From Bdellovibrionales bacterium (GTDB lineage: Bacteria; Bdellovibrionota; Bdellovibrionia; Bdellovibrionales; UBA1609): DNA of 64,000 nucleotides. Positions 1-64,000 of the stretch are shown here, in pieces (position 1 is the stretch's first letter; every line of letters starts with the position of its first letter). The DNA is taken from NCBI GenBank assembly GCA_043764155.1, contig JAYUKW010000033.1, forward strand, positions 6,126 through 70,125. Reading direction: 5' to 3'. The notes under the pieces were generated by a model. The model saw nothing but the letters and a program-made list of their open reading frames with translations. It had not been told where the DNA came from and did not search any database. The position numbers were made by a program, and so were the translations under genes.

Positions 1-353
1 TTAGTTAGCAACGGGTTAACCCAAAGATCGACAGCGTAAAGCGCGACTGATGGATGACAGCCCACTTTAATATTACCAGCAACTGATAGCGTAGCGCCCT
101 TAGCTTTATCCCCGATGCGTTGCCAATCACTTAATAGAATCTCAACGTCTTTAGCTAAGACATCGGCCTCACGTGTCGCGTGCACACCGGATTTGGAACG
201 CACAAAAAGCTTAATTTTAAGAAGCTCCTCTAACCTTTGAAGAGAAACACTTAGACTTGGCTGCGTGATTCCAAGACGTTCAGCAGCCCTAGAAATATTT
301 TTTACATTATAGAGTTCTAAAAAGTATTTTAAATCTGATGGGTTTGGAAGCAT
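1..353 (-). CDS. LysR-family transcriptional regulator, N-terminal part (3' end runs off the window)
   Basis: Own translation of the minus strand from the ATG at complement 351-353 gives MLPNPSDLKYFLELYNVKNISRAAERLGITQPSLSVSLQRLEELLKIKLFVRSKSGV... This is the canonical LysR winged-HTH signature. It is absent from the ORF track because it is open at position 1. Confidence 0.7.
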   Translation of the reverse strand, partial: MLPNPSDLKYFLELYNVKNISRAAERLGITQPSLSVSLQRLEELLKIKLFVRSKSGVHATREADVLAKDVEILLSDWQRIGDKAKGATLSVAGNIKVGCHPSVALYAVDLWVNPLLT

Positions 354-625
354 AGTTTTTAACTATAACAATTTTATTCACTATTCAAGTAGCGCTTTCG
401 GTACCTTCATAATTCTTGTTTCTTCGGCAAAAAAAAGATAAGGATTTTTTGCAGAGATTTCCGTGCTCAAACCATTTGGGCTCGTCGGGCTGAATCAAGC
501 AGAAAACATTTTTTCACTTTCAACGCTGAAAGTAGTCAGACAAGAAATCTGCATTTTAATATAAGTCCAGGACTAGTTTCCAAATTCGCTATCCAAATCT
601 AATTAAATTAAATACTATTAAAAGT

Positions 626-1285
626 ATGAAATATTTAAAAATTGGAATTGGGATCGTTTTACTTGGGATTACTTTTATTATTGGCCTAAGCGCTTATAAT
701 ACCTTTCAAAACCGTATGAAGGATAAAAAAATTGACGACCTAGTTGGTCAATTTCAAAACAAGCTTAAAGCTAAACAAGAAGCTGGTCATTCGTTGTATA
801 AAATTAAAAATTGTAAAATCGTGATTTTTACAGATCTAAAACCAAATATTGAAATGGAATGTAAAGATCAAATCCTTATTGATGACGTAACTAGCTTTGA
901 CAAAGTTCAAGACAAGTTTGTGTTTCAACAAGATGGCGTTAAAGAGACTTTAATTTTTTATTCAAAAGTTAAAAAGAATAAAGCCGAGCTGATCTGTCGT
1001 TTGAGTTGGCCCTTAACTGCAGGTCCAATTACAAAATTAGGCGACGTGAATCGATATGGCATGTGCAACTTAAAATTAGAAAATTATAGCGCATGGTTAT
1101 CCTTAGATGAAAAAAAATACTTCGAAGTTAACGACGGCACTGATTTTACCAAAAATGATATTTTATCATTTTCACAAAAAGATATTGAATTGAATTGGAA
1201 TGATCCTAAAGGCAAGACTTTAAGTAACACTCTAACTTATGAAGTCACTTTTGAAGTAGATACATCAGAATTAAAAATAAGATAG
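626..1285 (+). CDS. hypothetical membrane-anchored protein
   Basis: 219-aa ORF with an N-terminal hydrophobic anchor (IGIGIVLLGITFIIGLSAY). No catalytic motif recognised. Confidence 0.5.
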   Translation: MKYLKIGIGIVLLGITFIIGLSAYNTFQNRMKDKKIDDLVGQFQNKLKAKQEAGHSLYKIKNCKIVIFTDLKPNIEMECKDQILIDDVTSFDKVQDKFVFQQDGVKETLIFYSKVKKNKAELICRLSWPLTAGPITKLGDVNRYGMCNLKLENYSAWLSLDEKKYFEVNDGTDFTKNDILSFSQKDIELNWNDPKGKTLSNTLTYEVTFEVDTSELKIR

Positions 1286-1327
1286 ATTAAGTTTATATCT
1301 CTACTGATATTTATTAATTCTATGTAT

Positions 1328-3175
1328 TTAAATATTTAAAGAGTCCAGTTCTTGAACCAAAACTTTTAAATCAGAGTATTTTTGCTGAAGTGCATTTTGC
1401 TTTTGTCCCACAAGTTTATAGTGTTCAGAAATCATCGAGTTTTTATCTTTTGATTCAGATAATAAAATAACTTCTAGTTTTTGATTGTCAGATTCTAGAT
1501 CCTCTTCCATTTTTAAAATTTCAGATTCTAGAACTTCAATACTTTTCTTTATACGATTTGATTTTTTTCGGTCCTCTTGACTTATAGCTACAGAATTTGT
1601 TTTTTGATTTGCAGCTTTAGGTACTGATGAACTTTTTTTCTTTGATGTCAGCGTATCTTCACCCCAACCGACTTTATCTAAAAAGTCTTGATATGTGCCT
1701 GCGAAAAAATGGGCTTTAGGCTCACCCTTACCATTCGGGCTTTCGCACCCTTCACTGCGTGATGGCTCTTTAAAATAAATCAAATGGGTCGCAAGCTTAT
1801 GTAAAAGTCCCTCGTGGTGAGTTACAAAAACGACGGGGCCTTCAAATTTATTGACCTCGTCCCCTAATCTTTCAACAGCGTCTCTGTCCAAATGGTTAGA
1901 TGGTTCATCTAGTAGTAAACAGTTGTTCGGGTAAGCTAGAATTTTTCCAAGTAAGACTCTGGCTTGTTCGCCCCCAGATAAGACTCCGATTTTTTTTAAA
2001 GCCTCGTCCCCTGGAAACATCATGGCTCCGCAGATCCCACGTACTTGTGTGATTGTGAGCAAAGGATTGGTCTGGGCGATCTCGTCAACTATAGTTGATT
2101 TTAGATTTAAATCTTTCTTATTGGTTTGATGATAAAATCCAATTTTAGTTTGAGGATGGACCCAAACTTCATCTTTTTTATTTGTAAGCTCTTGGGCCAA
2201 TTGTCTTAAGAGAGTGGTTTTACCTTTTCCGTTTTGTCCGACAATGGCGATTCGATCTGTCGGAGTTAATTCAAAAGATAAGTTTTCATAAAGGTATTCA
2301 CCTGGGGTGTAACCAAAACTTAAATTTTCAGCCTTGAGCAAACGTTTTGCTGGTGTTGGCAAATATGAAAATTTAAATCCAAGACTATTTTCGGCATCTT
2401 TTAATTCTATAATTTCAATCTTATCAATGGCTTTCATTTTAGATTGAGCTTGGGCCGCTTTGGACGCCTTGGCCCTGAAGCGTTCCACAAACTTTTCCAT
2501 CTCTTTAATTTTTTGATCTTGGTTGGCTTTACTTTTAACTAAAATTTCATATTCAAGCTTCACTTGATCGTAGTATTTTTGGGAAGGTCCTTTAATTTTT
2601 TTGGCTTCTGTTTGATAGATTCCCAACGTGTGAGTGATCACATGATCCATAAAATACTGATCATGTGTAATCAAAATCACTTCACCTGGATAACTTAATA
2701 AATAATCTTTAAGCCAACGTAAACTTAAAAGATCAAGATAGTTTGTTGGTTCATCCAGGATTAATAAATCTGGTTCTTGTAAAATACATTTAGCTAAGTT
2801 AATTCGAAGTTGGTAACCCCCAGAAAAACTAAGGGGGGACTTCTGCATGCCCTCAAGACTGAAACCTAAGCCTTGCAAAATTCTTTCAGCTTTATAGTGC
2901 TCGTAAACTTCTAAACCGTCACAGCACTCTTCAAGCACTGTGGCTTTATCAAATTCTAAATGCTGGGACAAATATCCTACACGGTACCCCTTAGGAAAAA
3001 CCACTTTGCCCGAATCCGCTTGAAGTTCGCCAATAATGATCTTTAAAAGTGTGGTCTTGCCGCAACCATTTCGACCCACAAGGCCTAAGCGTTCGCCTTT
3101 TGACATTGTAAACGAAAGGTCTTCAAACAGGATTTTACCTGGATAGGTTTTTTCTAAATTAGTCACCGAAATCAT
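1328..3175 (-). CDS. ABC-F family ATPase (two ABC domains, C-terminal coiled coil)
   Basis: Two Walker A loops (GRNGCGKTT, GQNGKGKTT), two signature motifs (FSGGYQ, LSGGEQ) and Walker B LILDEPTN/LLLDEPSN. No transmembrane domain. K/E-rich C-terminal tail. Confidence 0.9.
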   Translation of the reverse strand: MISVTNLEKTYPGKILFEDLSFTMSKGERLGLVGRNGCGKTTLLKIIIGELQADSGKVVFPKGYRVGYLSQHLEFDKATVLEECCDGLEVYEHYKAERILQGLGFSLEGMQKSPLSFSGGYQLRINLAKCILQEPDLLILDEPTNYLDLLSLRWLKDYLLSYPGEVILITHDQYFMDHVITHTLGIYQTEAKKIKGPSQKYYDQVKLEYEILVKSKANQDQKIKEMEKFVERFRAKASKAAQAQSKMKAIDKIEIIELKDAENSLGFKFSYLPTPAKRLLKAENLSFGYTPGEYLYENLSFELTPTDRIAIVGQNGKGKTTLLRQLAQELTNKKDEVWVHPQTKIGFYHQTNKKDLNLKSTIVDEIAQTNPLLTITQVRGICGAMMFPGDEALKKIGVLSGGEQARVLLGKILAYPNNCLLLDEPSNHLDRDAVERLGDEVNKFEGPVVFVTHHEGLLHKLATHLIYFKEPSRSEGCESPNGKGEPKAHFFAGTYQDFLDKVGWGEDTLTSKKKSSSVPKAANQKTNSVAISQEDRKKSNRIKKSIEVLESEILKMEEDLESDNQKLEVILLSESKDKNSMISEHYKLVGQKQNALQQKYSDLKVLVQELDSLNI

Positions 3176-3218
3176 AGATTATTAATAAGGGATTCGATGT
3201 GGAAAGGCCAACTAAAAA

Positions 3219-4760
3219 TTAGGACTTGGCTTTTTTTCGTCGAATCACTTTTTTAGCTGATTTATTTTTTTGTGATTTTGATTGTGTCTGAGATTTTAAA
3301 GAATAACTGACATTTACTTTTCGGTCAGAATTTGGATCACAGCGATCACAGTGCCCACATTTTTGAAGTTTATGGGTGTCTTTAAAATAATTTAAAATTT
3401 CGGCGTGACGACACAGATATCCTTCCGAATACGCTTGGATAGAATCTAAACTTTGCCATCTATGAGAAATTATTTTTTCTGACGCCTTGGCTGTACGAAT
3501 AAAAAATGAATGTAACATTCGATCTTTTTTTGCATACAACATTAAACATGTTGAATCCAGACCGTCTCGCCCGGCACGGCCGATCTCTTGGTAGTAAGAC
3601 TCGATATTGCCAGGCATTTGGGTATGAATCACTAAACGCACATCCGAATGATCAATTCCCATTCCAAACGCATTAGTCGCAACTAAAATTCTGATTTTTC
3701 CGTTCTGGTAACGCTCTTCAATGCTGACTCTTTTTTCAGAGCTTAAACCTGCATGATAGTAAGCCACTTTCTGATGAGTTTGCTTAATAAACATCGACCA
3801 CTCTTTACACTTGTCTCTGGTTCCACAGTAAATTATGACTCTTCCTAAAGGATGATTGTCTAAAGCTTGAAGCAAGGCCTCTTCTTTAGCTAAATCTGTG
3901 ACACAGGCTTCAACCTGGTAATACAAATTAGGTCTATAAAATCCATAAATATGTAAGGCAGGATTTTTTAAATTTAACGAAGACACAATGTCGGTCTTCA
4001 CTTGGGGCGTTGCTGTGGCCGTCAAAGCTATGATGGGCACCTTGGGACAAACTTTTCTTAAGACAGCCAGTTGGCCATATTCTTTTCTAAAGTCATGCCC
4101 CCACTGGGACACACAGTGAGCTTCATCAATTGCAAATAAATTTATTTTTTGATCCTTAATCCAATCCGTAAATCCAGGCTTTTGCACACGCTCTGGCGAC
4201 AAATATAAAATGTAGCCTTCGTGCATGCGAGCTTTCATATCTGCAAAAATCTGGCGACGCTCATCATTTTCTAAACCTGAATGCAGACACCCTGCTCCCA
4301 AATTTAAATTTCTTAAATGTCGAACTTGATCATTCATTAATGCAATCAGTGGAGAAATCACAATTGTGAGTCCAGGATTAACATAGGCCGGTAGCTGATA
4401 GCACAAAGACTTTCCACCCCCTGTTGGCATGACCGCCATCACATCTTGGCCTGACAAAATAGCATCAATGATAGCTCTTTGACCTAGACGAAAATTTTCA
4501 AGATTAAATTTAGTTTTTAAAATTTGAAGTAAAGTTAAATCTTCTTTAACTGATTTTAGATCTGAATTTAAATCTAAATTTATTTCTGATTTAAGTGTTA
4601 ATTCTTTTAACGATGGCACGTTACTTATCCCTAACTCACTTTTTAACACTATTTTTAAATCCAAAACTTCAGTGGAGAGTAATGAACTCAGTTCATTTAA
4701 ATCATCAAGAGAAGGACTATCGCCTAAATCCATAGTCAATTGGTTGGTTTTAACTTTCAA
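3219..4760 (-). CDS. recQ: ATP-dependent DNA helicase RecQ (no HRDC domain evident)
   Basis: Helicase motif I AVMPTGGGKSLCYQLPA and motif II DEAHCVSQWGHDFR. RecQ-Ct zinc motif CRHAEILNYF..CGHCDRC. The true start may lie downstream of the first ATG, since there is an ~85-aa N-terminal extension. Confidence 0.9.
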   Translation of the reverse strand: MKVKTNQLTMDLGDSPSLDDLNELSSLLSTEVLDLKIVLKSELGISNVPSLKELTLKSEINLDLNSDLKSVKEDLTLLQILKTKFNLENFRLGQRAIIDAILSGQDVMAVMPTGGGKSLCYQLPAYVNPGLTIVISPLIALMNDQVRHLRNLNLGAGCLHSGLENDERRQIFADMKARMHEGYILYLSPERVQKPGFTDWIKDQKINLFAIDEAHCVSQWGHDFRKEYGQLAVLRKVCPKVPIIALTATATPQVKTDIVSSLNLKNPALHIYGFYRPNLYYQVEACVTDLAKEEALLQALDNHPLGRVIIYCGTRDKCKEWSMFIKQTHQKVAYYHAGLSSEKRVSIEERYQNGKIRILVATNAFGMGIDHSDVRLVIHTQMPGNIESYYQEIGRAGRDGLDSTCLMLYAKKDRMLHSFFIRTAKASEKIISHRWQSLDSIQAYSEGYLCRHAEILNYFKDTHKLQKCGHCDRCDPNSDRKVNVSYSLKSQTQSKSQKNKSAKKVIRRKKAKS

Positions 4761-4925
4761 AGACGTACTCTGGGACTTAAGAACATATTAGATTGTATAC
4801 AAAGAGACATAAAATTATCTTTGACCCTAAGAATGTTAGGGTCAACGTTCGTCCGAAATTTGAATTGTAGTTTTATTTTAATGCTGACTTCGTCTGCAAC
4901 AAAAATCAAAAATTATTTTTTAAAT

Positions 4926-5663
4926 TTAAAGCGCAGTTCTATACCCAATAAACACGCCATCTTCTGAAGGACTTAAATATACTTTTTGAAGCGCGCTACT
5001 TTTTTTTACATTCAAATAGCTTAAGCCCAATCCATACGCAAGACCAAGGGTGGCCCCACCTACAACATCATGCAGTCGATGTGCGTTGTCATTAATTCGA
5101 CTCATGGCCACAAAACCGGCCATTGAGTAGGCCGCCACTCCCCAATACCACTCATGCTGTGTTCCGATGACAGAGGCAAAAGCGAAGGCCGAAGCAGTGT
5201 GACCCGATGGAAATGAGTCTCTGTTGTTAGAATTTGGTCTTGGTTCACGAACTATGGCTTTTATGATTGTCGTCATTAGACCCGTGTAGGCCGTTGCTTT
5301 AAGCATTAAGATTGATTTTTTTCTATGTTCTAAATTGTCTGTAAAAAGATAAAGGCCATATAATGTTGAAAGATAAAGTGCATTGGGTAGCATTTGTCCA
5401 GCAAGATCACCCCAAACAGAAAAACGACCTAATGGCTTATCATCAATCGCTTCATTTTGAATATTGTGTCCAAGATTGTCTTCGACACCATCGAAAGTCA
5501 GAATTAAAGTGAGGGCAGTACCACTGAGTAAATAGTATTTCGCTTCAGTAGTGAATGGAGAGGCTAAGTCTTGTCTCAATTGACTAAATAGACTAGCTTG
5601 AGCATGAGTTGAAAAAGTCACAAATAACAAAATCAACAATTTCAATTCAACCCTCTCACTCAA
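4926..5663 (-). CDS. PAP2-family (type 2 phosphatidic acid phosphatase) membrane phosphatase
   Basis: Three PAP2 motifs in order: KAIVREPRP, PSGH, SRINDNAHRLHDV. Signal/anchor at the N-terminus. Confidence 0.75.
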   Translation of the reverse strand: MSERVELKLLILLFVTFSTHAQASLFSQLRQDLASPFTTEAKYYLLSGTALTLILTFDGVEDNLGHNIQNEAIDDKPLGRFSVWGDLAGQMLPNALYLSTLYGLYLFTDNLEHRKKSILMLKATAYTGLMTTIIKAIVREPRPNSNNRDSFPSGHTASAFAFASVIGTQHEWYWGVAAYSMAGFVAMSRINDNAHRLHDVVGGATLGLAYGLGLSYLNVKKSSALQKVYLSPSEDGVFIGYRTAL

Positions 5664-5898
5664 ATTAACTTCAGTTAAATTTAGATTATATAAATATTTT
5701 AGACAATGAAATTACAAACGTTATAAATGCCTACGAATTGGACGAAAAATTTGATTTTTTTAATAAGGCGTCATTGTTGTCAGAGGAGTCTGTCAGAATA
5801 CATTTTTTAGTGAAAACGAACTCATAAAATGGTATTTAAGTATTTAATTTAATTTTATATTATTTTTTAAAATTTCATTTAAACGAAGCGAGGTTTTT

Positions 5899-6573
5899 TT
5901 GAGCGTTGTTGATTCTATTAAAAAAGCTTGGGTTCCAATAAATAGCGCAGGCTATCCCTTTATTTTTGTTTTTGCGCTGGTCACCTTTGTACTCAGTTTT
6001 ATTTCAGTTCATCTGTTTTGGATGGGGTTAATACTGACAGCGTGGTGCACGTACTTCTTTAGAGACCCAGATCGAGTCACCCCAAATGATCCCAATAGTA
6101 TTTTTAGCCCTGCCGACGGAACGATTTCTTTCTTAGGCCTTGTAAACTCGCCAAAAGAATTTAGTTTTAATCCAAATAAAAAACTTTTAAAAGTATCGGT
6201 CTTCATGAGTGTGTTTAACTGTCATGTGAACCGCTCGCCCATCAAGGGTGAAATCACAAAAGTTCATTATATCAAAGGCTTGTTCATAAATGCGGACCTA
6301 AATAAGGCCAGTGAAAATAACGAACGAAACCTGATGCAAATAAAAAACGACAAAATAGAAATTGGGGTAGTTCAAATTGCTGGATTAATCGCTCGACGTA
6401 TTTTGTGTTGGAGAAATGAATCGGATAGCCTTGAAGTTGGAGAACGCTTTGGTTTAATTCGCTTTGGATCAAGACTTGATGTGTTTGTTGATCCTGATCT
6501 TGTAAAAGCTAATGTGCTTATTGGCCAAACGGCGATTGCTGGCGAGACTGTCTTATTTAAAATAATTTTGTAA
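5899..6573 (+). CDS. psd: phosphatidylserine decarboxylase proenzyme (short type)
   Basis: 224 aa with a TTG start. Self-cleavage-type motif GLIRFGSRLDV near the C-terminus. Immediately upstream of pssA. Confidence 0.85.
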   Translation: MSVVDSIKKAWVPINSAGYPFIFVFALVTFVLSFISVHLFWMGLILTAWCTYFFRDPDRVTPNDPNSIFSPADGTISFLGLVNSPKEFSFNPNKKLLKVSVFMSVFNCHVNRSPIKGEITKVHYIKGLFINADLNKASENNERNLMQIKNDKIEIGVVQIAGLIARRILCWRNESDSLEVGERFGLIRFGSRLDVFVDPDLVKANVLIGQTAIAGETVLFKIIL

Positions 6574-6631
6574 ATTATTTGATCTTATTTAAAATAATTT
6601 TAATAACCTAAATCCTATAACTGGAAATTCT

Positions 6632-7441
6632 ATGACACATGCGACAACTAAAAAGCCTAGATCAAAGAACATTCCTGCAAGGTATTTGGTGCCCAATACC
6701 ATCACTTTAATTGCCTTGTGCTCAGGTTTGACGTCCATTCGCTTCGCTTACGAGCAACGATTTGAGCTGACAATTTTTGCCGTGCTATTTGCTGCCATCT
6801 TAGACGGAATAGATGGCAGAGCCGCGAGATTACTTAAAGCCTCTTCCAAATTTGGGGCCGAACTAGATTCATTGGCGGACTTTGTTAATTTTGGCGTAGC
6901 CCCTGGAATCATCGTTTATTTTTGGGCCCTAAAAGATTTTAAATCCTTAGGTTGGATTGTAGCGCTAACCTACAGTGTTTGTATTTGCTTAAGGCTCGCC
7001 AGATTTAATGTTGAAACGGAAGAGGAAAATGCGGCCCCTTGGAGAAAAAAATTCTTTCAAGGTACCCCTGCCCCGGCTTCAGCTGGACTGTTATTAATGC
7101 CTTTTTATACAAATTTTTTAGGCGTGGAAGTCATCATCCCCAATTCTATAATCTTGGTTTACACAATCGTTATTTCATTGTTGGCAGCCAGTAGTATCCC
7201 CACCTTCTCTTTTAAAGACTTAGGATCTATCCCAAGGCAAAGCATCAGAGCAGGTCTTGTGATAATCATACTTTTGGTTTCTGTTCTAGCGACTTTCACT
7301 TGGGAGTCCCTGATTGCCTTTGGATTAATTTACTTACTCACTATTCCATTTAGTATTATCAAATTTTCTAAATACGAAAAAAATGAAATCAAGCTTTCAG
7401 ACGAAGAGCAGATGAATCTGACCGAACAAGACTTTGAATAA
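6632..7441 (+). CDS. pssA: CDP-diacylglycerol--serine O-phosphatidyltransferase
   Basis: CDP-alcohol phosphatidyltransferase motif DGIDGRAARLLKASSKFGAELDSLAD. Multiple TM helices. Confidence 0.9.
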   Translation: MTHATTKKPRSKNIPARYLVPNTITLIALCSGLTSIRFAYEQRFELTIFAVLFAAILDGIDGRAARLLKASSKFGAELDSLADFVNFGVAPGIIVYFWALKDFKSLGWIVALTYSVCICLRLARFNVETEEENAAPWRKKFFQGTPAPASAGLLLMPFYTNFLGVEVIIPNSIILVYTIVISLLAASSIPTFSFKDLGSIPRQSIRAGLVIIILLVSVLATFTWESLIAFGLIYLLTIPFSIIKFSKYEKNEIKLSDEEQMNLTEQDFE

Positions 7442-7471
7442 AAAACTAGACCTTCTGTTTCTATTTTAAAT

Positions 7472-7506
7472 AAAAAAAGCCTACTTTTTTCAAAGTAGGC
7501 TTTTAA
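7472..7506. terminator. bidirectional rho-independent terminator between pssA and the convergent small lipoprotein gene
   Basis: The stem AGCCTACTTT (7478-7487) pairs with AAAGTAGGCT (7492-7501). It is flanked by an A-run upstream and a T-run downstream. Confidence 0.7.
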
Positions 7507-7530
7507 AATTTACTTTATAGTTATTAAAAA

Positions 7531-7728
7531 CTATTCAGCTTGCTCAGTAGCAGGAGTTTCTGTTCCTTCAACTGGAGCGGCTTCAGCAGCTTCGTCGCCA
7601 GCCTCTTCCATTGTGTCCATTGCTGGAGCTTCTGCAGGAACTTCTTCTTTTTTGCCTGGGCAACCAGTAACAGTAAGTGTGAATGCTCCTAATAATACGG
7701 CCGCTAACATTAACTTAATTGAATTCAT
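7531..7728 (-). CDS. small acidic lipoprotein
   Basis: 65 aa with a signal peptide and lipobox LTVTGC. The mature part is E/A/P-rich. Confidence 0.5.
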   Translation of the reverse strand: MNSIKLMLAAVLLGAFTLTVTGCPGKKEEVPAEAPAMDTMEEAGDEAAEAAPVEGTETPATEQAE

Positions 7729-8155
7729 AATTTTCTCCTTATAGATAGAATTCTTTATTAATAATTCATGCGTAAGTTAATCACTATCTTTGGTTAAAAT
7801 CAATAACATCAATTTGTATGCCATTAATAATTGCAGAAAAAAAATTTAAAACTAAGTTTTCATAGGTAAAATTTTATAAAACAAGAATGACATTTTTCGT
7901 CATAAATCTGAATTTAGCTAAAATCACCGATTTCTTAGTCCAAAGTTAATAAATTAAAAAATTTAATTGATATTAAAGACCTGGATGAACAGTTCTCAAC
8001 AACTTATCAGTTCCGTATTCATTAGATTTTCAACTAATAATAATTTTCACCTTTTTGTGGACGACAGGTAAACACATATCTAAACATACTTACTAAGACC
8101 AATCAGAATAGGTCTTGGCTTTAACAAAAAAATTTAAATCCTTAGAAGGAATTCA

Positions 8156-9292
8156 ATGTTTCAAAAATTTAATAGTAAATTTAAAGAAGAATCTAAAAAC
8201 AAACTTAACAATAAAAAACTTAAGATTAATTTAATAACTGCACTTATTGCATGCAATTTCTTGGTTTTTACGTCTAAAGCTGAGCTAGTTATTTTTGCTG
8301 AAGGAATGGCCGACCATGGCAACTTGATTGCAGATTTCGAACTGCAAACTGGTGAAAAAGTAATTATCACTGATTCAAGCTTTGCTGATAACTTAGAGTC
8401 ATTGAAAAATTACTCCGATCCAAAAGTTCTAGCCCAGCCAAATTCATTGAAACCAGATTTATTTATAACAAAAGATATCACGTACTTTTCTGCACTCAAA
8501 AGCCAAGGTTTTACCCAATCTATGGATCTGCTATCAGAATTCGAACTTATCAAAACTGGAATGATGGATTCTATCGACCAACATTGGGTGGGCTTGACTT
8601 TCAGAGCCAGAACCTTGGTCTTTAGAAGCGGCGTCGACGTCTCTGCCATCAACACATATTCCGATTTAGCAAAGCCCGAGTTTGAAGGCTACCTTTGCCT
8701 AAGAAAAGCTGACAACAGTTATAATTATGGACTGGTTTCATATCTAATTGAGCAGTACGGTGAAGCCGATGCAGAAACCATACTTTTAGGCTGGATGACT
8801 AACTTAGCTCAGCCTATTGACGATAAAAAAGGGGATTCTGTTCTAATAAAAGATGTCAGCGCAGGTTTGTGTGATTTAGCCTTAGTGAATCATTACTATT
8901 TAGCCCGTGAGTATCAAACAGCTGAAGCCGAACAGCGTAAAATGAATGTGAATGTAAAGTACTTAAATCAAGGCCAAGGCGGCGTGCACGTGAACGGATT
9001 TGGTGTTGCTTTCTTGAAAACGAGTCAACAAAAAGACTTAGCTCAAAAATTTGTTAAAATGCTGCTTTCAGAAAAAGCCCAGACACAAATTGCGACAGCT
9101 CAGTTTGCATTCCCAACAATTTCAACTTTAGCAGATCAAGTGATGAATCAAGGTTGGGGTAAATTCAACTATGATCCAGCAAACGGCTGGGGTCCATTTG
9201 AAGCAAGCCCCTTAGTTTGGTCTAAGATTGGCGAAAATTTGAACGCGGCCAAACAACTTATGCTGGACACTCAGTACATGGCCACAGAATAG
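8156..9292 (+). CDS. Fe(3+)-type ABC transporter periplasmic substrate-binding protein-like (FbpA/AfuA family)
   Basis: By recollection it resembles FbpA-type binding proteins (..HWVGLTFRARTLVFRS.., ..LALVNHYYLAREY..). N-terminal signal/anchor. No permease or ATPase gene is adjacent. Confidence 0.65.
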   Translation: MFQKFNSKFKEESKNKLNNKKLKINLITALIACNFLVFTSKAELVIFAEGMADHGNLIADFELQTGEKVIITDSSFADNLESLKNYSDPKVLAQPNSLKPDLFITKDITYFSALKSQGFTQSMDLLSEFELIKTGMMDSIDQHWVGLTFRARTLVFRSGVDVSAINTYSDLAKPEFEGYLCLRKADNSYNYGLVSYLIEQYGEADAETILLGWMTNLAQPIDDKKGDSVLIKDVSAGLCDLALVNHYYLAREYQTAEAEQRKMNVNVKYLNQGQGGVHVNGFGVAFLKTSQQKDLAQKFVKMLLSEKAQTQIATAQFAFPTISTLADQVMNQGWGKFNYDPANGWGPFEASPLVWSKIGENLNAAKQLMLDTQYMATE

Positions 9293-9329
9293 CTTCAAAT
9301 CAACTCAAGAAATATATTAGGAAATACAT

Positions 9330-10595
9330 ATGTTACGAATTATTTTTGTTTTACTGTTGTTTATAGGTTTCGGCTGGCTAGGCTCATCACAAGTCAGCCA
9401 TGAAAACATCAACTTAGCTAGTTTTAAGACTTACGTGGACCAGTTAAACTCAGGTCAAACATTAGACACTAAAGGTATGTCTTTAGATCAGTTTTTTATT
9501 CAACTCGGAGTACATTTTTTTATTCCCAATGCGAATGAATTAAAAACTAAATCTGAATTGTTAACTCAAAATATTTTAGGACTTTGCGAAGCTTTAAAAA
9601 ACCCATCGACGTCAACGGACACAACTCAGCTCGAAGCTTCAGCCAAAAATTCATGGAAAGACACCATGATGACTTATCATAAAATCTTAAGCGCTCCATT
9701 CGGACCGATTTACGACAACGACCGCGACATTGCTAATGGAATCTATAGCTGGCCTTTGATGTACGACTGTGGAATGCATGTTGAAATGCTTGAAATTAAA
9801 AACTCAGGTCAGTTTAGTCCAAAAGCCCTTTACACATCCCAAGGCTTAATGGCTGTTGAGTTCGCCCTTTTTAATGATTTAACTAGTACCACTTGTAACA
9901 ACAACCGTCGCTTCGCAAAAGTTCACGATTGGTTAAAAACAGATCAGGCTTCAAAAAAAATAGACTTATGCACTTTAGCTTTAAAATCTTCTGAAATAGT
10001 AAAATCCAAAGCGCAGAAATTAAATGAATCCTGGGCTTTGGATCAAGGGAACTTCACTTCTAAAATGGTAGATGGATCCACTTTTGAAAACTTCAAGACT
10101 GTTTTAAATAATTTAACAGACGCAATGTTCTACTTTGAAGTCGCCAAAGATGTTCAGCTTGGAAAGCCACTTGGTTTACACAAAGACTGTTTGAGTTCGG
10201 ATAAAAAATGCCCCGATGATATTGAACACAAGTGGAGTCAAACTGGTTTGGACGCGATTGAAATGCAGTTCATTGGACTTAATCAAATTTTTAATGAAGG
10301 TGGTTTCGGTCAGTATTTAACTTCGAAAGGATTCGGAAATGTTTACACTGATACAATAACTTTAACTTCATCGATTCTAGGTCGTATTCAAGATCTCAAA
10401 AAAACTGGAACTTTAAATGATCTGGTTTTAAATATGAATGCAAACGAATGCCAAAAAACAACAGACACAAATCTGTTGGTCCCTGTATGTGGTCTTCAAA
10501 AACAAATACGACAAGTCATCATACTTTTTAAATCTGAAATTTTACCGGCGCTTTCATTAAACGCTCCGTTAGTATTTCAAGGGGATGGGGATTGA
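9330..10595 (+). CDS. imelysin-like (peptidase M75 fold) iron-uptake-associated protein
   Basis: Signal peptide. The two-lobe pattern is recalled from imelysin/EfeM-like proteins (..AKNSWKDTMMTYHKILSAPFGPIYD.. and ..GLMAVEFALFND..). It is sandwiched between an FbpA-like gene and a TonB-dependent receptor and overlaps the receptor start by 4 nt. Confidence 0.5.
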   Translation: MLRIIFVLLLFIGFGWLGSSQVSHENINLASFKTYVDQLNSGQTLDTKGMSLDQFFIQLGVHFFIPNANELKTKSELLTQNILGLCEALKNPSTSTDTTQLEASAKNSWKDTMMTYHKILSAPFGPIYDNDRDIANGIYSWPLMYDCGMHVEMLEIKNSGQFSPKALYTSQGLMAVEFALFNDLTSTTCNNNRRFAKVHDWLKTDQASKKIDLCTLALKSSEIVKSKAQKLNESWALDQGNFTSKMVDGSTFENFKTVLNNLTDAMFYFEVAKDVQLGKPLGLHKDCLSSDKKCPDDIEHKWSQTGLDAIEMQFIGLNQIFNEGGFGQYLTSKGFGNVYTDTITLTSSILGRIQDLKKTGTLNDLVLNMNANECQKTTDTNLLVPVCGLQKQIRQVIILFKSEILPALSLNAPLVFQGDGD

Positions 10596-12802
10596 AGTTT
10601 TTTTTAATCTTATTTTCTGTTTTTATAATTTACTCAACACAAATTCAGGCCGAAGAAAAAACCCTTCGGCCTATTGTAATTTTTGGCGATAGTACAGACC
10701 AAGTGGATCGTGGTTTTACAGGTCAAACTATTAACGAAAAAAAAATTGAACTCTACCAATTCACAGATGTGAACCGCGCGCTGAAACAAGTCAGTGGAGT
10801 TTATGTCAGAGAAGAAGACGGATTAGGGCTTAGACCCAACATTGGCTTACGGGGCACAAACCCAGATCGATCTAAAAAAATTGTTTTACTTGAAGACGAT
10901 GTTCTGATTGGACCCGCCCCCTATTCGGCACCTGCCGCTTACTACACGCCAAACATGAATCACGTTGAACGCTTAGATGTGTACAAAGGGTTTTCTGCGA
11001 CTGGGATTGGTCCCAATTCAGTAGGCGGAGCCATTAATTATATTAGTTCGCAGATCCCAGACAATATTTTAAATACCAAAAACTCAGCTCAACTTAATTA
11101 TGGATCTTTTAACACCTGGAACGGAAAGCTATCTTCATCAGGACCTGCTAACTTTGGCCAAACAAAAATAGGCAGCTACCTGATTGAAGGTTCACACATA
11201 TTTTCAGAAGGATTTAAGACTGTTGATGGCGGATCCAATACTGATGTTATTAAATCTGAAATCTTAGCCAAATACCGATTGGATATTTCAAAAGGAGATC
11301 GGGCTCAAAAACTTGAATTTCGTTTGGGATATTCTGTCGAAGATTCCAATGAAACATACTTGGGTTTGTCTGTCGATGATTTTAAAACCTCGCCCTTTAG
11401 ACGATATTCAGCGTCGGCCTTAGATAATATGACCTGGGATCATCAGACCTATCAGATTAGACACACCCTACAAGTGTCTGAATCGGGGCTATTAGAGTCT
11501 GTGGCTTACAGAAATAATTATTCTCGCACATGGAACAGACTAGATAAATTTAGAGACAACAGCCCCGCTAGATCGCTTGCAAATTTATTAAACAATCCCA
11601 GTTCGGATGCTTTGTTTTATGGAATCTTGATTGGGGATACCGATTCTGCGGTAGCAGGAACAAATGGCGAATTGATTTTGGCTAACAACAAACGAGATTT
11701 TTTTAGCCAAGGAGTTCAAACTAAGTACACCGATGAGTTTTCATTAAATCTAAAATCTGGAATTTTAAAAATTGAACCTGAAGTTTTTATTAGAGCTCAC
11801 CAAGATCAAGTTCGCCGCGATCAGACGTCCAATAATTATGAAATGTTTGATGGCGCTTTAGAAGCTGTTGGCGACCCCACTCAGCAGACTAGCTTAGAAA
11901 AACAAACCACAATGGCTTATACGCTTTCTACTTCTACAAAATTCACTTACAAATCTTTTATTTTAACACCAGTGTTTCGAATGGAATCTGTTGATTATGA
12001 TTTTAGTAATGATTTAAATCCTGCGAATAACATCGGCCGATCCGACTTTGCCTTTATTCCTGGCGTTTCTATTTTTAAAAGAATCACCCCCCATTTTTCT
12101 TTAGGCACAAGCTTTAACCGCGCGGCTTCACTCGCGGGACTTTCAGCTTCAGGAGATGAAGTGAAAGAAACAGCAAACAACTTTGAGCTTCTATTTAAGT
12201 ATTTAAATCCTGACTTACTTTTACAATTTGATTCCACATTATTTTACACTGACTATCAGAACATCACAGGAACCTGCACCGTCTCTGGAGGCTGTATTTC
12301 TGGATCAGGGGAAGCTTTCAACGGCGGGGCCGCCAACATTTACGGCCTAGAAGGCGGTATGACCAAAGGGTTTTATTTAGGACAAGTGTATTTACCCCTT
12401 GGACTTAATTTCACTTATTTAGATGCTACTTTTGCTTCTAACTTCTTATCAGGTTCACCGGAATGGGGCGCTGGAAACGTTAAAAAAGGCGACCCCCTGC
12501 CCTACATTCCAAAGTTTCAATACACACTGAGCTTAGGCGCGACTTACAAAAAGTTAACGAGCGAAGTGTCGGTGACTTCTCAAACCAAAGTGTTTGACCA
12601 AAGTGTTGAAGCCGGTCGAATTGAAATTGATGGATTTCAATTTGTGGATCTTGTCGCCCACTATCAACTATCCAATCCCTTACGCTTAAGTTTTAAAGCG
12701 TCTAATCTTTTTGACAAAGAGTACGCGGTGGCTGCACGGCCCTTCGGATTAAGACCCGGAATGCCACAGTCCTTTCAAATGGGCTTAAAGTATATTTTTT
12801 AA
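10592..12802 (+). CDS. TonB-dependent outer-membrane receptor
   Basis: 736 aa with a signal peptide. Plug-domain motifs (RALKQVSGVYVRE, GLRPNIGLRG) and a beta-barrel ending with C-terminal aromatic ...GLKYIF. Confidence 0.85.
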   Translation: MKFFLILFSVFIIYSTQIQAEEKTLRPIVIFGDSTDQVDRGFTGQTINEKKIELYQFTDVNRALKQVSGVYVREEDGLGLRPNIGLRGTNPDRSKKIVLLEDDVLIGPAPYSAPAAYYTPNMNHVERLDVYKGFSATGIGPNSVGGAINYISSQIPDNILNTKNSAQLNYGSFNTWNGKLSSSGPANFGQTKIGSYLIEGSHIFSEGFKTVDGGSNTDVIKSEILAKYRLDISKGDRAQKLEFRLGYSVEDSNETYLGLSVDDFKTSPFRRYSASALDNMTWDHQTYQIRHTLQVSESGLLESVAYRNNYSRTWNRLDKFRDNSPARSLANLLNNPSSDALFYGILIGDTDSAVAGTNGELILANNKRDFFSQGVQTKYTDEFSLNLKSGILKIEPEVFIRAHQDQVRRDQTSNNYEMFDGALEAVGDPTQQTSLEKQTTMAYTLSTSTKFTYKSFILTPVFRMESVDYDFSNDLNPANNIGRSDFAFIPGVSIFKRITPHFSLGTSFNRAASLAGLSASGDEVKETANNFELLFKYLNPDLLLQFDSTLFYTDYQNITGTCTVSGGCISGSGEAFNGGAANIYGLEGGMTKGFYLGQVYLPLGLNFTYLDATFASNFLSGSPEWGAGNVKKGDPLPYIPKFQYTLSLGATYKKLTSEVSVTSQTKVFDQSVEAGRIEIDGFQFVDLVAHYQLSNPLRLSFKASNLFDKEYAVAARPFGLRPGMPQSFQMGLKYIF

Positions 12803-12813
12803 TTTTATAATAT

Positions 12814-12884
12814 TTAGTCAAGACCATTATGGATTATAATCCATAATGGTCTTGACTAAACTAGATTATAATCCATAATGGTCT
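12814..12884. repeat. 46-bp perfect palindrome plus a third copy of its 20-bp half-site, abutting the ATPase start codon
   Basis: TTAGTCAAGACCATTATGGATTAT / ATAATCCATAATGGTCTTGACTAA spans 12814-12859. GATTATAATCCATAATGGTCT is repeated directly at 12832-12852 and 12864-12884. The ATG of the next gene is at 12886. Confidence 0.85.
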
Positions 12885-12885
12885 A

Positions 12886-14025
12886 ATGATTAAAAGACTA
12901 ATCCAACCACAATTAAAAGCCGATCTTGAAAAAAAAATCTTGATTCTTAGTGGTCCAAGGCAAAGTGGTAAAACTACACTTTCAAAAAGTTTATTTGATA
13001 ATTACGACTATTTTAGTTTTGATGACGGCGATGATCGTTTAAAAATACTTAAAAAAGAATGGAACAGGACAACTCCGCTTCTTATTTTGGACGAAATTCA
13101 TAAAATGAAAAATTGGAAATCATTTTTAAAAGGTATTTTTGATAAAGAAGGGGTAAGGCCAAGAATTCTTGTGACTGGAAGCGCCAAAATGACGGCTTTT
13201 AAAAAAGCAGGTGATTCGTTAGCTGGACGGCATTTGAATTTCAGACTGCATCCTTTCGATTTAAAAGAACTAAAAGAATCAAAATTTAAACTCAGCCTTG
13301 AGGATTCGTACCTTCGACTTCAAACGGTAGGTGGATTCCCTGAACCATTTTTAAGCGGTAAAAAAAATGATTATAATCGATGGCGGCGATCACATTTAGA
13401 TCTTATTCTAAGACAAGATGCCTTTGATCTTGAAGTCATCAGAGACATTTCTAGCCTCGAAACACTGATTCATCTGTTAAGCGAAAGAGTTGGCAGCACA
13501 GTATCGACTGCGAACCTTGCCCGACAACTTTCTAAAGATCCAAAGACTATTCAGAAATGGATATCTTTACTTGAAAATCTTTTTGTTATTTTTAAAATCT
13601 CACCTTATCATCAAAATATAAGTCGTTCTTTAAAAAAAGAACCTAAATATTACTTTTATGATTCAGGCTTAGTTCGAGGGGACGAATCACAAAAATTAGA
13701 AAATATTGTAGCCTGTGCACTGCTTAAAGAGGCTCATTATTTGGAAGATGTATTAGGCTATAATGTATCACTAAACTTTTTAAGAACCAAAGATGGCAGA
13801 GAGATCGATTTTTTTATCGAGGTTCAAGACAAAAACTGCTGGCTTATCGAAGTTAAATTAGGAGATTCTGATATTTCTCCCCATTTCAAAAGTTTCTCTT
13901 CTCATTTTAAAAATGTTCGCCAAGTGCAAATAGTTAAAAATCTAAAGCGTGAATTTTCAAACGAACAAGGTGTAGAAGTTAAAAAAGCTTTGCCGTGGCT
14001 AAGTGAGTTAAATTTAGTGAATTGA
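12886..14025 (+). CDS. AAA+ ATPase of the AAA_14/DUF4143 (COG1373) family
   Basis: Walker A GPRQSGKTT and Walker B LLILDEIH. The C-terminal part is typical of DUF4143 by recollection. Stand-alone gene. Confidence 0.8.
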   Translation: MIKRLIQPQLKADLEKKILILSGPRQSGKTTLSKSLFDNYDYFSFDDGDDRLKILKKEWNRTTPLLILDEIHKMKNWKSFLKGIFDKEGVRPRILVTGSAKMTAFKKAGDSLAGRHLNFRLHPFDLKELKESKFKLSLEDSYLRLQTVGGFPEPFLSGKKNDYNRWRRSHLDLILRQDAFDLEVIRDISSLETLIHLLSERVGSTVSTANLARQLSKDPKTIQKWISLLENLFVIFKISPYHQNISRSLKKEPKYYFYDSGLVRGDESQKLENIVACALLKEAHYLEDVLGYNVSLNFLRTKDGREIDFFIEVQDKNCWLIEVKLGDSDISPHFKSFSSHFKNVRQVQIVKNLKREFSNEQGVEVKKALPWLSELNLVN

Positions 14026-14057
14026 ACTAACAAAAGATATAGAGTTTTGATCTAAAG

Positions 14058-14807
14058 GTGTGTGTTATGGTTTTAATTCTATGTATTGGTTTTGTCGTAG
14101 CTACATTGTCTTCAGTGTTAGGACTACTAGTTGCTAAAAACCATGACTTCTTTAAGCCTTATTTGCCCTTCTTGGTCGCTATCGGTGGTGGACTTTTAAT
14201 AGGGATCACACTTTTAGAATTCTTGCCCCGAATTTATTCTGAACCGTCAGCCCTGACGTCTATTTTAGTTTTTGTTGGTTTTTTATTAATTAAAATCTCT
14301 GAGGGTTATTTGGCCCCGATCATGTTTGGCAAAGAGGCATCGACAGATTGTCACCACCATCATGAAGCTCCGGATCATAAGCATTTAATTTCACATCATG
14401 CGGCCTGCACTTCAATTGGTTGTATTTTGATCTGTGCTTTTTTTGATGGAATCGAAATCACAGCTGGATTTATGTTAGATCAAAATATTGGAATTTTGGT
14501 TGCCATTGGGTTTATGGTTCACACCATTGCTGAGAGCAGTCTTGTGGTCAGCATTGGCTTATCAGGTGGGTTTAATAAGGCGACCTCTTATAAAAATGCG
14601 ATCTTAGTCGGTGTGGCTATTTTCTTAGGAACCCTAGTGAGTGTTTTTGCCATCCAGCTTTTCAACTTTGATGTTTACGTTTTACCACTTGTGACAGGCG
14701 TTATGCTTTATGTTTCCTTTGGACACTTGGTCCCCGCTTCACTTAAAGATCGTCATGGGTTTTTAGGTGTGATTCTTGGGGCAAGTTTTATATTTCTAAT
14801 GCATTAA
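14058..14807 (+). CDS. ZIP-family divalent metal (zinc) transporter
   Basis: Polytopic membrane protein with a His-rich loop DCHHHHEAPDHKH and a ZIP-like HTIAES motif. The start may be the ATG at 14067 rather than the GTG at 14058. Confidence 0.8.
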   Translation: MCVMVLILCIGFVVATLSSVLGLLVAKNHDFFKPYLPFLVAIGGGLLIGITLLEFLPRIYSEPSALTSILVFVGFLLIKISEGYLAPIMFGKEASTDCHHHHEAPDHKHLISHHAACTSIGCILICAFFDGIEITAGFMLDQNIGILVAIGFMVHTIAESSLVVSIGLSGGFNKATSYKNAILVGVAIFLGTLVSVFAIQLFNFDVYVLPLVTGVMLYVSFGHLVPASLKDRHGFLGVILGASFIFLMH

Positions 14808-14809
14808 AT

Positions 14810-15544
14810 TTAATACCCAGCCAGAATATATTCTATAGGGATATTAACTTGATATTCAGATTTGAACTGATCAGGTAAAGGCTTAAAGGGAGCTAAGGAT
14901 TTAATTAAATTTAGGGTGCCTTGATCCAGGGATGAAAATCCAGATGACTTATCAATCATGACATCTTTCAACTGACCTTCTTTTGTGATCACAATCTTAG
15001 AGATCACAACACCTTGCTGTTTCAAGCGCTCAGCGATTCTAGGATAGGTTTTGTATTTATTAATGTAAGACACTAGGTATTGGTCATAACTCATCCGAAT
15101 GGTTCGGGAATTCTTTGCGGCACTATTGGGGTCGCCTGAGCTTTCGACCGATTCACTTTCTGTTAAGTTTTGGAGTTCTTTTTTAGCAGGTGGATTTAAG
15201 ACGCTGTCTTTGGGACCCTTAGCCGTTTCTAACTTAGGAGCCGAACTGGTTTTTAGCACTGTCTTATTTGGCTTTAAATTGGTCGCGGCTGGCGCTTTTG
15301 GGGTCTTTATTTTGGATAAATCTTGATCCTGCAAAGTAAATTCAATATCTACCAAATCTACTTCTATTTGAGGTTGTAAAGCGACTTGTGACGACTTTAA
15401 ATAACCAGTTGATACAATTAAACCAAATGCTAATGCATGGAGCCCTAAGCTCAGCATTAGAGCTTTAGATTTAGAAATACGTTCGACTTGCTTTAGTAGA
15501 TCTTGCATATTTTTAGAAAAATTAAAGATCATAGGTTGGCTCAC
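14810..15544 (-). CDS. TonB-family energy transducer
   Basis: N-terminal TM anchor, a P/K-rich linker (KTPKAPAATNLKPNK..) and a C-terminal TonB_C-like YPRIAERLKQQGVV... Confidence 0.7.
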   Translation of the reverse strand: MSQPMIFNFSKNMQDLLKQVERISKSKALMLSLGLHALAFGLIVSTGYLKSSQVALQPQIEVDLVDIEFTLQDQDLSKIKTPKAPAATNLKPNKTVLKTSSAPKLETAKGPKDSVLNPPAKKELQNLTESESVESSGDPNSAAKNSRTIRMSYDQYLVSYINKYKTYPRIAERLKQQGVVISKIVITKEGQLKDVMIDKSSGFSSLDQGTLNLIKSLAPFKPLPDQFKSEYQVNIPIEYILAGY

Positions 15545-15809
15545 AGCTATAAATCTATAGCAAAGACTGGTCCCAAAATCACCAAGATCTTAAAAAGACA
15601 GATAGGACTCTAATTCAAATTATAGATATTACTGGGTTGTAAACTATTAATTACGAAGCTATCAGCCGTAGAAATCGCCATATCTAAAATTATATAAAAA
15701 ATTATAGACCCTAAGTTTACTAATTTAGATCTGACTATTAAAACTTGATTTTAGAACTCAAATGAAAAGAACTCTGCTTATTGTTCATGTTTCTAGGTAT
15801 TATTGATGA

Positions 15810-16511
15810 ATGAAATTTATTTCCAATGATGAAATTACAAAAATGGACAAACATTTCAGGGTGCAGTTGATTAACAGCCTGACTGGTTACAAATCGGCAA
15901 ATCTAGTTGGAACTAAAAATTCTTTAAATCAAACAAATTTAGCTATTTTTAGCTCTGTCACACATATCGGCTCCGCTCCACCTCTTTTAAGTCTTAATTT
16001 TAGACCGGATAAAACCCCAAGACAGACCTTTGAAAACATCATGGAGACCGGGTACTTTACGATCAATCATGTCCATCAAGATTTTTACAAAAAAGCACAT
16101 TTAACAAGTGCAAAATACCCAAAAGGCACTTCTGAATTTACTGAAGTAGGCTTCACTGAAGAGTGGTTGGAGCCAAAGAACAACCAAGACGTAATCAATA
16201 ATAGCTCTAATATTAACAAACAAGATTACAACTTCTTTGCCCCCTTTGTTCAAGAAGCTGAGGTCAAAATTGCGATGAAACTTGTCGAGCATCATTTCAT
16301 CAAAGCGAACTCTACGGAATTAGTAATAGCTTCCGTAGAATTTATTGTTTGTGATAACATCTATATACAAACAGACGGAAGCTTAGATTATGAAAAATTG
16401 GGAACAGTCGCTCTTTCAGGATTAGATACCTATTACACCACAAAAAAACTTGAGAAGCTACCTTATGTCCATGCACCACAGATTGGAAAAACCCCCAGCG
16501 AACTGGGCTAA
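15810..16511 (+). CDS. flavin reductase-like (FMN-binding split-barrel) protein
   Basis: The N-terminal pattern ..LTGYKSANLVGT...NLAIFSSVTHIGSAPPLL.. is recalled from flavin reductase family proteins. No search was done. Confidence 0.55.
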   Translation: MKFISNDEITKMDKHFRVQLINSLTGYKSANLVGTKNSLNQTNLAIFSSVTHIGSAPPLLSLNFRPDKTPRQTFENIMETGYFTINHVHQDFYKKAHLTSAKYPKGTSEFTEVGFTEEWLEPKNNQDVINNSSNINKQDYNFFAPFVQEAEVKIAMKLVEHHFIKANSTELVIASVEFIVCDNIYIQTDGSLDYEKLGTVALSGLDTYYTTKKLEKLPYVHAPQIGKTPSELG

Positions 16512-16536
16512 ACAAAACTTAACTCAGCAGGAAATT

Positions 16537-17073
16537 ATGAAAAATAAATTTTATTTAAATTTGAATTTACTATTTATCACCTTATTGACTTTGAATAGTT
16601 GTGCCTCGGGAGGCTATATGAATACAGTTGAAAAATTAGACTTAGATAGATTTATGGGTGATTGGTATGTGATCGCAGGACGTACCACTTACTTTGAAAA
16701 AGGCGCATATAATTCACTTGAGCAGTACAAGTGGAATGAAGCTAAAAAAAGAATCGACATTACTTTTTCTTACAACAAAGATGCCCTTGATGGGCCAAAA
16801 AAAGTGATCACTCAAAAGGCATGGATTTATAACACTAAAACAAAATCACACTGGAAAGTTCAACCCTTTTGGCCCTTGAAAATGGACTACATCATGATCG
16901 ATATAGATCCGAGCTATCAATGGACGTCAGTTGGAGTTCCAAACCAGAATTACCTTTGGATCATGTCCAGAACAAAAACCTTGGACGCCCAAGTATTAAA
17001 AAATATTATTAAAAAATTGGACGAAAAAAAATACAACACTAAAGATATTCAAATTATAAATCACAGTCTTTAG
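16537..17073 (+). CDS. blc: outer-membrane lipocalin lipoprotein (Blc-like)
   Basis: Starts at the ATG at 16537 (MKNKFYLNLNLLFITLLTLNSCASG, with a lipobox). Lipocalin signature DLDRFMGDWYVIA. The track ORF start at 16450 overlaps the upstream gene and is unlikely. Confidence 0.85.
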   Translation: MKNKFYLNLNLLFITLLTLNSCASGGYMNTVEKLDLDRFMGDWYVIAGRTTYFEKGAYNSLEQYKWNEAKKRIDITFSYNKDALDGPKKVITQKAWIYNTKTKSHWKVQPFWPLKMDYIMIDIDPSYQWTSVGVPNQNYLWIMSRTKTLDAQVLKNIIKKLDEKKYNTKDIQIINHSL

Positions 17074-17125
17074 TTAACTTAGCGAAGCAACAACCTTAAG
17101 CTATCAATAATTTTAAATTAAACAT

Positions 17126-17683
17126 TTACAATTTGTAAAAGTGAAATCCAATTGATGGAGTTACTGATGTTATCGAATTATTACTTTCAAGAACTCCATA
17201 TCTCATAGCAAACTCCGGCGCAATGCCCATTCTTTTGTATTTAAATTCATAACCAAATCCAAGATACAATCCTAAACCATTGAGGTCTTCGCTTTGGCCT
17301 TCTGACTTTATTTTGATCCAAGACAAACCTGTTCTGTAAAAAAATTGTTCTTTATTAAAAAGAGGGATGTATTTTTTAAACTCTAAGCCAAGATTAAAAA
17401 TTTGAATTTGATCCCCGAGTAAATTAGAATTTTTTTTATCATTAATTGGGGTTTTTCCAATAATAGGACTAATAAAAACTCCGAAAGAATATTTGAACGG
17501 AACTTCGTACCAAACGTTAATAGTATTACTTAAACCAGAGTATTTTAGGTTCTGATTGTCTATTTTAATTGAATGCAGTTCGTAATGCTCTCTGGCTCGA
17601 ATTTTAATTTTTCCAGCTTGGGCCATTTGAAAAATCAGCGTTGTGCTTAAAAAAATAATGTAGAAAATAATTTTAGATTTCAA
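17126..17683 (-). CDS. small outer-membrane beta-barrel protein
   Basis: 185 aa with a signal peptide. Alternating hydrophobic pattern with G/Y-rich strands (GLGLYLGFGYEFKY). Confidence 0.5.
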   Translation of the reverse strand: MKSKIIFYIIFLSTTLIFQMAQAGKIKIRAREHYELHSIKIDNQNLKYSGLSNTINVWYEVPFKYSFGVFISPIIGKTPINDKKNSNLLGDQIQIFNLGLEFKKYIPLFNKEQFFYRTGLSWIKIKSEGQSEDLNGLGLYLGFGYEFKYKRMGIAPEFAMRYGVLESNNSITSVTPSIGFHFYKL

Positions 17684-17693
17684 TTATTAACTC

Positions 17694-20261
17694 CTAATAA
17701 AAAAGTTCAATAGTTTTCGTTTTAAGTGATCGGTTAATAGCGATGAAGGTCACAATCAAGCTAACGCATAGACATCCGACTAAGGATAACACAGGTGGGA
17801 TCCAGTCTAATTTCCATGAGTTTTCAAAAATTAGACTTGAAATCAAGTAACTGGCAATAAAACTTATCAGGATTCCAGCCACTGTGGCCATAAAACTTAT
17901 GATTAGAAATTGCCACAAAAATTGATTTTGAATTGTTGCCAATGAGGCCCCTAAAGATTTTAATAAACCAATATCCCATTTTTTAATGGAGGCTTGATGA
18001 TTGGCGATTGAATAAATAACTACGAATCCAGCCAAAAAACATAATAGCGACATAAACTGTAAAGCCCAAACCATCTGATCTGTGATTTGAACAATACGTT
18101 GAATGACTCTGGACACATCCACCATCGAAATATTGGGATGGGCTGCCACAATGGCGTCTTGAAGTTTTAGTTTACTATTCAAATCGAAGGTTTTAACAGT
18201 GGCCACAAAAGTTTTTGGTGCCAAATCCAAAGACCCTGGTTGAAATTGAATAAAGAAATTAGGTTGAAATGAGCTCCATTTAATAGATCTTAAATTAATA
18301 ACCCGTCCATCAATAGGAACGCCGTCAATTTCGAACGTCAATTGATCATTTATTTTTAGACCTAGGGTTTTTGCAAAACGTTTTTCTAATGAAATTTCAG
18401 CGATTTTGTTTTCGTCATAAATACGACTCAATGACCTGCCTTCTAAAATAGTTTCAGATTCATCTAAGCTGTCCCTATAGGATAAATTAAACCCACGATT
18501 TCTAGATCTTAGTTCTTGCTCTTGTTCACGAGATAATTTTTTTTGGCCTTTTTCAAGATTTAATTTTTTACTAAAATCAACACCATTGACTTCAATCAGT
18601 CGTGCTTGAATTATCGGTGAGACCTGACCTATTTGTCCTTTTTGATCTTTTATAATTTCAACTAAAGGCTTTACTTGTTCTTCTTGAATATCAAACATAA
18701 AAAAACTTGGTATTTTAGAATCTGCGGGATTTTGAAGGTCGTCCCTGACCGCTTTTTGAACCTGTGGGATTAAATTTAAAAGTAAAACACCTATACCAAT
18801 GGAAACAAAACAAGTCACTGTCGTCACTTTATCACGGGTCAGTTCCCTTAAGGCCCATCTTAAACTTAAATTATTTATATTCTTATAAAACTTAAGAAGA
18901 CTAAAAATTAAAAAAGAAATCAGAGCAAGAAATAGTCCTGATAGAATAAAAACCAAAGTAAATACAGATCCGACTTTAAAAGAATTAGAAAGCTGAATAG
19001 ATAAAAACCAAAAAAATAAAAGAGCAGGAAGACTTGAAATCAAATTTAATAAATATGAATTTTTATCATTTGTTTGGTCTTTAGATAAAAGTCTTATTGG
19101 CTTAATTTGAATTAAATTTAAACTTAAGGGCAAACAAATTAAAATGCTTCCGATACTTCCAACTAACGTACCAAGTAAAAAAGTTGAAGGTCGGATAACG
19201 AAATTAATTTCAAAGGGAAGCAAACCTTGAGTTAAACTTCCAATCACGGGGACAATTAAAATAGCTATTAGCCCTGCAACCAAGGAACTTAACAAACCTA
19301 AAATAAAAATTTGTATTAAATAAAAACTTAAAGCTAGATTTGGGGTCAGGCCTAAACTTATTAAAATTGCGATTTGATCCACTTTTGATGAAAAGTAAGA
19401 TCTCACTAAAAAAACGGTTCCTATTGCACTTAAAAAAAGAGCCACAAGGGACGCTAGCCCCAAAAAGTCATTTAAGGTTGAAATCAATCCCGATAACTGT
19501 TCACTGGCTTTTTCGTGAGTGTAGATCTGAAGCTCTGGGCTTTCGATCTGTTCAAAAACTTTGTCTCTTAGTTCTGTTAACTCTAAATTATTAAGATCTG
19601 GAATTTTATAGAGCACTGTATACCAAGCCACACTTCCGACTTTAATTAACTGAGTCGCTTTTAAATTTTCAAGACTCATGTAAATTCTTGGTGCAACACT
19701 CGTCCCAAAGCCTGAGGCCGAGTCCGAACTAACAACATCTTCAATTTGAAACTGGGCCTTTCCGATATTTAACTTATCACCGATTTTTACGTTTAATTGT
19801 CCAAGCACTTCGGGATGAACCCAAATTTTTAAAAATTGTCTTAAATTAGCGTGTGCTTGATTTTGGTTAAGGTTATTTTTTTGAAGCTCGACCTTTCCAT
19901 AAAAAGGGTAATTATTTTCAATGGCTCTGATTTGAATCAATCTAGATTTTTTGTCACTATTTGAAACCATAGAAAAAACTTCAACCATGTTAGTCTGCTT
20001 AATTTGATTCGAAACAGACCTATTTGATATATTTTTAAAAACTATTTTTTTTTCATCCTCAGTGATGCTACGTCTTGCCGACATACCAAAGTCAGCACCT
20101 AATAAAACTTTTGATTTTGATCTGATCGTCTGTTCCAGCGAAACTTTGAAACCATCAAGAGCAATGAAGCCTGAAAGCCCCATTGCTAAATTTAAAATAA
20201 ATAAAAGGCTAAACCTTTGATTGTTTTTAAGCTCACGAAAGATATATTTAAAAATCTTCAA
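17694..20261 (-). CDS. ABC transporter permease with two FtsX/MacB-type domains (YbbP-like)
   Basis: 855 aa with about 10 TM segments in two blocks separated by large soluble loops. Overlaps the upstream ATPase gene by 4 nt. Confidence 0.8.
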   Translation of the reverse strand: MKIFKYIFRELKNNQRFSLLFILNLAMGLSGFIALDGFKVSLEQTIRSKSKVLLGADFGMSARRSITEDEKKIVFKNISNRSVSNQIKQTNMVEVFSMVSNSDKKSRLIQIRAIENNYPFYGKVELQKNNLNQNQAHANLRQFLKIWVHPEVLGQLNVKIGDKLNIGKAQFQIEDVVSSDSASGFGTSVAPRIYMSLENLKATQLIKVGSVAWYTVLYKIPDLNNLELTELRDKVFEQIESPELQIYTHEKASEQLSGLISTLNDFLGLASLVALFLSAIGTVFLVRSYFSSKVDQIAILISLGLTPNLALSFYLIQIFILGLLSSLVAGLIAILIVPVIGSLTQGLLPFEINFVIRPSTFLLGTLVGSIGSILICLPLSLNLIQIKPIRLLSKDQTNDKNSYLLNLISSLPALLFFWFLSIQLSNSFKVGSVFTLVFILSGLFLALISFLIFSLLKFYKNINNLSLRWALRELTRDKVTTVTCFVSIGIGVLLLNLIPQVQKAVRDDLQNPADSKIPSFFMFDIQEEQVKPLVEIIKDQKGQIGQVSPIIQARLIEVNGVDFSKKLNLEKGQKKLSREQEQELRSRNRGFNLSYRDSLDESETILEGRSLSRIYDENKIAEISLEKRFAKTLGLKINDQLTFEIDGVPIDGRVINLRSIKWSSFQPNFFIQFQPGSLDLAPKTFVATVKTFDLNSKLKLQDAIVAAHPNISMVDVSRVIQRIVQITDQMVWALQFMSLLCFLAGFVVIYSIANHQASIKKWDIGLLKSLGASLATIQNQFLWQFLIISFMATVAGILISFIASYLISSLIFENSWKLDWIPPVLSLVGCLCVSLIVTFIAINRSLKTKTIELFY

Positions 20262-20953
20262 CTCAAATGTCCGCGTTGGGAATTAGGATAACGATGATCT
20301 AACTGGCCACCAAGAAGATGCAGTTGAAAATCACAACGTTTGGCAAGTTCTAAATCGTGTGTGACTAGCACCAAAGACGTATTCGATATTTTAGACATAT
20401 TAAATAATAAATCCATCACCTTATTTCCAGTCTCAGTGTCTAGATTTCCACTGGGTTCATCGGCAAATAAAATTTTTGGTTGAAGAACTGTTGCTCTAGC
20501 AATCGCGACTCTTTGACGTTCTCCCCCACTTAACTGATGAGGCAAATGATCTTTGCGATCTAATAGACCAACCGCATCTAGCATTTTTAAGGCCCGTGAG
20601 GACACATCTGGCAACGAAAGAATTTCAAGTGGAAGACTTACGTTCTCCTCAGCGGTGAGGTGAGGCATTAAGTGAAACTGTTGAAACACAATTCCAATAT
20701 TTTTCGATCTGAAAACAGCCAGTTGTTTTTCTGTCAAATCAGACATCAAAGTCCCATCAACGGATATAGATCCTGATGTCGCCGTGTCTAAGCCTGCAAG
20801 TAAAGTTAGAACTGTCGTTTTACCACTTCCGGAGGGTCCAGTCAGAGCTAAACTTTTTCCTGCCTGAAGCTGGAAGGAAATATCATGAAGGGCACTGATT
20901 AAAGAAGCGCCTTGAGAATATGTTTTACTTAGTTTTTTTACGTCTAAAATCAT
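20258..20953 (-). CDS. ABC transporter ATP-binding protein (YbbA/LolD-like)
   Basis: Walker A GPSGSGKTT, signature LSGGERQRVAIAR, Walker B ILFADEPSGNLD. Confidence 0.9.
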   Translation of the reverse strand: MILDVKKLSKTYSQGASLISALHDISFQLQAGKSLALTGPSGSGKTTVLTLLAGLDTATSGSISVDGTLMSDLTEKQLAVFRSKNIGIVFQQFHLMPHLTAEENVSLPLEILSLPDVSSRALKMLDAVGLLDRKDHLPHQLSGGERQRVAIARATVLQPKILFADEPSGNLDTETGNKVMDLLFNMSKISNTSLVLVTHDLELAKRCDFQLHLLGGQLDHRYPNSQRGHLS

Positions 20954-21555
20954 AAGCTCTCTTGAATATTTTTAAGAATATATTTTGCGATAATTTTATG
21001 ACCTTTTTCGTTGGGGTGGATACCATCATCTAAATTAAGGTCCTTACGACCACCAACACCATCTAATAAAAAAGGAATTTTTTTAATTTTATTTTCTTTT
21101 ACTAAGTCTGAAAAAGTACTTTCAAAAGCAAGTCTGTACTCTTGCCCATAATTTAATGGTAATTTCATTCCAGCCAAATACACAAGTACACCTTTAGACG
21201 TGGCTAGCTTTATGGCTTGGTCTAAATTTTTTTTAGTCATCTCTGGCTTCAGTCCTCTGAGACCATCATTCGCACCGAGGGCTAAAATTAAAATATTTGG
21301 TTTTTTCTTCATGTGCCACTGAAGCCTTTTTATAGCACTGGCCGAGGTCGATCCACTAATACCCGCACTAATAACTTCTATGTTTTTATTTTTTTGATCT
21401 AATAGAATTTGCAACTGATTGGGAAAAGCATCTTGTTTTTGTACACCGTAGCCTTCAGTCAAAGAATCACCAATAATTAAGAGTCGTTTTCTAATGGCTG
21501 ATGCGTGCGAACTCACTGAAAATATAAAGACTAATATAAAAAATAGATTTTTCAT
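20950..21555 (-). CDS. SGNH/GDSL arylesterase-thioesterase (TesA-like), secreted
   Basis: Block I GDSLTEGYG, block III GANDGLRG, block V DGIHPN. Signal peptide. 4-nt overlap with the ABC ATPase gene. Confidence 0.85.
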   Translation of the reverse strand: MKNLFFILVFIFSVSSHASAIRKRLLIIGDSLTEGYGVQKQDAFPNQLQILLDQKNKNIEVISAGISGSTSASAIKRLQWHMKKKPNILILALGANDGLRGLKPEMTKKNLDQAIKLATSKGVLVYLAGMKLPLNYGQEYRLAFESTFSDLVKENKIKKIPFLLDGVGGRKDLNLDDGIHPNEKGHKIIAKYILKNIQESL

Positions 21556-21770
21556 TTTTACAGATTAATCATTTGAAACAAGAATGACAATAAAGACATT
21601 TACATGGGTGTAAAAATCACCCTTTTAGGAAGTTTAGCAAAATCACTAACATCCGGATTTAAATATTCAAAACCAACTTATCGACGATCATACAAATTCT
21701 ACCTTGCAATTCTTTGTTTAGAAAACTTAATATAATTGGAGATATATAATGATTTTGACACTAGCCCTTG

Positions 21771-21800
21771 TATATATGTACATAAACTTGTACATATATA
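21771..21800. promoter_or_regulatory. palindromic operator-like site upstream of the Gp49-like toxin gene
   Basis: TATATATGTACA (21771-21782) and TGTACATATATA (21789-21800) are perfect 12-bp inverted repeats 13 nt upstream of the TTG start. TTGACA at 21755-21760 is a possible -35. Confidence 0.4.
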
Positions 21801-21812
21801 TTTGAGTTTAAC

Positions 21813-22142
21813 TTGAAGGCTATTAAAAAAGTTGAATGGCTTGGCGACAGTAAAATAATCTTGTCTAATTTTCCTATTGAAACAAAATCTTCAATAGGCT
21901 TTCAACTCAATGTTTTACAAAAAGGAGAAATTCCAATTCGAAGTCGCCCAATGAAGAGCATTGGACCAAGCGTTTTCGAACTCAAAGAACAAGATGAAGC
22001 AGGATGGTATAGGGTGGTTTATACTTTACAAATAAAAGGACATATTTATGTATTACATGCATTTACCAAAAAAAGTTCCAAAACTTCTAAAGTGGATCTT
22101 GATGTTGCCAAATTAAGGCTAAAGCAACTTAGGAGACTATAA
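21813..22142 (+). CDS. type II toxin, RelE/ParE superfamily (phage Gp49-like, DUF891)
   Basis: 109 aa with a TTG start. N-terminus KKVEWLGDSKIILSNFP and ..YRVVYTLQIKGHIYVLHAFTKKS.. are typical of Gp49-like toxins. Its stop overlaps the start of the HTH partner (ATAATG). Confidence 0.75.
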   Translation: MKAIKKVEWLGDSKIILSNFPIETKSSIGFQLNVLQKGEIPIRSRPMKSIGPSVFELKEQDEAGWYRVVYTLQIKGHIYVLHAFTKKSSKTSKVDLDVAKLRLKQLRRL

Positions 22143-22426
22143 TGCCGAGAAAAGTAAAATCTGTTTTTGAAGATATTGGCTTCACTAAAAGCGAAAGCTT
22201 AGCAATGTCACTTAAGGTAGATCTTTTTCTGAATATAATCAAAATTATTCGTAATCGAAATCTCAAATCAAAAGATCTTCAAAAAATTTTAGCAGTACCT
22301 CATTCAAGGGTCAGTGAGTTAATGAACGCCCATCTTTCTACTTTCAGTATTGAAAAACTAATCACCTACTTAGAAAAACTTGGTTGCACTGCAACTTTGT
22401 CAGTAAAAAATCAAAGAGCTAGCTAA
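22142..22426 (+). CDS. XRE-type HTH antitoxin partner
   Basis: 94 aa. SVFEDIGFTKSESLAMSLKVDL...LKSKDLQKILAVPHSRVSELMNA..FSIEKLITYLEKLG matches the antidote partner of Gp49-like toxins by recollection. Confidence 0.75.
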   Translation: MPRKVKSVFEDIGFTKSESLAMSLKVDLFLNIIKIIRNRNLKSKDLQKILAVPHSRVSELMNAHLSTFSIEKLITYLEKLGCTATLSVKNQRAS

Positions 22427-22443
22427 CATTTCTAAAACTATTT

Positions 22444-24009
22444 TTAATCAAAAAGCTGATTGGTGTTTCCAGTGGTGTTGGTGTGGCTATAGTTGATGCC
22501 GTACTTGTTTAAAACTGAAGCCCAAAAATTTGGAAGCGGGGTCAGTGCTGAAACGCTGTAACTGACTTGATCTGGCCTGACTGCTGTCAACCTATGGTGT
22601 TGACCCGTTTTAAATCCCCCACCCTTGCCAGCAACTAAGAAGGGCATATCTGCCGGCGCACTAGTATGATTACCGTCTTTAAATCCATAACCGTAAGTGG
22701 CGATAGAGTTATTAAATAAACCCCTAGTTTTTAAACCTTGTACAAAATAACGATATTGTCTTAAATAATAATTATTTAATGTAACTAATTTTAAGTAATT
22801 AATCATATCTGTATTGTCGGCCCCATAGTGTGCCATACCAATATGCTGACTTGTGGCCATATCACTGATTAATGTTGTACGGCCCACTTCGGAATGAAGA
22901 TCTTCTGCCGCCACAATTTGATTATAGAAATTGTTGATATCAGCGGCTTCAGATTGCATTTGTAAAATACCAACTTTTCTAATTCCACATTCCATAGCGG
23001 CCAGCATAATATCCATATTAGCTTTAACAATCGCGTTATAGTCTTGGCCTCTGCTGGCCGCGGCATCTAAATTAGCTGCTGGCACTGCTGGTTTAGTACA
23101 AACCGGTCCAGTCCCTGTTGATGCTAAAGTTCTTTGTAATTCTTCGTAATTAGTTAACCAACGATCTAAAATAATTCTATCATCCGCAGACGCTAATGCT
23201 CTTTTGGCTTGAATGTCTGGAAGTAAAAAATCGAGTGCACTTTTACGTTTCTTCAAAGCCGCAGTGATTTGAGGATCAGTTGGTAAACCGAATGTATCCA
23301 CAAACATCTGACCTGGATTTGTATAACTGTAAGCGGGTTTATTATTTAAGTAGGATAAGTTATGGCCCCACTCACGGTTCGCACCGGTGCCCATATCGGC
23401 CCCGCCGGCATTTCGCATTTTTGCACTTAAAATATGTTTCTGTATTGAGGTCGCGTCTGTTTTTCCAGATAATTTTTTACCAATAATCTGATCGATACTG
23501 TCATTGACTGAATATAAATCTGTACACCAATTGTTTTGAAAATCATTTCCAGTCAAATATCTTGCGATGGCGTCTGCATGGTGTCCCGCGCAGGTATTCC
23601 CCGCAGAGTTTTGAAGACCACTGACAATAGAAAAATCATTTTGCATTCCACTTAATTTATTTAACATGGTTGGCAACACTGTTGGCAAAGCGCCTACTGC
23701 CGGATACCATCTAGACATACTACGGTCCCACTTCAAAGTCCCATTAGGATTTATAGAATGAGGATAAGTCCCGTCAGGCATATACATCACAAATAAATTC
23801 ATAGGATTAGCTACCGTCTGCGATCTTAAGTCTTTTGGTATTAAACTGACTAAAGTTGGCAACATCAACTTTAATGTCATTCCGTAAATGCTTCCTTCAA
23901 GAAACTGACGACGATTAAGTGATGGGTTTAGTTTCTGATTAGATTGCTCTGTAGGCAGATACTTGGGTTGCAGATTATACTTTTGATTTACATTTTTTTT
24001 GCTCATCAC
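22444..24009 (-). CDS. DUF1552 domain protein with Tat-like signal
   Basis: 521 aa with an N-terminal RRQFLEG twin-arginine motif. Paired head-to-tail, with no gap, with the DUF1592-type gene, as is usual for this family pair. Confidence 0.75.
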   Translation of the reverse strand: MMSKKNVNQKYNLQPKYLPTEQSNQKLNPSLNRRQFLEGSIYGMTLKLMLPTLVSLIPKDLRSQTVANPMNLFVMYMPDGTYPHSINPNGTLKWDRSMSRWYPAVGALPTVLPTMLNKLSGMQNDFSIVSGLQNSAGNTCAGHHADAIARYLTGNDFQNNWCTDLYSVNDSIDQIIGKKLSGKTDATSIQKHILSAKMRNAGGADMGTGANREWGHNLSYLNNKPAYSYTNPGQMFVDTFGLPTDPQITAALKKRKSALDFLLPDIQAKRALASADDRIILDRWLTNYEELQRTLASTGTGPVCTKPAVPAANLDAAASRGQDYNAIVKANMDIMLAAMECGIRKVGILQMQSEAADINNFYNQIVAAEDLHSEVGRTTLISDMATSQHIGMAHYGADNTDMINYLKLVTLNNYYLRQYRYFVQGLKTRGLFNNSIATYGYGFKDGNHTSAPADMPFLVAGKGGGFKTGQHHRLTAVRPDQVSYSVSALTPLPNFWASVLNKYGINYSHTNTTGNTNQLFD

Positions 24010-25695
24010 TTACCTGCCGTTTTCTTTAAATGAAGGACTATTAATTATTTTTTTCAAAACGTCTTCGAAGGATCCACCATTCGAAATCACATTGACACCC
24101 AGGTCTTCAGACAAGCAGTGATCTTTTAAATTCATTGTTCGACCCAAGGCAAAACTGACTATTTTACGAGACATGCAAATGCTAGTTTCAGGATTATTAG
24201 CCACTAGTCTTTTTAATTCACCGGGACCATTAAATCTTTCCCCATCTAAAAGACCATCAGCAACAACGGAAATCCCTCGTCCGCTCCATTTACCTAGATT
24301 GTAACTTGTGATCCACTTTCCACTTGCATTATAATTTTCTAAACCAAAACCCAGTGGGTCCATTCGGGCATGACAACCCTTACAGCTAGTTTGGCTAGCG
24401 TGAAGTGCAGCCAACTCACGCGGACTATTGACCAAGCTTGAATCAGGTAATGCCGTCACCCCAGGAGGTGGAGGTGGCACTGTATCGCACAGAACATTAT
24501 TTAAAATCCACGACCCACGACTGACTGGATGTGTATCTAAAGTCCCACCAGAGGTGTTAATTAAAAAACTGGCTTGAGAGATTAATCCCCCACGATTTGA
24601 TCCAGAACTTGAATTTAATATTGGAACTTTGGTGAAGGCTGTCCCCGTCACGCCAGATATTTCATAGTGGGCGGCTAAGCTTGCATTCAAAAAAGAATAA
24701 TCCGCATCCCATAAATCTAAAACCCGTGAACTTTGAGTTAAAACATGATTCACAAACTCTTCTGTTTCACGCTTGGCACTTTGAAGCACCATGTTTGAAA
24801 CCCCAAACTCTGATGGCACAGAGCTGTTTTCAACTTTTGAATAATCTAACCACTGATCGGCAAAGACGGACGACAAGCGTTTTGATTTTGGATTTAAAAG
24901 CATTCTTTTTATTTGAGCTTCTACATTAGCTTGCGAACTTAAATCTGAAGTTAATAAAATATCATCAGGGCTAGACGCCCATATCAAGTATGACAACCTT
25001 GATGCCAATTCAAAATTATTTAACTTCACTTTTTGATTTTGTGGTGCTGAGTAAGCCCCATAAGATTTATATAAAAAATTTGGTGACGCCAGCATCGTTG
25101 CTAAAATCACTTCCGCTGGTTCATTAAAGGTTGTGTAGGCGTTGAAAATATTTTTTAAACTGGTCATCTCTGAAGGTTCAATTAAAGGTCTTCTAAAAAC
25201 TTTAAGACTTAACTTTCTTAAAAAATCATCGAAGCACGCATTAGTTCTGGTGTTGCAGCTTAAACCTAAAATTGAACTTGGGTTTGAAGTGATAATTCGG
25301 TTTGCAGTATTCAGTGCAAGCTCAAAGTACGCGTTACTCACGTTTTGAGATAAGTTGGTGTCACGATTCATTCTAGAGTATTCATTGGTAAAACCACTAC
25401 CCCCGGCTTGATCTGCAGTGGGAAAGTTTGAAGGAACCATATCGACATTAAACAAATCTTTAATGGTGTAAATGTACTCTTGGTTCGTTAAACGGTGAAG
25501 TTGCATTTTGGCTTGAGGCGAACTGGGAACGCACTGTGAAATAAAATTTTGATTCGTTCCACCGCCACTTGAAAATTCGTTGCTTGCGTTAAAACCTGCG
25601 CCGCAATTGTTATATAAAAAAAGCATGGCAGACAAAATTGTAAGACAAGATAAAGAATTTAAAATTTGTTTTTTAGAATAAAACAAGTTTTTCAT
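24010..25695 (-). CDS. DUF1592/DUF1588/DUF1585-type (planctomycete PSD/PSCyt-like) protein
   Basis: 561 aa with a signal/lipobox (YNNCGAG). The heme-like motif CKGCHARMDPLGFGLENY is characteristic of the DUF1588/PSCyt3 module by recollection. Confidence 0.75.
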   Translation of the reverse strand: MKNLFYSKKQILNSLSCLTILSAMLFLYNNCGAGFNASNEFSSGGGTNQNFISQCVPSSPQAKMQLHRLTNQEYIYTIKDLFNVDMVPSNFPTADQAGGSGFTNEYSRMNRDTNLSQNVSNAYFELALNTANRIITSNPSSILGLSCNTRTNACFDDFLRKLSLKVFRRPLIEPSEMTSLKNIFNAYTTFNEPAEVILATMLASPNFLYKSYGAYSAPQNQKVKLNNFELASRLSYLIWASSPDDILLTSDLSSQANVEAQIKRMLLNPKSKRLSSVFADQWLDYSKVENSSVPSEFGVSNMVLQSAKRETEEFVNHVLTQSSRVLDLWDADYSFLNASLAAHYEISGVTGTAFTKVPILNSSSGSNRGGLISQASFLINTSGGTLDTHPVSRGSWILNNVLCDTVPPPPPGVTALPDSSLVNSPRELAALHASQTSCKGCHARMDPLGFGLENYNASGKWITSYNLGKWSGRGISVVADGLLDGERFNGPGELKRLVANNPETSICMSRKIVSFALGRTMNLKDHCLSEDLGVNVISNGGSFEDVLKKIINSPSFKENGR

Positions 25696-25826
25696 TCATA
25701 GGACTTATCGGATTTTTTAATCTTAAAATGGAAAGTAATAATCTAATGAAACCCAAAAGTCTCAATTTAATACGATAATTGATTCAGACTGAATATACGA
25801 CACAACACTGTTGATAGAATTTAAAT

Positions 25827-25856
25827 AAAAAGGCTTCTGTTTCAGAAGCCTTTTTT
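25827..25856 (-). terminator. rho-independent terminator downstream of the 1314-aa lipoprotein gene
   Basis: The stem AAGGCTTCTG pairs with CAGAAGCCTT, with a TTT loop and A/T runs on both sides. Confidence 0.65.
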
Positions 25857-25897
25857 ATAATAATTAAACAAGCTGTTATTAAATTTAATTCCAGAAA

Positions 25898-28800
25898 TTA
25901 ATTAGGAATAAACTTAATTGGCAATGAAGAGGTCGCAGATTGATTCGCCGTGAATCTTTCTGTGGCTTTAAATACAATTCTAGGTCGTGGATTTGCAGCC
26001 AAATAACCTGCATTTAAAGTTCCAGACAATAAACCATTTTGTGCATTTAAAGTTAAACCGATGTCACCGATGTCACCCGTAAGGTAAACAGTTCCGTCTG
26101 GGTTAACTAATCTTGCTGTGTAATCCAAAATGTCTTGTTCCGCGTCGTAGAACAAAGTTTTAACATCTAGACTGATCGCATTTAAAGCCGCCGCAGTAAT
26201 CACTTGAGGGTTATGCATATCTGTCCCTTCTGCTGGAACTAAAACAGAAGCATCTAAAGGCTTAAATCCATCCCAACAGACTGATGTCGGTGAATTTGTT
26301 GATGGATCACAAGTCTGATCTTTTCTGTCATATTCGAATTCAAAAGCCACTGCACCTCCACCTTCACCAAATCTTAGCTCTAGGGCGTAGACGTTACCTT
26401 GTTTCAACAAAGAGTATCCGTTTTTATAAGAATCAGTTGTCCCATCGAAGAAGATCTGTGTTGGTGCACCAACAGCACTTCCATAATCTCCACCAGTTGG
26501 ACCACCAGCAGTTCCTCTAAATTCACTGCTACAAGTGGATCCTGTATTTAAACCCGGGGCAATACTTTGGGTCATTGTCACCATAGATCCTACACAGTAA
26601 CTGACGGTTACTACAGGCGTTAAGTCTTCTATATATTCTGTTGCTGCTAAGAATAATCTGATGTTGTCATCTATTCTACGAGTTCTGAATCTATAAACAC
26701 CCGTTGATGCTGGAACGAAATATCCAGAGTAAGTTTCACCGTAAGACCGTGTACCATTTATACAAGGAGTGACTCGTCCACCATTACCAGCAGTCAAAAA
26801 TGCGGACTGACTGCAATATGCCGTACTTGCGGACGGAAACTTTTGATCCGTGTACACAGGAGTACTACTCCATCCATTTTCAGTACTGTAGTTGTCACCG
26901 AAATGAATTCGCTGATCTGCAGGCAATAAATTATTGATGGCGGCAGGAATACTAGCTGGATTCGTTCTATAACCCGAAGCACTCAACTGACATGTTCCAG
27001 TTCCACCAGTACATAAACCACTGTTTGTAAATGCATCACGAATTGGCTGACCCGCATAAGGGTTAACAAAGAAGTTATCAATTTCGCCCCACACAATTTG
27101 GTTATCAAGTTGAGGGTTTGCATTTCCAGATCCACCACCAAATCTTTTCATTGTAATACCACCACGTTTTTCATCATTAAGTGGTAATACAGCTATTGGC
27201 GGTGCATTATTGGCGCCGTTACCAGATCCTGTTCTTGAAATATTAAAGACTGTGAATGCTGTAGCTCCACTTGGATCTTGTGCAATAACACCTACATTTG
27301 TATTCGCACCTGCAGGCGGAATACCGACTAAATTAATTCCCTGAATTGATAACCAACCCGGAGCTGGTCCTTCACCAAACTGATCTGTTACAAAATAAGT
27401 TATTAAATCACCGTCTGGATCTTGAAAGTAAGTGCCTAAGTTCACAGTGAAACTTTGAGCTTCAGTCCCGTAAACTTCCACTTCATTAAATTTTAAATCT
27501 TGATCTCCTGCAGAGTTTTTTGATCCTACAGGTCTGATAATACGAACACGTCCACCAATAACTTTTTGTTTCATTGTCACTGTCAATGGAGTGCCTGTTA
27601 CACCAGATGTTACTGACACAACTTCACGAGTGATCACTTGGTTTGTTGCAGATCTTACTTGTAGGATTGAGTTTCCTAAAGACTGCGCCCCGTTAATTAC
27701 AAATCTGTCGACTTCCCAAATTGTTGTTCCAGGAAAATCTAATTCTAAATAGTGAGCTGAACTTGAAGATGTGGTCGCAGACGTTGATGCACTTCCGTCA
27801 ATTAAATTAGCAGCAGTTCCCGTTGCAAAACCTGAAGACGTGATGTCGCCAACAACTAAAGGAATTTTAATTAATCCACCACCAAAACTCACGACTTGAT
27901 TTGGAATTGGTAATAATAAAAATGGCGACTGATTGAATCCAAAGATTGTCACTGTCGCTGAAGCTGTATTTGAAATTTCGGTATTTGGTGTTCCAACAAT
28001 TCTGTATGTGAACGTGTAAACCAAACTCGCATTAGAACTTAAATTTAAAGCGGCCGCATTGGTCACATTAAATGTGAAAGTTCCGTTCGGATTCACAGTT
28101 AATGTTGGCGATCCAGTAGATGGCGATACTGAAGCCACTGTTTGCCATGCGTGAGCTTCTGATGAATCAATTCCCGTGTCATTAAAAGTAAGGTTGCCGA
28201 CAACTTGAATATTATTATTTTCAGCAATGGTTTCAGACACAGAGTAAGCGTCACCAACTGCTACAGGTGAAGAGTCAGGGACATCTGAAATTGAAACCAG
28301 AAATGATTTAAAACCGGTTGCTGGAATTGTGTTCGTGTCTGGCAAAGTCAGTCTTGTTTGAATACGATGCTTACCCTGAATATCAGAATCAAATAAAGTA
28401 TCATTCGAAACAGTAATAACTCCAGTTACAGGATCAATCGTGTAAGCGTTTTGTGGATCACTCGTGGCCTGGTCAATTGAGAATACACCACCAGTTGAAT
28501 TTCCATAAAGTAAGCTTACAGTTCCTAACACGGTCCCGTTTACTGTTGTTTCCGGTATTGATAACCCGGACAAAGATAGTCTTGGTTGTTCGCTGATCCC
28601 ATTAATCAATTGAGCTGGCACGTAGTTAATTTTTAATGAGTCACCTATAGTAGGTAAATATTGTGCTGTTAAAGTAATACCCTGCTGAACTGGAAGATAA
28701 ACAAACCCTCCAATTGGAACTATAATTATTGAACCGTTTGCTTTAATAATTTGAATTTCAATAGTCGATGGGATCGGTTTATACGCAATTGGAAAAAATG

Positions 28801-29842
28801 AAGCCGAAACCAAAATAGCCTGACTGATCTGGCCTAAATTTGTAATGTAATCATTTTGTGAAGCATTGATATCAAATGCAATACCACCAGATGGAACAGC
28901 TATGTCTTCTGCAATATTTCCAGTGAATGCTGTATCTACGATTGAATATATAGAGTAGTTCGCTTCACCCTCATTTACATTCGTTGTTGAGGGGTCGTCT
29001 TTGTAATTAGTTAAAAAATTAATGTATTGCTGTGAGGTATGATTTCCTACGGCGCCTGGAATAAAAGTTAAACTTGGAGTTAAACTGTCTCTCGAAGCAT
29101 CGGGTTCATCAGACACAATAATTATTGCCAAGTGGGCATCAGGTCGAACAAATCTAGCGCCTGGCGCTTTTAAAGCGTCTCTTTCTAAAAAGGCCTTAAT
29201 ACTTTGTAAAGGTCTTTCGTCGTTGATGTACTCCCAAGCTTGTTGTCTTGTTGTGGAATTATAACCATTAGAATCTTCAAACGAATTATTGGTTACCTGA
29301 GAGTATGCAGGGTTCGCAAATGGAGGGCCCACAAGACCACAACCTGATGTCCCTCTTTGAACTCCATAAACGTCAAAATTCTTTGCGAATTTCGTTAAAA
29401 AAGATCCAATAGTTGAAGAGTTTAAATCATCTAAATAAGGAAGCGCAGACAGCGATCCAGATCTATCAACACATTCACCTTTATGTAGGTCACCAAAAAT
29501 GGGTTGTCCCGAAGGTGCTAAAAAAGTTAGATTGTTATCAGCATCATAAGCTGCTGCCGACCATGCGGAAGTTGAAATCACACCCATTCTATACTCGTAA
29601 CCTAAAGCAATAAAGCCTTCGACAAATACAGATATATTGTTACGAACTTTTTCGACTTCTTCGAACATACTTTTAGAAGGATCGACAACCCATAAGATAT
29701 CCATTTTAGGATCAAAACCCAAGTCGCCTTCATCAAATGAGTCAGAAGTTGATGACGTGGAAATTGAACCACCGCCACCGCCGCAATTAGCAATTGTCAT
29801 TAACATTAAACTTGTTAGAAACAATTTCATTAAATTATACAT
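25898..29842 (-). CDS. giant surface lipoprotein with VWA-like, Ig/cadherin-like, discoidin-like and PA14-like regions
   Basis: 1314 aa. Lipobox TIANCGGGGG. MIDAS-like DILWVVDPSKSM...IIIVSDEPD. F5/8-type-C-like ..ANLIDGSASTS..AHYLELDF... PA14-like YSGYFVPASTGVYRFRTRRIDDNIRLFL. Domain calls are by eye. Confidence 0.65.
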   Translation of the reverse strand: MYNLMKLFLTSLMLMTIANCGGGGGSISTSSTSDSFDEGDLGFDPKMDILWVVDPSKSMFEEVEKVRNNISVFVEGFIALGYEYRMGVISTSAWSAAAYDADNNLTFLAPSGQPIFGDLHKGECVDRSGSLSALPYLDDLNSSTIGSFLTKFAKNFDVYGVQRGTSGCGLVGPPFANPAYSQVTNNSFEDSNGYNSTTRQQAWEYINDERPLQSIKAFLERDALKAPGARFVRPDAHLAIIIVSDEPDASRDSLTPSLTFIPGAVGNHTSQQYINFLTNYKDDPSTTNVNEGEANYSIYSIVDTAFTGNIAEDIAVPSGGIAFDINASQNDYITNLGQISQAILVSASFFPIAYKPIPSTIEIQIIKANGSIIIVPIGGFVYLPVQQGITLTAQYLPTIGDSLKINYVPAQLINGISEQPRLSLSGLSIPETTVNGTVLGTVSLLYGNSTGGVFSIDQATSDPQNAYTIDPVTGVITVSNDTLFDSDIQGKHRIQTRLTLPDTNTIPATGFKSFLVSISDVPDSSPVAVGDAYSVSETIAENNNIQVVGNLTFNDTGIDSSEAHAWQTVASVSPSTGSPTLTVNPNGTFTFNVTNAAALNLSSNASLVYTFTYRIVGTPNTEISNTASATVTIFGFNQSPFLLLPIPNQVVSFGGGLIKIPLVVGDITSSGFATGTAANLIDGSASTSATTSSSSAHYLELDFPGTTIWEVDRFVINGAQSLGNSILQVRSATNQVITREVVSVTSGVTGTPLTVTMKQKVIGGRVRIIRPVGSKNSAGDQDLKFNEVEVYGTEAQSFTVNLGTYFQDPDGDLITYFVTDQFGEGPAPGWLSIQGINLVGIPPAGANTNVGVIAQDPSGATAFTVFNISRTGSGNGANNAPPIAVLPLNDEKRGGITMKRFGGGSGNANPQLDNQIVWGEIDNFFVNPYAGQPIRDAFTNSGLCTGGTGTCQLSASGYRTNPASIPAAINNLLPADQRIHFGDNYSTENGWSSTPVYTDQKFPSASTAYCSQSAFLTAGNGGRVTPCINGTRSYGETYSGYFVPASTGVYRFRTRRIDDNIRLFLAATEYIEDLTPVVTVSYCVGSMVTMTQSIAPGLNTGSTCSSEFRGTAGGPTGGDYGSAVGAPTQIFFDGTTDSYKNGYSLLKQGNVYALELRFGEGGGAVAFEFEYDRKDQTCDPSTNSPTSVCWDGFKPLDASVLVPAEGTDMHNPQVITAAALNAISLDVKTLFYDAEQDILDYTARLVNPDGTVYLTGDIGDIGLTLNAQNGLLSGTLNAGYLAANPRPRIVFKATERFTANQSATSSLPIKFIPN

Positions 29843-30068
29843 AGGTTTATCCTTTTAGAGATTACGTTCAATTACGAATATATATCGGGACAGGTCCAGT
29901 TGAGGATGAAGTTTATTAAATACGACTCAATTCAAGACTTAAGGATGGGTCTTGATGGATTTGGATTTTAGGATTTTAATTAAAATATCTAACTTTGATA
30001 CACATACATAAGTGTTACTGAAATGTATTAAATCAGCCACTGCATGAGATATGATAAGGAAATTGGGT

Positions 30069-30527
30069 TTAAATAAACACTTTCGCAGATACATTAAACC
30101 TTTTAGCAAGCGCTCTTATCTGACGAAGATTCAGCTCCCTTTGTCCGGCTAAGATTTTTGATACTACAGACTGCCCACCAAGATCTTCCGAAAGATCAGC
30201 TTGTTTTAGATTCTTTAGTTCCATCAAATATACAAGCATTTCAGCACCGGTCACATTTTGTGTAGTGAATTGATTTCTTTCATAATCACCAGCAAGCTCT
30301 GAAAGAGTTCTTAAATACAATTCAATACCTTTGTCTTTTGATTTTTCAGAATTTACATAAACAATAAGCTTTTCAATAACCCGGAGTGCATCCTCGTGAT
30401 GCCTTTTAGAAGAAATAGATTGAAGAGGAAAAACTTCAACAAGTTCTAAATATGTAGAGCTTACTTTCTGGCCAGAAAGGCCAACGTCTTTTTTAATATT
30501 TAAAATTAACTTCTGCGCGAAATTCAT
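30069..30527 (-). CDS. higA: HigA-type antitoxin (C-terminal XRE HTH)
   Basis: 152 aa starting 3 nt downstream of higB. The C-terminus LKQADLSEDLGGQSVVSKILAGQRELNLRQIRALAKRFNVSAKVFI is typical of the partner of HigB_toxin-family genes. Confidence 0.75.
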   Translation of the reverse strand: MNFAQKLILNIKKDVGLSGQKVSSTYLELVEVFPLQSISSKRHHEDALRVIEKLIVYVNSEKSKDKGIELYLRTLSELAGDYERNQFTTQNVTGAEMLVYLMELKNLKQADLSEDLGGQSVVSKILAGQRELNLRQIRALAKRFNVSAKVFI

Positions 30528-30530
30528 TTT

Positions 30531-30821
30531 TTACTCCTTCCATTTATTATTGTCGTACTCTTTATGAGTTAATACATGAGTTATCAACACAACTTTAACC
30601 CCATATTCAATTTTTGTTATAGCCCGTACTTTGTTCCCAGCAACATCAAATATTATTTGTGAACCAACAAAATCAACACACCCACCAAACAAGTTTTTTA
30701 TATCTTGCGGTTTATCAAAATCACTTTCCTCAATCAACTTTGTCCATCTCTCCAAAGCCTTTCGGCTTGTTGAATGCTTCTTTTTAAACTGCTCAATTAT
30801 GTTTCGGCCAAGAAGCTTCAT
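30531..30821 (-). CDS. higB: HigB-family mRNA interferase toxin (HigB_toxin / RelE-like)
   Basis: 96 aa. ..ALERWTKLIEESDFDKPQDIKNLFG..VDFVGSQIIFDVAGNKVRAITKIEYGVKVVLITHVLTHKEYD.. matches the HigB_toxin family pattern. Confidence 0.85.
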   Translation of the reverse strand: MKLLGRNIIEQFKKKHSTSRKALERWTKLIEESDFDKPQDIKNLFGGCVDFVGSQIIFDVAGNKVRAITKIEYGVKVVLITHVLTHKEYDNNKWKE

Positions 30822-30826
30822 AACTT

Positions 30827-30847
30827 AATATAGCAAAATGCTATATT
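30827..30847. promoter_or_regulatory. palindromic operator-like site just upstream of higB
   Basis: AATATAGCA-AAA-TGCTATATT has perfect 9-bp arms and lies 6 nt from the higB start codon. Confidence 0.45.
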
Positions 30848-31108
30848 TTAAGCAAGAACCTTAACGAATTTTTAATAATAGTGGACTTAAAATTAACAAT
30901 CTTTTACTAAAATCAGTCCTAACTGTACCATTCGGTGACACTTGCTAATGGAGCATTAAATATCGCAAAGAATTAGATTTTAATTTTAATAAAACTAAAC
31001 TTTTGTGAACTTAAAAAATGCCTATTTTTATACCTCCGATACGGAGGTATTTTAATAAGCAAATTATAAGTTTCTAACCCATAGGCATGCAGAGGAAACA
31101 CATTAGAT

Positions 31109-31232
31109 CATCCAACTAGCGTCAATCTGCCCGAAGAGGTCATCACCCGGCCTAAAGGCGTTAGCTTTGGAGATGGAAGTTCCATATCAAACCCTTATGC
31201 GTAAATTCATTATAGAGGGGCTTACTAAAAGA
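31109..31232 (+). pseudogene. frameshifted remnant of a second brnA-like antitoxin gene
   Basis: It aligns by eye with intact brnA (32418-32540): CATCCAAC.AG.GT.AATCT.CC.GAAGA.GT.ATCAC...GTTCC.TATCAAACCCTTATGCGTAAATT.ATTAT.GA.GG.CTTAC.AAAAGA. One extra base near 31147 breaks the frame. There is no 5' part and no brnT partner. Confidence 0.6.
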
Positions 31233-31241
31233 ATTGATAAA

Positions 31242-31589
31242 CTATAGATCCAAGAAATCTTTAACGGTTAATTTAGTTTTCTCTTGGATAGCTTCTGGAA
31301 TTTCACCTAAGTCGGTCCGAAAAAGGGAATTATCCCAAGCTAAGATTTGATCGACAATAATTTCTGACTCTTTATCTAAACCGCATATATTTTTAGGTAA
31401 CTTAATTCTAAAAGGAAAATTTTCTTCTTTAAAAATATTGCTAGTTATTGGTAAAATAACTGAAGACTTTAAGCCAGCATCAGATATTTCTGTAGGTTGA
31501 ATACATAAGTATGGACGCTATTTTCCAGGCTTAGTCCCAACCCTTGGTTTTAGATCAACTACATAAATATGCCATCTTTTTGGTATCAT
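31242..31589 (-). pseudogene. mazF: mazF/pemK-like toxin gene with a single in-frame amber codon
   Basis: Own translation gives MIPKRWHIYVVDLKPRVGTKPGK*RPYLCIQPTEISDAGLKSSVILPITSNIF...EIIVDQILAWDNSLF...KDFLDL*. There are 115 codons, with TAG at codon 24 (complement of 31518-31520). No intact antitoxin ORF lies upstream. Confidence 0.75.
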
Positions 31590-31789
31590 CAAAGGCCTTT
31601 AAATCTTTTTGAATTTAAGGAAAATTCTTTTTGAGTTTTGCTAGAGCTTTCCGAAACGACCTTGGCATTTTTTTTCCAGCGCGCTATTCGTGCACTTTTC
31701 TCGACTTCAAATTCTAAAAGCACAAGTGCTTATGAATAAGGGGCTTTTTTTACATTCTAACGACTTATTTAACTAGGATTACATGTATT

Positions 31790-31938
31790 GATGTTGAGAT
31801 TAATACTGCCATAAATAAGAAAAATAAGACCCAAAAATAAAGCGCCTAGGCACCCTGGATAAATTCCACAAAGAATGTTTATCGATCACGTGGGACTTAA
31901 CCAATCTAAACTTGCGCATCACTTGGGATGGACGCCAG
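31790..31938 (+). pseudogene. decayed higB(3' end)-higA(5' part) remnant, copy 1
   Basis: 31845-31938 is identical to 32702-32795. Upstream, GATGTTGAGATTAATACTGCCATAAATAA is a degraded version of GATGTCGAAATCACAGATTATCATAAATAA. It carries the same in-frame TAA after HPG as copy 2. Confidence 0.55.
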
Positions 31939-31955
31939 GAAAAATAAATATAGAC

Positions 31956-31975
31956 ATAGTGTAATATAGTGTAAT
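31956..31975. promoter_or_regulatory. tandem 10-bp repeat upstream of brnT (possible promoter/operator)
   Basis: ATAGTGTAAT occurs twice, 15 nt upstream of the brnT ATG, and contains TAATAT -10-like hexamers. Confidence 0.3.
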
Positions 31976-31990
31976 ATATTTAACTTTAAT

Positions 31991-32335
31991 ATGGCAAATT
32001 TTAGATTTATTCATTGGTTAGCTGATTGGATTGAAAGTCAGACATATTTTGTTTTCGAATGGGATCTGGGTAATCGCACAAAGAATTTAACTAAACATGG
32101 AATTACTGTTGATGACGCAGAATCTGTATTTAACCAGTTAGAATCTATTAGAGCTCTTGGTGAACAAATTAGCCCCACTGTAAATGAACCTAGATATGGA
32201 ATTCTTGGTTTAACAGATAATTTAAATCATGTGTTTATATGCTTTACTATACGTGGTTCTGGAATCCGTATTATCCACATTAGAAAAATGAACAAAAAAG
32301 AAAGAGGTTTATATGCCAAATTATGTGAAGAATGA
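31991..32335 (+). CDS. brnT: BrnT toxin (DUF497 ribonuclease)
   Basis: 114 aa. FEWDLGNRTKNLTKHGITVDDAESVF...EPRYGILG...VFICFTIRGSGIRIIHIRKMNKKERGLY matches the DUF497 pattern. Overlaps brnA by 23 nt. Confidence 0.85.
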   Translation: MANFRFIHWLADWIESQTYFVFEWDLGNRTKNLTKHGITVDDAESVFNQLESIRALGEQISPTVNEPRYGILGLTDNLNHVFICFTIRGSGIRIIHIRKMNKKERGLYAKLCEE

Positions 32336-32549
32336 AAAAGGTTACGCCAACATTAAGTTCAATGCTAAGGCCGTCAAAGATGCATATTCCAAGGCTAAAA
32401 CTAAGCGCAAGCATCCAACCAGTGTTAATCTACCTGAAGAAGTTATCACAGCCCTAAAGGCTTTAGCTTTAAAGATGGACGTTCCGTATCAAACCCTTAT
32501 GCGTAAATTTATTATCGAAGGTCTTACCAAAAGAAAACGGAGCGCTTGA
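32313..32549 (+). CDS. brnA: BrnA antitoxin (CopG/RHH-like)
   Basis: 78 aa. ..TSVNLPEEVITALKALALKMDVPYQTLMRKFIIEGL.. is the typical BrnA C-terminal pattern. Confidence 0.8.
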   Translation: MPNYVKNEKGYANIKFNAKAVKDAYSKAKTKRKHPTSVNLPEEVITALKALALKMDVPYQTLMRKFIIEGLTKRKRSA

Positions 32550-32590
32550 GCTAGCTGGTGATCATCTTTTAAATTTAAGCATTAAATTAG

Positions 32591-32668
32591 CTCGATCAAT
32601 GGCGAATTATTTTTAAATGGGACGGAACAAATTCCATAGATGTCGAAATCACAGATTATCATAAATAA
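32591..32668 (+). pseudogene. 3' remnant of a plasmid-killer-type higB (PF05015-like) toxin gene
   Basis: The frame reads LDQWRIIFKWDGTNSIDVEITDYHK*, matching the conserved C-terminus of HigB killer proteins (..QWRI.F.W..G....V.I.DYH). The 5' two-thirds of the gene are missing. Confidence 0.65.
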
Positions 32669-32680
32669 GGAGAATTAAAG

Positions 32681-32836
32681 ATGAGACCAAAAAATAGAGC
32701 ACCTAGGCACCCTGGATAAATTCCACAAAGAATGTTTATCGATCACGTGGGACTTAACCAATCTAAACTTGCGCATCACTTGGGATGGACGCCAGCAGAA
32801 CAAACTCATAAGAAAATTCATGCTATTAGTGCCTAA
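32681..32836 (+). pseudogene. truncated higA-like HTH antitoxin gene with an in-frame TAA, copy 2
   Basis: MRPKNRAPRHPG*IPQRMFIDHVGLNQSKLAHHLGWTPAEQTHKKIHAISA*. The HPGE(I/L)L motif is interrupted by TAA at 32717-32719. The ORF is about half normal HigA length. Confidence 0.6.
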
Positions 32837-33694
32837 TTAAAAAATATAATTTACACCAACAGACCACTGGGACGTCACCGCATCAAAGGTCGTAAAATCA
32901 ACGCCGCCATTTTGTTCTAAAGTGTTTGTGTGATCAAAGGCAAGTGTTCCAACCCAATTGTTGTTGTAGGCATAATTAAATGTCAGTCCATACCAGAAGT
33001 CATTGTTACTTGTATTTCCAGAACCAAATGTTGACGACGGGCCAAGCTTTTCAAATTGACGATTTAAATAAAAAGCATATCCGGATAAAGAAAACTTAGA
33101 ATTAAAATTATAATTTAATACAGACTGAAAGGTCGTTCTAAAAAGTGGTAAGGGCGATCCAAGTCCTTCATCTCCGGGACCGGTTGATGTGGTTGTGTAT
33201 TGATTCACAAAAAGCATCGCTTCAGCCCCAAGTCCGATTGATAGCTTGTTGTCGAAAAACATCCAATTATTTCTAAATCTAAAATCTGGTCGAGTGATTA
33301 AGCCATTTCTTCTGGACAGCTCTGACACTGGTAATGTTAAAAATGCTCTAACTTGGAGTGATCCACCTAAGACATCTTTAAAAATCTTAAGAGCTCCGAC
33401 TTGTGTATCTGCAAAAATAATTTCAGGTTCATTTTCGTCAGCCACATAATAGACTTTGCTTGCATTTTGATTGGCAAATAAAATCACTTTATCAATTTTA
33501 TAGTTGATTTGACCAAACATCAGCGTAGAGGGTTCGTTTCGTTGATCACCAAACCCTGCGTAGTGCTGAAGTAATGCAAAGCCCGAATACCGGCTTGGCT
33601 TTGCAGACTGAGAACTGGCCTGAAGGGCGTTGTCCAAAGTCTGCGCCTTAGCACTAAAACTAAATAATAAAATGAATATAATTTTTATTGGCAT
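32837..33694 (-). CDS. small outer-membrane beta-barrel protein (last gene of the protease operon)
   Basis: 285 aa with a signal peptide. Alternating beta-strand pattern and C-terminal ...WSVGVNYIF with a terminal Phe. 10-nt overlap with the upstream gene. Confidence 0.6.
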   Translation of the reverse strand: MPIKIIFILLFSFSAKAQTLDNALQASSQSAKPSRYSGFALLQHYAGFGDQRNEPSTLMFGQINYKIDKVILFANQNASKVYYVADENEPEIIFADTQVGALKIFKDVLGGSLQVRAFLTLPVSELSRRNGLITRPDFRFRNNWMFFDNKLSIGLGAEAMLFVNQYTTTSTGPGDEGLGSPLPLFRTTFQSVLNYNFNSKFSLSGYAFYLNRQFEKLGPSSTFGSGNTSNNDFWYGLTFNYAYNNNWVGTLAFDHTNTLEQNGGVDFTTFDAVTSQWSVGVNYIF

Positions 33695-36600
33695 ATGTCT
33701 TCTGTGCCTAAAATTTCGTTGTAGAAATATCTTAAGTCGCGAAGGTCTTGATAGTAGCGGCCTAAAGCGTCTTTATCAGTTCCATCTCCACGTAAGTACT
33801 CGTCTGATAGATTTTTAATAACACTAAAGGCAATGTCATTTTCAGCTTTAGACGCCACGTATACATATTTTTTGTCTACAAATGCAATTCCCAAATCCCC
33901 GGACATAATCGAATACTCTGTGTCTTGGAATTGAGCCGTTGGATAAACACCCTCTAGCTCTGATTCAATATTTAAAACATCAGCCACAAGTGGTGTCATG
34001 AACGTTGTGGTTCTGTACTTATATCTTAGCGGATCAATTCCAAAAAGATTTTTAAAATCACTAACTTTGTAACATGACATTTTAAGTCTACGCTTTAACA
34101 CATCCGTATTTTGATTGACCACATTCATAATATTCTGAGTGTAGAGCATACGGTTATAGGTGATAAACCAAGGGTCTGCTTGCACACGTCTAGATAATAA
34201 ATCTAAAGACACATCTTCTAAAGTTCCAACAATGTCTGGATCATTGTAATAAACTAAGTAGGACGCCACACTGGATGGCACGTTGGGATTGTAAAAGAAC
34301 CCGTCGTCCCCAAGAAGAAAGTAAGTCGCATAAAACTTATCTGAAAACGTTCCTTTTCTAAGTAATGTTCCTGTAGGCTCATCATAAAAGGAGTAGTAAT
34401 TTCTTTCAGCCCCACTTTGCTGCAAGATTGCATTATAGAAAGCAATCGACAGTTTAATGGCACGTTTTAAATCCGTTTGAACGAAATCTAAAATTGTATC
34501 TTGCTGTCTTGAATCTGCACCCACTGATTTAAATAAATCTTTAATTTTACTATTGTAAATCGTGAATGAATCTTGATCAAAAAGAATAAATCTTTTGATT
34601 TCCCACAGAGCTGAAAAAACACGGCTGTCGTATCCAGCCGCATTCCAATAAGGTCGACCAAAGCGGCGATTTCTTGTCCAGTAACCACGTTGGAAGTTAT
34701 CAATCATACTCATGACAATTTCAGTTGGTGTGGATCCAGTATCATAAGCATTACACATCGCATTTGTTGAACGATGTTCGTCTGTGCAGTACAAGAAATG
34801 TTTTTTCTGACCCGCAAGAGGATGGGTAGAGGCATACACATCATTGGTGTGATCTATGCGTCCACCTGTGTATAGAAATGAAATCGCAGCATTGTCATAA
34901 TTTTCCCACTCATATTTAGTGTGAATTTCAGACTGAATATTTAAATAATCCATCACGCTTGAACTTGTTTGGGGATATTTCTTTTCAACTACTGCGCCAG
35001 CTTCATTTACTTTTAAAACTTGGTCTTCATGGAAGTTAGAATGATCCACACTTCCAAAAAAGTTATGACGTAGACCTAAATTATGACCAAATTCATGAAT
35101 GGCCACACGATATAAAATAGAATCCACAACTTGATCTATGGTCATGCTTTCGAGCATTTCAGGCACGCCTTCAAGTGTTCCTTGAAGTTCAGTAATATTA
35201 AGATCATTTTTATTTGAATGTCGAATCGCATCTACATACGCTTTTGCATGAGCTTGAGCACTTTCCATCGCTTGAAGCATGTCATTGTTCATCACCCCAC
35301 TAAATCTACTTTTAATATCATCAATGTCTTTGAAATTATAAAGCTTAGGATAGTTTAAGGGATAAATTAATTCGCCTGTTTCACTGTAATTAATTTCTGT
35401 TGTGTACTTTGCAAAATAAGGGGGCGTGTACAATAAACCTGGAAGCATTCGTTTAAACTTTTGACCCACTTCTGTTGAAGGCTGAATAAGTTTAGACGTA
35501 CTGACCCAACCAGAAATCGTGTCTTGCCAACTCCCCTTTTGACCACCTAAAACTTCGGCCATCTCTGAGTAAATTTGCAGATCAGATCCTTCAACACCAC
35601 TTCGTTTCATCTCTTCAGCTAGTCGTCTAACATAATATTCTAAGTACCCAGTCCAAATCATAGAATTGGCTGCAACTAACTCGCCCGTAAATGGATTGTC
35701 ATCCGATGGGCCATATCCGAGGGGACTTGTGGGTTCAACCTCTGTGATGAATTTTATGAATGAATATCTGGTATCCCCAAACACTACGCCTTCAGGCGCA
35801 TCCTCAATTTCAAACTGCATCGCTTGTTTAAATTCAGGATGTAAATCTAAAACTTCAGCTTGAGTCAAATTTGGGTACTTAGCCAATACTTCTGGAAACT
35901 TTTCAGTTTTCATTCTGTTAAAAGCGCCCAATAAAACTTTATTTGTTTGATCAAATACACCTGATATAGGCTTGCCTTCTGGGTCCATTTTGTTTGCATC
36001 TGTTTTATAAATCCATTTGAATCTTTCTGGAAATCCCGGAGCAAAATAAAACTTATGAACTGGTTGCGCCGGATTAAATCGGTTCGCAAACTCTTTCACT
36101 TTTCTGTTCGTAACATCTGTGGCCGCATCTTCATATGCCGTTGTGAAGTAACCATACTTTTGAAATAAAGGATCTAGTTCTGAATTATAAACTACTGGCT
36201 CGTAAGGATGCTCGTTGGCTTCCATTTTTTTAAATGAAAATAAATAATCCACTTGGTAAGTGAAATTTTCACGAAGGTATTCACGTAGATCCGCACATCC
36301 ACCTTTTGATGGATCAACACTAAACACTTTTCTAACAACAAAGCTCATGTAGTCTTTTTCGATTTTTCTAGACTCATCAATAACTTCAGAGCTGTTATTC
36401 GTCCAACATCTTTTATTAGGCATCGAAAACGGAAAGAACGCATCCTGGTTGATTGTCTGATTTGAAAAATCAACTGTGAAGTAATCCTTATTTTGCCAGC
36501 GCTCAAATAAATTTTCTACCAACGTGTTTGTGGTTCTTCCGTCTAGCTCTTGATAACGGTATTCCGAATGGTCTACTGGCCATTCATAAACTAAGTCGTC

Positions 36601-36981
36601 GTACTTGGCGGCGTCCAATCCAACACGATTATTGACAGCACTCCGAAATTGCAAATGCTTTCTTGAAAACACAAAGTAACCAGCATTTAAACGGCCCTGA
36701 TAACCCGTAAAAGAAAAACCATCGTTAGACGATGTATTTACAATTGTGATTTTGTTTAACCAGATAGCGCCTTGGTTAAAATCTTTATTTTCAGGATCAA
36801 ACTGTTCAGAGTATGGTCTTAAGTCATTACTTTTTGTAGCAGCAAGACCTGTTAAAAGTTGCTTTTCAATTCGGTCTTGGTTGGCATCACCAGGCACATT
36901 CGTTTCGCGCACTTTCGCACAGCCTAAAGACATTACAAAAGCCGATCCAAATAGAATTTGTATTAAGAAGGTTTTATTCAT
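33685..36981 (-). CDS. large zinc metalloprotease lipoprotein (Met-zincin, DUF4953-like)
   Basis: 1098 aa. Lipobox VMSLGCAK. Zinc motif VAIHEFGHNLGLRHNFFGS followed by TSSSVMDY, the pattern of the DUF4953/Met-zincin family by recollection. Confidence 0.8.
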   Translation of the reverse strand: MNKTFLIQILFGSAFVMSLGCAKVRETNVPGDANQDRIEKQLLTGLAATKSNDLRPYSEQFDPENKDFNQGAIWLNKITIVNTSSNDGFSFTGYQGRLNAGYFVFSRKHLQFRSAVNNRVGLDAAKYDDLVYEWPVDHSEYRYQELDGRTTNTLVENLFERWQNKDYFTVDFSNQTINQDAFFPFSMPNKRCWTNNSSEVIDESRKIEKDYMSFVVRKVFSVDPSKGGCADLREYLRENFTYQVDYLFSFKKMEANEHPYEPVVYNSELDPLFQKYGYFTTAYEDAATDVTNRKVKEFANRFNPAQPVHKFYFAPGFPERFKWIYKTDANKMDPEGKPISGVFDQTNKVLLGAFNRMKTEKFPEVLAKYPNLTQAEVLDLHPEFKQAMQFEIEDAPEGVVFGDTRYSFIKFITEVEPTSPLGYGPSDDNPFTGELVAANSMIWTGYLEYYVRRLAEEMKRSGVEGSDLQIYSEMAEVLGGQKGSWQDTISGWVSTSKLIQPSTEVGQKFKRMLPGLLYTPPYFAKYTTEINYSETGELIYPLNYPKLYNFKDIDDIKSRFSGVMNNDMLQAMESAQAHAKAYVDAIRHSNKNDLNITELQGTLEGVPEMLESMTIDQVVDSILYRVAIHEFGHNLGLRHNFFGSVDHSNFHEDQVLKVNEAGAVVEKKYPQTSSSVMDYLNIQSEIHTKYEWENYDNAAISFLYTGGRIDHTNDVYASTHPLAGQKKHFLYCTDEHRSTNAMCNAYDTGSTPTEIVMSMIDNFQRGYWTRNRRFGRPYWNAAGYDSRVFSALWEIKRFILFDQDSFTIYNSKIKDLFKSVGADSRQQDTILDFVQTDLKRAIKLSIAFYNAILQQSGAERNYYSFYDEPTGTLLRKGTFSDKFYATYFLLGDDGFFYNPNVPSSVASYLVYYNDPDIVGTLEDVSLDLLSRRVQADPWFITYNRMLYTQNIMNVVNQNTDVLKRRLKMSCYKVSDFKNLFGIDPLRYKYRTTTFMTPLVADVLNIESELEGVYPTAQFQDTEYSIMSGDLGIAFVDKKYVYVASKAENDIAFSVIKNLSDEYLRGDGTDKDALGRYYQDLRDLRYFYNEILGTEDICQ

Positions 36982-39217
36982 AAACAGTTACTCCTGTGAA
37001 AAGCTTTTCAGTAAATATCAATTTGATTTTTTGATTTGGGAAGAACATCTGATCATACTCGCCGTCTTCAGCATCGTTACCTCGACCGAAAAACGAGCAC
37101 GATGTGTTTTTAGACTTAGATTCTGCCACAATTAAAGTACGAGATTCAATATAGCTTGAGTCCCTTGGAATTAGTTGATCAAAACCACAAAGCCCACGTA
37201 TTCCTATTGGATTTAAGTGGCTGGTGATAGCAGAGACTTTAAATTTAACTTGAGACGCGCCGTAGGGATTTGGATCTAAAGGAGTTAGGCCAAACGAGAG
37301 TCTGCTGACACCTGTTACGGTCCACACATTTAAAATTTCTGTTTCGTTGTCAGCATAAGAGACTCGGATGTAACCTCTGGGCTCGAAGCTGACTTTGATA
37401 GATTTTGTTGTTTGATCCACAGTATTTGTTTGCACAAAGCTGGCTTCCTTTCTTAACCAATCAATATCTTGCAAAGTCACTTCTTCACCAAGTTTAAATC
37501 CTTGAAGTGTTGTTGCATCTACAACCGTATTTACGGGCGCAGTCGGTGATAATGATGCCGGTGTAGTCGCCGTCGGTGAAGCTGCAGGAACGGATGGATT
37601 TAAAACAGGTCCCGATATTGCGCTTGTCACAGGTGCTGGAAGTAAATTAATTTCTTGTTCAAATAAATTTGCCACCTGTGGCAAAAATGGATCAAAGCTG
37701 ATTTCTTTTAATACTTGTAAGTAACCATTTTTAACCGACATACCAACGAAAATATATCCAGATTCAGTTATAACATTGCTTGATAGTAAAGGATCAGCGG
37801 CTTGTCCATAGTAATAGATAGTCACATTGATCCACTTACCCGAAGCTGGACGAGATTCTAGGCCATCATAGCGAACTGACATTTTAATATCAGTCGTGAA
37901 TTTTGATTCTAATTTTTTAATTATCAGTTTTTCTAAGTTATCTAAGATCTTCACTTGCAGGTCATACTTATCTGCTAAAAATGGGACTTGTGTTCTTAAT
38001 AAAAATTCATCTGATTTTAAATTTTTATCAGGCGACAGCACCACATCCCCTTGGGCTGTGATTTTAATGTACTCTCCGTCTAATTTAAATTGCCCAGGGT
38101 AACTTCCAAACATGCTGACCCCACCAAAAATATTTTCATCTTTGGCTTCAATTGGTGATAAGTAAGCACTTGTTAAGGACAAACTTAAGGGCTGTACGAA
38201 ATTGGCTGGGATCGGCATAACACTAAAAGCGTCAGGACGATAAACCCAAACATTAACACCATCATAGTCTTTTCTAAAATTTGTGACCCCAATTGTCGAT
38301 TCGACATCTTGAACTTCACCTTTGGATTTTACATCACCCCACGACTGACCTAATCGGACTTCCTTTGGCGCCGTCGTTGCCAAATTAGCAGCTCCGTCAG
38401 AAAATGTATTATTTAAAAGGTCAAAGTCTGAAGTTAAAATACCTGAATCAAATTTATTTTCTAATAGAACTAAGAAAAGTTGTTTACCACCTTCTTTAGA
38501 CAATTGAAAAAAGATATTTGGTAATCGCCAAATAATAGCGTCTTCAACTTCTCTGGCTTCACACTTTCCAGCTTGAATACAGCTGAAATTAGGGTCTTCA
38601 ATGTCAAAGAATTCACGGTAAAGGTTTTCAACAATAGATTTACCTACGGCGTCCCCGGGCTCAAAGAATCGAGTCAGGTCTGCACCCATACGAATTTTAC
38701 CGATTGGTGCAGGTAATTCAATTTCACCTAAATAGTTTTTTACAATAATTATTTGGGTTGGCTTTTGAGTTCCATCTTTTTGCCATTCAATACACATCCC
38801 TTCATCGTAAAAGTACCCACAGTCATATTCTGTGGGATCACTTAAAATATCAGTCGCCTCATCTAATGTGGTTTTAAAATTAATTCCAGCAAGACCTGAA
38901 TTATTTGGGTTTATCCCATCAAATAAAATTGGTTTTTTAGAATTCACTTCTGTTAAGTCATCTCTTTCGTTGTCTAGGCCTTCTCTGGGATCAAATCCAG
39001 TGTTCGGATCACGATCGGCGACGTTCCCAGGTATGAAATCTCTGTCATCAACTTCTGTTGGTGACACACCTTCATCTAAGGGATTTGTGTTGATCACAGG
39101 ATTAGGTACACCTTTACCTTCGGGAAGTTGGTCTTTTTGATCACTGCATGAACTTAAAAATAAAACTGCAGAAAGAATTGCAAATAATAAAATGGGATTG
39201 ATTTTACTTTTGATCAC
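36974..39217 (-). CDS. 747-aa lipoprotein of unknown function (first gene of the protease operon)
   Basis: Lipobox FLSSCSDQ and an acidic D/E/P/N-rich linker. No catalytic motif recognised. 8-nt overlap with the metalloprotease gene. Confidence 0.6.
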   Translation of the reverse strand: MIKSKINPILLFAILSAVLFLSSCSDQKDQLPEGKGVPNPVINTNPLDEGVSPTEVDDRDFIPGNVADRDPNTGFDPREGLDNERDDLTEVNSKKPILFDGINPNNSGLAGINFKTTLDEATDILSDPTEYDCGYFYDEGMCIEWQKDGTQKPTQIIIVKNYLGEIELPAPIGKIRMGADLTRFFEPGDAVGKSIVENLYREFFDIEDPNFSCIQAGKCEAREVEDAIIWRLPNIFFQLSKEGGKQLFLVLLENKFDSGILTSDFDLLNNTFSDGAANLATTAPKEVRLGQSWGDVKSKGEVQDVESTIGVTNFRKDYDGVNVWVYRPDAFSVMPIPANFVQPLSLSLTSAYLSPIEAKDENIFGGVSMFGSYPGQFKLDGEYIKITAQGDVVLSPDKNLKSDEFLLRTQVPFLADKYDLQVKILDNLEKLIIKKLESKFTTDIKMSVRYDGLESRPASGKWINVTIYYYGQAADPLLSSNVITESGYIFVGMSVKNGYLQVLKEISFDPFLPQVANLFEQEINLLPAPVTSAISGPVLNPSVPAASPTATTPASLSPTAPVNTVVDATTLQGFKLGEEVTLQDIDWLRKEASFVQTNTVDQTTKSIKVSFEPRGYIRVSYADNETEILNVWTVTGVSRLSFGLTPLDPNPYGASQVKFKVSAITSHLNPIGIRGLCGFDQLIPRDSSYIESRTLIVAESKSKNTSCSFFGRGNDAEDGEYDQMFFPNQKIKLIFTEKLFTGVTVYE

Positions 39218-39674
39218 TGGCCCCCCGATAGATCATAAATATTTGGTTTGGTGTATGTGAGTCGTTCGAGAACATAAACCTTAATTTTTTTCTGTGCGCC
39301 TTCACATAAATTAAAGTTTAAGATTCTGTTAGAATTTAAACTTTATTGAGTTAAGCCGCCTTCGTTGTTTTACTAGACTAAAATCTAGCACGTGGGTTTT
39401 TTTAAAGGCAATGACGCTCCACTACAGCAACCCCCAAATGATAAAGTCCAAGGCCAGAAGTGGGCTTAGAAGACATGAGCTAAATCTAGATTTTATATTT
39501 TTAAATCAGGCTTGGTAAAGATCGGCTTATTTGGCATAGGATAAGTTAAAATCTTAAAAAGGCTTAAATTTAAAATATACAAAGACTTATCCAATTCAAC
39601 TAAAAGAATGAGATATTCAGACTATTAAGGGCTTAGTAAAAAGAAATCGCAAAGTCGATCCACTTCATCAGAAT

Positions 39675-41228
39675 TTAATCAAATGAACTTTTGATTTCTT
39701 TTAAGCTTCCATATATGTCAGACATAATATATTTGCGTTGATTGACGTAGTCTTCATTATTCAAAATTTCATCATACCAAGATCCAATATTACCAAAGCC
39801 TCTTACAAATTCTTCAACAAGTGCTATTTTAATTTTTTGTAATGGAAATTTTAGAGTGCTGTAGAGCTTTGGAATTTCAGAATCTTTTAGAACATTCTGT
39901 GCATACTCTGAAAAGCCATTAGAAGCTAAATCAGAGCAAATTTTGGATATGCCATCAGATGTTGAAAAATCAATATCATCATCTTGAAGTAACCAAACAG
40001 ACAACATAAAGGCTTCTAAAAAAGGGCTGTGAATTTTTTTGGCGAGATCCATGGCATTGCTAAGATCTCTTTTTAAATTTGCAAACAGATCGCTAATATT
40101 TCCTTTTTGTTTCTCATTAACAGCTTTAAGATCATTATCAGTTTTATTTTGGCATACATAGCTAAAAGCTATCATAGTCCACGGCTCGGGATTGGAAGCG
40201 GCAGAATACAACTCATTTTGTTTTATTGGCGGCGGTGTCGGGCAAATAATTTTTTCGAAAAGCAAAGGAGGAATAATAATTTCAATATTTTTTTTAAAAT
40301 CAAAAAATATTAAAAAGAGATTACCTAAAAATATGAGAGCAGGTTCAATCATCAAAAGTTCTCTACGAATTTCGATTTCAGACATCTCAGTATTAAATTT
40401 TCCCTTGAACTCTTCAGAATTTTCAGTTCTCCAAATAAGCTCGGTTAAAATCGCTTGCCAAAGCGCTGCTCCTCCGTTCTGTGCATCAATAAGCATTGTA
40501 ATTTCTTTTGTGCTAAGCGCTTCATCTTTTAAATATGGTAGCGTCTCAAAAGTTGAAGTCGGATGATTATAATTTGCATCTGGTTTGACTAGTTTATTTG
40601 TTAAATTGGAAGGAATGCTAAATGATTGCGTTTTTTCAGCCTTAGAATATTGAATTGTTTTTAAAATTTCATTACAAACATCAGATTTGTTATCAAAGTC
40701 TAATCGCATGAAGCGTTTTGCATCATCAACTGTACATGCATCATAATAGGTGCTGTAGTTTTTAATGTGAGAATTTAGCACTTGCAACCACAGCTCGTTA
40801 CGTTCACTCAAGCCTTCGTGTTGACAATCAATTAGGTCTATCATTTCCAAGCCACTAATATGAGTGGACCGAGAATAAACTGTTTCAAAAACAAAGAAGC
40901 GACAAAACCTATCTGAGGAAATTTGAACCGCTTTCTCCTCTGGGCTGAATCGCTCGAATATCTTTTGAGGAACTTTAAGAATCGAGCCCAATCTTACATA
41001 TTGTACGACTGTAAACGATTTTGAACGCAGCTCTTTAACCCAATCTAAATAGCTAATTAGATTTTCAGTAATGTCTAACAAAGCAAATGAGTAAGAGTTA
41101 ATTTTTTTGGGTTCAACAAGATCTATACCGTAAACGGCACTGAATTCAGCAGCGACTTTGGCATATTCGCTTTCATCAAGTTTTAAAAGCTGTGAAGTTA
41201 AAACGAAAAGTTGATCCTGTAACAGCAT
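39675..41228 (-). CDS. orphan 517-aa protein, no recognisable domain
   Basis: Long uninterrupted ORF with no signal peptide and one hydrophobic stretch (PALIFLGNLFLIFFDF). Flanked by 457-bp and 201-bp non-coding regions. Confidence 0.5.
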   Translation of the reverse strand: MLLQDQLFVLTSQLLKLDESEYAKVAAEFSAVYGIDLVEPKKINSYSFALLDITENLISYLDWVKELRSKSFTVVQYVRLGSILKVPQKIFERFSPEEKAVQISSDRFCRFFVFETVYSRSTHISGLEMIDLIDCQHEGLSERNELWLQVLNSHIKNYSTYYDACTVDDAKRFMRLDFDNKSDVCNEILKTIQYSKAEKTQSFSIPSNLTNKLVKPDANYNHPTSTFETLPYLKDEALSTKEITMLIDAQNGGAALWQAILTELIWRTENSEEFKGKFNTEMSEIEIRRELLMIEPALIFLGNLFLIFFDFKKNIEIIIPPLLFEKIICPTPPPIKQNELYSAASNPEPWTMIAFSYVCQNKTDNDLKAVNEKQKGNISDLFANLKRDLSNAMDLAKKIHSPFLEAFMLSVWLLQDDDIDFSTSDGISKICSDLASNGFSEYAQNVLKDSEIPKLYSTLKFPLQKIKIALVEEFVRGFGNIGSWYDEILNNEDYVNQRKYIMSDIYGSLKEIKSSFD

Positions 41229-41429
41229 AGCCTAACTCCAGTGCAAACTTATTTAATCAAAGGTAAATTTATAAAACCGTAAAAAAATTCTAACATTGAA
41301 GAATGATAAATACATGACTAGTCTTCACTATATTCGCTACCTGCACCAGATGAGTATGGCGCCGACAAAAGTCCAGATTCACTTTGGTCGAGTTCAGATC
41401 GTCATCCTTTAAAGACATACTAAAGTCAG

Positions 41430-42188
41430 ATGCTAAAAACTAAATCATTTTTGATTAAGGTAGCTGTTCTCGGTTTCTGTTTTCTATTTAAAATTTCAGT
41501 TCACGCCAGTCCCAGTCTTTTAAGTCCCCAGGTTTCAAAACCTTTTAGTAACGATCCTAATTTCTGTGATTTCAATCTTGAATACACTTACTTCGATCTT
41601 TGCTATTCGAATCTTCACAGACAATCCTTATGGGCTCAGCACATTTTAACTCGTGAGCAAATCAAAGGGCCTCAAGGCCGAACCAATAACTTCAGAAGTG
41701 ACCCCAGAGTATCGAATCCTGTAAATCAAAATGACTTTAAAGGTTCTGGCTTTGATCGGGGGCACTTAGTTCCTGCGGCCGATATGAAGTTAAATCAAAC
41801 CTCCATGTCAGAAACGTTCTTCATGACAAATATGTCTCCACAAAATCCAAATTTTAATTCGGGAATTTGGAACGCCTTGGAAGGATACATCAGAAATGAA
41901 GTTTCAAGCTTGGGGCCAGCTGTTATTATTACCGCCCCAGTTCTACTTAAAACTGAGACTTACCCTATGATTCGAAGCCAAGTTACTGTCCCTTCTGAAT
42001 ATTATAAAATCGCCTACTTTTATGAGTCCGATATCATTAAAGCTTTTTTAATTCCCAATCAGCCGTCCAATGGAAAAAAATATTCTGCATTTCAAATTTC
42101 AGTTGATGAGATCGAAAACTTAACAGGCTTAGATTTTTTTTCAGATTTAGAAGATCAAATTGAATCCGCGCTTGAGTCTGGTCTTTAA
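41430..42188 (+). CDS. secreted DNA/RNA non-specific endonuclease (NucA/Endonuclease_NS family)
   Basis: Signal peptide. Active-site motif GFDRGHLVPAADM and downstream FFMTNMSPQNPNFNSGIWNALE. Confidence 0.85.
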   Translation: MLKTKSFLIKVAVLGFCFLFKISVHASPSLLSPQVSKPFSNDPNFCDFNLEYTYFDLCYSNLHRQSLWAQHILTREQIKGPQGRTNNFRSDPRVSNPVNQNDFKGSGFDRGHLVPAADMKLNQTSMSETFFMTNMSPQNPNFNSGIWNALEGYIRNEVSSLGPAVIITAPVLLKTETYPMIRSQVTVPSEYYKIAYFYESDIIKAFLIPNQPSNGKKYSAFQISVDEIENLTGLDFFSDLEDQIESALESGL

Positions 42189-42253
42189 ATTCTAATCTAA
42201 AAAAACTATCCAACAATTTTATATTTATGTATGCTTAATAGTTAGGGGAATTC

Positions 42254-42841
42254 ATGTCGACAGCACATATTTTAAATTTTATTTTTACTTTTTTAATCTT
42301 TGTCATCACAGGGCCTTCTTTCATAATTTTATTTTTAGTAATGACCACCCCTATCTTAAATTTACTATTAAAACTTAGTTTTCTTTCTGATTTCAAAAAT
42401 CATACTATTTTAAAACCTTTTTTAAATTTTTATGGTTTTTTCTATTCTCCAGAAATGTTTTACTCCACACTAGCGTGCATTATAAATATCTTTATCACTT
42501 TTATCAGTTTAGGGATGCTTGGCGCTTTACTTTTTATTTTAATTACCCCTGGGCTAAATTTAATCTTTAGCGAACAGATCCCATTAAATTTAACTGGCAT
42601 TGATTACGCTTTTAAAAAATCTGGTCTTCATGGAGATAATAGTTGGCCGACTATTATCATGGTCTCAATTTTGTTTTCAATTGGTTTTTTAATCGCTGGA
42701 TTCGGCTTAAAAATTTTAAGATCTTATAATTTTAATTTCATAATTAATTCCGTGACCTATCTTTTTATACTTTGGCTTTGGGCTTTAGTCCTCTGGTCGA
42801 TGCACTGTTCAAAATGGTTTTTGCTAAAACCCATCAGTTGA
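42254..42841 (+). CDS. polytopic membrane protein, unknown function
   Basis: 195 aa with about 5-6 hydrophobic helices. No motif recognised. Confidence 0.5.
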   Translation: MSTAHILNFIFTFLIFVITGPSFIILFLVMTTPILNLLLKLSFLSDFKNHTILKPFLNFYGFFYSPEMFYSTLACIINIFITFISLGMLGALLFILITPGLNLIFSEQIPLNLTGIDYAFKKSGLHGDNSWPTIIMVSILFSIGFLIAGFGLKILRSYNFNFIINSVTYLFILWLWALVLWSMHCSKWFLLKPIS

Positions 42842-42856
42842 TACTAAAATAATGAA

Positions 42857-43690
42857 GTGAAACTCGAATTAAAAAAAACTTTGGTTTTATTCTTAGTTCT
42901 AAACATCGTCCTTTACAGTTTAAATGTTGGGGCTAGTTTAGATCCCAAAGCCTGTAAAAGAAATCCTCCACAAATACAAAACCGCGATGGAGCACAAAAC
43001 ATAAGTAATATTAGTTATGACTCCGCCCAGCTTATTTTTGAAGAGATTAAAAAATCCAGAAATAAAATCCCTTACTTAGAAGCAACAAAAAATTGTGAAA
43101 ACAGAGCCCATGCTATTTCAGAACTTCTATTTAAAAAATTTGGTTTATCTACAGTCAAAGTTTTTATTCAACCGAATAGATCTGTATCAAGCACTCAGAA
43201 TTCTGATTCCACATCAAACCCAATTGAATTTGGGGCCACTGGATCTGCATATCTCTCTGGTGGTGACGACAAAGTCTTGCTTACCCCAACATCCAAAGTG
43301 TCGCAAAGAGCTTACTCTTGGGACTATCACACGGCTCCTGCAATCTGTGTTGTAAGAAACGGTAAATCAGAGCTGTTTGTTTTAGATCCCTCTTTATTCA
43401 ACCAACCTACTCATTACATCGAATGGCAGAATCTTGTGACCAAAGGGCTAAGCCAAAATCAATTCGAGTCCTACTCAACTTCAATGTTTAATATTTCAAG
43501 ATTAGACGAAACAATTTCGTCACCTCGACATACAGATTTCAGTCGAGAGAATTCAAGACTTGTAACTCGAAATCTTCGCTTAGATTGGAGCCAACACCGT
43601 CGACTGCTTCGTAGTGTGCCTTCACTGAATTCAACTAAAAGTTCAACTAATGACTCAACTAACGGCTCAACAGCTGAAGGAACAAACTAA
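42857..43690 (+). CDS. secreted protein-glutamine glutaminase-like (papain-fold Cys-His-Asp) enzyme
   Basis: GTG start and a signal peptide. KNCENRAHAI (Cys80), YSWDYHTAPA (His158) and FVLDPSLF (Asp177) mirror, from memory, DGCYARAHKM / AWSYHVAI / IIDPSLF of Chryseobacterium protein-glutaminase. S/T/N-rich C-terminal tail. Confidence 0.55.
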   Translation: MKLELKKTLVLFLVLNIVLYSLNVGASLDPKACKRNPPQIQNRDGAQNISNISYDSAQLIFEEIKKSRNKIPYLEATKNCENRAHAISELLFKKFGLSTVKVFIQPNRSVSSTQNSDSTSNPIEFGATGSAYLSGGDDKVLLTPTSKVSQRAYSWDYHTAPAICVVRNGKSELFVLDPSLFNQPTHYIEWQNLVTKGLSQNQFESYSTSMFNISRLDETISSPRHTDFSRENSRLVTRNLRLDWSQHRRLLRSVPSLNSTKSSTNDSTNGSTAEGTN

Positions 43691-43744
43691 GTATCAACAA
43701 ACTCATAAGTAACTAAAACTATTTTATTTTTTTTAATATCTTGC

Positions 43745-44275
43745 TTAAGACTTAGAAATTAAATTTTTAAAGAACCACAAAATTTTTGCATTTAGAGCGA
43801 ATTGGGGCCAAAAAAAATTCATTAGTAAATTCCAAATAGGAACAAAGAAATTCCTAACTCCGGTGGTTAACTTCAAAGTCACTTTGCTTTTGTTAGAACC
43901 CAAATCATGAGTCCAAACCTCTAAACACAAAGGTCTTATTAATCGAAAGGTCAAAGCATAAGACCCATAAAGATAATCCAAGCGTCGGTATTCAGAGCTG
44001 ATCTTAGTCATCACTCCTGCGAACTGAATCCAGGGTCCATGATGATTAGTGTAATCACCCTCTTTCATTAAAGGGTCTTTATTTTCGGGTAAAAATTCAA
44101 CTTTGTAAGGAGGAAGCTGTCCCGAACTAAATGTCTTTTTTTTAAGCAACCATTCAAAAGATTCTGTCTGTGAAATAGGTAAAGTGAAAGAAATTTCATA
44201 TACGTGAGTTCTAAAACTTTGCGGCAAGGGCTGGGAAGCAAATATAGATTTTGTCATAGTCTTAAAAAATCTCAC
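43745..44275 (-). CDS. hypothetical protein
   Basis: 176-aa ORF with no motif recognised. Confidence 0.4.
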   Translation of the reverse strand: MRFFKTMTKSIFASQPLPQSFRTHVYEISFTLPISQTESFEWLLKKKTFSSGQLPPYKVEFLPENKDPLMKEGDYTNHHGPWIQFAGVMTKISSEYRRLDYLYGSYALTFRLIRPLCLEVWTHDLGSNKSKVTLKLTTGVRNFFVPIWNLLMNFFWPQFALNAKILWFFKNLISKS

Positions 44276-44380
44276 TGACTTCAGAAAATAACAAGTGTTT
44301 ACCTGTTTGTAGTTTTTATTTTGAGAATTTGGTTTTATATGTCATAAGAATCCAACAGCTTTTCCTGAGGGGGGAAATCA

Positions 44381-44833
44381 ATGCACACGTCCATCTTTTT
44401 AAAATCAATAATGTTCTTAAGCCTTTTTATTAGCCAAGCGTCTTGGGCAAAATCTAAAATTTCAATTCCACTTAATTTTGGTTCCAGTTATGAATTTGGT
44501 TTGTTTCCAACGAGTGGTCCGTCCACAAAAACTAAACATCAACAGTCCTTGCCAAGCTGTGAAGATGTTAAAAACGTAGATTTTAGGAATGCACCCGGTG
44601 TGAACGCCAACCAAGGCTACTGCTATGGTGAAGTATCACCAGAAGATCCTGAATTTAATAACTATGCCCTTATTTTTTACGGGGAGTACTTTAATATCGA
44701 TGGGGAACTTTTTAGAATCCTCGAACGAAATCCATTATTAATGACGATCGCTCAGTTTTTAAAAGTGTGTATACCTCTTGGTGGTGTTTTAGATCCTGAT
44801 GGCTTTAGATGCGAATACAGAGTGTCGTTCTAG
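44381..44833 (+). CDS. small secreted Cys-containing hypothetical protein
   Basis: 150 aa with a signal peptide (LSLFISQASWA). Confidence 0.45.
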   Translation: MHTSIFLKSIMFLSLFISQASWAKSKISIPLNFGSSYEFGLFPTSGPSTKTKHQQSLPSCEDVKNVDFRNAPGVNANQGYCYGEVSPEDPEFNNYALIFYGEYFNIDGELFRILERNPLLMTIAQFLKVCIPLGGVLDPDGFRCEYRVSF

Positions 44834-44842
44834 TTAAATGTT

Positions 44843-44882
44843 AAATTAATAAAGCAAAACACGATTTTTGCTTTATTAATTT
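44843..44882. terminator. bidirectional hairpin between convergent genes
   Basis: AAATTAATAAAGCAAAA (44843-44859) pairs with TTTTGCTTTATTAATTT (44866-44882). Perfect 17-bp arms. Confidence 0.55.
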
Positions 44883-44886
44883 AAAT

Positions 44887-45663
44887 TTATTTATATAAAC
44901 TAACTGAAATATTTGAATCTTGGTAGCCGCCATCTGTTCTCAGCTGCTTAGCTAAACTATTAATATCTATAGGGAAGTAATCTGAAAAGTTGACTCCAAA
45001 AAAGTGAGCGGCAGAGTATCTTAGTTTGGCAAAACGTAAATTTTTAATCTGTAAATGCAAGTGCGTAGAGCCTTCTAATGTATCGTAATTTGTATCTGTG
45101 AAAACATTTAGACTTGGAGATTCATTTGTCAAAAACAAAACACTTACATTTAAAGTCTTAATTAAACTATTGATGTATTTTGAATTTGACTCAAAAAATG
45201 CAACCAAATCCGGACCGTTAAAATGAATAGAGATTTTAGTAGGATTTACTTCAATACTGCTAACATTAATAATCTGGCTTAACGCCATTTCAATTTTAAT
45301 AGCTGTCATAAGTCGTCCATCACGAACAATACTTGAATCATTTCGATAAGCCGCTGGCAAATTTAGTGAAGAGAAATTTGCAGCAAAATGATTTGAAATA
45401 GTAATTCTATAAATTTTTCTAGATGCCATAAAATCAAAAAGAATAACTTTGTCTTCATCAGCTAAATTGTGAAGGTCGTTTAAAACTTTTTCGACTTCAT
45501 AGCTGGATTTAACATATTTGATATCAAATGTTGCGGCTTCAACCATACTATTGAATTGAACAATTTTATTTAGCCTTACTTCTAAATCTAAATAATCAGC
45601 ACAAATATTAGCTTCAGCATTAATCGTTAGAAACATTGAATATAAAAATAAAAGCCTGATCAT
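44887..45663 (-). CDS. secreted hypothetical protein
   Basis: 258 aa with a signal peptide (LFLYSMFLTINAEA). No motif recognised. Confidence 0.45.
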   Translation of the reverse strand: MIRLLFLYSMFLTINAEANICADYLDLEVRLNKIVQFNSMVEAATFDIKYVKSSYEVEKVLNDLHNLADEDKVILFDFMASRKIYRITISNHFAANFSSLNLPAAYRNDSSIVRDGRLMTAIKIEMALSQIINVSSIEVNPTKISIHFNGPDLVAFFESNSKYINSLIKTLNVSVLFLTNESPSLNVFTDTNYDTLEGSTHLHLQIKNLRFAKLRYSAAHFFGVNFSDYFPIDINSLAKQLRTDGGYQDSNISVSLYK

Positions 45664-45813
45664 GTGATCTCCATAATGCTAATAAATTAAAATTTGACTA
45701 AGCATTTAAGCAACTAATATGCCGTGCTACATCTTTTGCAGTTACCAATTAACACTTAGAAATGTTTCTAGATATGTGATTAGTAAAAATCACAATAGTT
45801 AGGGGTACATAAG

Positions 45814-46818
45814 ATGATTCAAACAAAAAAAGTCCTATTATTTATGACAAAACTTGTCACCTTCCTTGTTTTGACTGGCTGTAATGACAATTCTAAGCTT
45901 ATGGCTCCGCGACTTAATCCCATCGAAACTTCAGCCTTAGGTATGAACTTTAACAACGTTGGTTTTGTAACGTCGTCAGATTCCGAAGCAGAACTTCTGG
46001 CACAGATTGAAAATAACAACCTTAAGTCAGAGACCCTGATTGAGGCCTTTTTAGCTTTTCAAAAAAACGCTTACTTAGCAAAAAAACAGACAAATCGAAA
46101 TGGGCCAGATTTAGATACTAGTACTCTTATTCCATCCGAATCCGAGATTCTAAATAAGATTAAATTTTATTTACAAGGTATCAACTTAAAAACAAATTTA
46201 AATCAACTCAAAAATCTTTTTGAAAAAAATATGGAATCTGATTTAGGTGAACTTATCTATAATAAAAAGCACTCCTCACTTTGGGCCGTTCTTCAAGACC
46301 AAAAAATTCAAAGCTATTCTGGAACAAACTTATTTGAAGTGATTCGAAGATTTAGATCAGAAAGGCAATTCAATGCCGACAACGGGGTTGTAATATTTGA
46401 AAAAGGTCATGTTCTTCCTGGTTACATGGTTTGGACTGGTAAAGACAACTACGACCTCATCGGAATTGAAATGACCGTCAGAGGACGAGCTGAAAAAAAA
46501 TATGGTTCAGTTAAAAATTTATCTGACGTCCGCGTTGTCGAATCTAATATTTATTTGGTCACCCAAATTTTTGAAAGTAAAATCACAAATGTACTTGAAG
46601 TTTTTAAAAATGGACTTGTACTTACTGCCAAAAAATATGGAATTCCTTTAGACAAAATTGAAGAGTCCATCCCCGACCCGCTTCTAAGACTAGATTATAA
46701 AGACCTTCCCCAAGAATCAAATTTAACTTTACGACTTAGGTTAAGTGACAGTTTAAGTTCGTCTCTATTTTCTTTTGGGTATTCTGATATTCCTGATGGT
46801 GATTTAAATTCTCGATAA
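45814..46818 (+). CDS. hypothetical lipoprotein
   Basis: 334 aa with lipobox LVLTGCNDN. Confidence 0.5.
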   Translation: MIQTKKVLLFMTKLVTFLVLTGCNDNSKLMAPRLNPIETSALGMNFNNVGFVTSSDSEAELLAQIENNNLKSETLIEAFLAFQKNAYLAKKQTNRNGPDLDTSTLIPSESEILNKIKFYLQGINLKTNLNQLKNLFEKNMESDLGELIYNKKHSSLWAVLQDQKIQSYSGTNLFEVIRRFRSERQFNADNGVVIFEKGHVLPGYMVWTGKDNYDLIGIEMTVRGRAEKKYGSVKNLSDVRVVESNIYLVTQIFESKITNVLEVFKNGLVLTAKKYGIPLDKIEESIPDPLLRLDYKDLPQESNLTLRLRLSDSLSSSLFSFGYSDIPDGDLNSR

Positions 46819-46876
46819 TCAGTAAAACAATAGACTTTGGTTTACAAAAAAAAAATTTTTGTAAATACTGGGACTA

Positions 46877-47584
46877 ATGAAAAAAACAAAATTAAATAAG
46901 TTTTCAAAAAAGTCTTTAGATTTTTTAGTCAAAGCTGGAAAGCAAAAACATCCCGATTGGTTAGAAAAAAATAAGATTGAATATGAAGAGGTCTTAAAAA
47001 TTCCTTTTATTACTTTGGCAAAAGAAATAAAGGCAAAGCTTAAACCTTTGGCTCCAAGTTACCACTTTCCAAGCACAGGCTTGGCGCGTATTAAGCGTCC
47101 AGAATTTAAAGTCTTAGGTGGACAGCCTCAGTTTAAAGATTGGATTTCCATGATTGCCTCTAAGCCTTCAGCAACTAGGTTTGAAAGTAATCCTCATTTA
47201 TTTTTTGGACTATTTCCGAATGAAAAGCAAAAAATTCTTTTGGCTGGTGGCTTATGGCAGCCGACCTCAAATCAAACTCGAAAAATCCGACACGCCATTA
47301 GTCAAGATTCAGAACCTTTTCATCAATTGTTTAAAGATTCTAAATTTAAGTCTTCATTCAAAAAAGGATTTTCCCTTGATAATCAGGCGATCCGAACACC
47401 GAAAGGGTTTTCTGAGGATCAACCTGATTTAGAATGGATTCGACTAAAAAATTTCGTGGTGATGAAAGAATTTTCGATCACACAGTTTTCATCACCGAAA
47501 TTCTCGGACCTAGTTATAGCGGATTTTACGCAAGCTTTAAGATTAAATAAACTTTTAGAAAACGCATTAATGTCCAGGATGTAA
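46877..47584 (+). CDS. DUF2461 (TIGR02453) family protein
   Basis: 235 aa. The N-terminal FSKKSLDFLVKAGKQKHPDWLEKNKIEYEEVLKIPF pattern is recalled from DUF2461. Confidence 0.55.
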   Translation: MKKTKLNKFSKKSLDFLVKAGKQKHPDWLEKNKIEYEEVLKIPFITLAKEIKAKLKPLAPSYHFPSTGLARIKRPEFKVLGGQPQFKDWISMIASKPSATRFESNPHLFFGLFPNEKQKILLAGGLWQPTSNQTRKIRHAISQDSEPFHQLFKDSKFKSSFKKGFSLDNQAIRTPKGFSEDQPDLEWIRLKNFVVMKEFSITQFSSPKFSDLVIADFTQALRLNKLLENALMSRM

Positions 47585-47598
47585 TCAGCCTGGTAAGG

Positions 47599-48954
47599 CT
47601 AAATCACTTCAGCGATTAAATCATATTCAAAGACATCATTTATTCTAACTTTAACAATGTCACCCTGATTTAGAATCTTGCCTTGAGTGTCGTTAATGAT
47701 CACCTGCCCATCGATTTCAGGGGCCTGACCATAATGTCTAGATGAAATCAGAAGCTCAGTCTCTTCGTGATAACCTTCAACTAAAACTTCAACTTCTCGA
47801 CCCAACCATTTTTCATTATTTGATTCTGCGATTTCTTTTTGAAGTTCATAAATTTTTTCAAAACGTTCATCAATTACACTTTGATCAATCTTCCCACCTA
47901 ATCTAAAGGCAGGGGTCCCATCTTCATCAGAATATTTAAAAACCCCTAAGTGATCAAATTTAGCTGTTTTAACCCCTTCATAGAGCTGATTAAAATCATC
48001 TTCGGTTTCACCCGGAAAACCAACAATGACAGAGGTACGAATAACCACGTCAGGGATTTTTTCTCTTAAGCGCTGAAGTCTTTCTAAGATTTTTTCGCCC
48101 GTGATTTTTCTGTTCATTCGTCTTAAAACAGAAGTCGAGAAATGCTGAACGGGCATATCTAAGTAGCGAGCAATTTTTTTAGAATTTGCGATCTTTTGAA
48201 TGATCTCGTCTGTTAATTCATCTGGATAATAGTAAAACAATCTGGCCCAATGAAGTCCTTTGACAGATTCTAGGCCATCTAAAAGTTGATACAACATCTG
48301 TCCTTTGTCTTCTGACAAATCCACACCATAACTTGATAAATCTTGTGAAATCACATTTAATTCTTTAACTCCTGAATTCACCAAATTCTGCGCTTCGGTC
48401 ACAAGGGATTCCACAGTACGACTTCTTAAAGACCCACGAAGTGTTGGTATGATACAGAAGGTGCACTTACGATTACAACCCTCAGACACCTTAAGCCAAG
48501 CTGTGTGCTTCGGCGTAGTTTGAAGGCGAGGATCAAATTCTGTGTGAATGTATTTAGGAATTTCAACAAAAGATTTTTTTTGTAATTTCCCTTCATCTAA
48601 AGCTTTTAAAAACTGGGTGATTTTAGCGTATTCACCAGTTCCAATAATTAAATCCACTTCTGGAATTTCAGCTTCGATTTCAGAACTGTAGCGCTGGGCC
48701 ATACATCCTGAAACCACCAAAACTTTACACTGACCTGAGTCTTTATATTCAGACAGATCTAAAATTTCACGAATGGATTCTTTTTTAGCCTCTTCAATGA
48801 AAGAACATGTGTTTATAATAATGACTTCCGCTTTTTCTGGGTCCATTTGAATTTGATAGCCATCAAGGCCTAAGTGGCCCAACATCACTTGGGAATCCAC
48901 AAGGTTTTTAGAACAGCCTAAAGAAGAAAAATAAACGTTTTTTTCAAAATTCAA
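47599..48954 (-). CDS. rimO: ribosomal protein S12 methylthiotransferase RimO (radical SAM MTTase)
   Basis: SLGCSKNLVDSQ N-terminal cluster, radical-SAM CNRKCTFCIIP, ISQDLSSYGVDL, VGFPGETEDDF, and a TRAM end APEIDGQVII...EYDLIAEV. These align by eye with E. coli RimO. Confidence 0.9.
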   Translation of the reverse strand: MNFEKNVYFSSLGCSKNLVDSQVMLGHLGLDGYQIQMDPEKAEVIIINTCSFIEEAKKESIREILDLSEYKDSGQCKVLVVSGCMAQRYSSEIEAEIPEVDLIIGTGEYAKITQFLKALDEGKLQKKSFVEIPKYIHTEFDPRLQTTPKHTAWLKVSEGCNRKCTFCIIPTLRGSLRSRTVESLVTEAQNLVNSGVKELNVISQDLSSYGVDLSEDKGQMLYQLLDGLESVKGLHWARLFYYYPDELTDEIIQKIANSKKIARYLDMPVQHFSTSVLRRMNRKITGEKILERLQRLREKIPDVVIRTSVIVGFPGETEDDFNQLYEGVKTAKFDHLGVFKYSDEDGTPAFRLGGKIDQSVIDERFEKIYELQKEIAESNNEKWLGREVEVLVEGYHEETELLISSRHYGQAPEIDGQVIINDTQGKILNQGDIVKVRINDVFEYDLIAEVI

Positions 48955-49163
48955 TTCGATACACCTTTGTTGGATTTATCTGACATGTATATCCGTCTTG
49001 AGCTTACAAATAAAGCAGAATTATATAAACGCCTTAAATTTGAAGCCTTTATATCAAAATAGGGATTTGTAATCGTAAGAACACTTAATTTAGGACCTTA
49101 AAAGTCTGTTTGAGGTTTTAAATTACTGCTTGCGAATATAAAAACCAATGATAGCCTTTTAAC

Positions 49164-49604
49164 ATGACTCAAAATCTTTTATCCTATCAGCTGCTTTTAC
49201 CCGTTCTAATTTACGCCCTTTACATTTTATTCATGTACTTTTTTATGTTTTTAGTCAGAGCAAAATCCGTCGCATCTGGTAAGACTTCCATTAAATACTT
49301 TAAGACTTACAATACAACTGAAGTCGACCCCTACGTGCTTGTAGTTGGACGACATCTTGAAAATCAATACGAACTGCCAATGTTATTTTTTATTTTAAAT
49401 ATTTTGACTATTATTTTAAATTTTAGCAGTCCCGCATTTTTAATTTTAGCTTGGACCTTCGTTGGCTTAAGGTTGGCTCATAGCTTTGTCCACTTAACTT
49501 CAAACAAAGTGGGTTTAAGAGCCAAAATATTTGGTCTCGGACTTTTAGTTTTAATCATCCAAACTTTTTTGATTTTATTCTTTTCACTTTATGTAATGAG
49601 TTAG
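49164..49604 (+). CDS. MAPEG-family membrane protein
   Basis: 146 aa with 4 TM helices. RHLENQYELPMLFF and LRLAHSFVHL resemble MAPEG motifs. Confidence 0.5.
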   Translation: MTQNLLSYQLLLPVLIYALYILFMYFFMFLVRAKSVASGKTSIKYFKTYNTTEVDPYVLVVGRHLENQYELPMLFFILNILTIILNFSSPAFLILAWTFVGLRLAHSFVHLTSNKVGLRAKIFGLGLLVLIIQTFLILFFSLYVMS

Positions 49605-49675
49605 AAGGTGCCAGGTTCCGTTTGGGAATTAAACCACTTGTATTTGTTTAATTCCCAAACGGAACCTGGCACCTT
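49605..49675. repeat. perfect palindrome (30-bp arms, 11-nt loop) with GTGCCAGGTTC termini, exactly filling the gap between two convergent stop codons
   Basis: AAGGTGCCAGGTTCCGTTTGGGAATTAAAC (49605-49634) pairs with GTTTAATTCCCAAACGGAACCTGGCACCTT (49646-49675). It starts 1 nt after the TAG of the MAPEG gene and overlaps the TAA of the LLM gene by 2 nt. Confidence 0.9.
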
Positions 49676-50969
49676 AAAGTAAAGGTCGAACTTTAGTCAT
49701 AAATAAAGTCATCGATTTTTTAACGTCTTCGTTGTCATGGTTGTTGAAATCAAACCACAGCATTAAACGGTCATCAGGGTGGTACTTTTCTTTCAACTGA
49801 CGAGCCACCGTTTCACAGTTGCCGTAGATGGCATTCCCCACAGCTTTTTTTACTTTTTCAGTATCTAGGGTCCCTTCCATGGCTTTCCAGTAATTAGCCC
49901 ATGCTTTTTCAGCTTTTAGTTTAGCTTTTTCATTTTGCTGAGCAGGCGTTAAACCTTCTGTTTCATCAATAAAAATTAAAGCCGTTCTAGGCATATGGGA
50001 CTTGGTCCAAGCCCCCCCATCTTTATGAAACTTGGTCTTCATTCGTGTGTTGGTTTCATCTATTACCGACTGTGGAGTGATTGAAAGATTAAATACTGAA
50101 ACCGGTAAAATGGTATTTGCAAAATTTTGTAAAGCGACGTCATGAGTCCCTAATGTGAGCTCTAAATTTTCTAAAGACACTTCTTTTGGAATTAAAGTCA
50201 GTTTTTCAAAATTCCAAAATTTGTCGATGGGCAAAACGTCGTCCGAATTAATTTCAATTTTTGTTTGTCTTGAACTAAAATTAGGATTGTTTGAGTGAAA
50301 TTTAAAATCATAACCGCTAGAAAGCTTCATTTCTTGATTGTAGGTGTTGATCACCATAGACCAATCTTCTTCAGTTCTGAAATCAGTTTTAGATAAAGTT
50401 CTAGTTTGAATATTTTCAGAACTTAAGGTTTCACCTTTTAAAAGGCGTAAGAAAATTTCAGTGGCCTCAGATAATATTTTACCTTTTAAGGCAGGCCAAG
50501 CTTGTTTTTCCCATAATGTTCTTGGACGAATACCGTACGGCTCGTTGGCAAAATCAAATCTGCCAGAGGCGAACCCAATAGATAATTTTCTGTTTTTATA
50601 TCCTTGAACCTCTTGAAGTTTTAAAAATGTTCTGATGGCTTCAGCATGAGCCACAGGACCCCCGTTACACAAAATATTTCTAATAGCAGAACCTACATTT
50701 ATCTTTTTTGTTTTTGAAAACAAAATCTGGGCCATTTGAAGGACATCCGTATTTAAACCGATCTCGCCCACAAATTCAGGAATCACAGCGTTCGAAGTCT
50801 CTTTTTGGGTCTGACAACTTAAGTGGGTCTCAGCAATCCAAGCTGTGCCATAACCCAATTCATCAGCCAAAATGGCTTGATCAAAAAAGTTTTTAAACAT
50901 GTCTGATTCAGAAGGCATATGGCCATCTACTTCAGTCTGACAAATAGATAGAAAAATATCGAACTTCAT
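49674..50969 (-). CDS. LLM-class (luciferase-like) flavin-dependent oxidoreductase
   Basis: 431 aa. The N-terminus MKFDIFLS....FFDQAILADELGYGTAWIAETHLS is typical of luciferase-like monooxygenases. Confidence 0.7.
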   Translation of the reverse strand: MKFDIFLSICQTEVDGHMPSESDMFKNFFDQAILADELGYGTAWIAETHLSCQTQKETSNAVIPEFVGEIGLNTDVLQMAQILFSKTKKINVGSAIRNILCNGGPVAHAEAIRTFLKLQEVQGYKNRKLSIGFASGRFDFANEPYGIRPRTLWEKQAWPALKGKILSEATEIFLRLLKGETLSSENIQTRTLSKTDFRTEEDWSMVINTYNQEMKLSSGYDFKFHSNNPNFSSRQTKIEINSDDVLPIDKFWNFEKLTLIPKEVSLENLELTLGTHDVALQNFANTILPVSVFNLSITPQSVIDETNTRMKTKFHKDGGAWTKSHMPRTALIFIDETEGLTPAQQNEKAKLKAEKAWANYWKAMEGTLDTEKVKKAVGNAIYGNCETVARQLKEKYHPDDRLMLWFDFNNHDNEDVKKSMTLFMTKVRPLL

Positions 50970-51093
50970 AAAATTAGTATTAACCTATATTTAATAATTA
51001 TTCCACAAAAATGCTTAAGTTTTCATCTCGCAATAGTTTTAAGATAAGAGTATCCTTAATTTAATATTAATAAAAAAATAAGGAATCAAAACT

Positions 51094-51654
51094 TTGGATT
51101 TCAGAAACAAAAAACCGACGAAATATTTATGGTTAGATATGGAAATGACAGGCCTTGATGTCCAAAAAGAAAGAATCATTGAAGTCGCTGCCATCATCAC
51201 CGACACCGATTTAAATGAAATCAGCAATTATCACGCGGTGATTTTTCAAGATCATGAATTTATTGAACGTATGGACGACTGGAATCAAAAACAGCACAAG
51301 GCCACTGGTCTAATTAAATTGATTCCTGATGGCAAAAAGCAAGACGTAGTTGAAAGCGAACTCATGGCCTGGATTAACACACACTACAATGAAGAACTGC
51401 CGATTTTAGCAGGAAATAGTATCGCTCAAGATAAACTTTTTATTGATTTTCATATGCCTAAACTTAAAGAGGCTCTTCATTACCGAATGTTAGATGTCAC
51501 ATCTTGGAAGATTCCATTTTGGATTAAAGGAATTGAAATGAAAAAGAAAAATGTCCACCGCGCCGTCGACGACATCAGAGAAAGTATCAAAGAATTTAGA
51601 ACTTATTTAAAGTTCGTGGATTTCAACACCCCTGTGGATTACAAAAAAAAATAA
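51094..51654 (+). CDS. orn: oligoribonuclease
   Basis: LWLDMEMTGLD, IIEVAAIITD, AGNSIAQDKLFI and HRAVDDIRESIKE align with E. coli Orn DEDDh motifs. TTG start per the track. The last 8 codons lie inside the palindrome at 51631-51895. Confidence 0.9.
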   Translation: MDFRNKKPTKYLWLDMEMTGLDVQKERIIEVAAIITDTDLNEISNYHAVIFQDHEFIERMDDWNQKQHKATGLIKLIPDGKKQDVVESELMAWINTHYNEELPILAGNSIAQDKLFIDFHMPKLKEALHYRMLDVTSWKIPFWIKGIEMKKKNVHRAVDDIRESIKEFRTYLKFVDFNTPVDYKKK

Positions 51655-51895
51655 CAAAAGAATTAAGCTATAAATCTATTTCATAATTAGTTTCCATTCT
51701 GTATTTTAAAACAGGCTCGTTGGCATGAAGCTTTGATGCTGGAAAAGTTCCAGCGAACATCGCAGCTGTGAGTGAACTTGACAGCTCTGCAAAGCGAGTG
51801 ACAAGGCTTCGCCTGTTTTAAAATACAGAATGGAAACTAATTATGAAATAGATTTATAGCTTAATTCTTTTGTTATTTTTTTTGTAATCCACAGG
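51631..51895. repeat. 265-bp palindromic element: 85/84-bp arms around a 96-nt conserved core
   Basis: Arms 51631-51715 and 51812-51895 are reverse complements except for an A9 versus T8 run. The core contains GGCTCGTTGGCATGAAGCTTTG (51714-51735) and TGCAAAGCGAGTGACAAGG (51788-51806), which are also present at 57951-57972 and 58047-58065. Confidence 0.9.
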
Positions 51896-51919
51896 AGCGT
51901 TTCAAGTCCATTTAAACGG

Positions 51920-51947
51920 GTTTAATTCTCAAACGGAACCTGGCACT
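51920..51947. repeat. solo half-site of the GTGCCAGGTTC palindrome family, 2 nt after the ahcY stop codon
   Basis: GTTTAATTCTCAAACGGAACCTGGCACT differs at 2 positions from the right arm at 49646-49673. No inverted partner was seen nearby. Confidence 0.8.
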
Positions 51948-51949
51948 TT

Positions 51950-53356
51950 TTAGTATCTATAATGATCTGGCTTAAATGGTCCAACTTGATCAAGACTTAA
52001 ATACTTAGACTGCTTATCTGAAAGCTGAGTCAATTTGGCCCCAACTTTATCTAAGTGGAGAGCTGCTACTTTTTCGTCTAAATGCTTAGGAAGTCTATAA
52101 ACACCGATCTTATAATTTTTTGTGTTTTTATAAAGTTCTAACTGAGCCATAACTTGATTTGTGAAAGACGCGCTCATCACAAAAGATGGATGCCCGGTTG
52201 CGCAACCTAAATTAACTAAACGACCCTTAGCTAAAACAATAACTTTTTTACCATTCTTCATTTCGTGAATATCAACCTGAGGCTTTATTTCTGTCATTTT
52301 AGAATTGGCGTTTAACCACTTCATATCAATCTCAATATCAAAGTGACCAATGTTACAAACGATAGCGCCATCTTTCATTTTTTCGAAATGCTTTTGAGTG
52401 ATGATGTCACAGCATCCAGTGGCCGTTACAAAGATATCTGCTTGTGATGCGGCGTCATCCATTGTGACGACCTGATATCCTTCCATAGCCGCCTGTAAGG
52501 CACAAATAGGATCAACTTCAGTCACTAATATTCTAGCCCCAAGACCTTTTAAAGATCCAACAGAGCCTTTACCAACATCTCCGTACCCTGCAACAACAAC
52601 AATTTTACCGGCTATCATCACATCGGTCGCGCGTTTTAAAGCGTCGACTAAAGATTCGCGACAACCATATAAATTATCAAATTTTGTTTTAGTAACAGAA
52701 TCATTCACGTTAATTGCAGGAATTTTTAATTTTCCTTCTTCAAGCATTTTATATAAGTGATGAACACCAGTCGTAGTTTCTTCTGTCACACCGATTATTT
52801 TCTTTAAAGCGTCTGCAAAACGAGGTTCATGCATCATGTTGGTTAAATCACCACCATCGTCTAAAAGCATGTTCGCACCTTCATCATTCCATCCTAAAAT
52901 GGTCTGTTCAACGCACCAGTTGTACTCTTCTTCAGTTTCGCCCTTCCAAGCATAAATCGGAACACCAGCCGCAACCATGGCAACAGCCGCATGATCTTGA
53001 GTGGAATAAATATTACATGAACTCCAACGTACTTTTGCACCCAAATCCACAAGGGTTTCAATCAACACGGCCGTCTGAATTGTCATATGAATACAACCAG
53101 TGATTCGAGCGCCCTTTAAAGGAAATTGACCTTTGTACTCTTGTCTTAATGACATCAGACCTGGCATTTCACTTTCAGCGATTTGGATTTCTGCACGACC
53201 CCAACGAGCCAATTCATCAAACTTCTTTGGATCTTCCATAGCTTCTTTGCAAACTCTAAAGTCGACCATTTTATTTGCTAAAGTTAATTTTTTAGCCACC
53301 ATATTGTTGGAAGTTAAATTTGACTTCGTGTTGGACGCAGCACTCATATCTTGCAT
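51950..53356 (-). CDS. ahcY: adenosylhomocysteinase
   Basis: 468 aa. [14 protein letters not shown], the NAD-binding [10 protein letters not shown] and GHFDIEID signatures. Ends ...PDHYRY. Confidence 0.95.
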
Positions 53357-53525
53357 TGGGTATCTCCTGATTTTTAAAATAAAAGGATAATGGACTGTTC
53401 AGTAAAGCGCAAAACAATATATAAAATGACTGCACTTGGCGGTGATAATGAAAATGAGTTTCTTAAGTGAGCTCTACAGAAATCATGGCATTAAATCTAA
53501 ATAGGTCATTTTAAAAAATACCAAT

Positions 53526-54305
53526 TTAAAAGCTGATCACTTCAGATCCAGATAAAGTCATGATTTCATAACCGATATCTGTGATTAAAACAGTGTGCTC
53601 GAACTGAGCCGACAAGCACTTATCTTTTGTTTCGTAATATTTAATTGAGGACCCAGGTATTGAAAATTCAACTGTGGCGGCTGCGGTCTCGTTCACCATC
53701 GGCTCTACTGTGATGCAGGTCCACGGCTTTAACTGATAGCCCTTCCCTTTTTTTCCAATAGAAGGAACAAAGGGTTCGTCATGAAATGTTGTTCCAATGC
53801 CGTGCCCGCCGATCTCTTCTACGACGTAAAAGCCTTTACGGCTAACGTACTTGTTGATCGAAAACCCGATATCTCCGACAGTGGATTGAGCCGAAACCTG
53901 TTGAATTCCTTGATGCATAGAATGATAAGCACATTCTGTAACTCGTTTAGCCGCTTCAGACACATCGCCCACAAAAAAAGTTGCTGATGTATCACCGAAG
54001 TACCCATTCAAAATACAAGTCACATCCACATTAATGATGTCCCCATTTTTTAATATTTCATCAGCTCTAGGGACCCCATGACAAATGCATTCATTGATAG
54101 AGGTACAAACAGACTTAGGAAATCCATGATAACCCAGAGGCGCTGGCAAAGCTCCAGCGGAGAGAGTGTAATCATGAACGATCTTGTTGATTTCAAGAGT
54201 TGAAATCCCAGGCTGAATGTATTTTTTGATATTTAGAAGCGTTTCGGCCGCAAGCTTTCCAGCTTTCTGCATGCCATCTATGAAAGTTTTGGTCTTTGCG
54301 TTCAT
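53526..54305 (-). CDS. map: type I methionine aminopeptidase
   Basis: 259 aa. Metal ligands lie in the typical context (..INVDVTCILNGYFGDTSATF.., ..GGHGIG.., ..VEPM.., ..FEHTVLIT..). Confidence 0.95.
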   Translation of the reverse strand: MNAKTKTFIDGMQKAGKLAAETLLNIKKYIQPGISTLEINKIVHDYTLSAGALPAPLGYHGFPKSVCTSINECICHGVPRADEILKNGDIINVDVTCILNGYFGDTSATFFVGDVSEAAKRVTECAYHSMHQGIQQVSAQSTVGDIGFSINKYVSRKGFYVVEEIGGHGIGTTFHDEPFVPSIGKKGKGYQLKPWTCITVEPMVNETAAATVEFSIPGSSIKYYETKDKCLSAQFEHTVLITDIGYEIMTLSGSEVISF

Positions 54306-54321
54306 AAATAATCTATAACCT

Positions 54322-54353
54322 AAAAAAAAAAGAGCCTCAACTACGAGGCTCTT
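54322..54353 (-). terminator. rho-independent terminator after the SWIB gene
   Basis: On the minus strand AAGAGCCTC-GTAGTT-GAGGCTCTT is followed by T10. Confidence 0.75.
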
Positions 54354-54382
54354 AAAATAATTTTTAAAGATAAAACTTATAT

Positions 54383-54814
54383 CTATTTTAAGTGACCGCT
54401 TACAATTTTAGTCATTTCAAACATAGAAACTTGTTTTTTACCAAAGATTGGCATTAATTTGTCATCAGCATTGATGTTTCTTCTGTTCTGAGCATCTTGA
54501 AGATTGTTCTTCTTGATATAAGCCCAAAGTTTCTTAACAACTTCTGTTCTTGGAAGTGGTGCTGCACCGACAACCTGAGCTAAGGCTGGACTTGGCATTA
54601 ACGCTTTCATGAACGCTGCATTTGGCTTTCTTTTTGTTTTAGCTTTTGGAGCTGCTGCTTTTTTTGGAGCCGCTTTTTTAGCTGGAGTAGCTTTTTTTGC
54701 TACTGCTTTTTTCGCTGCAGGTTTTTTTGCTGCTGCTTTTGGTTTTGCTTTAACTACTTTCTTCTTAGTTGTTTTCTTTGCTGCTTTTTTCGCTGCTTTC
54801 TTTTTTGTCGCCAT
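54383..54814 (-). CDS. SWIB/MDM2-domain protein with an N-terminal histone H1-like K/A/P-rich tail
   Basis: Residues 1-65 are AKKAAKK/PAAKKA repeats. The C-terminal ..LAQVVGAAPLPRTEVVKKLWAYIKKNNLQDAQNRRNINADDKLMPIFGKKQVSMFEMTKIVSGHL is a SWIB fold signature. Confidence 0.85.
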   Translation of the reverse strand: MATKKKAAKKAAKKTTKKKVVKAKPKAAAKKPAAKKAVAKKATPAKKAAPKKAAAPKAKTKRKPNAAFMKALMPSPALAQVVGAAPLPRTEVVKKLWAYIKKNNLQDAQNRRNINADDKLMPIFGKKQVSMFEMTKIVSGHLK

Positions 54815-54886
54815 TTAAAAATTCCTCCCATTAAAGGCTTAAACTTCATCTTTAATGATATCTATTTCTTTTCCCTTGTAAACATT

Positions 54887-56566
54887 TTAATTTGAAATTT
54901 TTCTATATTGGATTCTCTTCGGTTGTAAATCATCAACTCCAAGTCGTTTTTTTAAATCTTCTTCGTACTCAGAATAACTTCCTGGGAAAAATTCAATATG
55001 ACTGTTTCCTTCGAAAGCCATGGTGTGAGTACAAACCCTGTCGAGGAACCATCTGTCGTGACTGATCACAAGAACGCAACCACCAAAAGATTCAATCGCT
55101 TCTTCTAAAGCGCGCATAGTATTCACATCCAAGTCATTAGTCGGCTCATCGAGTAAAATAACGTTGGCGCCCTCAGCTAAAAGCTTCGCTAATTGCACAC
55201 GATTGCGTTCGCCACCCGATAAATTGCCAACTTTCTTCTGTTGATCTGATCCAGAAAAGTTAAATTTAGAGACATAAGCTCTGGAATTCATCTCTTTTCC
55301 ACCGACATTCATCAAATCTTCACCACCAGAAATTTCTTCCCACACAGTTTTTTCAGCATTTAAATTATCTCTAGACTGATCCACGTAAGCCAACTTTACT
55401 GTTTCGCCGACTTGTAATTCACCCGAATCTGGCTTTTCTTGACCCACGATCATTCTAAATAAAGATGTTTTTCCTGCTCCGTTAGGGCCGACAATTCCGA
55501 CAACACCACCGGCTGGAATATCAAAACTTAAATTTTCAAATAAAATTTTATCCCCGTAACGCTTAGAAATATTTTTGGCTTCAACCACTTTCTTACCTAA
55601 TCTTGGACCTGGCGGAATATAAAGTTGAAGTTCTGCTAATTTTTCCTTCGAAGGCTCTTTAAGCATCATTTCATAGTTAGACACACGGGCTTTTGCTTTC
55701 GCTTGTCGACCTTTAGGGTTCGTTCGAATCCATTCTAATTCTTTTTCTAAAGTTTTATTTCTTGTCGCTTCAGTTTTGGATTCTAACTGCATACGTTTGT
55801 TTTTTTGATCCAACCAAGACGAATAATTACCTTTAAATGGAATTCCTTCGCCGCGGTCCAATTCTAAAATCCAACCGGCTACATTATCTAGAAAGTATCT
55901 ATCATGGGTGACAGCAATCACAGTTCCTGGAAATTTCGCCAAATAATGTTCCAACCAAGTTACCGATTCGGCGTCCAAATGGTTGGTAGGTTCATCCAGT
56001 AATAAAATATCAGGCTGTGAGAGTAATAGTCGGGCTAAAGCGACACGACGTTTTTCTCCACCAGATAATTTATCAACTGACGCTTCACCAGGAGGACATC
56101 TTAAGGCTTCAACAGCCATGCTGATCGTCTGATCCACATCCCATCCATTAACGGATTCAATCTTTTCTTGAATCTCGCCCTGCTTTTCAATCAGCTTATC
56201 CATGGCTTCTGGAGTGATATTTTCGTCACACATCTTTTCACTTAAGGAATTGAATTCTTTTAACCAAACAGGTAATTCGCCCATTCCGTCCAGAATATTT
56301 TCATGAACAGTTTTTTCAGGATTTAATTCTGGCTCTTGTTCTAAGTAACCTAATTTAAAATCGCGAGCTGGAAAAGATTCACCTAAAAAATCTTGATCAA
56401 TTCCTGCCATTATTTTTAAAAGTGTACTTTTACCTGAACCGTTTAAACCCAAAACCCCAATCTTTGCGCCGTAAAAGTAAGAAAGATAAATATTTTTTAA
56501 AATATATTTTGTCGGTGGTATCACTTTACTGACACCTTTCATTGTATAGATGATCTCTTCAGCCAT
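54887..56566 (-). CDS. ettA: energy-dependent translational throttle protein EttA (ABC-F)
   Basis: 559 aa. N-terminus AEEIIYTMKGVSKVIPP.KYILKNIYLSYFYGAKIGVLGLNGSGKSTLL, two ABC modules, C-terminus ..PKRIQYRKI. Confidence 0.95.
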   Translation of the reverse strand: MAEEIIYTMKGVSKVIPPTKYILKNIYLSYFYGAKIGVLGLNGSGKSTLLKIMAGIDQDFLGESFPARDFKLGYLEQEPELNPEKTVHENILDGMGELPVWLKEFNSLSEKMCDENITPEAMDKLIEKQGEIQEKIESVNGWDVDQTISMAVEALRCPPGEASVDKLSGGEKRRVALARLLLSQPDILLLDEPTNHLDAESVTWLEHYLAKFPGTVIAVTHDRYFLDNVAGWILELDRGEGIPFKGNYSSWLDQKNKRMQLESKTEATRNKTLEKELEWIRTNPKGRQAKAKARVSNYEMMLKEPSKEKLAELQLYIPPGPRLGKKVVEAKNISKRYGDKILFENLSFDIPAGGVVGIVGPNGAGKTSLFRMIVGQEKPDSGELQVGETVKLAYVDQSRDNLNAEKTVWEEISGGEDLMNVGGKEMNSRAYVSKFNFSGSDQQKKVGNLSGGERNRVQLAKLLAEGANVILLDEPTNDLDVNTMRALEEAIESFGGCVLVISHDRWFLDRVCTHTMAFEGNSHIEFFPGSYSEYEEDLKKRLGVDDLQPKRIQYRKISN

Positions 56567-56627
56567 GTCTTGCTCCTAAGGTCTAAATTTTTCTTGTCAA
56601 AGAGTTTTAACGGATTACACTAATTGA

Positions 56628-56810
56628 GTGTCATCAAAAAATGAAGTTAAAATTTATAAAATACGCGAAGAGCTGTCTCAGGCCTTAAATAATTGGCAAG
56701 ATATAGAGACAAAAGCTAAAAAGACACCCAAAAAGCCAACAGAACCCACTACGTCGCCAAGAAAAAGAAAACTTTTAAAAGTCATTCAACAGCAGTTAGA
56801 GTCTCTTTAG
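56628..56810 (+). CDS. possible small basic protein
   Basis: 60-codon ORF with a GTG start, divergent from ettA. No support other than being an open frame in an otherwise empty gap. Confidence 0.3.
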   Translation: MSSKNEVKIYKIREELSQALNNWQDIETKAKKTPKKPTEPTTSPRKRKLLKVIQQQLESL

Positions 56811-56875
56811 ACAATAAAATTGAATATCCAGAGAGTCTTCAATGAAGCGACTTTTTAGATTTGAAAAAAAGCCTT

Positions 56876-57307
56876 TTACTCACATTCCGCTGATACTTCT
56901 TTAAAGTTCACTGATTTATTTTGGAAATTGGTTGAAAAGTTCACTTTTGTTATTAGAGCCAATGGCAATCTTGAGTACTGTTTTATGATTTTTTTTTCTG
57001 TCTCTTCTTTTTCGACTAAAATAATCAGTTTATTATTTTTATCTAAGTGAAAGCCATATCCCAAAAAATCAAATAGATTCACATAAACACCCTTTCTTTT
57101 GTTTTCGTCCTCGTGCTTCAGTTCTGCTAATAAAAACTTTTCGACTTTTAAACTAATTATTTTTCCCTCTGTGGTTTTGGCTTTGAAGTGGCAATTCAGT
57201 TCCAGAATGGCTAATGTTGATTTGTTGGGTATTTCTTTTAAGGATTTAAGTTCAACAGAGTAAGATGTTGAACTTAAAAAAAGCAAAGCAAAAGTCAATT
57301 TTATCAT
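56876..57307 (-). CDS. small secreted hypothetical protein
   Basis: 143 aa with a signal peptide (FALLFLSSTSYS). AGGA lies 9 nt upstream of the ATG, inside the last repeat unit of the 12-mer array. Confidence 0.45.
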   Translation of the reverse strand: MIKLTFALLFLSSTSYSVELKSLKEIPNKSTLAILELNCHFKAKTTEGKIISLKVEKFLLAELKHEDENKRKGVYVNLFDFLGYGFHLDKNNKLIILVEKEETEKKIIKQYSRLPLALITKVNFSTNFQNKSVNFKEVSAECE

Positions 57308-57310
57308 ATT

Positions 57311-57391
57311 AGTCCTAAAGTTGATTCTAAAGTTGATTCTAAAGTTGTCCCTACAGTTGATCTTGCAGTTGATTCTACAGTTAGTCCCTAA
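57311..57391. repeat. 12-bp tandem repeat array (~6.5 units) filling the bolA / orf143 intergenic region
   Basis: Units: AGTCCTAA | AGTTGATTCTAA | AGTTGATTCTAA | AGTTGTCCCTAC | AGTTGATCTTGC | AGTTGATTCTAC | AGTTAGTCCCTAA. They lie between the bolA stop (57408-57410) and the orf143 start (57305-57307). Confidence 0.9.
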
Positions 57392-57407
57392 AGATCAGTT
57401 GCTGGTT

Positions 57408-57776
57408 TTATTTTTTAGGCGACTTACTATCTGGCACTTTGTGAGAGCAATTTGGACTTTTAAATTTTTTTGCAGCATTAACAGCACTCGAAGACTTAGT
57501 TGGAATGAAAGACGACCCACTCTTTAGCTGATCTGGACTTAAAGTTTTTAAAGCCAAAGCATGTATTCGCGGCATAATGTCTTTCAAGGTTTCATAAACA
57601 TGTTTTTGTTTGTCTATGGATTTGAGACCCTTAAACATTTCGCTGACGATAAAAACTTTAAAGTGCGACTCTCGACCTTTAGGTCCCGAATGCAGATCAC
57701 TTTCATTCACAATTTCCAAATCATTTGGGCTATAAACCGACATTAGCAACTGCTCAATTTCATTTTGAATTTTCAT
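57408..57776 (-). CDS. bolA: BolA-family protein with a basic C-terminal extension
   Basis: ..VNESDLHSGPKGRESHFKVFIVSEMFKGLKSIDKQKHVYETLKDIM.RIHALALKTLSP.. is the BolA signature. About 35 extra K/S/P-rich C-terminal residues. Confidence 0.8.
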   Translation of the reverse strand: MKIQNEIEQLLMSVYSPNDLEIVNESDLHSGPKGRESHFKVFIVSEMFKGLKSIDKQKHVYETLKDIMPRIHALALKTLSPDQLKSGSSFIPTKSSSAVNAAKKFKSPNCSHKVPDSKSPKK

Positions 57777-57817
57777 ATTTAAACCCTACCGGAATACGCT
57801 AATCTACGCCACCAAAT

Positions 57818-58199
57818 AGTGCCAGGTTCTTTTTTGTAATTTAAATGACCTTATGATCTTAAAAGTGGGACAGACCTTGTCATTCGCCTTGCAATTCGAG
57901 AGCTACAAAAATTTAGTTTATTTTAAAGATCCTTTAGAGCATTTAAAATAGGCTCGTTGGCATGAAGCTTTGCTGCTGTCTAGTTCGTTTGCTGGCATTC
58001 GAGGGGCTACGCACCCTCGCCAGCTCACTGGAACTTTTCCAGCATTTGCAAAGCGAATGACAAGGTCTGCCCTGTTTTAAATGCTCTAAAGGATCTTTAA
58101 AATAAACTAAATTTTTGTAGCTCTCGAGCAAGGCTTCATGCCAACGAGCCCACTTTTAAGTTCATAAGGTCATTTAAATTACAAAAAGAACCTGGCACT
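57818..58199. repeat. 382-bp composite palindromic element (outer GTGCCAGGTTC arms, inner 53-bp perfect arms, conserved core, interleaved P/Q boxes)
   Basis: Outer arms 57818-57869 / 58149-58199 (50/52). Inner arms 57896-57948 / 58075-58127 (53/53). P 57871-57893 versus P' 58047-58069 (22/23). Q 57951-57972 versus Q' 58128-58150 (22/23). Confidence 0.9.
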
Positions 58200-58207
58200 G
58201 GGTGGAT

Positions 58208-58984
58208 CTAGATCAGTTCGTAGAGGACGGTCATTGCTAATGTGAAAGTGATTAACGTAAGGCTTATGATACGGATTTGATGCAGGTTTTTATTATTTAA
58301 AATTTTACCAACGTAAGATCCTCCGATGATCCCAATAATCATCAGCAAAAACGAATCAAAACCTACTTTGTTGTAAAACTCGCTCAGTAAATTCAAATCA
58401 AATAGAAAGGCTGAAATAAAAACACCTAAACATACAAAAATCATCATGGCGTTGACAGTTGGGGCTTCTTCTTTAGGAGATATATTTTTGTTATTTAATA
58501 CCAGCCAATTTAAGAAGACTCCGCTCCCAACGCCAGCAAATCCAGAAAGAAGACCGGCTATAACACCTAGTTTGTGAGGCGGTAAATTAGCCAGATAATT
58601 TTTCTTATTTTTGCTTTCTAAATTTCTAGCCATTAGTTTTAAGACCGTATTTAAAAAACTAAAACTCATTAAAATTAAAAACAACACAAGAAAAACTCTT
58701 AAATAGTCTCCGTCAACTTGCTTCGCTATTAAAGAACCTATTAAACCGCCAATCACAATAAACGGCGCCATCTGGAGCACCAAAGGCCAAACAATTTTTT
58801 TTTGAAATTGATATTGAACTGTATTAATAGTCACAGATATAAATACAAAAGTTAAACTTAAGACAATGGCCTGATAGGGGGTCAAATCATAAATTTTAGG
58901 TAATAAGGGAACTAAAAAAATTCCTCCACCAATTCCCAAAAAAGAAGAGACAAAGCCAAGGGCCAATCCTAAAAATAAACTCAT
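58208..58984 (-). CDS. TauE/SafE-family anion (sulfite) exporter
   Basis: 258 aa with about 8 TM helices. G-rich motifs (LGIGGGIFLVPLL, GFAGVGSGVFL) are typical of TauE/SafE. Confidence 0.75.
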   Translation of the reverse strand: MSLFLGLALGFVSSFLGIGGGIFLVPLLPKIYDLTPYQAIVLSLTFVFISVTINTVQYQFQKKIVWPLVLQMAPFIVIGGLIGSLIAKQVDGDYLRVFLVLFLILMSFSFLNTVLKLMARNLESKNKKNYLANLPPHKLGVIAGLLSGFAGVGSGVFLNWLVLNNKNISPKEEAPTVNAMMIFVCLGVFISAFLFDLNLLSEFYNKVGFDSFLLMIIGIIGGSYVGKILNNKNLHQIRIISLTLITFTLAMTVLYELI

Positions 58985-59871
58985 TTTGGGATATAAACTG
59001 GAATTGGATCGCCTAAAGGTTCATTTCTAATATGCTCTGGATCCAAGTAAAATCTATTTTCTTTAGCTTCAAGCCTAGCCTGTAACATCAACATGCTTTT
59101 TCTATCTTTCGGGTTGATATCAAAACCTGCGTAATTAAATTTATCGTGAAATTGGGAATTAAATTTTTTTGTAAAAAAACGCTCCCACGCATTAGAGTCC
59201 AATTCACAGTTGTAGGTGATAGTTCTAGGATGAGAATGTACTGGTGTAAAGGCAGTTAAGATTTCTAAGTTTCCAAAGTTACAGTGAAGCTTAAGAGCCG
59301 GACTTTCCCACTGGGTCATTCCAAAAAGTTGGGGTACATTGCAATACCACAGCCCAAAGGCTTTTGATAAAAAACCTAATCCATAAAATCTATCTTCTTC
59401 TAACAAAAGCGAATTAATAGAAGATAAATTATGAGCCAACCAACACTCAGGCTGAACAGTCGGAATACAAATAAATAAAGACAGAGGTGTCCACTCGCCT
59501 TTAATGGGTTTACCAAAAGCCGATCTTAAAGCTGGGCTTAATGTTTCTGTCTTATGTGCAAAACCCACAACCACACCAGGCATAATCGCACAATCATAAA
59601 ACACCCACCTAGGCATTGCCATATTCGCACCTTGAAACGCACGGCCTTCAATATCTAAGATCAAATCAGAAAATTCCAATTCTTTTAAATGAAATGGATT
59701 TTTTAAAATCATTTTGTCTTTATCAAACCAATCAATCCCGCTGTGAAGTGCGCCTGGATTTAAAGAATGGTTGTTATCTCGAGATAAAACGTAGGGTCGT
59801 ATATTATCGTGATCCAACCAATTCACTTTGTTTGCAAAATCTGGCGACGACATACTAAGCTTTAGGTCCAA
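58981..59871 (-). CDS. hypothetical 296-aa protein, translationally coupled between fumC and the TauE-like gene
   Basis: Overlaps fumC by 17 nt and the TauE-like gene by 4 nt. No motif recognised. Confidence 0.5.
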
Positions 59872-61243
59872 TCATATCTTCAGGGCGCACATACTTATCA
59901 AAATCTTTAGCCGTCATTAAACCTAAATTTACAGCCTCTTCTTTTAAAGTGGTGTTATTTTCGTAAGCGGTTTTTGCTATTTTAGCCGCGTTATCATACC
60001 CAATGTGAGGATTAAGTGCCGTGACTAGCATCAACGAATTTTCTAAGTGCTTTTGAATTTGTGCTTTATTAGCCTTAATCCCATCTAAGCAATTTTCTCT
60101 AAAACTATCTAACCCGTCCGACAACAATCGAACCGAATTTAAAACATTAAAGACTATGACAGGTTTAAATACATTCAGTTCAAAATGACCTAAACTTCCT
60201 GCAATTCCAACCGCAGTGTCATTGCCCATCACTTGGACCGAAACCATAGTTAAGGCTTCCGATTGAGTCGGATTAACTTTGCCAGGCATTATGCTGCTTC
60301 CAGGTTCGTTCGCAGGTAATATCAATTCTCCGATACCACTTCTTGGCCCACTGCCAAGCATTCGAATATCATTTGCAATTTTCATCAAGGATACAGCTAA
60401 AGTTTTTAGACTGCCGTGAAATTCGACCAAAGCATCATGGGCCGCCAGCGCTTCAAATTTATTAGGTGCTTCCTTAAATTTATGGCCCGTGTCTTTTGAA
60501 ATGTAGGCACATACTTTTTTTGCAAAATCCGGATGAGTGTTAAGCCCAGTTCCAACGGCTGTGCCACCTATTGCTAAATCAAAAACGTCGTCCAGGGACC
60601 GTTCAATACGTTTGATAGACTGTTCAATTTGACGTTCGTAACCAGAAAATTCTTGTTCTAGAGTAAGTGGTGTCGCGTCCATAAAATGGGTGCGACCAAT
60701 TTTAACGATGCCTTTAAATTCTTTGGCTTTCTTCGACATGGATTTTAAAAAATCTTTCAATGCCGGCTTCAGTCGACGTTCAGTTTCATTCACCACAGCC
60801 ACATGCATCGCCGTCGGAAATGTGTCGTTAGAGGACTGGGCTTGGTTCACATCATCATTGGGATGAATTTTTTTATCCCCACGTTTAAAACCTAAAATTT
60901 CACAGGCCCGGTTCGCAATGACTTCATTCGCGTTCATGTTGGTTTGAGTTCCACTTCCCGTTTGCCATACTACCAAGGGAAACTCTTGATCTAACTTTCC
61001 TTGAATGACTTCATCACACGCCTTAACAATGGCATTTGATTTTTCAGCCGTCAGACTCCCAAGATCTTTATTCGCTAAGGCCGCCGCTTTTTTTAATAAG
61101 CCAAAGGCTTTAATCATTTCCGGGGGAAAAATATCTTTGCCAATTTTAAAATTTTCTAATGAACGTTGAGTTTGAGCCCCCCAAAGTCTGTCGTTTGAAA
61201 CTTCAATTGAACCCATAGAATCTTTTTCTAAGCGCGTGGACAT
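59855..61243 (-). CDS. fumC: class II fumarate hydratase
   Basis: 462 aa with the signature [16 protein letters not shown] and a typical N-terminus TRLEKDSMG...[14 protein letters not shown]. Confidence 0.95.
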
Positions 61244-61397
61244 TAAGCTCTCCTAAATCTGCTTTTTTATTTTTGTAGATTTCACTTTACATGATTTGGA
61301 CTTCATCTGACAATTTGAGGCTCACGAATAGACAACTAACACGATACAGCACAGCTCATATCCCTATTTGCATTTTTAAACCAACAACACTAGCAAC

Positions 61398-61910
61398 TTG
61401 ATTATGAAATCTACGACCCCAAAAATTAAGAATTCTGATAACTCAAAAAAATATTGGCTATTGAAGTCAGAACCCGAATCGTATTCGATTGATCAATTCA
61501 AAAAAGATCAAACAACCTGGTGGGAAGGAGTTAGAAATTATCAAGCCCGAAATTTTATGACTAAAGAAATGAAAGCTGGAGATCAGTTTTTATTTTATCA
61601 CTCCAACGCCACCCCACCTTGTGTTGTAGGCTTAGGTCAAATCTCAAAACCAGCCGCCCCCGATCCCTCAGCTTTTAATAAAAAGTCTGATTACTATGAG
61701 CCCAAGTCCACGCCCGAAAGACCTATTTGGGAGTGTGTCGAAGTCAAGTTTTTAGAAAAGTTCCCAAAGCCCTTGTCATTAGCAGAGGTCAGAGAAATTG
61801 ATGGTCTAGACAAAATGATTTTAATTAAAAAGGGGTCCAGACTTTCTATTCAGCCTGTGACGAAAACAGAGTTTGATTTGATTTTAGAACTTTGTAGATC
61901 AATAAAATAA
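61398..61910 (+). CDS. EVE (PUA-like) domain protein
   Basis: KYWLLKSEPESYSIDQFKKDQTTWWEGVRNYQARNFM..GDQFLFYHSN is the EVE domain pattern. The start may be the ATG at 61404. Confidence 0.8.
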   Translation: MIMKSTTPKIKNSDNSKKYWLLKSEPESYSIDQFKKDQTTWWEGVRNYQARNFMTKEMKAGDQFLFYHSNATPPCVVGLGQISKPAAPDPSAFNKKSDYYEPKSTPERPIWECVEVKFLEKFPKPLSLAEVREIDGLDKMILIKKGSRLSIQPVTKTEFDLILELCRSIK

Positions 61911-61997
61911 GTTCTAAAAATAAACTTAATATTTTATTTAATATTAAAATCGCAAATAAAATTGTCTGATTAAAAATTAAAAATAATTAAGTTAAAT

Positions 61998-63446
61998 TTA
62001 TTTTCTAAAAATACTTCCAAGGAGTCCACGAATCACTTGTCGCCCCACTTCGTTGGCCACGGTTCTCGCAGCAGATTTAATCATAGTTTCACCAACACTG
62101 GCCCTTGTCGAAACTCTAGGTTTTGTTGCCGGCTTTTCTTTTATTGGAACTTCATCGGTATCAGTACTTTTTTTACTTAAGGACTCAAAAGCAGAGGGAT
62201 TGTCCATTTTTTCTTCGTAACGACCAAAATACAAAGAAGATTTAATAAGAGCCGACTGAACACTTGGATCCATAGGACCAATTTTTGACTGGGGCGGAAT
62301 TACAAATGCTTTCTCAGTGATTGCAGGTGTTCCATCTTTATCAAGAAAAGAAACTAAAGCCTCACCAACACCAAGCTGAGTGATAACCTCTTCTGTTTTA
62401 AAATTAGGATTGGGGCGCATAGAGCTTGCAGCCGCTTTGACAGCTTTTTGATCCTTCGGCGTGAAAGCTCTTAAAGCGTGCTGTACTCTGTTCCCCAGTT
62501 GGCCCAAAATACTTTCTGGAATATCCCCAGGATTTTGAGTCACAAAATAAATTCCAACTCCTTTAGAGCGAATCAATCGAACCACCTGTTCAATTTTTCC
62601 AACTAAAGCTTTTGATGTGTCTTTAAAAAGTAAGTGAGCCTCGTCGAAAAAGAAAACTAATTTTGGTTTTTCTAAGTCTCCAGCCTCTGGTAAATTTTCA
62701 AAAAGTTCAGACAACAACCACAGTAAAAATATGGAGTACAATTTAGGCGAATTCACTAATTTACTAGCTGTAAGCAAATGAATGTGACCTTTCCCGTCAG
62801 AATCACAACTTAAAAAATCTAAAATATTAAACATCGGTTCACCAAAAAAATCAGCAGCTCCCTGTTGCTCAAGATTAAGAAGGCTACGCTGAATAGCTCC
62901 AGCGCTAGAAGCTGCGATGTTTCCGTACTGGCTTTGAAATTCTTTATTATTTTCTGCGACAAACCTAACTGTACTTTGAAGATCTTTAAGGTCTAAGATC
63001 AATAAATTTCGATCATCAGCTATTTTAAAAATTTGCTGCAAAACCCCTTCTTGGGTTTCATTCAATTCAAGAAGTTGCGCGAGCATCAATGGGCCAACAT
63101 CAGAAATTGTGGCACGAATAGGGTGACCCAATAGCCCATACATATCCCAAAAAATAACAGGGTTTTTAGAAAATGAAAAATCTTCGATTTTAAGTTCCGA
63201 AATTCTAGCTTTGACTTTTGGGTTTTCAACTCCAAGAGCACCAATCCCTGATAAATCACCTTTTATGTCAGCTAAAAACACAGGAACACCAATATCAGAA
63301 AAGGACTCCGCCATTTTTTGCAATGTGACTGTTTTACCAGTGCCTGTTGCTCCGGCAATCAAACCATGACGATTGGCCAAAGAAGGCTGAAGAAAAACTT
63401 CTTTCGAAGAGTTTTTTGCGATACGAATGGGCATTGAGATTGACAC
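61998..63446 (-). CDS. HerA-like P-loop ATPase, DUF853 (YjgR) family
   Basis: 482 aa. Walker A GLIAGATGTGKTVTLQ and Walker B LVFFFDEAHLLF. Basic C-terminal tail. Confidence 0.85.
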   Translation of the reverse strand: MSISMPIRIAKNSSKEVFLQPSLANRHGLIAGATGTGKTVTLQKMAESFSDIGVPVFLADIKGDLSGIGALGVENPKVKARISELKIEDFSFSKNPVIFWDMYGLLGHPIRATISDVGPLMLAQLLELNETQEGVLQQIFKIADDRNLLILDLKDLQSTVRFVAENNKEFQSQYGNIAASSAGAIQRSLLNLEQQGAADFFGEPMFNILDFLSCDSDGKGHIHLLTASKLVNSPKLYSIFLLWLLSELFENLPEAGDLEKPKLVFFFDEAHLLFKDTSKALVGKIEQVVRLIRSKGVGIYFVTQNPGDIPESILGQLGNRVQHALRAFTPKDQKAVKAAASSMRPNPNFKTEEVITQLGVGEALVSFLDKDGTPAITEKAFVIPPQSKIGPMDPSVQSALIKSSLYFGRYEEKMDNPSAFESLSKKSTDTDEVPIKEKPATKPRVSTRASVGETMIKSAARTVANEVGRQVIRGLLGSIFRK

Positions 63447-63501
63447 GATGGACTCCTAATTTTAACTGTAACTAATTTAAATTATTTTATAGAGGATGCG
63501 T

Positions 63502-64000
63502 ATGAATTTGGGAAGTATTTTAAATCCAAAACGAAAACGCCGCACACCTCAACTCCAAAGAATAATCTCTCGACGAATTGGTCAAGCTATTGCTGGATTG
63601 ATTCTAGCTGGTGTTGCTGCGCTATTTGGTCTTAAAAAATTTGACTCAACAATTCAATCGAAGTCTTACGACAAACAACAGGTTGATATCAGTCAAGGTT
63701 CAACCAGCGATATCAATTTTAAAATTCTAGATGCAATTGAAAGAAGCAAGAGACTGCCTTTTGTAGAAATTAAAAATGTCGAAGTTATAAAACTTCTTCG
63801 TGATGACAATAAAGGCTCAAGACATCAGCGTTGGATTGTAAAGCTCAATCGTGGCATCGATCTTACAATAATTTATAATTTAGATTTAGCAGACAAAGTT
63901 CCATTATTTTCTGGAGATATTATTGATGCTGCCGGCGAGCTTATTTATGGGACTTATGGGAACACTTTCGCAGACCCAATACTTCATTGGACACATGAAG
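63502..64000 (+). CDS. DUF3465-family protein (3' end off the window)
   Basis: Own translation gives MNLGSILNPKRKRR...(TM)...GSRHQRWIVKLNRGIDLTIIYNLDLADKVPLFSGDIIDAAGELIYG...ILHWTHE, matching the DUF3465 pattern (HQ.F.V.L..G..L...HN.D.A....L..GD......GEY......HWTH). An alternative ATG lies at 63495. Confidence 0.6.
   Translation, partial: MNLGSILNPKRKRRTPQLQRIISRRIGQAIAGLILAGVAALFGLKKFDSTIQSKSYDKQQVDISQGSTSDINFKILDAIERSKRLPFVEIKNVEVIKLLRDDNKGSRHQRWIVKLNRGIDLTIIYNLDLADKVPLFSGDIIDAAGELIYGTYGNTFADPILHWTHE

What the first reader, a model, noticed from the sequence alone, without database searches (positions are those of the whole stretch)
51631..51895. 265-bp palindrome whose 85-bp arm encodes the last 7 codons and the stop codon of orn
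- The left arm (51631-51715) and right arm (51812-51895) are exact reverse complements apart from an A9 versus T8 run. They enclose a 96-nt core.
- The left arm begins at the Pro codon of ...NTPVDYKKK*. The orn C-terminus and TAA (51652-51654) are therefore part of the repeat and are mirrored, non-coding, at 51872-51895.
- Compared with E. coli Orn (which ends ..YYREHFIKL, from memory), this Orn has roughly 10 extra C-terminal residues. That is consistent with the ORF now reading into an inserted or fold-back-duplicated element.
- The arms are unrelated in sequence to the inner arms of the 57.8-kb element, yet the cores are homologous, including the arm-core junctions ATTT(T)AAAA(C/T)AGGCTCG and CCTGTTTTAAA.
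- The pattern is the same core with different, perfectly paired, locus-specific arms. This suggests a mechanism that copies flanking DNA in inverted orientation, or strong selection for a long hairpin.
Basis: partly seen in the sequence, partly recalled or inferred. Interest (0 to 1): 0.7.

Follow-up and report, generated by a model that had tools for sequence, protein, structure and literature searches.

The report
Self-copying hairpin repeat beside orn
The 265-bp palindrome is real and belongs to a rare repeat family whose two short boxes are conserved while its long stems differ between copies; the outer end of its right stem is a mirror copy of the end of the neighbouring orn gene, so the palindrome was built or extended by copying DNA back on itself.

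Summary
Arms 51631-51715 and 51812-51895 are perfect apart from an A9/T8 run. They enclose a 94-96-nt core, and the left arm holds the last 7 orn codons plus TAA.

The reading that orn now runs into an inserted element is refuted. Orthologues at 73-82% identity end in the same tail, and four orthologous loci have no palindrome. The right-arm end (51872-51895) is therefore an inverted copy of ancestral orn sequence.

The core is a 23-nt X box and a 27-nt Y' box. It occurs 3 times in the window and in 7 loci (6 distinct elements) of one other genome among 185,579 species. It always sits inside long, copy-specific palindromes, usually as two nested modules of opposite polarity.

Between copies, X is 100% identical and the stems about 53%. 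Within a copy the stems pair 253/261 Watson-Crick with no G-T, which points to DNA-templated copying rather than RNA selection.

In 7 of 7 cases a gene 3' end lies on the X side. In three cases outgroups show that the mirrored coding sequence is ancestral.

Best explanation: a fold-back repeat element whose stems are rewritten and extended by intrastrand template switching. The function of the boxes is unknown.

The parts
51094..51654 (+). orn (oligoribonuclease, RNase_T domain). The public gene call starts at 51145 (169 aa).
   Evidence: ORF. 100% match to P0001 with PF00929. The C-terminal tail is conserved in orthologues.
51631..51713 (+). X-side (left) arm of element E1. 51631-51654 is the last 7 orn codons plus TAA (ancestral). 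51655-51713 is non-coding.
51714..51736 (+). X box of E1 (GGCTCGTTGGCATGAAGCTTTGA)
   Evidence: The first 18 nt are identical in all window and MAG copies of the inner X box.
51737..51786 (+). Variable centre ('mid') of E1, with two small hairpins. It is inverted relative to the mid of the inner module at 57974-58045.
   Evidence: inverted alignment scores 35 with 0/2000 shuffles reaching it; same orientation scores 17.
51787..51813 (+). Y' box of E1 (CTGCAAAGCGAGTGACAAGGCTTCGCC). It faces X as an imperfect helix.
51814..51895 (+). Y'-side (right) arm of E1. 51872-51895 is the non-coding mirror copy of the orn 3' end (ttaTTTTTTTTgtaatccacagg).
51896..51918 (+). Stretch with weak, decayed continuation of the mirror of orn coding sequence.
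   Evidence: 28/2000 shuffles reach the score. Suggestive only.
51919..51949 (+). Half copy of the 'P-family' palindrome (GTTTAATTCTCAAACGGAACCTGGCAC) abutting the ahcY stop codon. It has no partner arm.
   Evidence: (D8, I5). A test for a remnant of the missing arm was not significant.
51950..53356 (-). ahcY (adenosylhomocysteinase), convergent with orn.
   Evidence: PF05221, PF00670.
57818..58199 (.). Element E2, a nested double element.
- P-like ends: 57818-57829 / 58188-58199.
- Outer arms: 57831-57869 / 58149-58187.
- Outer Y box: 57868-57894.
- Inner arms: 57896-57950 / 58073-58127.
- Inner X: 57951-57973.
- Mid: 57974-58045.
- Inner Y': 58046-58072.
- Outer X on the minus strand: 58128-58150.
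   Evidence: (I2, I4, I7, I8).
58208..58984 (-). TauE-family gene. Its 3' end lies 57 nt from the outer X box of E2, on the same strand.
49605..49675 (.). Complete P-family palindrome (30-nt perfect arms, 11-nt loop). It fills the spacer between the stop codons of two convergent genes. It is context, not part of E1.
   Evidence: (I6).

Best explanation
E1 is one copy of a rare family of hairpin-forming repeat elements, found so far in two Bdellovibrionales-like genomes.

**What is constant.** A 23-nt X box and a 27-nt Y' box always face each other as the same imperfect helix:
- 7-10 bp (GCTTTGC/GCAAAGC);
- a 3x3 GAA/GAA loop;
- 7 bp with a G-A mismatch;
- a 3-nt bulge;
- GGC/GCC.

The boxes surround a variable centre. 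Most copies carry two such modules nested in opposite polarity. E1 carries one.

**What varies.** The long stems outside the boxes are not a fixed part of the element. They are kept strictly Watson-Crick, and extended outwards, by DNA-level intrastrand templating. A nascent or broken 3' end folds back at the X:Y' quasi-palindrome and copies its own strand. The Y'-side arm is thereby written from the X-side arm. The palindrome has in this way spread over the end of orn, which lies on the X side, leaving a non-coding mirror of PVDYKKK* at 51872-51895.

**Shown:**
- the palindrome itself;
- family membership;
- ancestry of the gene tails, and therefore the direction of copying;
- strict Watson-Crick stems without G-T pairs;
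- the X-side rule.

**Inferred:**
- the polymerase-level mechanism (template switch or snap-back);
- that the copying is recurrent rather than a single event;
- that the boxes are a recognition site, in folded DNA or RNA, for an unidentified protein;
- that on transcripts the hairpin serves as the 3'-end structure of the upstream gene.
For: 1. **The element is a repeat, not a local oddity.** The 18-mer of X occurs 3 times in the window. It occurs in 7 loci of one Bdellovibrionales MAG (9 matches; L013 and L023 are the same element at two contig ends, so 6 distinct elements), out of 185,579 species genomes. All MAG copies have the layout outer arm - Y - inner arm - X - mid - Y' - inner arm' - X' - outer arm'.
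2. **Gene tails are ancestral, so the mirror is the copy.**
   - orn.
   - MAG OMP-like gene..INAGIQFEF* is conserved in 18 homologues, and the sites are empty in L046 (92% identity) and L047/L048.
   - Second MAG gene..YLGYQxxF* is conserved, and the orthologous convergent genes overlap by 4 nt in L057.
3. **Stems are copy-specific but paired.** Identity between copies: X 100%, Y' 96%, mid 66%, inner arms 53%. Within copies 253/261 arm cells are Watson-Crick, 0 are G-T and 8 are other. 41 of 83 pairs show double-sided changes and almost none show one-sided changes. Outer arms of different copies share no homology.
4. **Polarity.** In E1, E2, L008, L011, L013, L026 and L028 the adjacent gene 3' end lies 33-80 nt upstream of the outermost X on the same strand, 7 of 7. 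The ancestral coding sequence is always on the X side.
5. **Identity profile.** Identity is perfect next to the boxes. The flaws are homopolymer slips (A9/T8 in E1, T6/T5 in E2) and mismatches concentrated distally. There are hints of a decayed mirror beyond the boundary.
6. **A known process fits.** Quasipalindrome template switching is an established process in E. coli that makes imperfect inverted repeats more perfect by using the nascent strand as template (PMC7202029).
Against: - No direct evidence for any polymerase step.
- Only about 9 copies were available, and none is orthologous between genomes. Recurrent homogenisation therefore cannot be separated from a single event per copy.
- X and Y' are never homogenised to each other, although the adjoining arms are. 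The copying must be bounded at the box edges for unknown reasons.
- The non-coding part of the arms could not be matched to ancestral spacers. At L026/L057 the ancestral spacer may have been zero, so that part may have arrived with the element.
- The decayed-mirror signal is weak (p about 0.014, 0.07 and 0.15).
- The 100% conservation of X needs a constraint that was not identified.
- No transcript data.
Confidence: 0.5

Rival explanations
1. One-step 'target-site inverted duplication'. The core, or the double core with its own proximal arms, is a mobile unit. At each insertion a 3' end snaps back on X:Y' and copies 40-85 nt of the X-side target flank. This could be done by a DNA polymerase or a reverse transcriptase in target-primed synthesis. 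The arms date from the insertion and are not homogenised later.
For: - Boundaries between perfect arm and unrelated flank are sharp.
- Outer arms are locus-specific.
- The X-side polarity holds in 7 of 7 cases.
- The element is present or absent at non-orthologous sites.
- The convergent genes that flank the L026 element overlap in the relative L057, so all 360 nt look inserted.
Against: - Mids differ by 34% and inner arms by 47% between copies, while arms within a copy are 97-100% paired. Copies look old, yet the arms look young.
- Inner arms have a fixed length and conserved box-proximal ends in two genera, so they are inherited, not made from targets.
- The non-coding arm part does not match relatives' spacers.
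- The length of mirrored coding sequence varies from 3 to 24 nt.
- No transposase or reverse transcriptase partner was found.
Confidence: 0.2
2. The core inserts into the apex of pre-existing long palindromes (terminator or REP-like hairpins, such as the P family). The arms are simply the old palindrome.
For: - The outer ends of E2 are the P-family motif GTGCCAGGTTC/GAACCTGGCAC.
- A core-less P palindrome with 30-nt perfect arms sits at 49605-49675.
- Every double element has one module inside the centre of another, which suggests a preference for hairpin apices.
Against: - Relatives' orthologous sites have no palindrome covering the gene ends. L036 has only a 10-bp hairpin clear of orn. L046 has a 34-nt spacer. 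L057 has overlapping genes.
- The arms of E1 are not P-like.
- This explanation only moves the question of how an 85-nt mirror of a coding 3' end arose.
Confidence: 0.1
3. A structured RNA (3'-UTR element or sRNA) whose long helices are kept by selection on RNA pairing. The arms vary through ordinary compensatory evolution.
For: - The orientation is always sense to the upstream gene (7 of 7).
- The asymmetric internal loop and bulge of X:Y' are conserved.
- Covariation is extensive.
- There is no canonical terminator between orn and ahcY.
Against: - There are 0 G-U pairs in 261 arm cells, and one-sided changes are almost absent.
- An 85-bp perfect helix reaching into a coding region is not what RNA selection produces.
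- No Rfam family reaches its threshold.
- Selection cannot create a 24-nt exact mirror of a pre-existing coding sequence by point mutation.
Confidence: 0.1
4. Assembly, chimera or MDA artefact (fold-back chimera).
For: - Fold-back chimeras do occur in amplified or long-read data.
- One MAG copy is split over two contig ends (L013/L023), showing that assemblers struggle here.
Against: - The palindrome is internal, with unique flanks on both sides.
- Three contigs carry this orn allele.
- The same boxes and architecture recur at 2 loci here and 7 loci in an independent assembly from another study.
- Compensated variation in the boxes cannot be an artefact.
Confidence: 0.03
5. One reading: an element was inserted into, or duplicated at, the end of orn, and the ORF now terminates inside it, giving Orn a new tail.
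For: This Orn is 6-10 residues longer than distant homologues.
Against: The tail and its DNA are present in orthologues that lack the palindrome.
Confidence: 0.02

Closest known systems
MITEs and fold-back elements (e.g. Neisseria Correia elements; from general knowledge)
   Same: - Small, non-coding and multi-copy.
- Present or absent at non-orthologous intergenic sites.
- Form long hairpins, often at gene 3' ends.
- Occur as two end-types in different combinations and as nested copies.
   Different: - No direct target-site duplication.
- The long inverted repeats are not conserved between copies.
- Only two internal boxes are conserved.
- The arms include mirrored local coding sequence.
- No autonomous partner is known.
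REP / BIME / REPIN sequences (from general knowledge)
   Same: - Extragenic palindromic repeats placed just after stop codons.
- Two motif types alternate in orientation.
- Proposed roles in mRNA 3'-end stability and protein binding.
   Different: - REPs are short palindromes of fixed sequence.
- Here the conserved boxes are not themselves palindromic.
- The stems are 40-85 nt and copy-specific.
- No RAYT link was tested.
Quasipalindrome template-switch mutagenesis (Ripley 1982; Lovett laboratory; PMC7202029)
   Same: An imperfect inverted repeat becomes more perfect because the nascent strand is used as template. That gives strictly complementary changes and can extend the identity of the arms.
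   Different: - Known events change a few bases in laboratory reporters.
- Here the outcome would be 40-85-nt arms, maintained family-wide, nucleated by a conserved core, and with a fixed polarity.
Plastid inverted-repeat 'ebb and flow' and arm-to-arm gene conversion in large palindromes (from general knowledge)
   Same: - Repeat arms are kept identical by conversion.
- Boundaries creep into neighbouring genes and leave truncated pseudo-copies at the other boundary.
   Different: - Scale: kilobases against tens of bases.
- Those are single loci, not a dispersed family.
- There is no conserved nucleating core.
Integron attC sites (from general knowledge)
   Same: - Gene-3'-end palindromes that are oriented and variable in sequence but conserved in folded structure.
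- Conserved unpaired bases that are read in folded single-stranded DNA.
   Different: - attC sites have conserved outer core sites and a variable centre. Here it is the reverse.
- There is no integrase or cassette array context.
Coding palindromes in Nematomorpha mitochondrial genes (PMC6649704)
   Same: Long perfect inverted repeats that overlap functional coding sequence.
   Different: - There both arms are coding and sit inside genes.
- Here only one arm overlaps the last codons, and the other arm is non-coding.

Membership tests
MITE | Terminal inverted repeats conserved among copies | tested here: not met
   Outer arms show no homology between copies. Inner arms are about 53% identical. 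Only the internal X and Y' boxes are conserved.
MITE | Direct target-site duplication flanking the element | tested here: not met
   Flanks are inverted, not direct, right up to the boxes and at the outer boundaries.
MITE | Multiple copies with presence/absence at non-orthologous sites | tested here: met
   There are 2 loci in the window and 7 loci (6 distinct elements) in one MAG. Orthologous sites are empty in relatives.
MITE | A related autonomous element with the same ends | not testable with these tools
   Whole genomes of the two hosts could not be scanned. No hit in plasmid, phage or viral collections.
REP/BIME/REPIN | Short (about 20-40 nt) imperfect palindrome of conserved sequence as the repeated unit | tested here: not met
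   X and Y' are not self-complementary. They pair with each other across a 30-75-nt centre.
REP/BIME/REPIN | Association with a RAYT (TnpA-REP) gene in the genome | not tested
   Only 71 kb of the host scaffold and 8-kb pieces of the MAG were available.
Intrinsic (Rho-independent) terminator | Short G+C-rich stem followed by a U tract | tested here: not met
   The scan finds none between orn and ahcY. The stems are A+T-rich and 40-85 bp long.
Any described RNA family (Rfam 15) | Score at or above the family's gathering threshold | tested here: not met
   0 hits at gathering on the whole window. The best E-value hits (AfaR 21.9/100, MIR166 23.3/60 bits) are far below threshold.
tRNA/tmRNA-derived element | ARAGORN-detectable tRNA-like fold | tested here: not met
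   No tRNA or tmRNA in the window.
Integron attC | Conserved outer core sites with a variable centre; integrase and cassette-array context | tested here: not met
   The conserved parts are central and the variable parts are outer. The neighbours are housekeeping genes.
Quasipalindrome template-switch product (a process, not a family) | Derived arm is the exact complement of a pre-existing sequence on the other arm | tested here: met
   Outgroups show that the orn, OMP-like and L026 gene tails are ancestral and that their mirrors are derived.
Quasipalindrome template-switch product (a process, not a family) | Strict Watson-Crick complementarity without wobble intermediates | tested here: met
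   253/261 cells are Watson-Crick, 0 are G-T. One-sided changes are almost absent.
Quasipalindrome template-switch product (a process, not a family) | Direct observation of the switching event, or dependence on replication | not testable with these tools
   This needs an experiment or population sequencing.

The most novel reading that the evidence does not exclude
The X-mid-Y' core is a mobile or self-maintaining DNA element that manufactures its own hairpin arms from whatever lies on its X side. It does so by snap-back synthesis primed from the X:Y' fold. This would be a 'target-site inverted duplication' signature unlike any described bacterial transposition footprint. The process would be recognised or triggered by an unidentified protein that reads the conserved asymmetric X:Y' structure in folded single-stranded nucleic acid.
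Probability: 0.25. Interest if true: 0.85.

Novelty: new variant of a known kind. Interest (0 to 1): 0.62.

Why it matters
Bacterial dispersed repeats are normally recognised by conserved sequence. Here the conserved part is only about 50 nt, and the bulk of each copy is locus-specific yet perfectly self-complementary. Standard repeat finders and family models would miss such elements.

The outgroup comparisons give a rare natural case in which the direction of palindrome formation can be read: ancestral gene end to non-coding mirror. That makes templated palindrome growth in a bacterial chromosome directly testable.

The stems swallow stop codons and the last codons of the upstream gene. They may therefore couple translation termination, mRNA 3'-end formation and decay for the upstream gene.

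The perfectly conserved X box, across two genera, predicts an unknown binding protein.

Tried and rejected
- **Rfam** at gathering and at E-value thresholds on the window, E1 and E2: nothing credible. **ARAGORN**: nothing.
- **Public-collection scans for the boxes.**
  - Genome contigs 18-mer: only one MAG has real copies. The other 26 loci share just the 18-mer and lack the rest of the box.
  - JGI metagenomes with a 21-mer X pattern: 0 hits.
  - JGI metagenomes with a 20-mer Y' pattern: 5 coding chance hits.
  - IMG/VR: 0 hits and 2 chance hits.
  - Plasmids and phages by blastn: none.
- **Origin of the non-coding arm part.** It was tested against the spacers of relatives and found not significant.
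- **Decayed mirror beyond the perfect arms.** E1 p about 0.014, L028 0.07, E2 0.15. Kept only as a hint.
- **Remnant of a missing P-family arm beside E1.** Not significant.
- **Homology among outer arms of different copies.** None beyond chance.
- **Ideas considered by eye and dropped.**
  - Sigma-54 promoter in the boxes (TTGGCAT-N6-TTGC): the spacing is one base too long.
  - Small ORF starting at the ATG in X: length not conserved, and there is an immediate stop in E1.
  - GCGAAGC DNA mini-hairpin in the Y box: present in only some copies.
  - Direct target-site duplication around the core (TTTTAAAA): not general.
- **More of the source scaffold.** A further 7.2 kb was fetched and held no extra core copy.
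- **Closest relative of the L026 gene.** At 91% identity, it lies on a contig that ends 14 nt after the stop, so it was uninformative.
- **Literature searches.** No description of such elements was found.
Full report
**1. The observation**

- The repeat finder reports arms 51644-51716 / 51811-51883, 73 nt, 100% complementary, 94 nt apart. The pairing continues to 51625-51650 / 51876-51901 at 92%.
- Within 51631-51895 the only flaw is A9 (51643-51651) against T8 (51876-51883).
- The orn ORF (51094-51654; the public call starts at 51145) ends ...NTPVDYKKK*. CCT(Pro) is at 51631 and TAA at 51652-51654.
- The region folds at -168.5 kcal/mol against -64 +/- 4.6 for shuffles, z = -22.6.
- It is the longest inverted repeat in the window.
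- No canonical intrinsic terminator lies between the convergent orn and ahcY genes.

**2. The orn tail is ancestral**

- The window comes from metagenome scaffold ERZ28573637 BUSI22-1 scaffold_192.
- Twelve Orn orthologues at 73-82% identity all end F-x-K-x-V-x-Y-x-K-K*. Examples are ..FHKPVDYNKK and ..FKKEVDYKKK. More distant Orn proteins stop 6-10 residues earlier.
- I fetched four orthologous loci (L036, L042, L044, L045). None has a palindrome over the orn stop or any X/Y' box.
- L036 reads cctgtggattacaacaaaaaataa, where the window reads cctgtggattacaaaaaaaaataa.

Orn does not read into an insertion. The consequence is the interesting part: since 51631-51654 is ancestral coding DNA, its exact mirror at 51872-51895 must be the derived copy.

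**3. The core is a repeat family with two conserved boxes**

- The core ends are an X box (GGCTCGTTGGCATGAAGCTTTGC, 23 nt) and a Y' box (TTGCAAAGCGAATGACAAGGCTTCGCC, 27 nt).
- Each occurs three times in the window against about 0.01 expected: once in E1 and twice at 57.8-58.2 kb (E2).
- E2 is nested. An inner module (arms 57896-57950 / 58073-58127, X 57951-57973, Y' 58046-58072) sits inside an outer module of opposite polarity (Y 57868-57894, X on the minus strand 58128-58150, arms 57831-57869 / 58149-58187).
- A scan of one genome per 185,579 species with the 18-mer of X found real copies in only one other genome, a Bdellovibrionales MAG (JANODG01). There are 7 loci and 9 matches; L013 and L023 are the same element at two contig ends, so 6 distinct elements.
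- The remaining 26 loci share only the 18-mer and lack the rest of the box. That is about the number expected by chance for an 18-mer in 596 Gb (my arithmetic).
- JGI metagenomes, IMG/VR, plasmids and phages gave nothing real.
- Every MAG copy has the double layout: outer arm - Y - inner arm (47 nt) - X - mid (about 31 nt) - Y' - inner arm' - X' - outer arm'.
- X and Y are similar but not identical. X therefore always faces Y' with the same flaws: a GAA/GAA internal loop, a G-A mismatch and a 3-nt bulge.
- The middle of E1 is inverted relative to the middle of the E2 inner module. The inverted alignment scores 35 (0/2000 shuffles reach it) against 17 in the same orientation.

**4. Stems: different between copies, perfect within**

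Mean pairwise identity across the six distinct MAG elements:

| Segment | Identity |
|---|---|
| Inner X | 100% |
| Inner Y' | 96% |
| Outer X' | 87% |
| Outer Y | 80% |
| Mid | 66% |
| Inner arms | 53% |

- Outer arms of different copies show no homology beyond chance.
- Within copies the inner arms pair at 253 of 261 cells by Watson-Crick, with 0 G-T and 8 other mismatches.
- RNAalifold finds 83 pairs. 41 show double-sided changes and almost none show one-sided changes.
- A helix kept by RNA-level selection at this divergence would carry G-U pairs. Their complete absence points to complementarity written by a DNA polymerase.
- Compensated changes also occur inside the outer boxes. L014 has GACCTGC/GCAGGTC and L026 has GCCGTGC/GCACGGC.

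**5. Mirrored gene ends are the rule**

- In L028 the outer arm covers ..atccaattcgaattctaa (IQFEF*) of an OMP-like gene, and the other arm mirrors it.
  - The tail ..INAGIQFEF* is conserved in all 18 homologues down to 53% identity.
  - Orthologous sites in L046 (92% identity, 34-nt spacer) and L047/L048 (39-nt spacer) are empty.
- In L026 the arm covers ..ccaagcccgattttaa (QARF*).
  - Homologues end ..YLGYQTRF..YLGYQTQF and ..FGYTAKF.
  - In L057 the two orthologous convergent genes overlap by 4 nt. In the MAG they are 360 nt apart.
- In L011 the arm covers the last codons of a gene ending ..CPHCQK*. In L013 it covers ..RIN*. In L008 it covers the stop codon.

In all seven informative elements (E1, E2, L008, L011, L013, L026, L028) the gene whose 3' end touches the palindrome lies 33-80 nt upstream of the outermost X box on the same strand. 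A two-sided binomial gives p about 0.016 (my arithmetic). The ancestral sequence is on the X side and the mirror on the Y' side. This is what a 3' end that folds back from Y' onto X and copies its own strand would produce.

**6. Mechanism: what is shown and what is inferred**

Shown:
- the direction of copying;
- strict DNA-type complementarity;
- locus-specific outer arms;
- the polarity rule;
- absence of the element from relatives' orthologous sites.

Inferred:
- The X:Y' quasi-palindrome nucleates intrastrand template switching. This is the established process that makes imperfect inverted repeats more perfect by using the nascent strand as template (PMC7202029).
- The Y'-side arm is thereby rewritten from the X-side arm.
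- The palindrome creeps outward until it meets something that cannot be overwritten.

I favour recurrent homogenisation over a single event for two reasons. First, the inner arms have a fixed length and conserved box-proximal ends in two genera, yet are about 47% diverged between copies and 97-100% paired within them. Second, the flaws are recent-looking homopolymer slips (A9/T8 in E1, T6/T5 in E2) and distal mismatches.

A decayed continuation of the mirror beyond the perfect arms is only suggestive, with p about 0.014, 0.07 and 0.15.

**7. Open problems**

- The non-coding part of the arms matches no relative's spacer. At L026/L057 the ancestral spacer may have been nil. That part may therefore have come with the element, which leaves a one-step snap-back at insertion as a live rival.
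- X is never homogenised to Y'.
- The perfect conservation of X demands a constraint, probably a protein reading the folded module. That constraint was not identified.
- No transcript data exist.

**8. Comparison with known systems**

- It behaves like a MITE or fold-back repeat in copy number and presence/absence. It fails the defining tests of conserved terminal repeats and direct target duplications.
- It resembles REP/BIME in position and in alternating motif types, but the repeated unit is not a short palindrome.
- It is not an intrinsic terminator, an Rfam family, a tRNA derivative or an attC site.
- The closest process analogues are quasipalindrome template switching and, on a larger scale, plastid inverted-repeat 'ebb and flow', which leaves truncated gene copies at repeat borders (general knowledge).

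**9. Verdict**

- The 'new Orn tail' reading is wrong.
- The 'copies flanking DNA in inverted orientation' reading is supported and now has a polarity.
- I class it as a new variant of a known kind: a dispersed palindromic repeat combined with template-switch palindromisation. There is a non-excluded, more novel reading, that the core builds its own arms from target DNA.

Noticed in passing
window 49605-49675; 51919-51949; 57818-57829 / 58188-58199; L056 1345-1416 (outside the window): A second palindrome family, 'P' (GGTGCCAGGTTCCG..GAATTAAAC), is placed directly after stop codons. The inner part of the stem differs between copies but is compensated within each copy. One copy fills the whole stop-to-stop spacer of two convergent genes. 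One copy is a lone half next to ahcY. The outer ends of E2 carry the motif.
   Followed up: partly
window 57818-58199: E2 is a double, nested element with the two modules in opposite polarity. All MAG copies share this layout, with fixed 47-nt inner arms and a conserved 3-nt bulge next to the outer Y box.
   Followed up: yes
window 51737-51786 versus 57974-58045: The centre of the core is inverted between E1 and the inner module of E2, although the flanking X and Y' boxes keep their order. This could reflect collapse of a double element or inversion between the boxes.
   Followed up: partly
window 12813-12884: A perfect 48-bp palindrome (TTTAGTCAAGACCATTATGGATTA/TAATCCATAATGGTCTTGACTAAA) is followed by a third copy of the 21-nt half-site. 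It looks like an operator array.
   Followed up: no
window 31151-32800: A toxin-antitoxin-like pair lies at 31991-32549 (DUF497/BrnT-like plus BrnA-like, judged by eye). A degenerate duplicate lies upstream: the 83-nt and 124-nt direct repeats are 88% and 94% identical.
   Followed up: no
window 54625-54807: 15-nt periodic repeats encode a Lys/Ala-rich stretch inside the SWIB-domain ORF (54383-54814, minus strand).
   Followed up: no
window 1328-3175 and 54887-56566: Two ABC-F-type ATPase paralogues share short conserved DNA stretches (family D3).
   Followed up: no
L013 1-250 and L023 1-330: The same MAG element is split across two contig ends, with a few differences between the two versions. 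Assemblers break at these palindromes, so copy numbers in draft genomes are probably underestimated.
   Followed up: partly
L057 2478-2486: In a relative, the two convergent genes that flank the L026 element in the MAG overlap by 4 nt. The whole 360-nt spacer in the MAG, arms included, therefore looks acquired.
   Followed up: partly

Follow-up and report, generated by a model that had tools for sequence, protein, structure and literature searches.

A candidate family of nested, hairpin-forming repeats between TauE, bolA and other genes of an uncultured Bdellovibrionales-like lineage

A 382-bp palindromic segment between a TauE family gene and bolA in a Bdellovibrionales bacterium (positions 57818–58199 of the 64,000-nucleotide stretch of DNA analysed here, called the window below) is probably a copy of a dispersed, insertion-polymorphic, non-coding palindromic family of the MITE/REPIN-like kind in an uncultured Bdellovibrionales-like lineage. 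The family is best read as undescribed, non-autonomous, hairpin-forming repeats of uncultured Bdellovibrio-like bacteria. Its basic unit is a long hairpin with AT-rich arms, a single asymmetric box that is conserved and a loop that varies, and the segment between TauE and bolA (copy 1) is a composite in which one unit occupies the loop position of a second unit in the opposite polarity.

The palindrome between TauE and bolA

The genes that surround copy 1 are all on the minus strand and are fumC, an unannotated 296-amino-acid ORF, the TauE family protein gene (58208–58984) and bolA (57408–57776), as assigned with Pfam. Recomputation of the repeats in 57818–58199 gave the block order A-P-I-Q-mid-P′-I′-Q′-A′, and the A/A′, P/P′ and Q/Q′ blocks of the initial annotation were reproduced in the order it had given. 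Outer arm A (57818–57869, plus strand) is complementary to A′ (58149–58199) at 50 of 52 positions, with one mismatch and one 1-nt indel, while P (57871–57893) with P′ (58047–58069) and Q (57951–57972) with Q′ (58128–58150) are each complementary at 22 of 23. The I/I′ pair is likewise present, but its length had been put at 53 of 53 nt and on recomputation is 57 nt at 98% complementarity (I, 57896–57952; I′, 58071–58127, both on the plus strand). The outermost 12 nt of arm A (AGTGCCAGGTTC) also occur in a separate small-hairpin family of the same genome (below), and A′ terminates in GAACCTGGCACT, 8 nt from the TauE stop codon; a weak outward extension of the palindrome (CCACC at 57809–57813 and GGTGG at 58203–58207) brings its edge to 3 nt from that stop codon. 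At its other side the element starts 41 nt from the first ATG of the bolA ORF, so the distance first reported holds to that codon, and 74 nt from the bolA start in the public gene call (111 amino acids). ORF 57943–58131, whose coordinates cover I, the inner unit and I′, had no Pfam match, in agreement with the initial view that no ORF accounts for the composite palindrome. Membership of a described Rfam family, for which the initial annotation had allowed, was looked for and not found: the scan of the whole window returned nothing at or above the gathering threshold, and the region itself gave just chance miRNA matches of 23 bits against thresholds of 60.

The four box halves, all given on the plus strand, are the outer P-type half at 57868–57893 (GGACAGACCTTGTCATTCGCCTTGCA) and its partner, the outer Q′-type half at 58128–58151, and the inner Q-type half at 57950–57974 (AGGCTCGTTGGCATGAAGCTTTGCT) and the inner P′-type half at 58046–58072. 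Between the inner halves lies the variable loop, mid (57975–58045), with two small internal hairpins. A box is the imperfect duplex of a Q-type strand (GGCTCG-TTGGCAT-GAA-GCTTTGC) with a P′-type strand, and it has a 3 × 6 internal loop, a 3 + 3 bp stem with a G·A mismatch (T·C on the other strand) and a 3 × 2 internal loop. The predicted folds of the 382-bp element are very stable, at −147.7 kcal/mol for the plus strand as DNA against −44.6 ± 4.7 kcal/mol for dinucleotide shuffles (z = −22) and −230.3 kcal/mol for the minus, gene-sense strand as RNA (z = −23).

How do the repeats within the element pair with one another? The initial annotation took P:P′ and Q:Q′ to be crossing pairs that could not all fold together. 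This reading, in effect a pseudoknot, was rejected on two grounds, the covariation and the minimum-energy fold. For the window copy that fold is a single nested hairpin with 47 A:A′, 17 P:Q′, 54 I:I′ and 17 Q:P′ pairs and 0 crossing pairs. When P and Q are aligned, 15 of 27 positions are identical and both have the form GGC…TTGKCAT…GCYTTGC; on this alignment they are diverged (paralogous) versions of one box, so P can pair with Q′ and Q with P′, and the best local matches seem to cross because each box type is most like its own kind. The sole P/P′ mismatch and the sole Q/Q′ mismatch fall at the same box position, with GCCTTGC in the outer and GCTTTGC in the inner box; under the nested reading this is a compensatory change. 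In an alignment of six related copies from one metagenome-derived genome (MAG, below) the two outer boxes covary (score 0.211 versus 0.086 when shuffled, a value reached by 0 of 500 shuffles), with 95.4% of cells paired and double changes in 4 pairs; the covariation of the crossing pairs in the same six copies is not above that of shuffles (397 of 500). As isolated duplexes the crossing pairs have energies of −40.7 and −46.8 kcal/mol, versus −16.7 and −21.3 kcal/mol for the nested ones, and the high P:P′ and Q:Q′ identity reflects conservation of the box, not pairing.

The composite architecture itself was examined with a covariance model, R1, which was built from inner units and then run over the window and related loci (designated by L numbers). 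R1 matches the inner unit of copy 1 at 57937–58086 on the plus strand (86.6 bits) and the outer unit at 57854–58164 on the minus strand (59.1 bits, E = 4e-12), which bears out the earlier suggestion that an inner unit (I-Q-mid-P′-I′) lies inverted inside P…Q′. Outer units were also matched on the opposite strand in five of the six MAG composites, and the sixth, L026, has the matching arrangement by eye; inner and outer boxes are of opposite polarity in 7/7 composites. The nested arrangement is found again, with its geometry kept constant, in another genus-level lineage, and so it is unlikely to have arisen by local accident. Single boxes do not fold on themselves above shuffles (six P- and Q-type boxes folded as DNA, z = −0.58 to +1.37), and so they are not REPs.

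Several smaller observations concern the boxes and loops. The mids of copy 1 (57975–58045) and of copy 2, a single-box unit elsewhere in the window (51738–51787), are homologous at both ends and inverted relative to the P/Q boxes, such that 58028–58045 matches 51753–51736 in reverse. Compared with copy 2, the copy 1 mid has an additional GC-rich hairpin (GCTGGC..GAGGGGCTACGCACCCTC..GCCAGC), possibly a further nested insertion. The boxes (57950–57974, 51788–51803 and others) also bear a likeness to sigma-54 −24/−12 promoter elements, whose consensus is TGGCAC-N5-TTGC with GG-N10-GC spacing: Q reads TGGCAT-N6-TTGCA, one nucleotide over, and P reads TGTCAT-N5-TTGCA, with GT replacing GG. A sigma-54 promoter was rejected because Q has the GG but N11 and P has N10 but GT, and a scan with the consensus found 4 matches versus 2.0 expected, which is no enrichment. 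On the minus strand, 57883–57856 contains a weak promoter-like match that faces bolA (ATGACA-16-TAAGAT, 9/12) and to which the outer P box and arm A both contribute; the scan for promoters and terminators gave weak consensus matches alone, with no terminator T-run and no convincing promoter.

Family members and host DNA in their arms

Copies elsewhere, which the initial annotation had suggested looking for, were found both in a MAG and in the genome of the window organism. One Bdellovibrionales MAG, GCA_031412575.1, has 8 exact matches to the Q 18-mer, and other genomes gave single matches, about the chance expectation. This MAG contains six composites, which with the one in the window makes seven, and every MAG copy has the order A-P-I-Q-mid-P′-I′-Q′-A′ and a P-to-Q′ core of 221–223 nt. 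The GGCTCGTTGGCATGAAGCTTTG portion (22 nt) of the inner Q box is identical in 6/6 MAG copies. RNAalifold analysis of the six-copy alignment returned a nested hairpin in which 41 of the 83 pairs show compensatory double changes and just 4 use G-U in any copy; the stems differ among copies yet remain Watson–Crick on both strands. The inner boxes are near-invariant and the stems ~50% diverged, and inner-box identity extends over 20–22 nt across lineages whose TauE proteins are 66% identical. This combination of invariant boxes and diverged stems needs either selection on each copy or a putative process of turnover.

The description of the family is based on ~11 units from three lineages. About 97 kb of the window organism's genome contains three loci with four units. 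Besides copy 1 there is copy 2 (51625–51901, plus strand; core 51714–51813), which R1 matches over window positions 51700–51827 with 92.9 bits and whose arms are ~92 nt long (inner 73 nt 100% and outer 26 nt 92%). A second single-box member lies on another scaffold of the same genome (L064, 13136–13239; R1, E = 2e-9); it is diverged and retains the box structure, both the G·A mismatch and the loops, through compensatory changes. A minimal single-box member is present in a further relative (L058, 14502–14583; R1, E = 3e-6), where the box closes on a 5-nt loop. Two other relatives had no units in the 11–18 kb examined. In a JGI relative a long-arm palindrome with 60-nt arms of 97% identity (L057, 5371–5547) has at its centre the outer part of the box alone (GAGTTC … GTATGTTCGAG) around a perfect 12-bp stem, and R1 does not detect it. 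Scans of metagenome contigs gave 0 matches to the Q 22-mer and 19 matches to the P 18-mer, none of which lies within 130 nt of a Q box; among them, the nine low-to-mid-GC matches that were inspected (seven loci with GC of 0.38–0.39, L053 with 0.45 and L046 with 0.47) appeared unrelated, and the P 18-mer matches were treated as chance. There were 0 matches in a scan of viral contigs and none to plasmids and phages by blastn, and a search of the literature on Bdellovibrio-like bacteria found no palindromic repeats or MITEs.

The arms of the hairpins contain host DNA. At 51625–51654 the left arm of copy 2 consists of the final 9 codons of orn and its stop codon (NTPVDYKKK*), a C-terminus that is conserved in ~80% identical homologues without the element, and an inverted copy of this orn end lies on the far side of copy 2 at 51876–51901. 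In the JGI relative (L057) the spacer downstream of orn has no element. Similarly, the arm of MAG copy L028 holds the last six codons and stop (…GIQFEF*) of an outer-membrane-protein-like gene, which are conserved in 20/20 homologues, also at the DNA level, and an inverted copy of this coding end is again found on the far side; the arm of L064 takes in the T-tract of the rpsI terminator. Host coding 3′ ends in the arms with inverted far-side copies, in two independent cases, thus indicate that the palindromes expand into host DNA. When arms of different copies were compared with each other, 4 of 21 pairs of A arms and 6 of 21 pairs of I arms were above the 95th percentile of shuffles; this is just marginally above shuffles, so the arms are mostly not shared and were rejected as conserved element sequence. 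Arms with so little similarity, together with the captured ends, imply that expansion replaces one flank by the complement of the other.

Homogenisation and expansion of inverted-repeat arms by template switching are reported in the literature (PMC13100816; PMC7202029). We propose that template switching is the reason why the stems are Watson–Crick on both strands and nearly free of G-U, and stems of this kind argue for maintenance at the DNA rather than the RNA level.

Two further features of individual arms and flanks were seen. In relatives, orn and the AdoHcyase gene are separated by a DUF924 gene (window 51655–51949 compared with L057 10562–11216), and in the window this interval holds copy 2 and half a hairpin (below) alone, without DUF924; the comparison suggests that formation of copy 2 may have been accompanied by a deletion. 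In MAG copy L008 (2031–2671), 6/6 mismatches in the ~73-nt outer arms are A·C or C·A on one strand and are G·U-compatible on the strand of the flanking genes, a pattern that could be due to RNA-level selection or to C-to-T deamination of the non-template strand. We rejected a test of RNA versus DNA selection based on which way the arm mismatches point, as the mismatches are too few and deamination bias confounds it.

Insertion sites and alternative explanations

The initial annotation also pointed to empty sites in relatives as something to be sought, and three relatives are empty at TauE–BolA. They retain the fumC-orf-TauE-BolA synteny, and their TauE–BolA spacers are 82 nt (L036), none at all (L037, where the genes overlap) and 87 nt (L058), versus 431 nt to the ATG of the bolA ORF, or 464 nt to the start in the public call, in the window. 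The window copy is thus an insertion. The site orthologous to that of MAG copy L028 is likewise empty in L066 and in L064, the latter in the window organism's own genome. There is no direct repeat around 57818/58199, and no target-site duplication is definable because the palindromic arms blur the ends; a T/A-rich palindromic motif beside several boxes (TTTAAAA / TTTTAAA) could be a hidden palindromic duplication. No transposase, RAYT or recombinase is among the Pfam-annotated genes over ~80 kb of this genome, on the window and a second scaffold, which makes mobilisation in trans an assumption, and no parent insertion sequence with the same ends was seen among the loci examined.

The window contains other palindromes. 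A separate small hairpin (AAGGTGCCAGGTTC…) with 30-nt perfect arms at 49605–49675 has terminal 12 nt in common with arms A/A′, and the right half of another, with its left half missing, lies beside copy 2 at 51920–51947 (plus strand), 2 nt from the AdoHcyase stop codon; hairpins of this type are found 0–2 nt after stop codons. The match between the small-hairpin ends and the outermost 12 nt of A/A′ suggests that copy 1 may sit in, or may have absorbed, such a hairpin downstream of TauE. Contig k141_1107089 of a second assembly ends at about window position 49649, the centre of the 49605–49675 hairpin. A perfect 48-nt palindrome without spacer (TTTAGTCAAGACCATTATGGATTA|TAATCC…) lies at 12813–12884, flanked by the genes for a TonB-dependent receptor and an AAA_14/DUF4143 ATPase, with a third copy of its 21-nt arm at 12864–12884, and has no sequence relation to the box family. 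The window also has toxin–antitoxin-like pairs by Pfam at 21813–22426 (Gp49/HTH_37), 30069–30821 (HigB/HTH_3) and 31991–32549 (BrnT/CopG-like).

Could the hairpins instead be cis-acting RNA elements selected by the host, acting as terminators, RNase III sites or mRNA stabilisers, with the box bound by a host RNA-binding protein and the two boxes of opposite polarity giving function in either direction of transcription? All 8 copies examined are directly downstream of a stop codon, 3 of them between convergent genes, and these positions equally fit a host-selected RNA or terminator role; the near-invariance of the inner boxes while the stems drift, the compensatory maintenance of the G·A mismatch and loops in diverged L064, and the six L008 arm mismatches that would all be G-U on the transcribed strand also speak for it. 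We nevertheless consider this explanation unlikely. The family-wide near-absence of G-U from the stems does not look like RNA-level selection, the elements lie in both orientations with respect to the upstream gene, the insertions are lineage-specific with orthologous sites empty, the searches for an Rfam match, a terminator T-run and a convincing promoter (above) were negative, and the L008 pattern is equally explained by deamination from C to T on the non-template strand. A site-specific inversion or recombination switch, with P/P′ and Q/Q′ as interlocked inverted pairs of recombination sites, would account for the crossing duplexes being, taken alone, the best local matches (−40.7 and −46.8 kcal/mol) and for a mid that is inverted relative to the boxes between copies 1 and 2; it is highly improbable, however, given crossing pairs that do not covary, 7/7 composites in the same isomer, no recombinase gene nearby and many dispersed copies without cargo. 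That the element arose as a scar of local rearrangement, or as a chimera in the assembly of this contig, we find scarcely credible. Palindromes do disturb short-read assembly, several MAG copies are at contig ends, and the contig of the second assembly stops at the centre of the 49605–49675 hairpin, but an independent MAG has 6 copies of the same architecture, further members were found on other scaffolds and three contigs carry TauE with the same neighbouring genes. On the L064/L065 member two assemblies agree 100%, base for base, and an artefact is therefore unlikely.

The remaining alternative treats each box as a REP and each unit as a REPIN whose mobility would depend on a RAYT, a transposase of the Y1 HUH type, from elsewhere in the genome. 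In REPINs the spacers are all different and yet form hairpins, the configurations are TT-AA and AA-TT, and higher-order arrangements are tandem (PMC3337134). The family described here is similar to the REPINs of Pseudomonas and E. coli in having inverted doublets of a conserved box that form a hairpin around a pairing spacer different in each copy, in having an asymmetric box that occurs in two configurations (Q..P′ and P..Q′ here), and in being extragenic, multicopy and non-coding. REPs have a conserved GTAG tetranucleotide at their 5′ end, whereas neither GTAG nor CTAC is present in any P or Q box, and the individual boxes are not palindromes (z = −0.6 to +1.4 against shuffles, rounded). The elements are also 3–4 times as long as REPINs, the units have external arms of 50–90 nt that capture host coding ends, the common form is a nested double unit of opposite polarity rather than a tandem array, and no RAYT or other Y1_Tnp gene was found in the annotated stretches (~80 kb). 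We thus regard the REPIN–RAYT explanation as very unlikely. The best-supported position is that the family resembles the known MITE/REPIN kind but falls outside the REPs on the features tested, because its boxes are non-palindromic and without GTAG and there is no RAYT in ~80 kb of annotated DNA.

Relation to known elements, possible mechanism and meaning

In the preferred reading, the element is of MITE type: it is smaller than ~500 bp, non-coding and bounded by terminal inverted repeats, and the family has dispersed copies with presence/absence polymorphism at orthologous sites. Correia/NEMIS of Neisseria and ERIC/IRU of enterobacteria are non-autonomous palindromic hairpin MITEs of 100–400 bp that are co-transcribed with adjacent genes as long RNA hairpins, have size variants due to internal indels and are insertion-polymorphic between relatives. 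The present family differs from them in having no evident sequence relationship, no defined terminal repeat with a TA or TSD, and a conserved part that is internal (the box near the tip), with termini that are variable and partly host-derived. The BIMEs of E. coli are mosaics of Y and Z palindromic units that are intergenic, after genes, and alternate head-to-head and tail-to-tail with conserved linker motifs. The two box versions (Y and Z there, P and Q here), their fixed relative orientations and their intergenic location after genes are shared, but each BIME unit is palindromic, and here P>, Q>, <P and <Q lie in one nested hairpin with variable complementary linkers. Integron attC sites and the attP of CTX phage are protein-recognition sites that form only when distant, imperfectly complementary segments of one strand pair, with conserved mismatches or extrahelical bases giving polarity and an intervening stem that varies. 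The likeness to these sites is in the way of working. Integron attC sites have R″/R′ cores (RYYYAAC / GTTRRRY), gene cassettes and the IntI integrase, and identity with them was rejected, as the box GTTGGCA fails GTTRRRY and the neighbours are housekeeping genes in conserved synteny. The family differs from attC and attP in having none of these cores and no integrase or cassette context, two boxes ~50 bp apart rather than one core site, and many dispersed copies that are free of cargo.

A mechanism consistent with these end products would be as follows. An enzyme acting in trans would mobilise the element by reading the asymmetric box in its folded, single-stranded form, and intramolecular template switching during replication would homogenise the arms and extend them into the host flanks, so that the dispensable flank would be replaced by a complementary copy of the gene-side one. 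Composites of opposite polarity would persist because same-polarity ones would carry direct repeats that are prone to deletion. At the present locus, insertion would have split a once-adjacent TauE–bolA pair with a hairpin of about −230 kcal/mol by prediction, which would probably be a barrier to RNA processing or a termination barrier, and an influence of the element on bolA transcription, which the initial annotation had taken as a necessity, is plausible. A bolder form of this scheme, which we hold to be distinctly improbable, is that of a structure-defined mobile element, whose unit would be bounded by the base of an extruded hairpin instead of fixed termini, whose enzyme would read the mismatched box on folded single-stranded DNA, and whose insertion or maintenance would create 50–90 nt inverted duplications of host flanks. 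If this were true, the variable inner arms I would be host DNA captured at earlier sites, and the family would combine palindrome-driven transposition with the capture of host sequence, a mode not described for bacterial repeats.

The family adds repeats from a poorly studied lineage of predatory bacteria to the REP/REPIN/MITE field, and it has three unusual traits: a conserved box that is present solely as an imperfect duplex between distant segments, a common form that is a nested double unit of fixed opposite polarity, and palindrome arms that incorporate conserved host coding ends. The capture of host ends is a natural and datable case of inverted-repeat expansion, which has so far been studied mostly in engineered quasipalindromes. 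For the genomes that carry them, these elements break short-read assemblies and separate genes, here TauE and bolA, that are adjacent in relatives.
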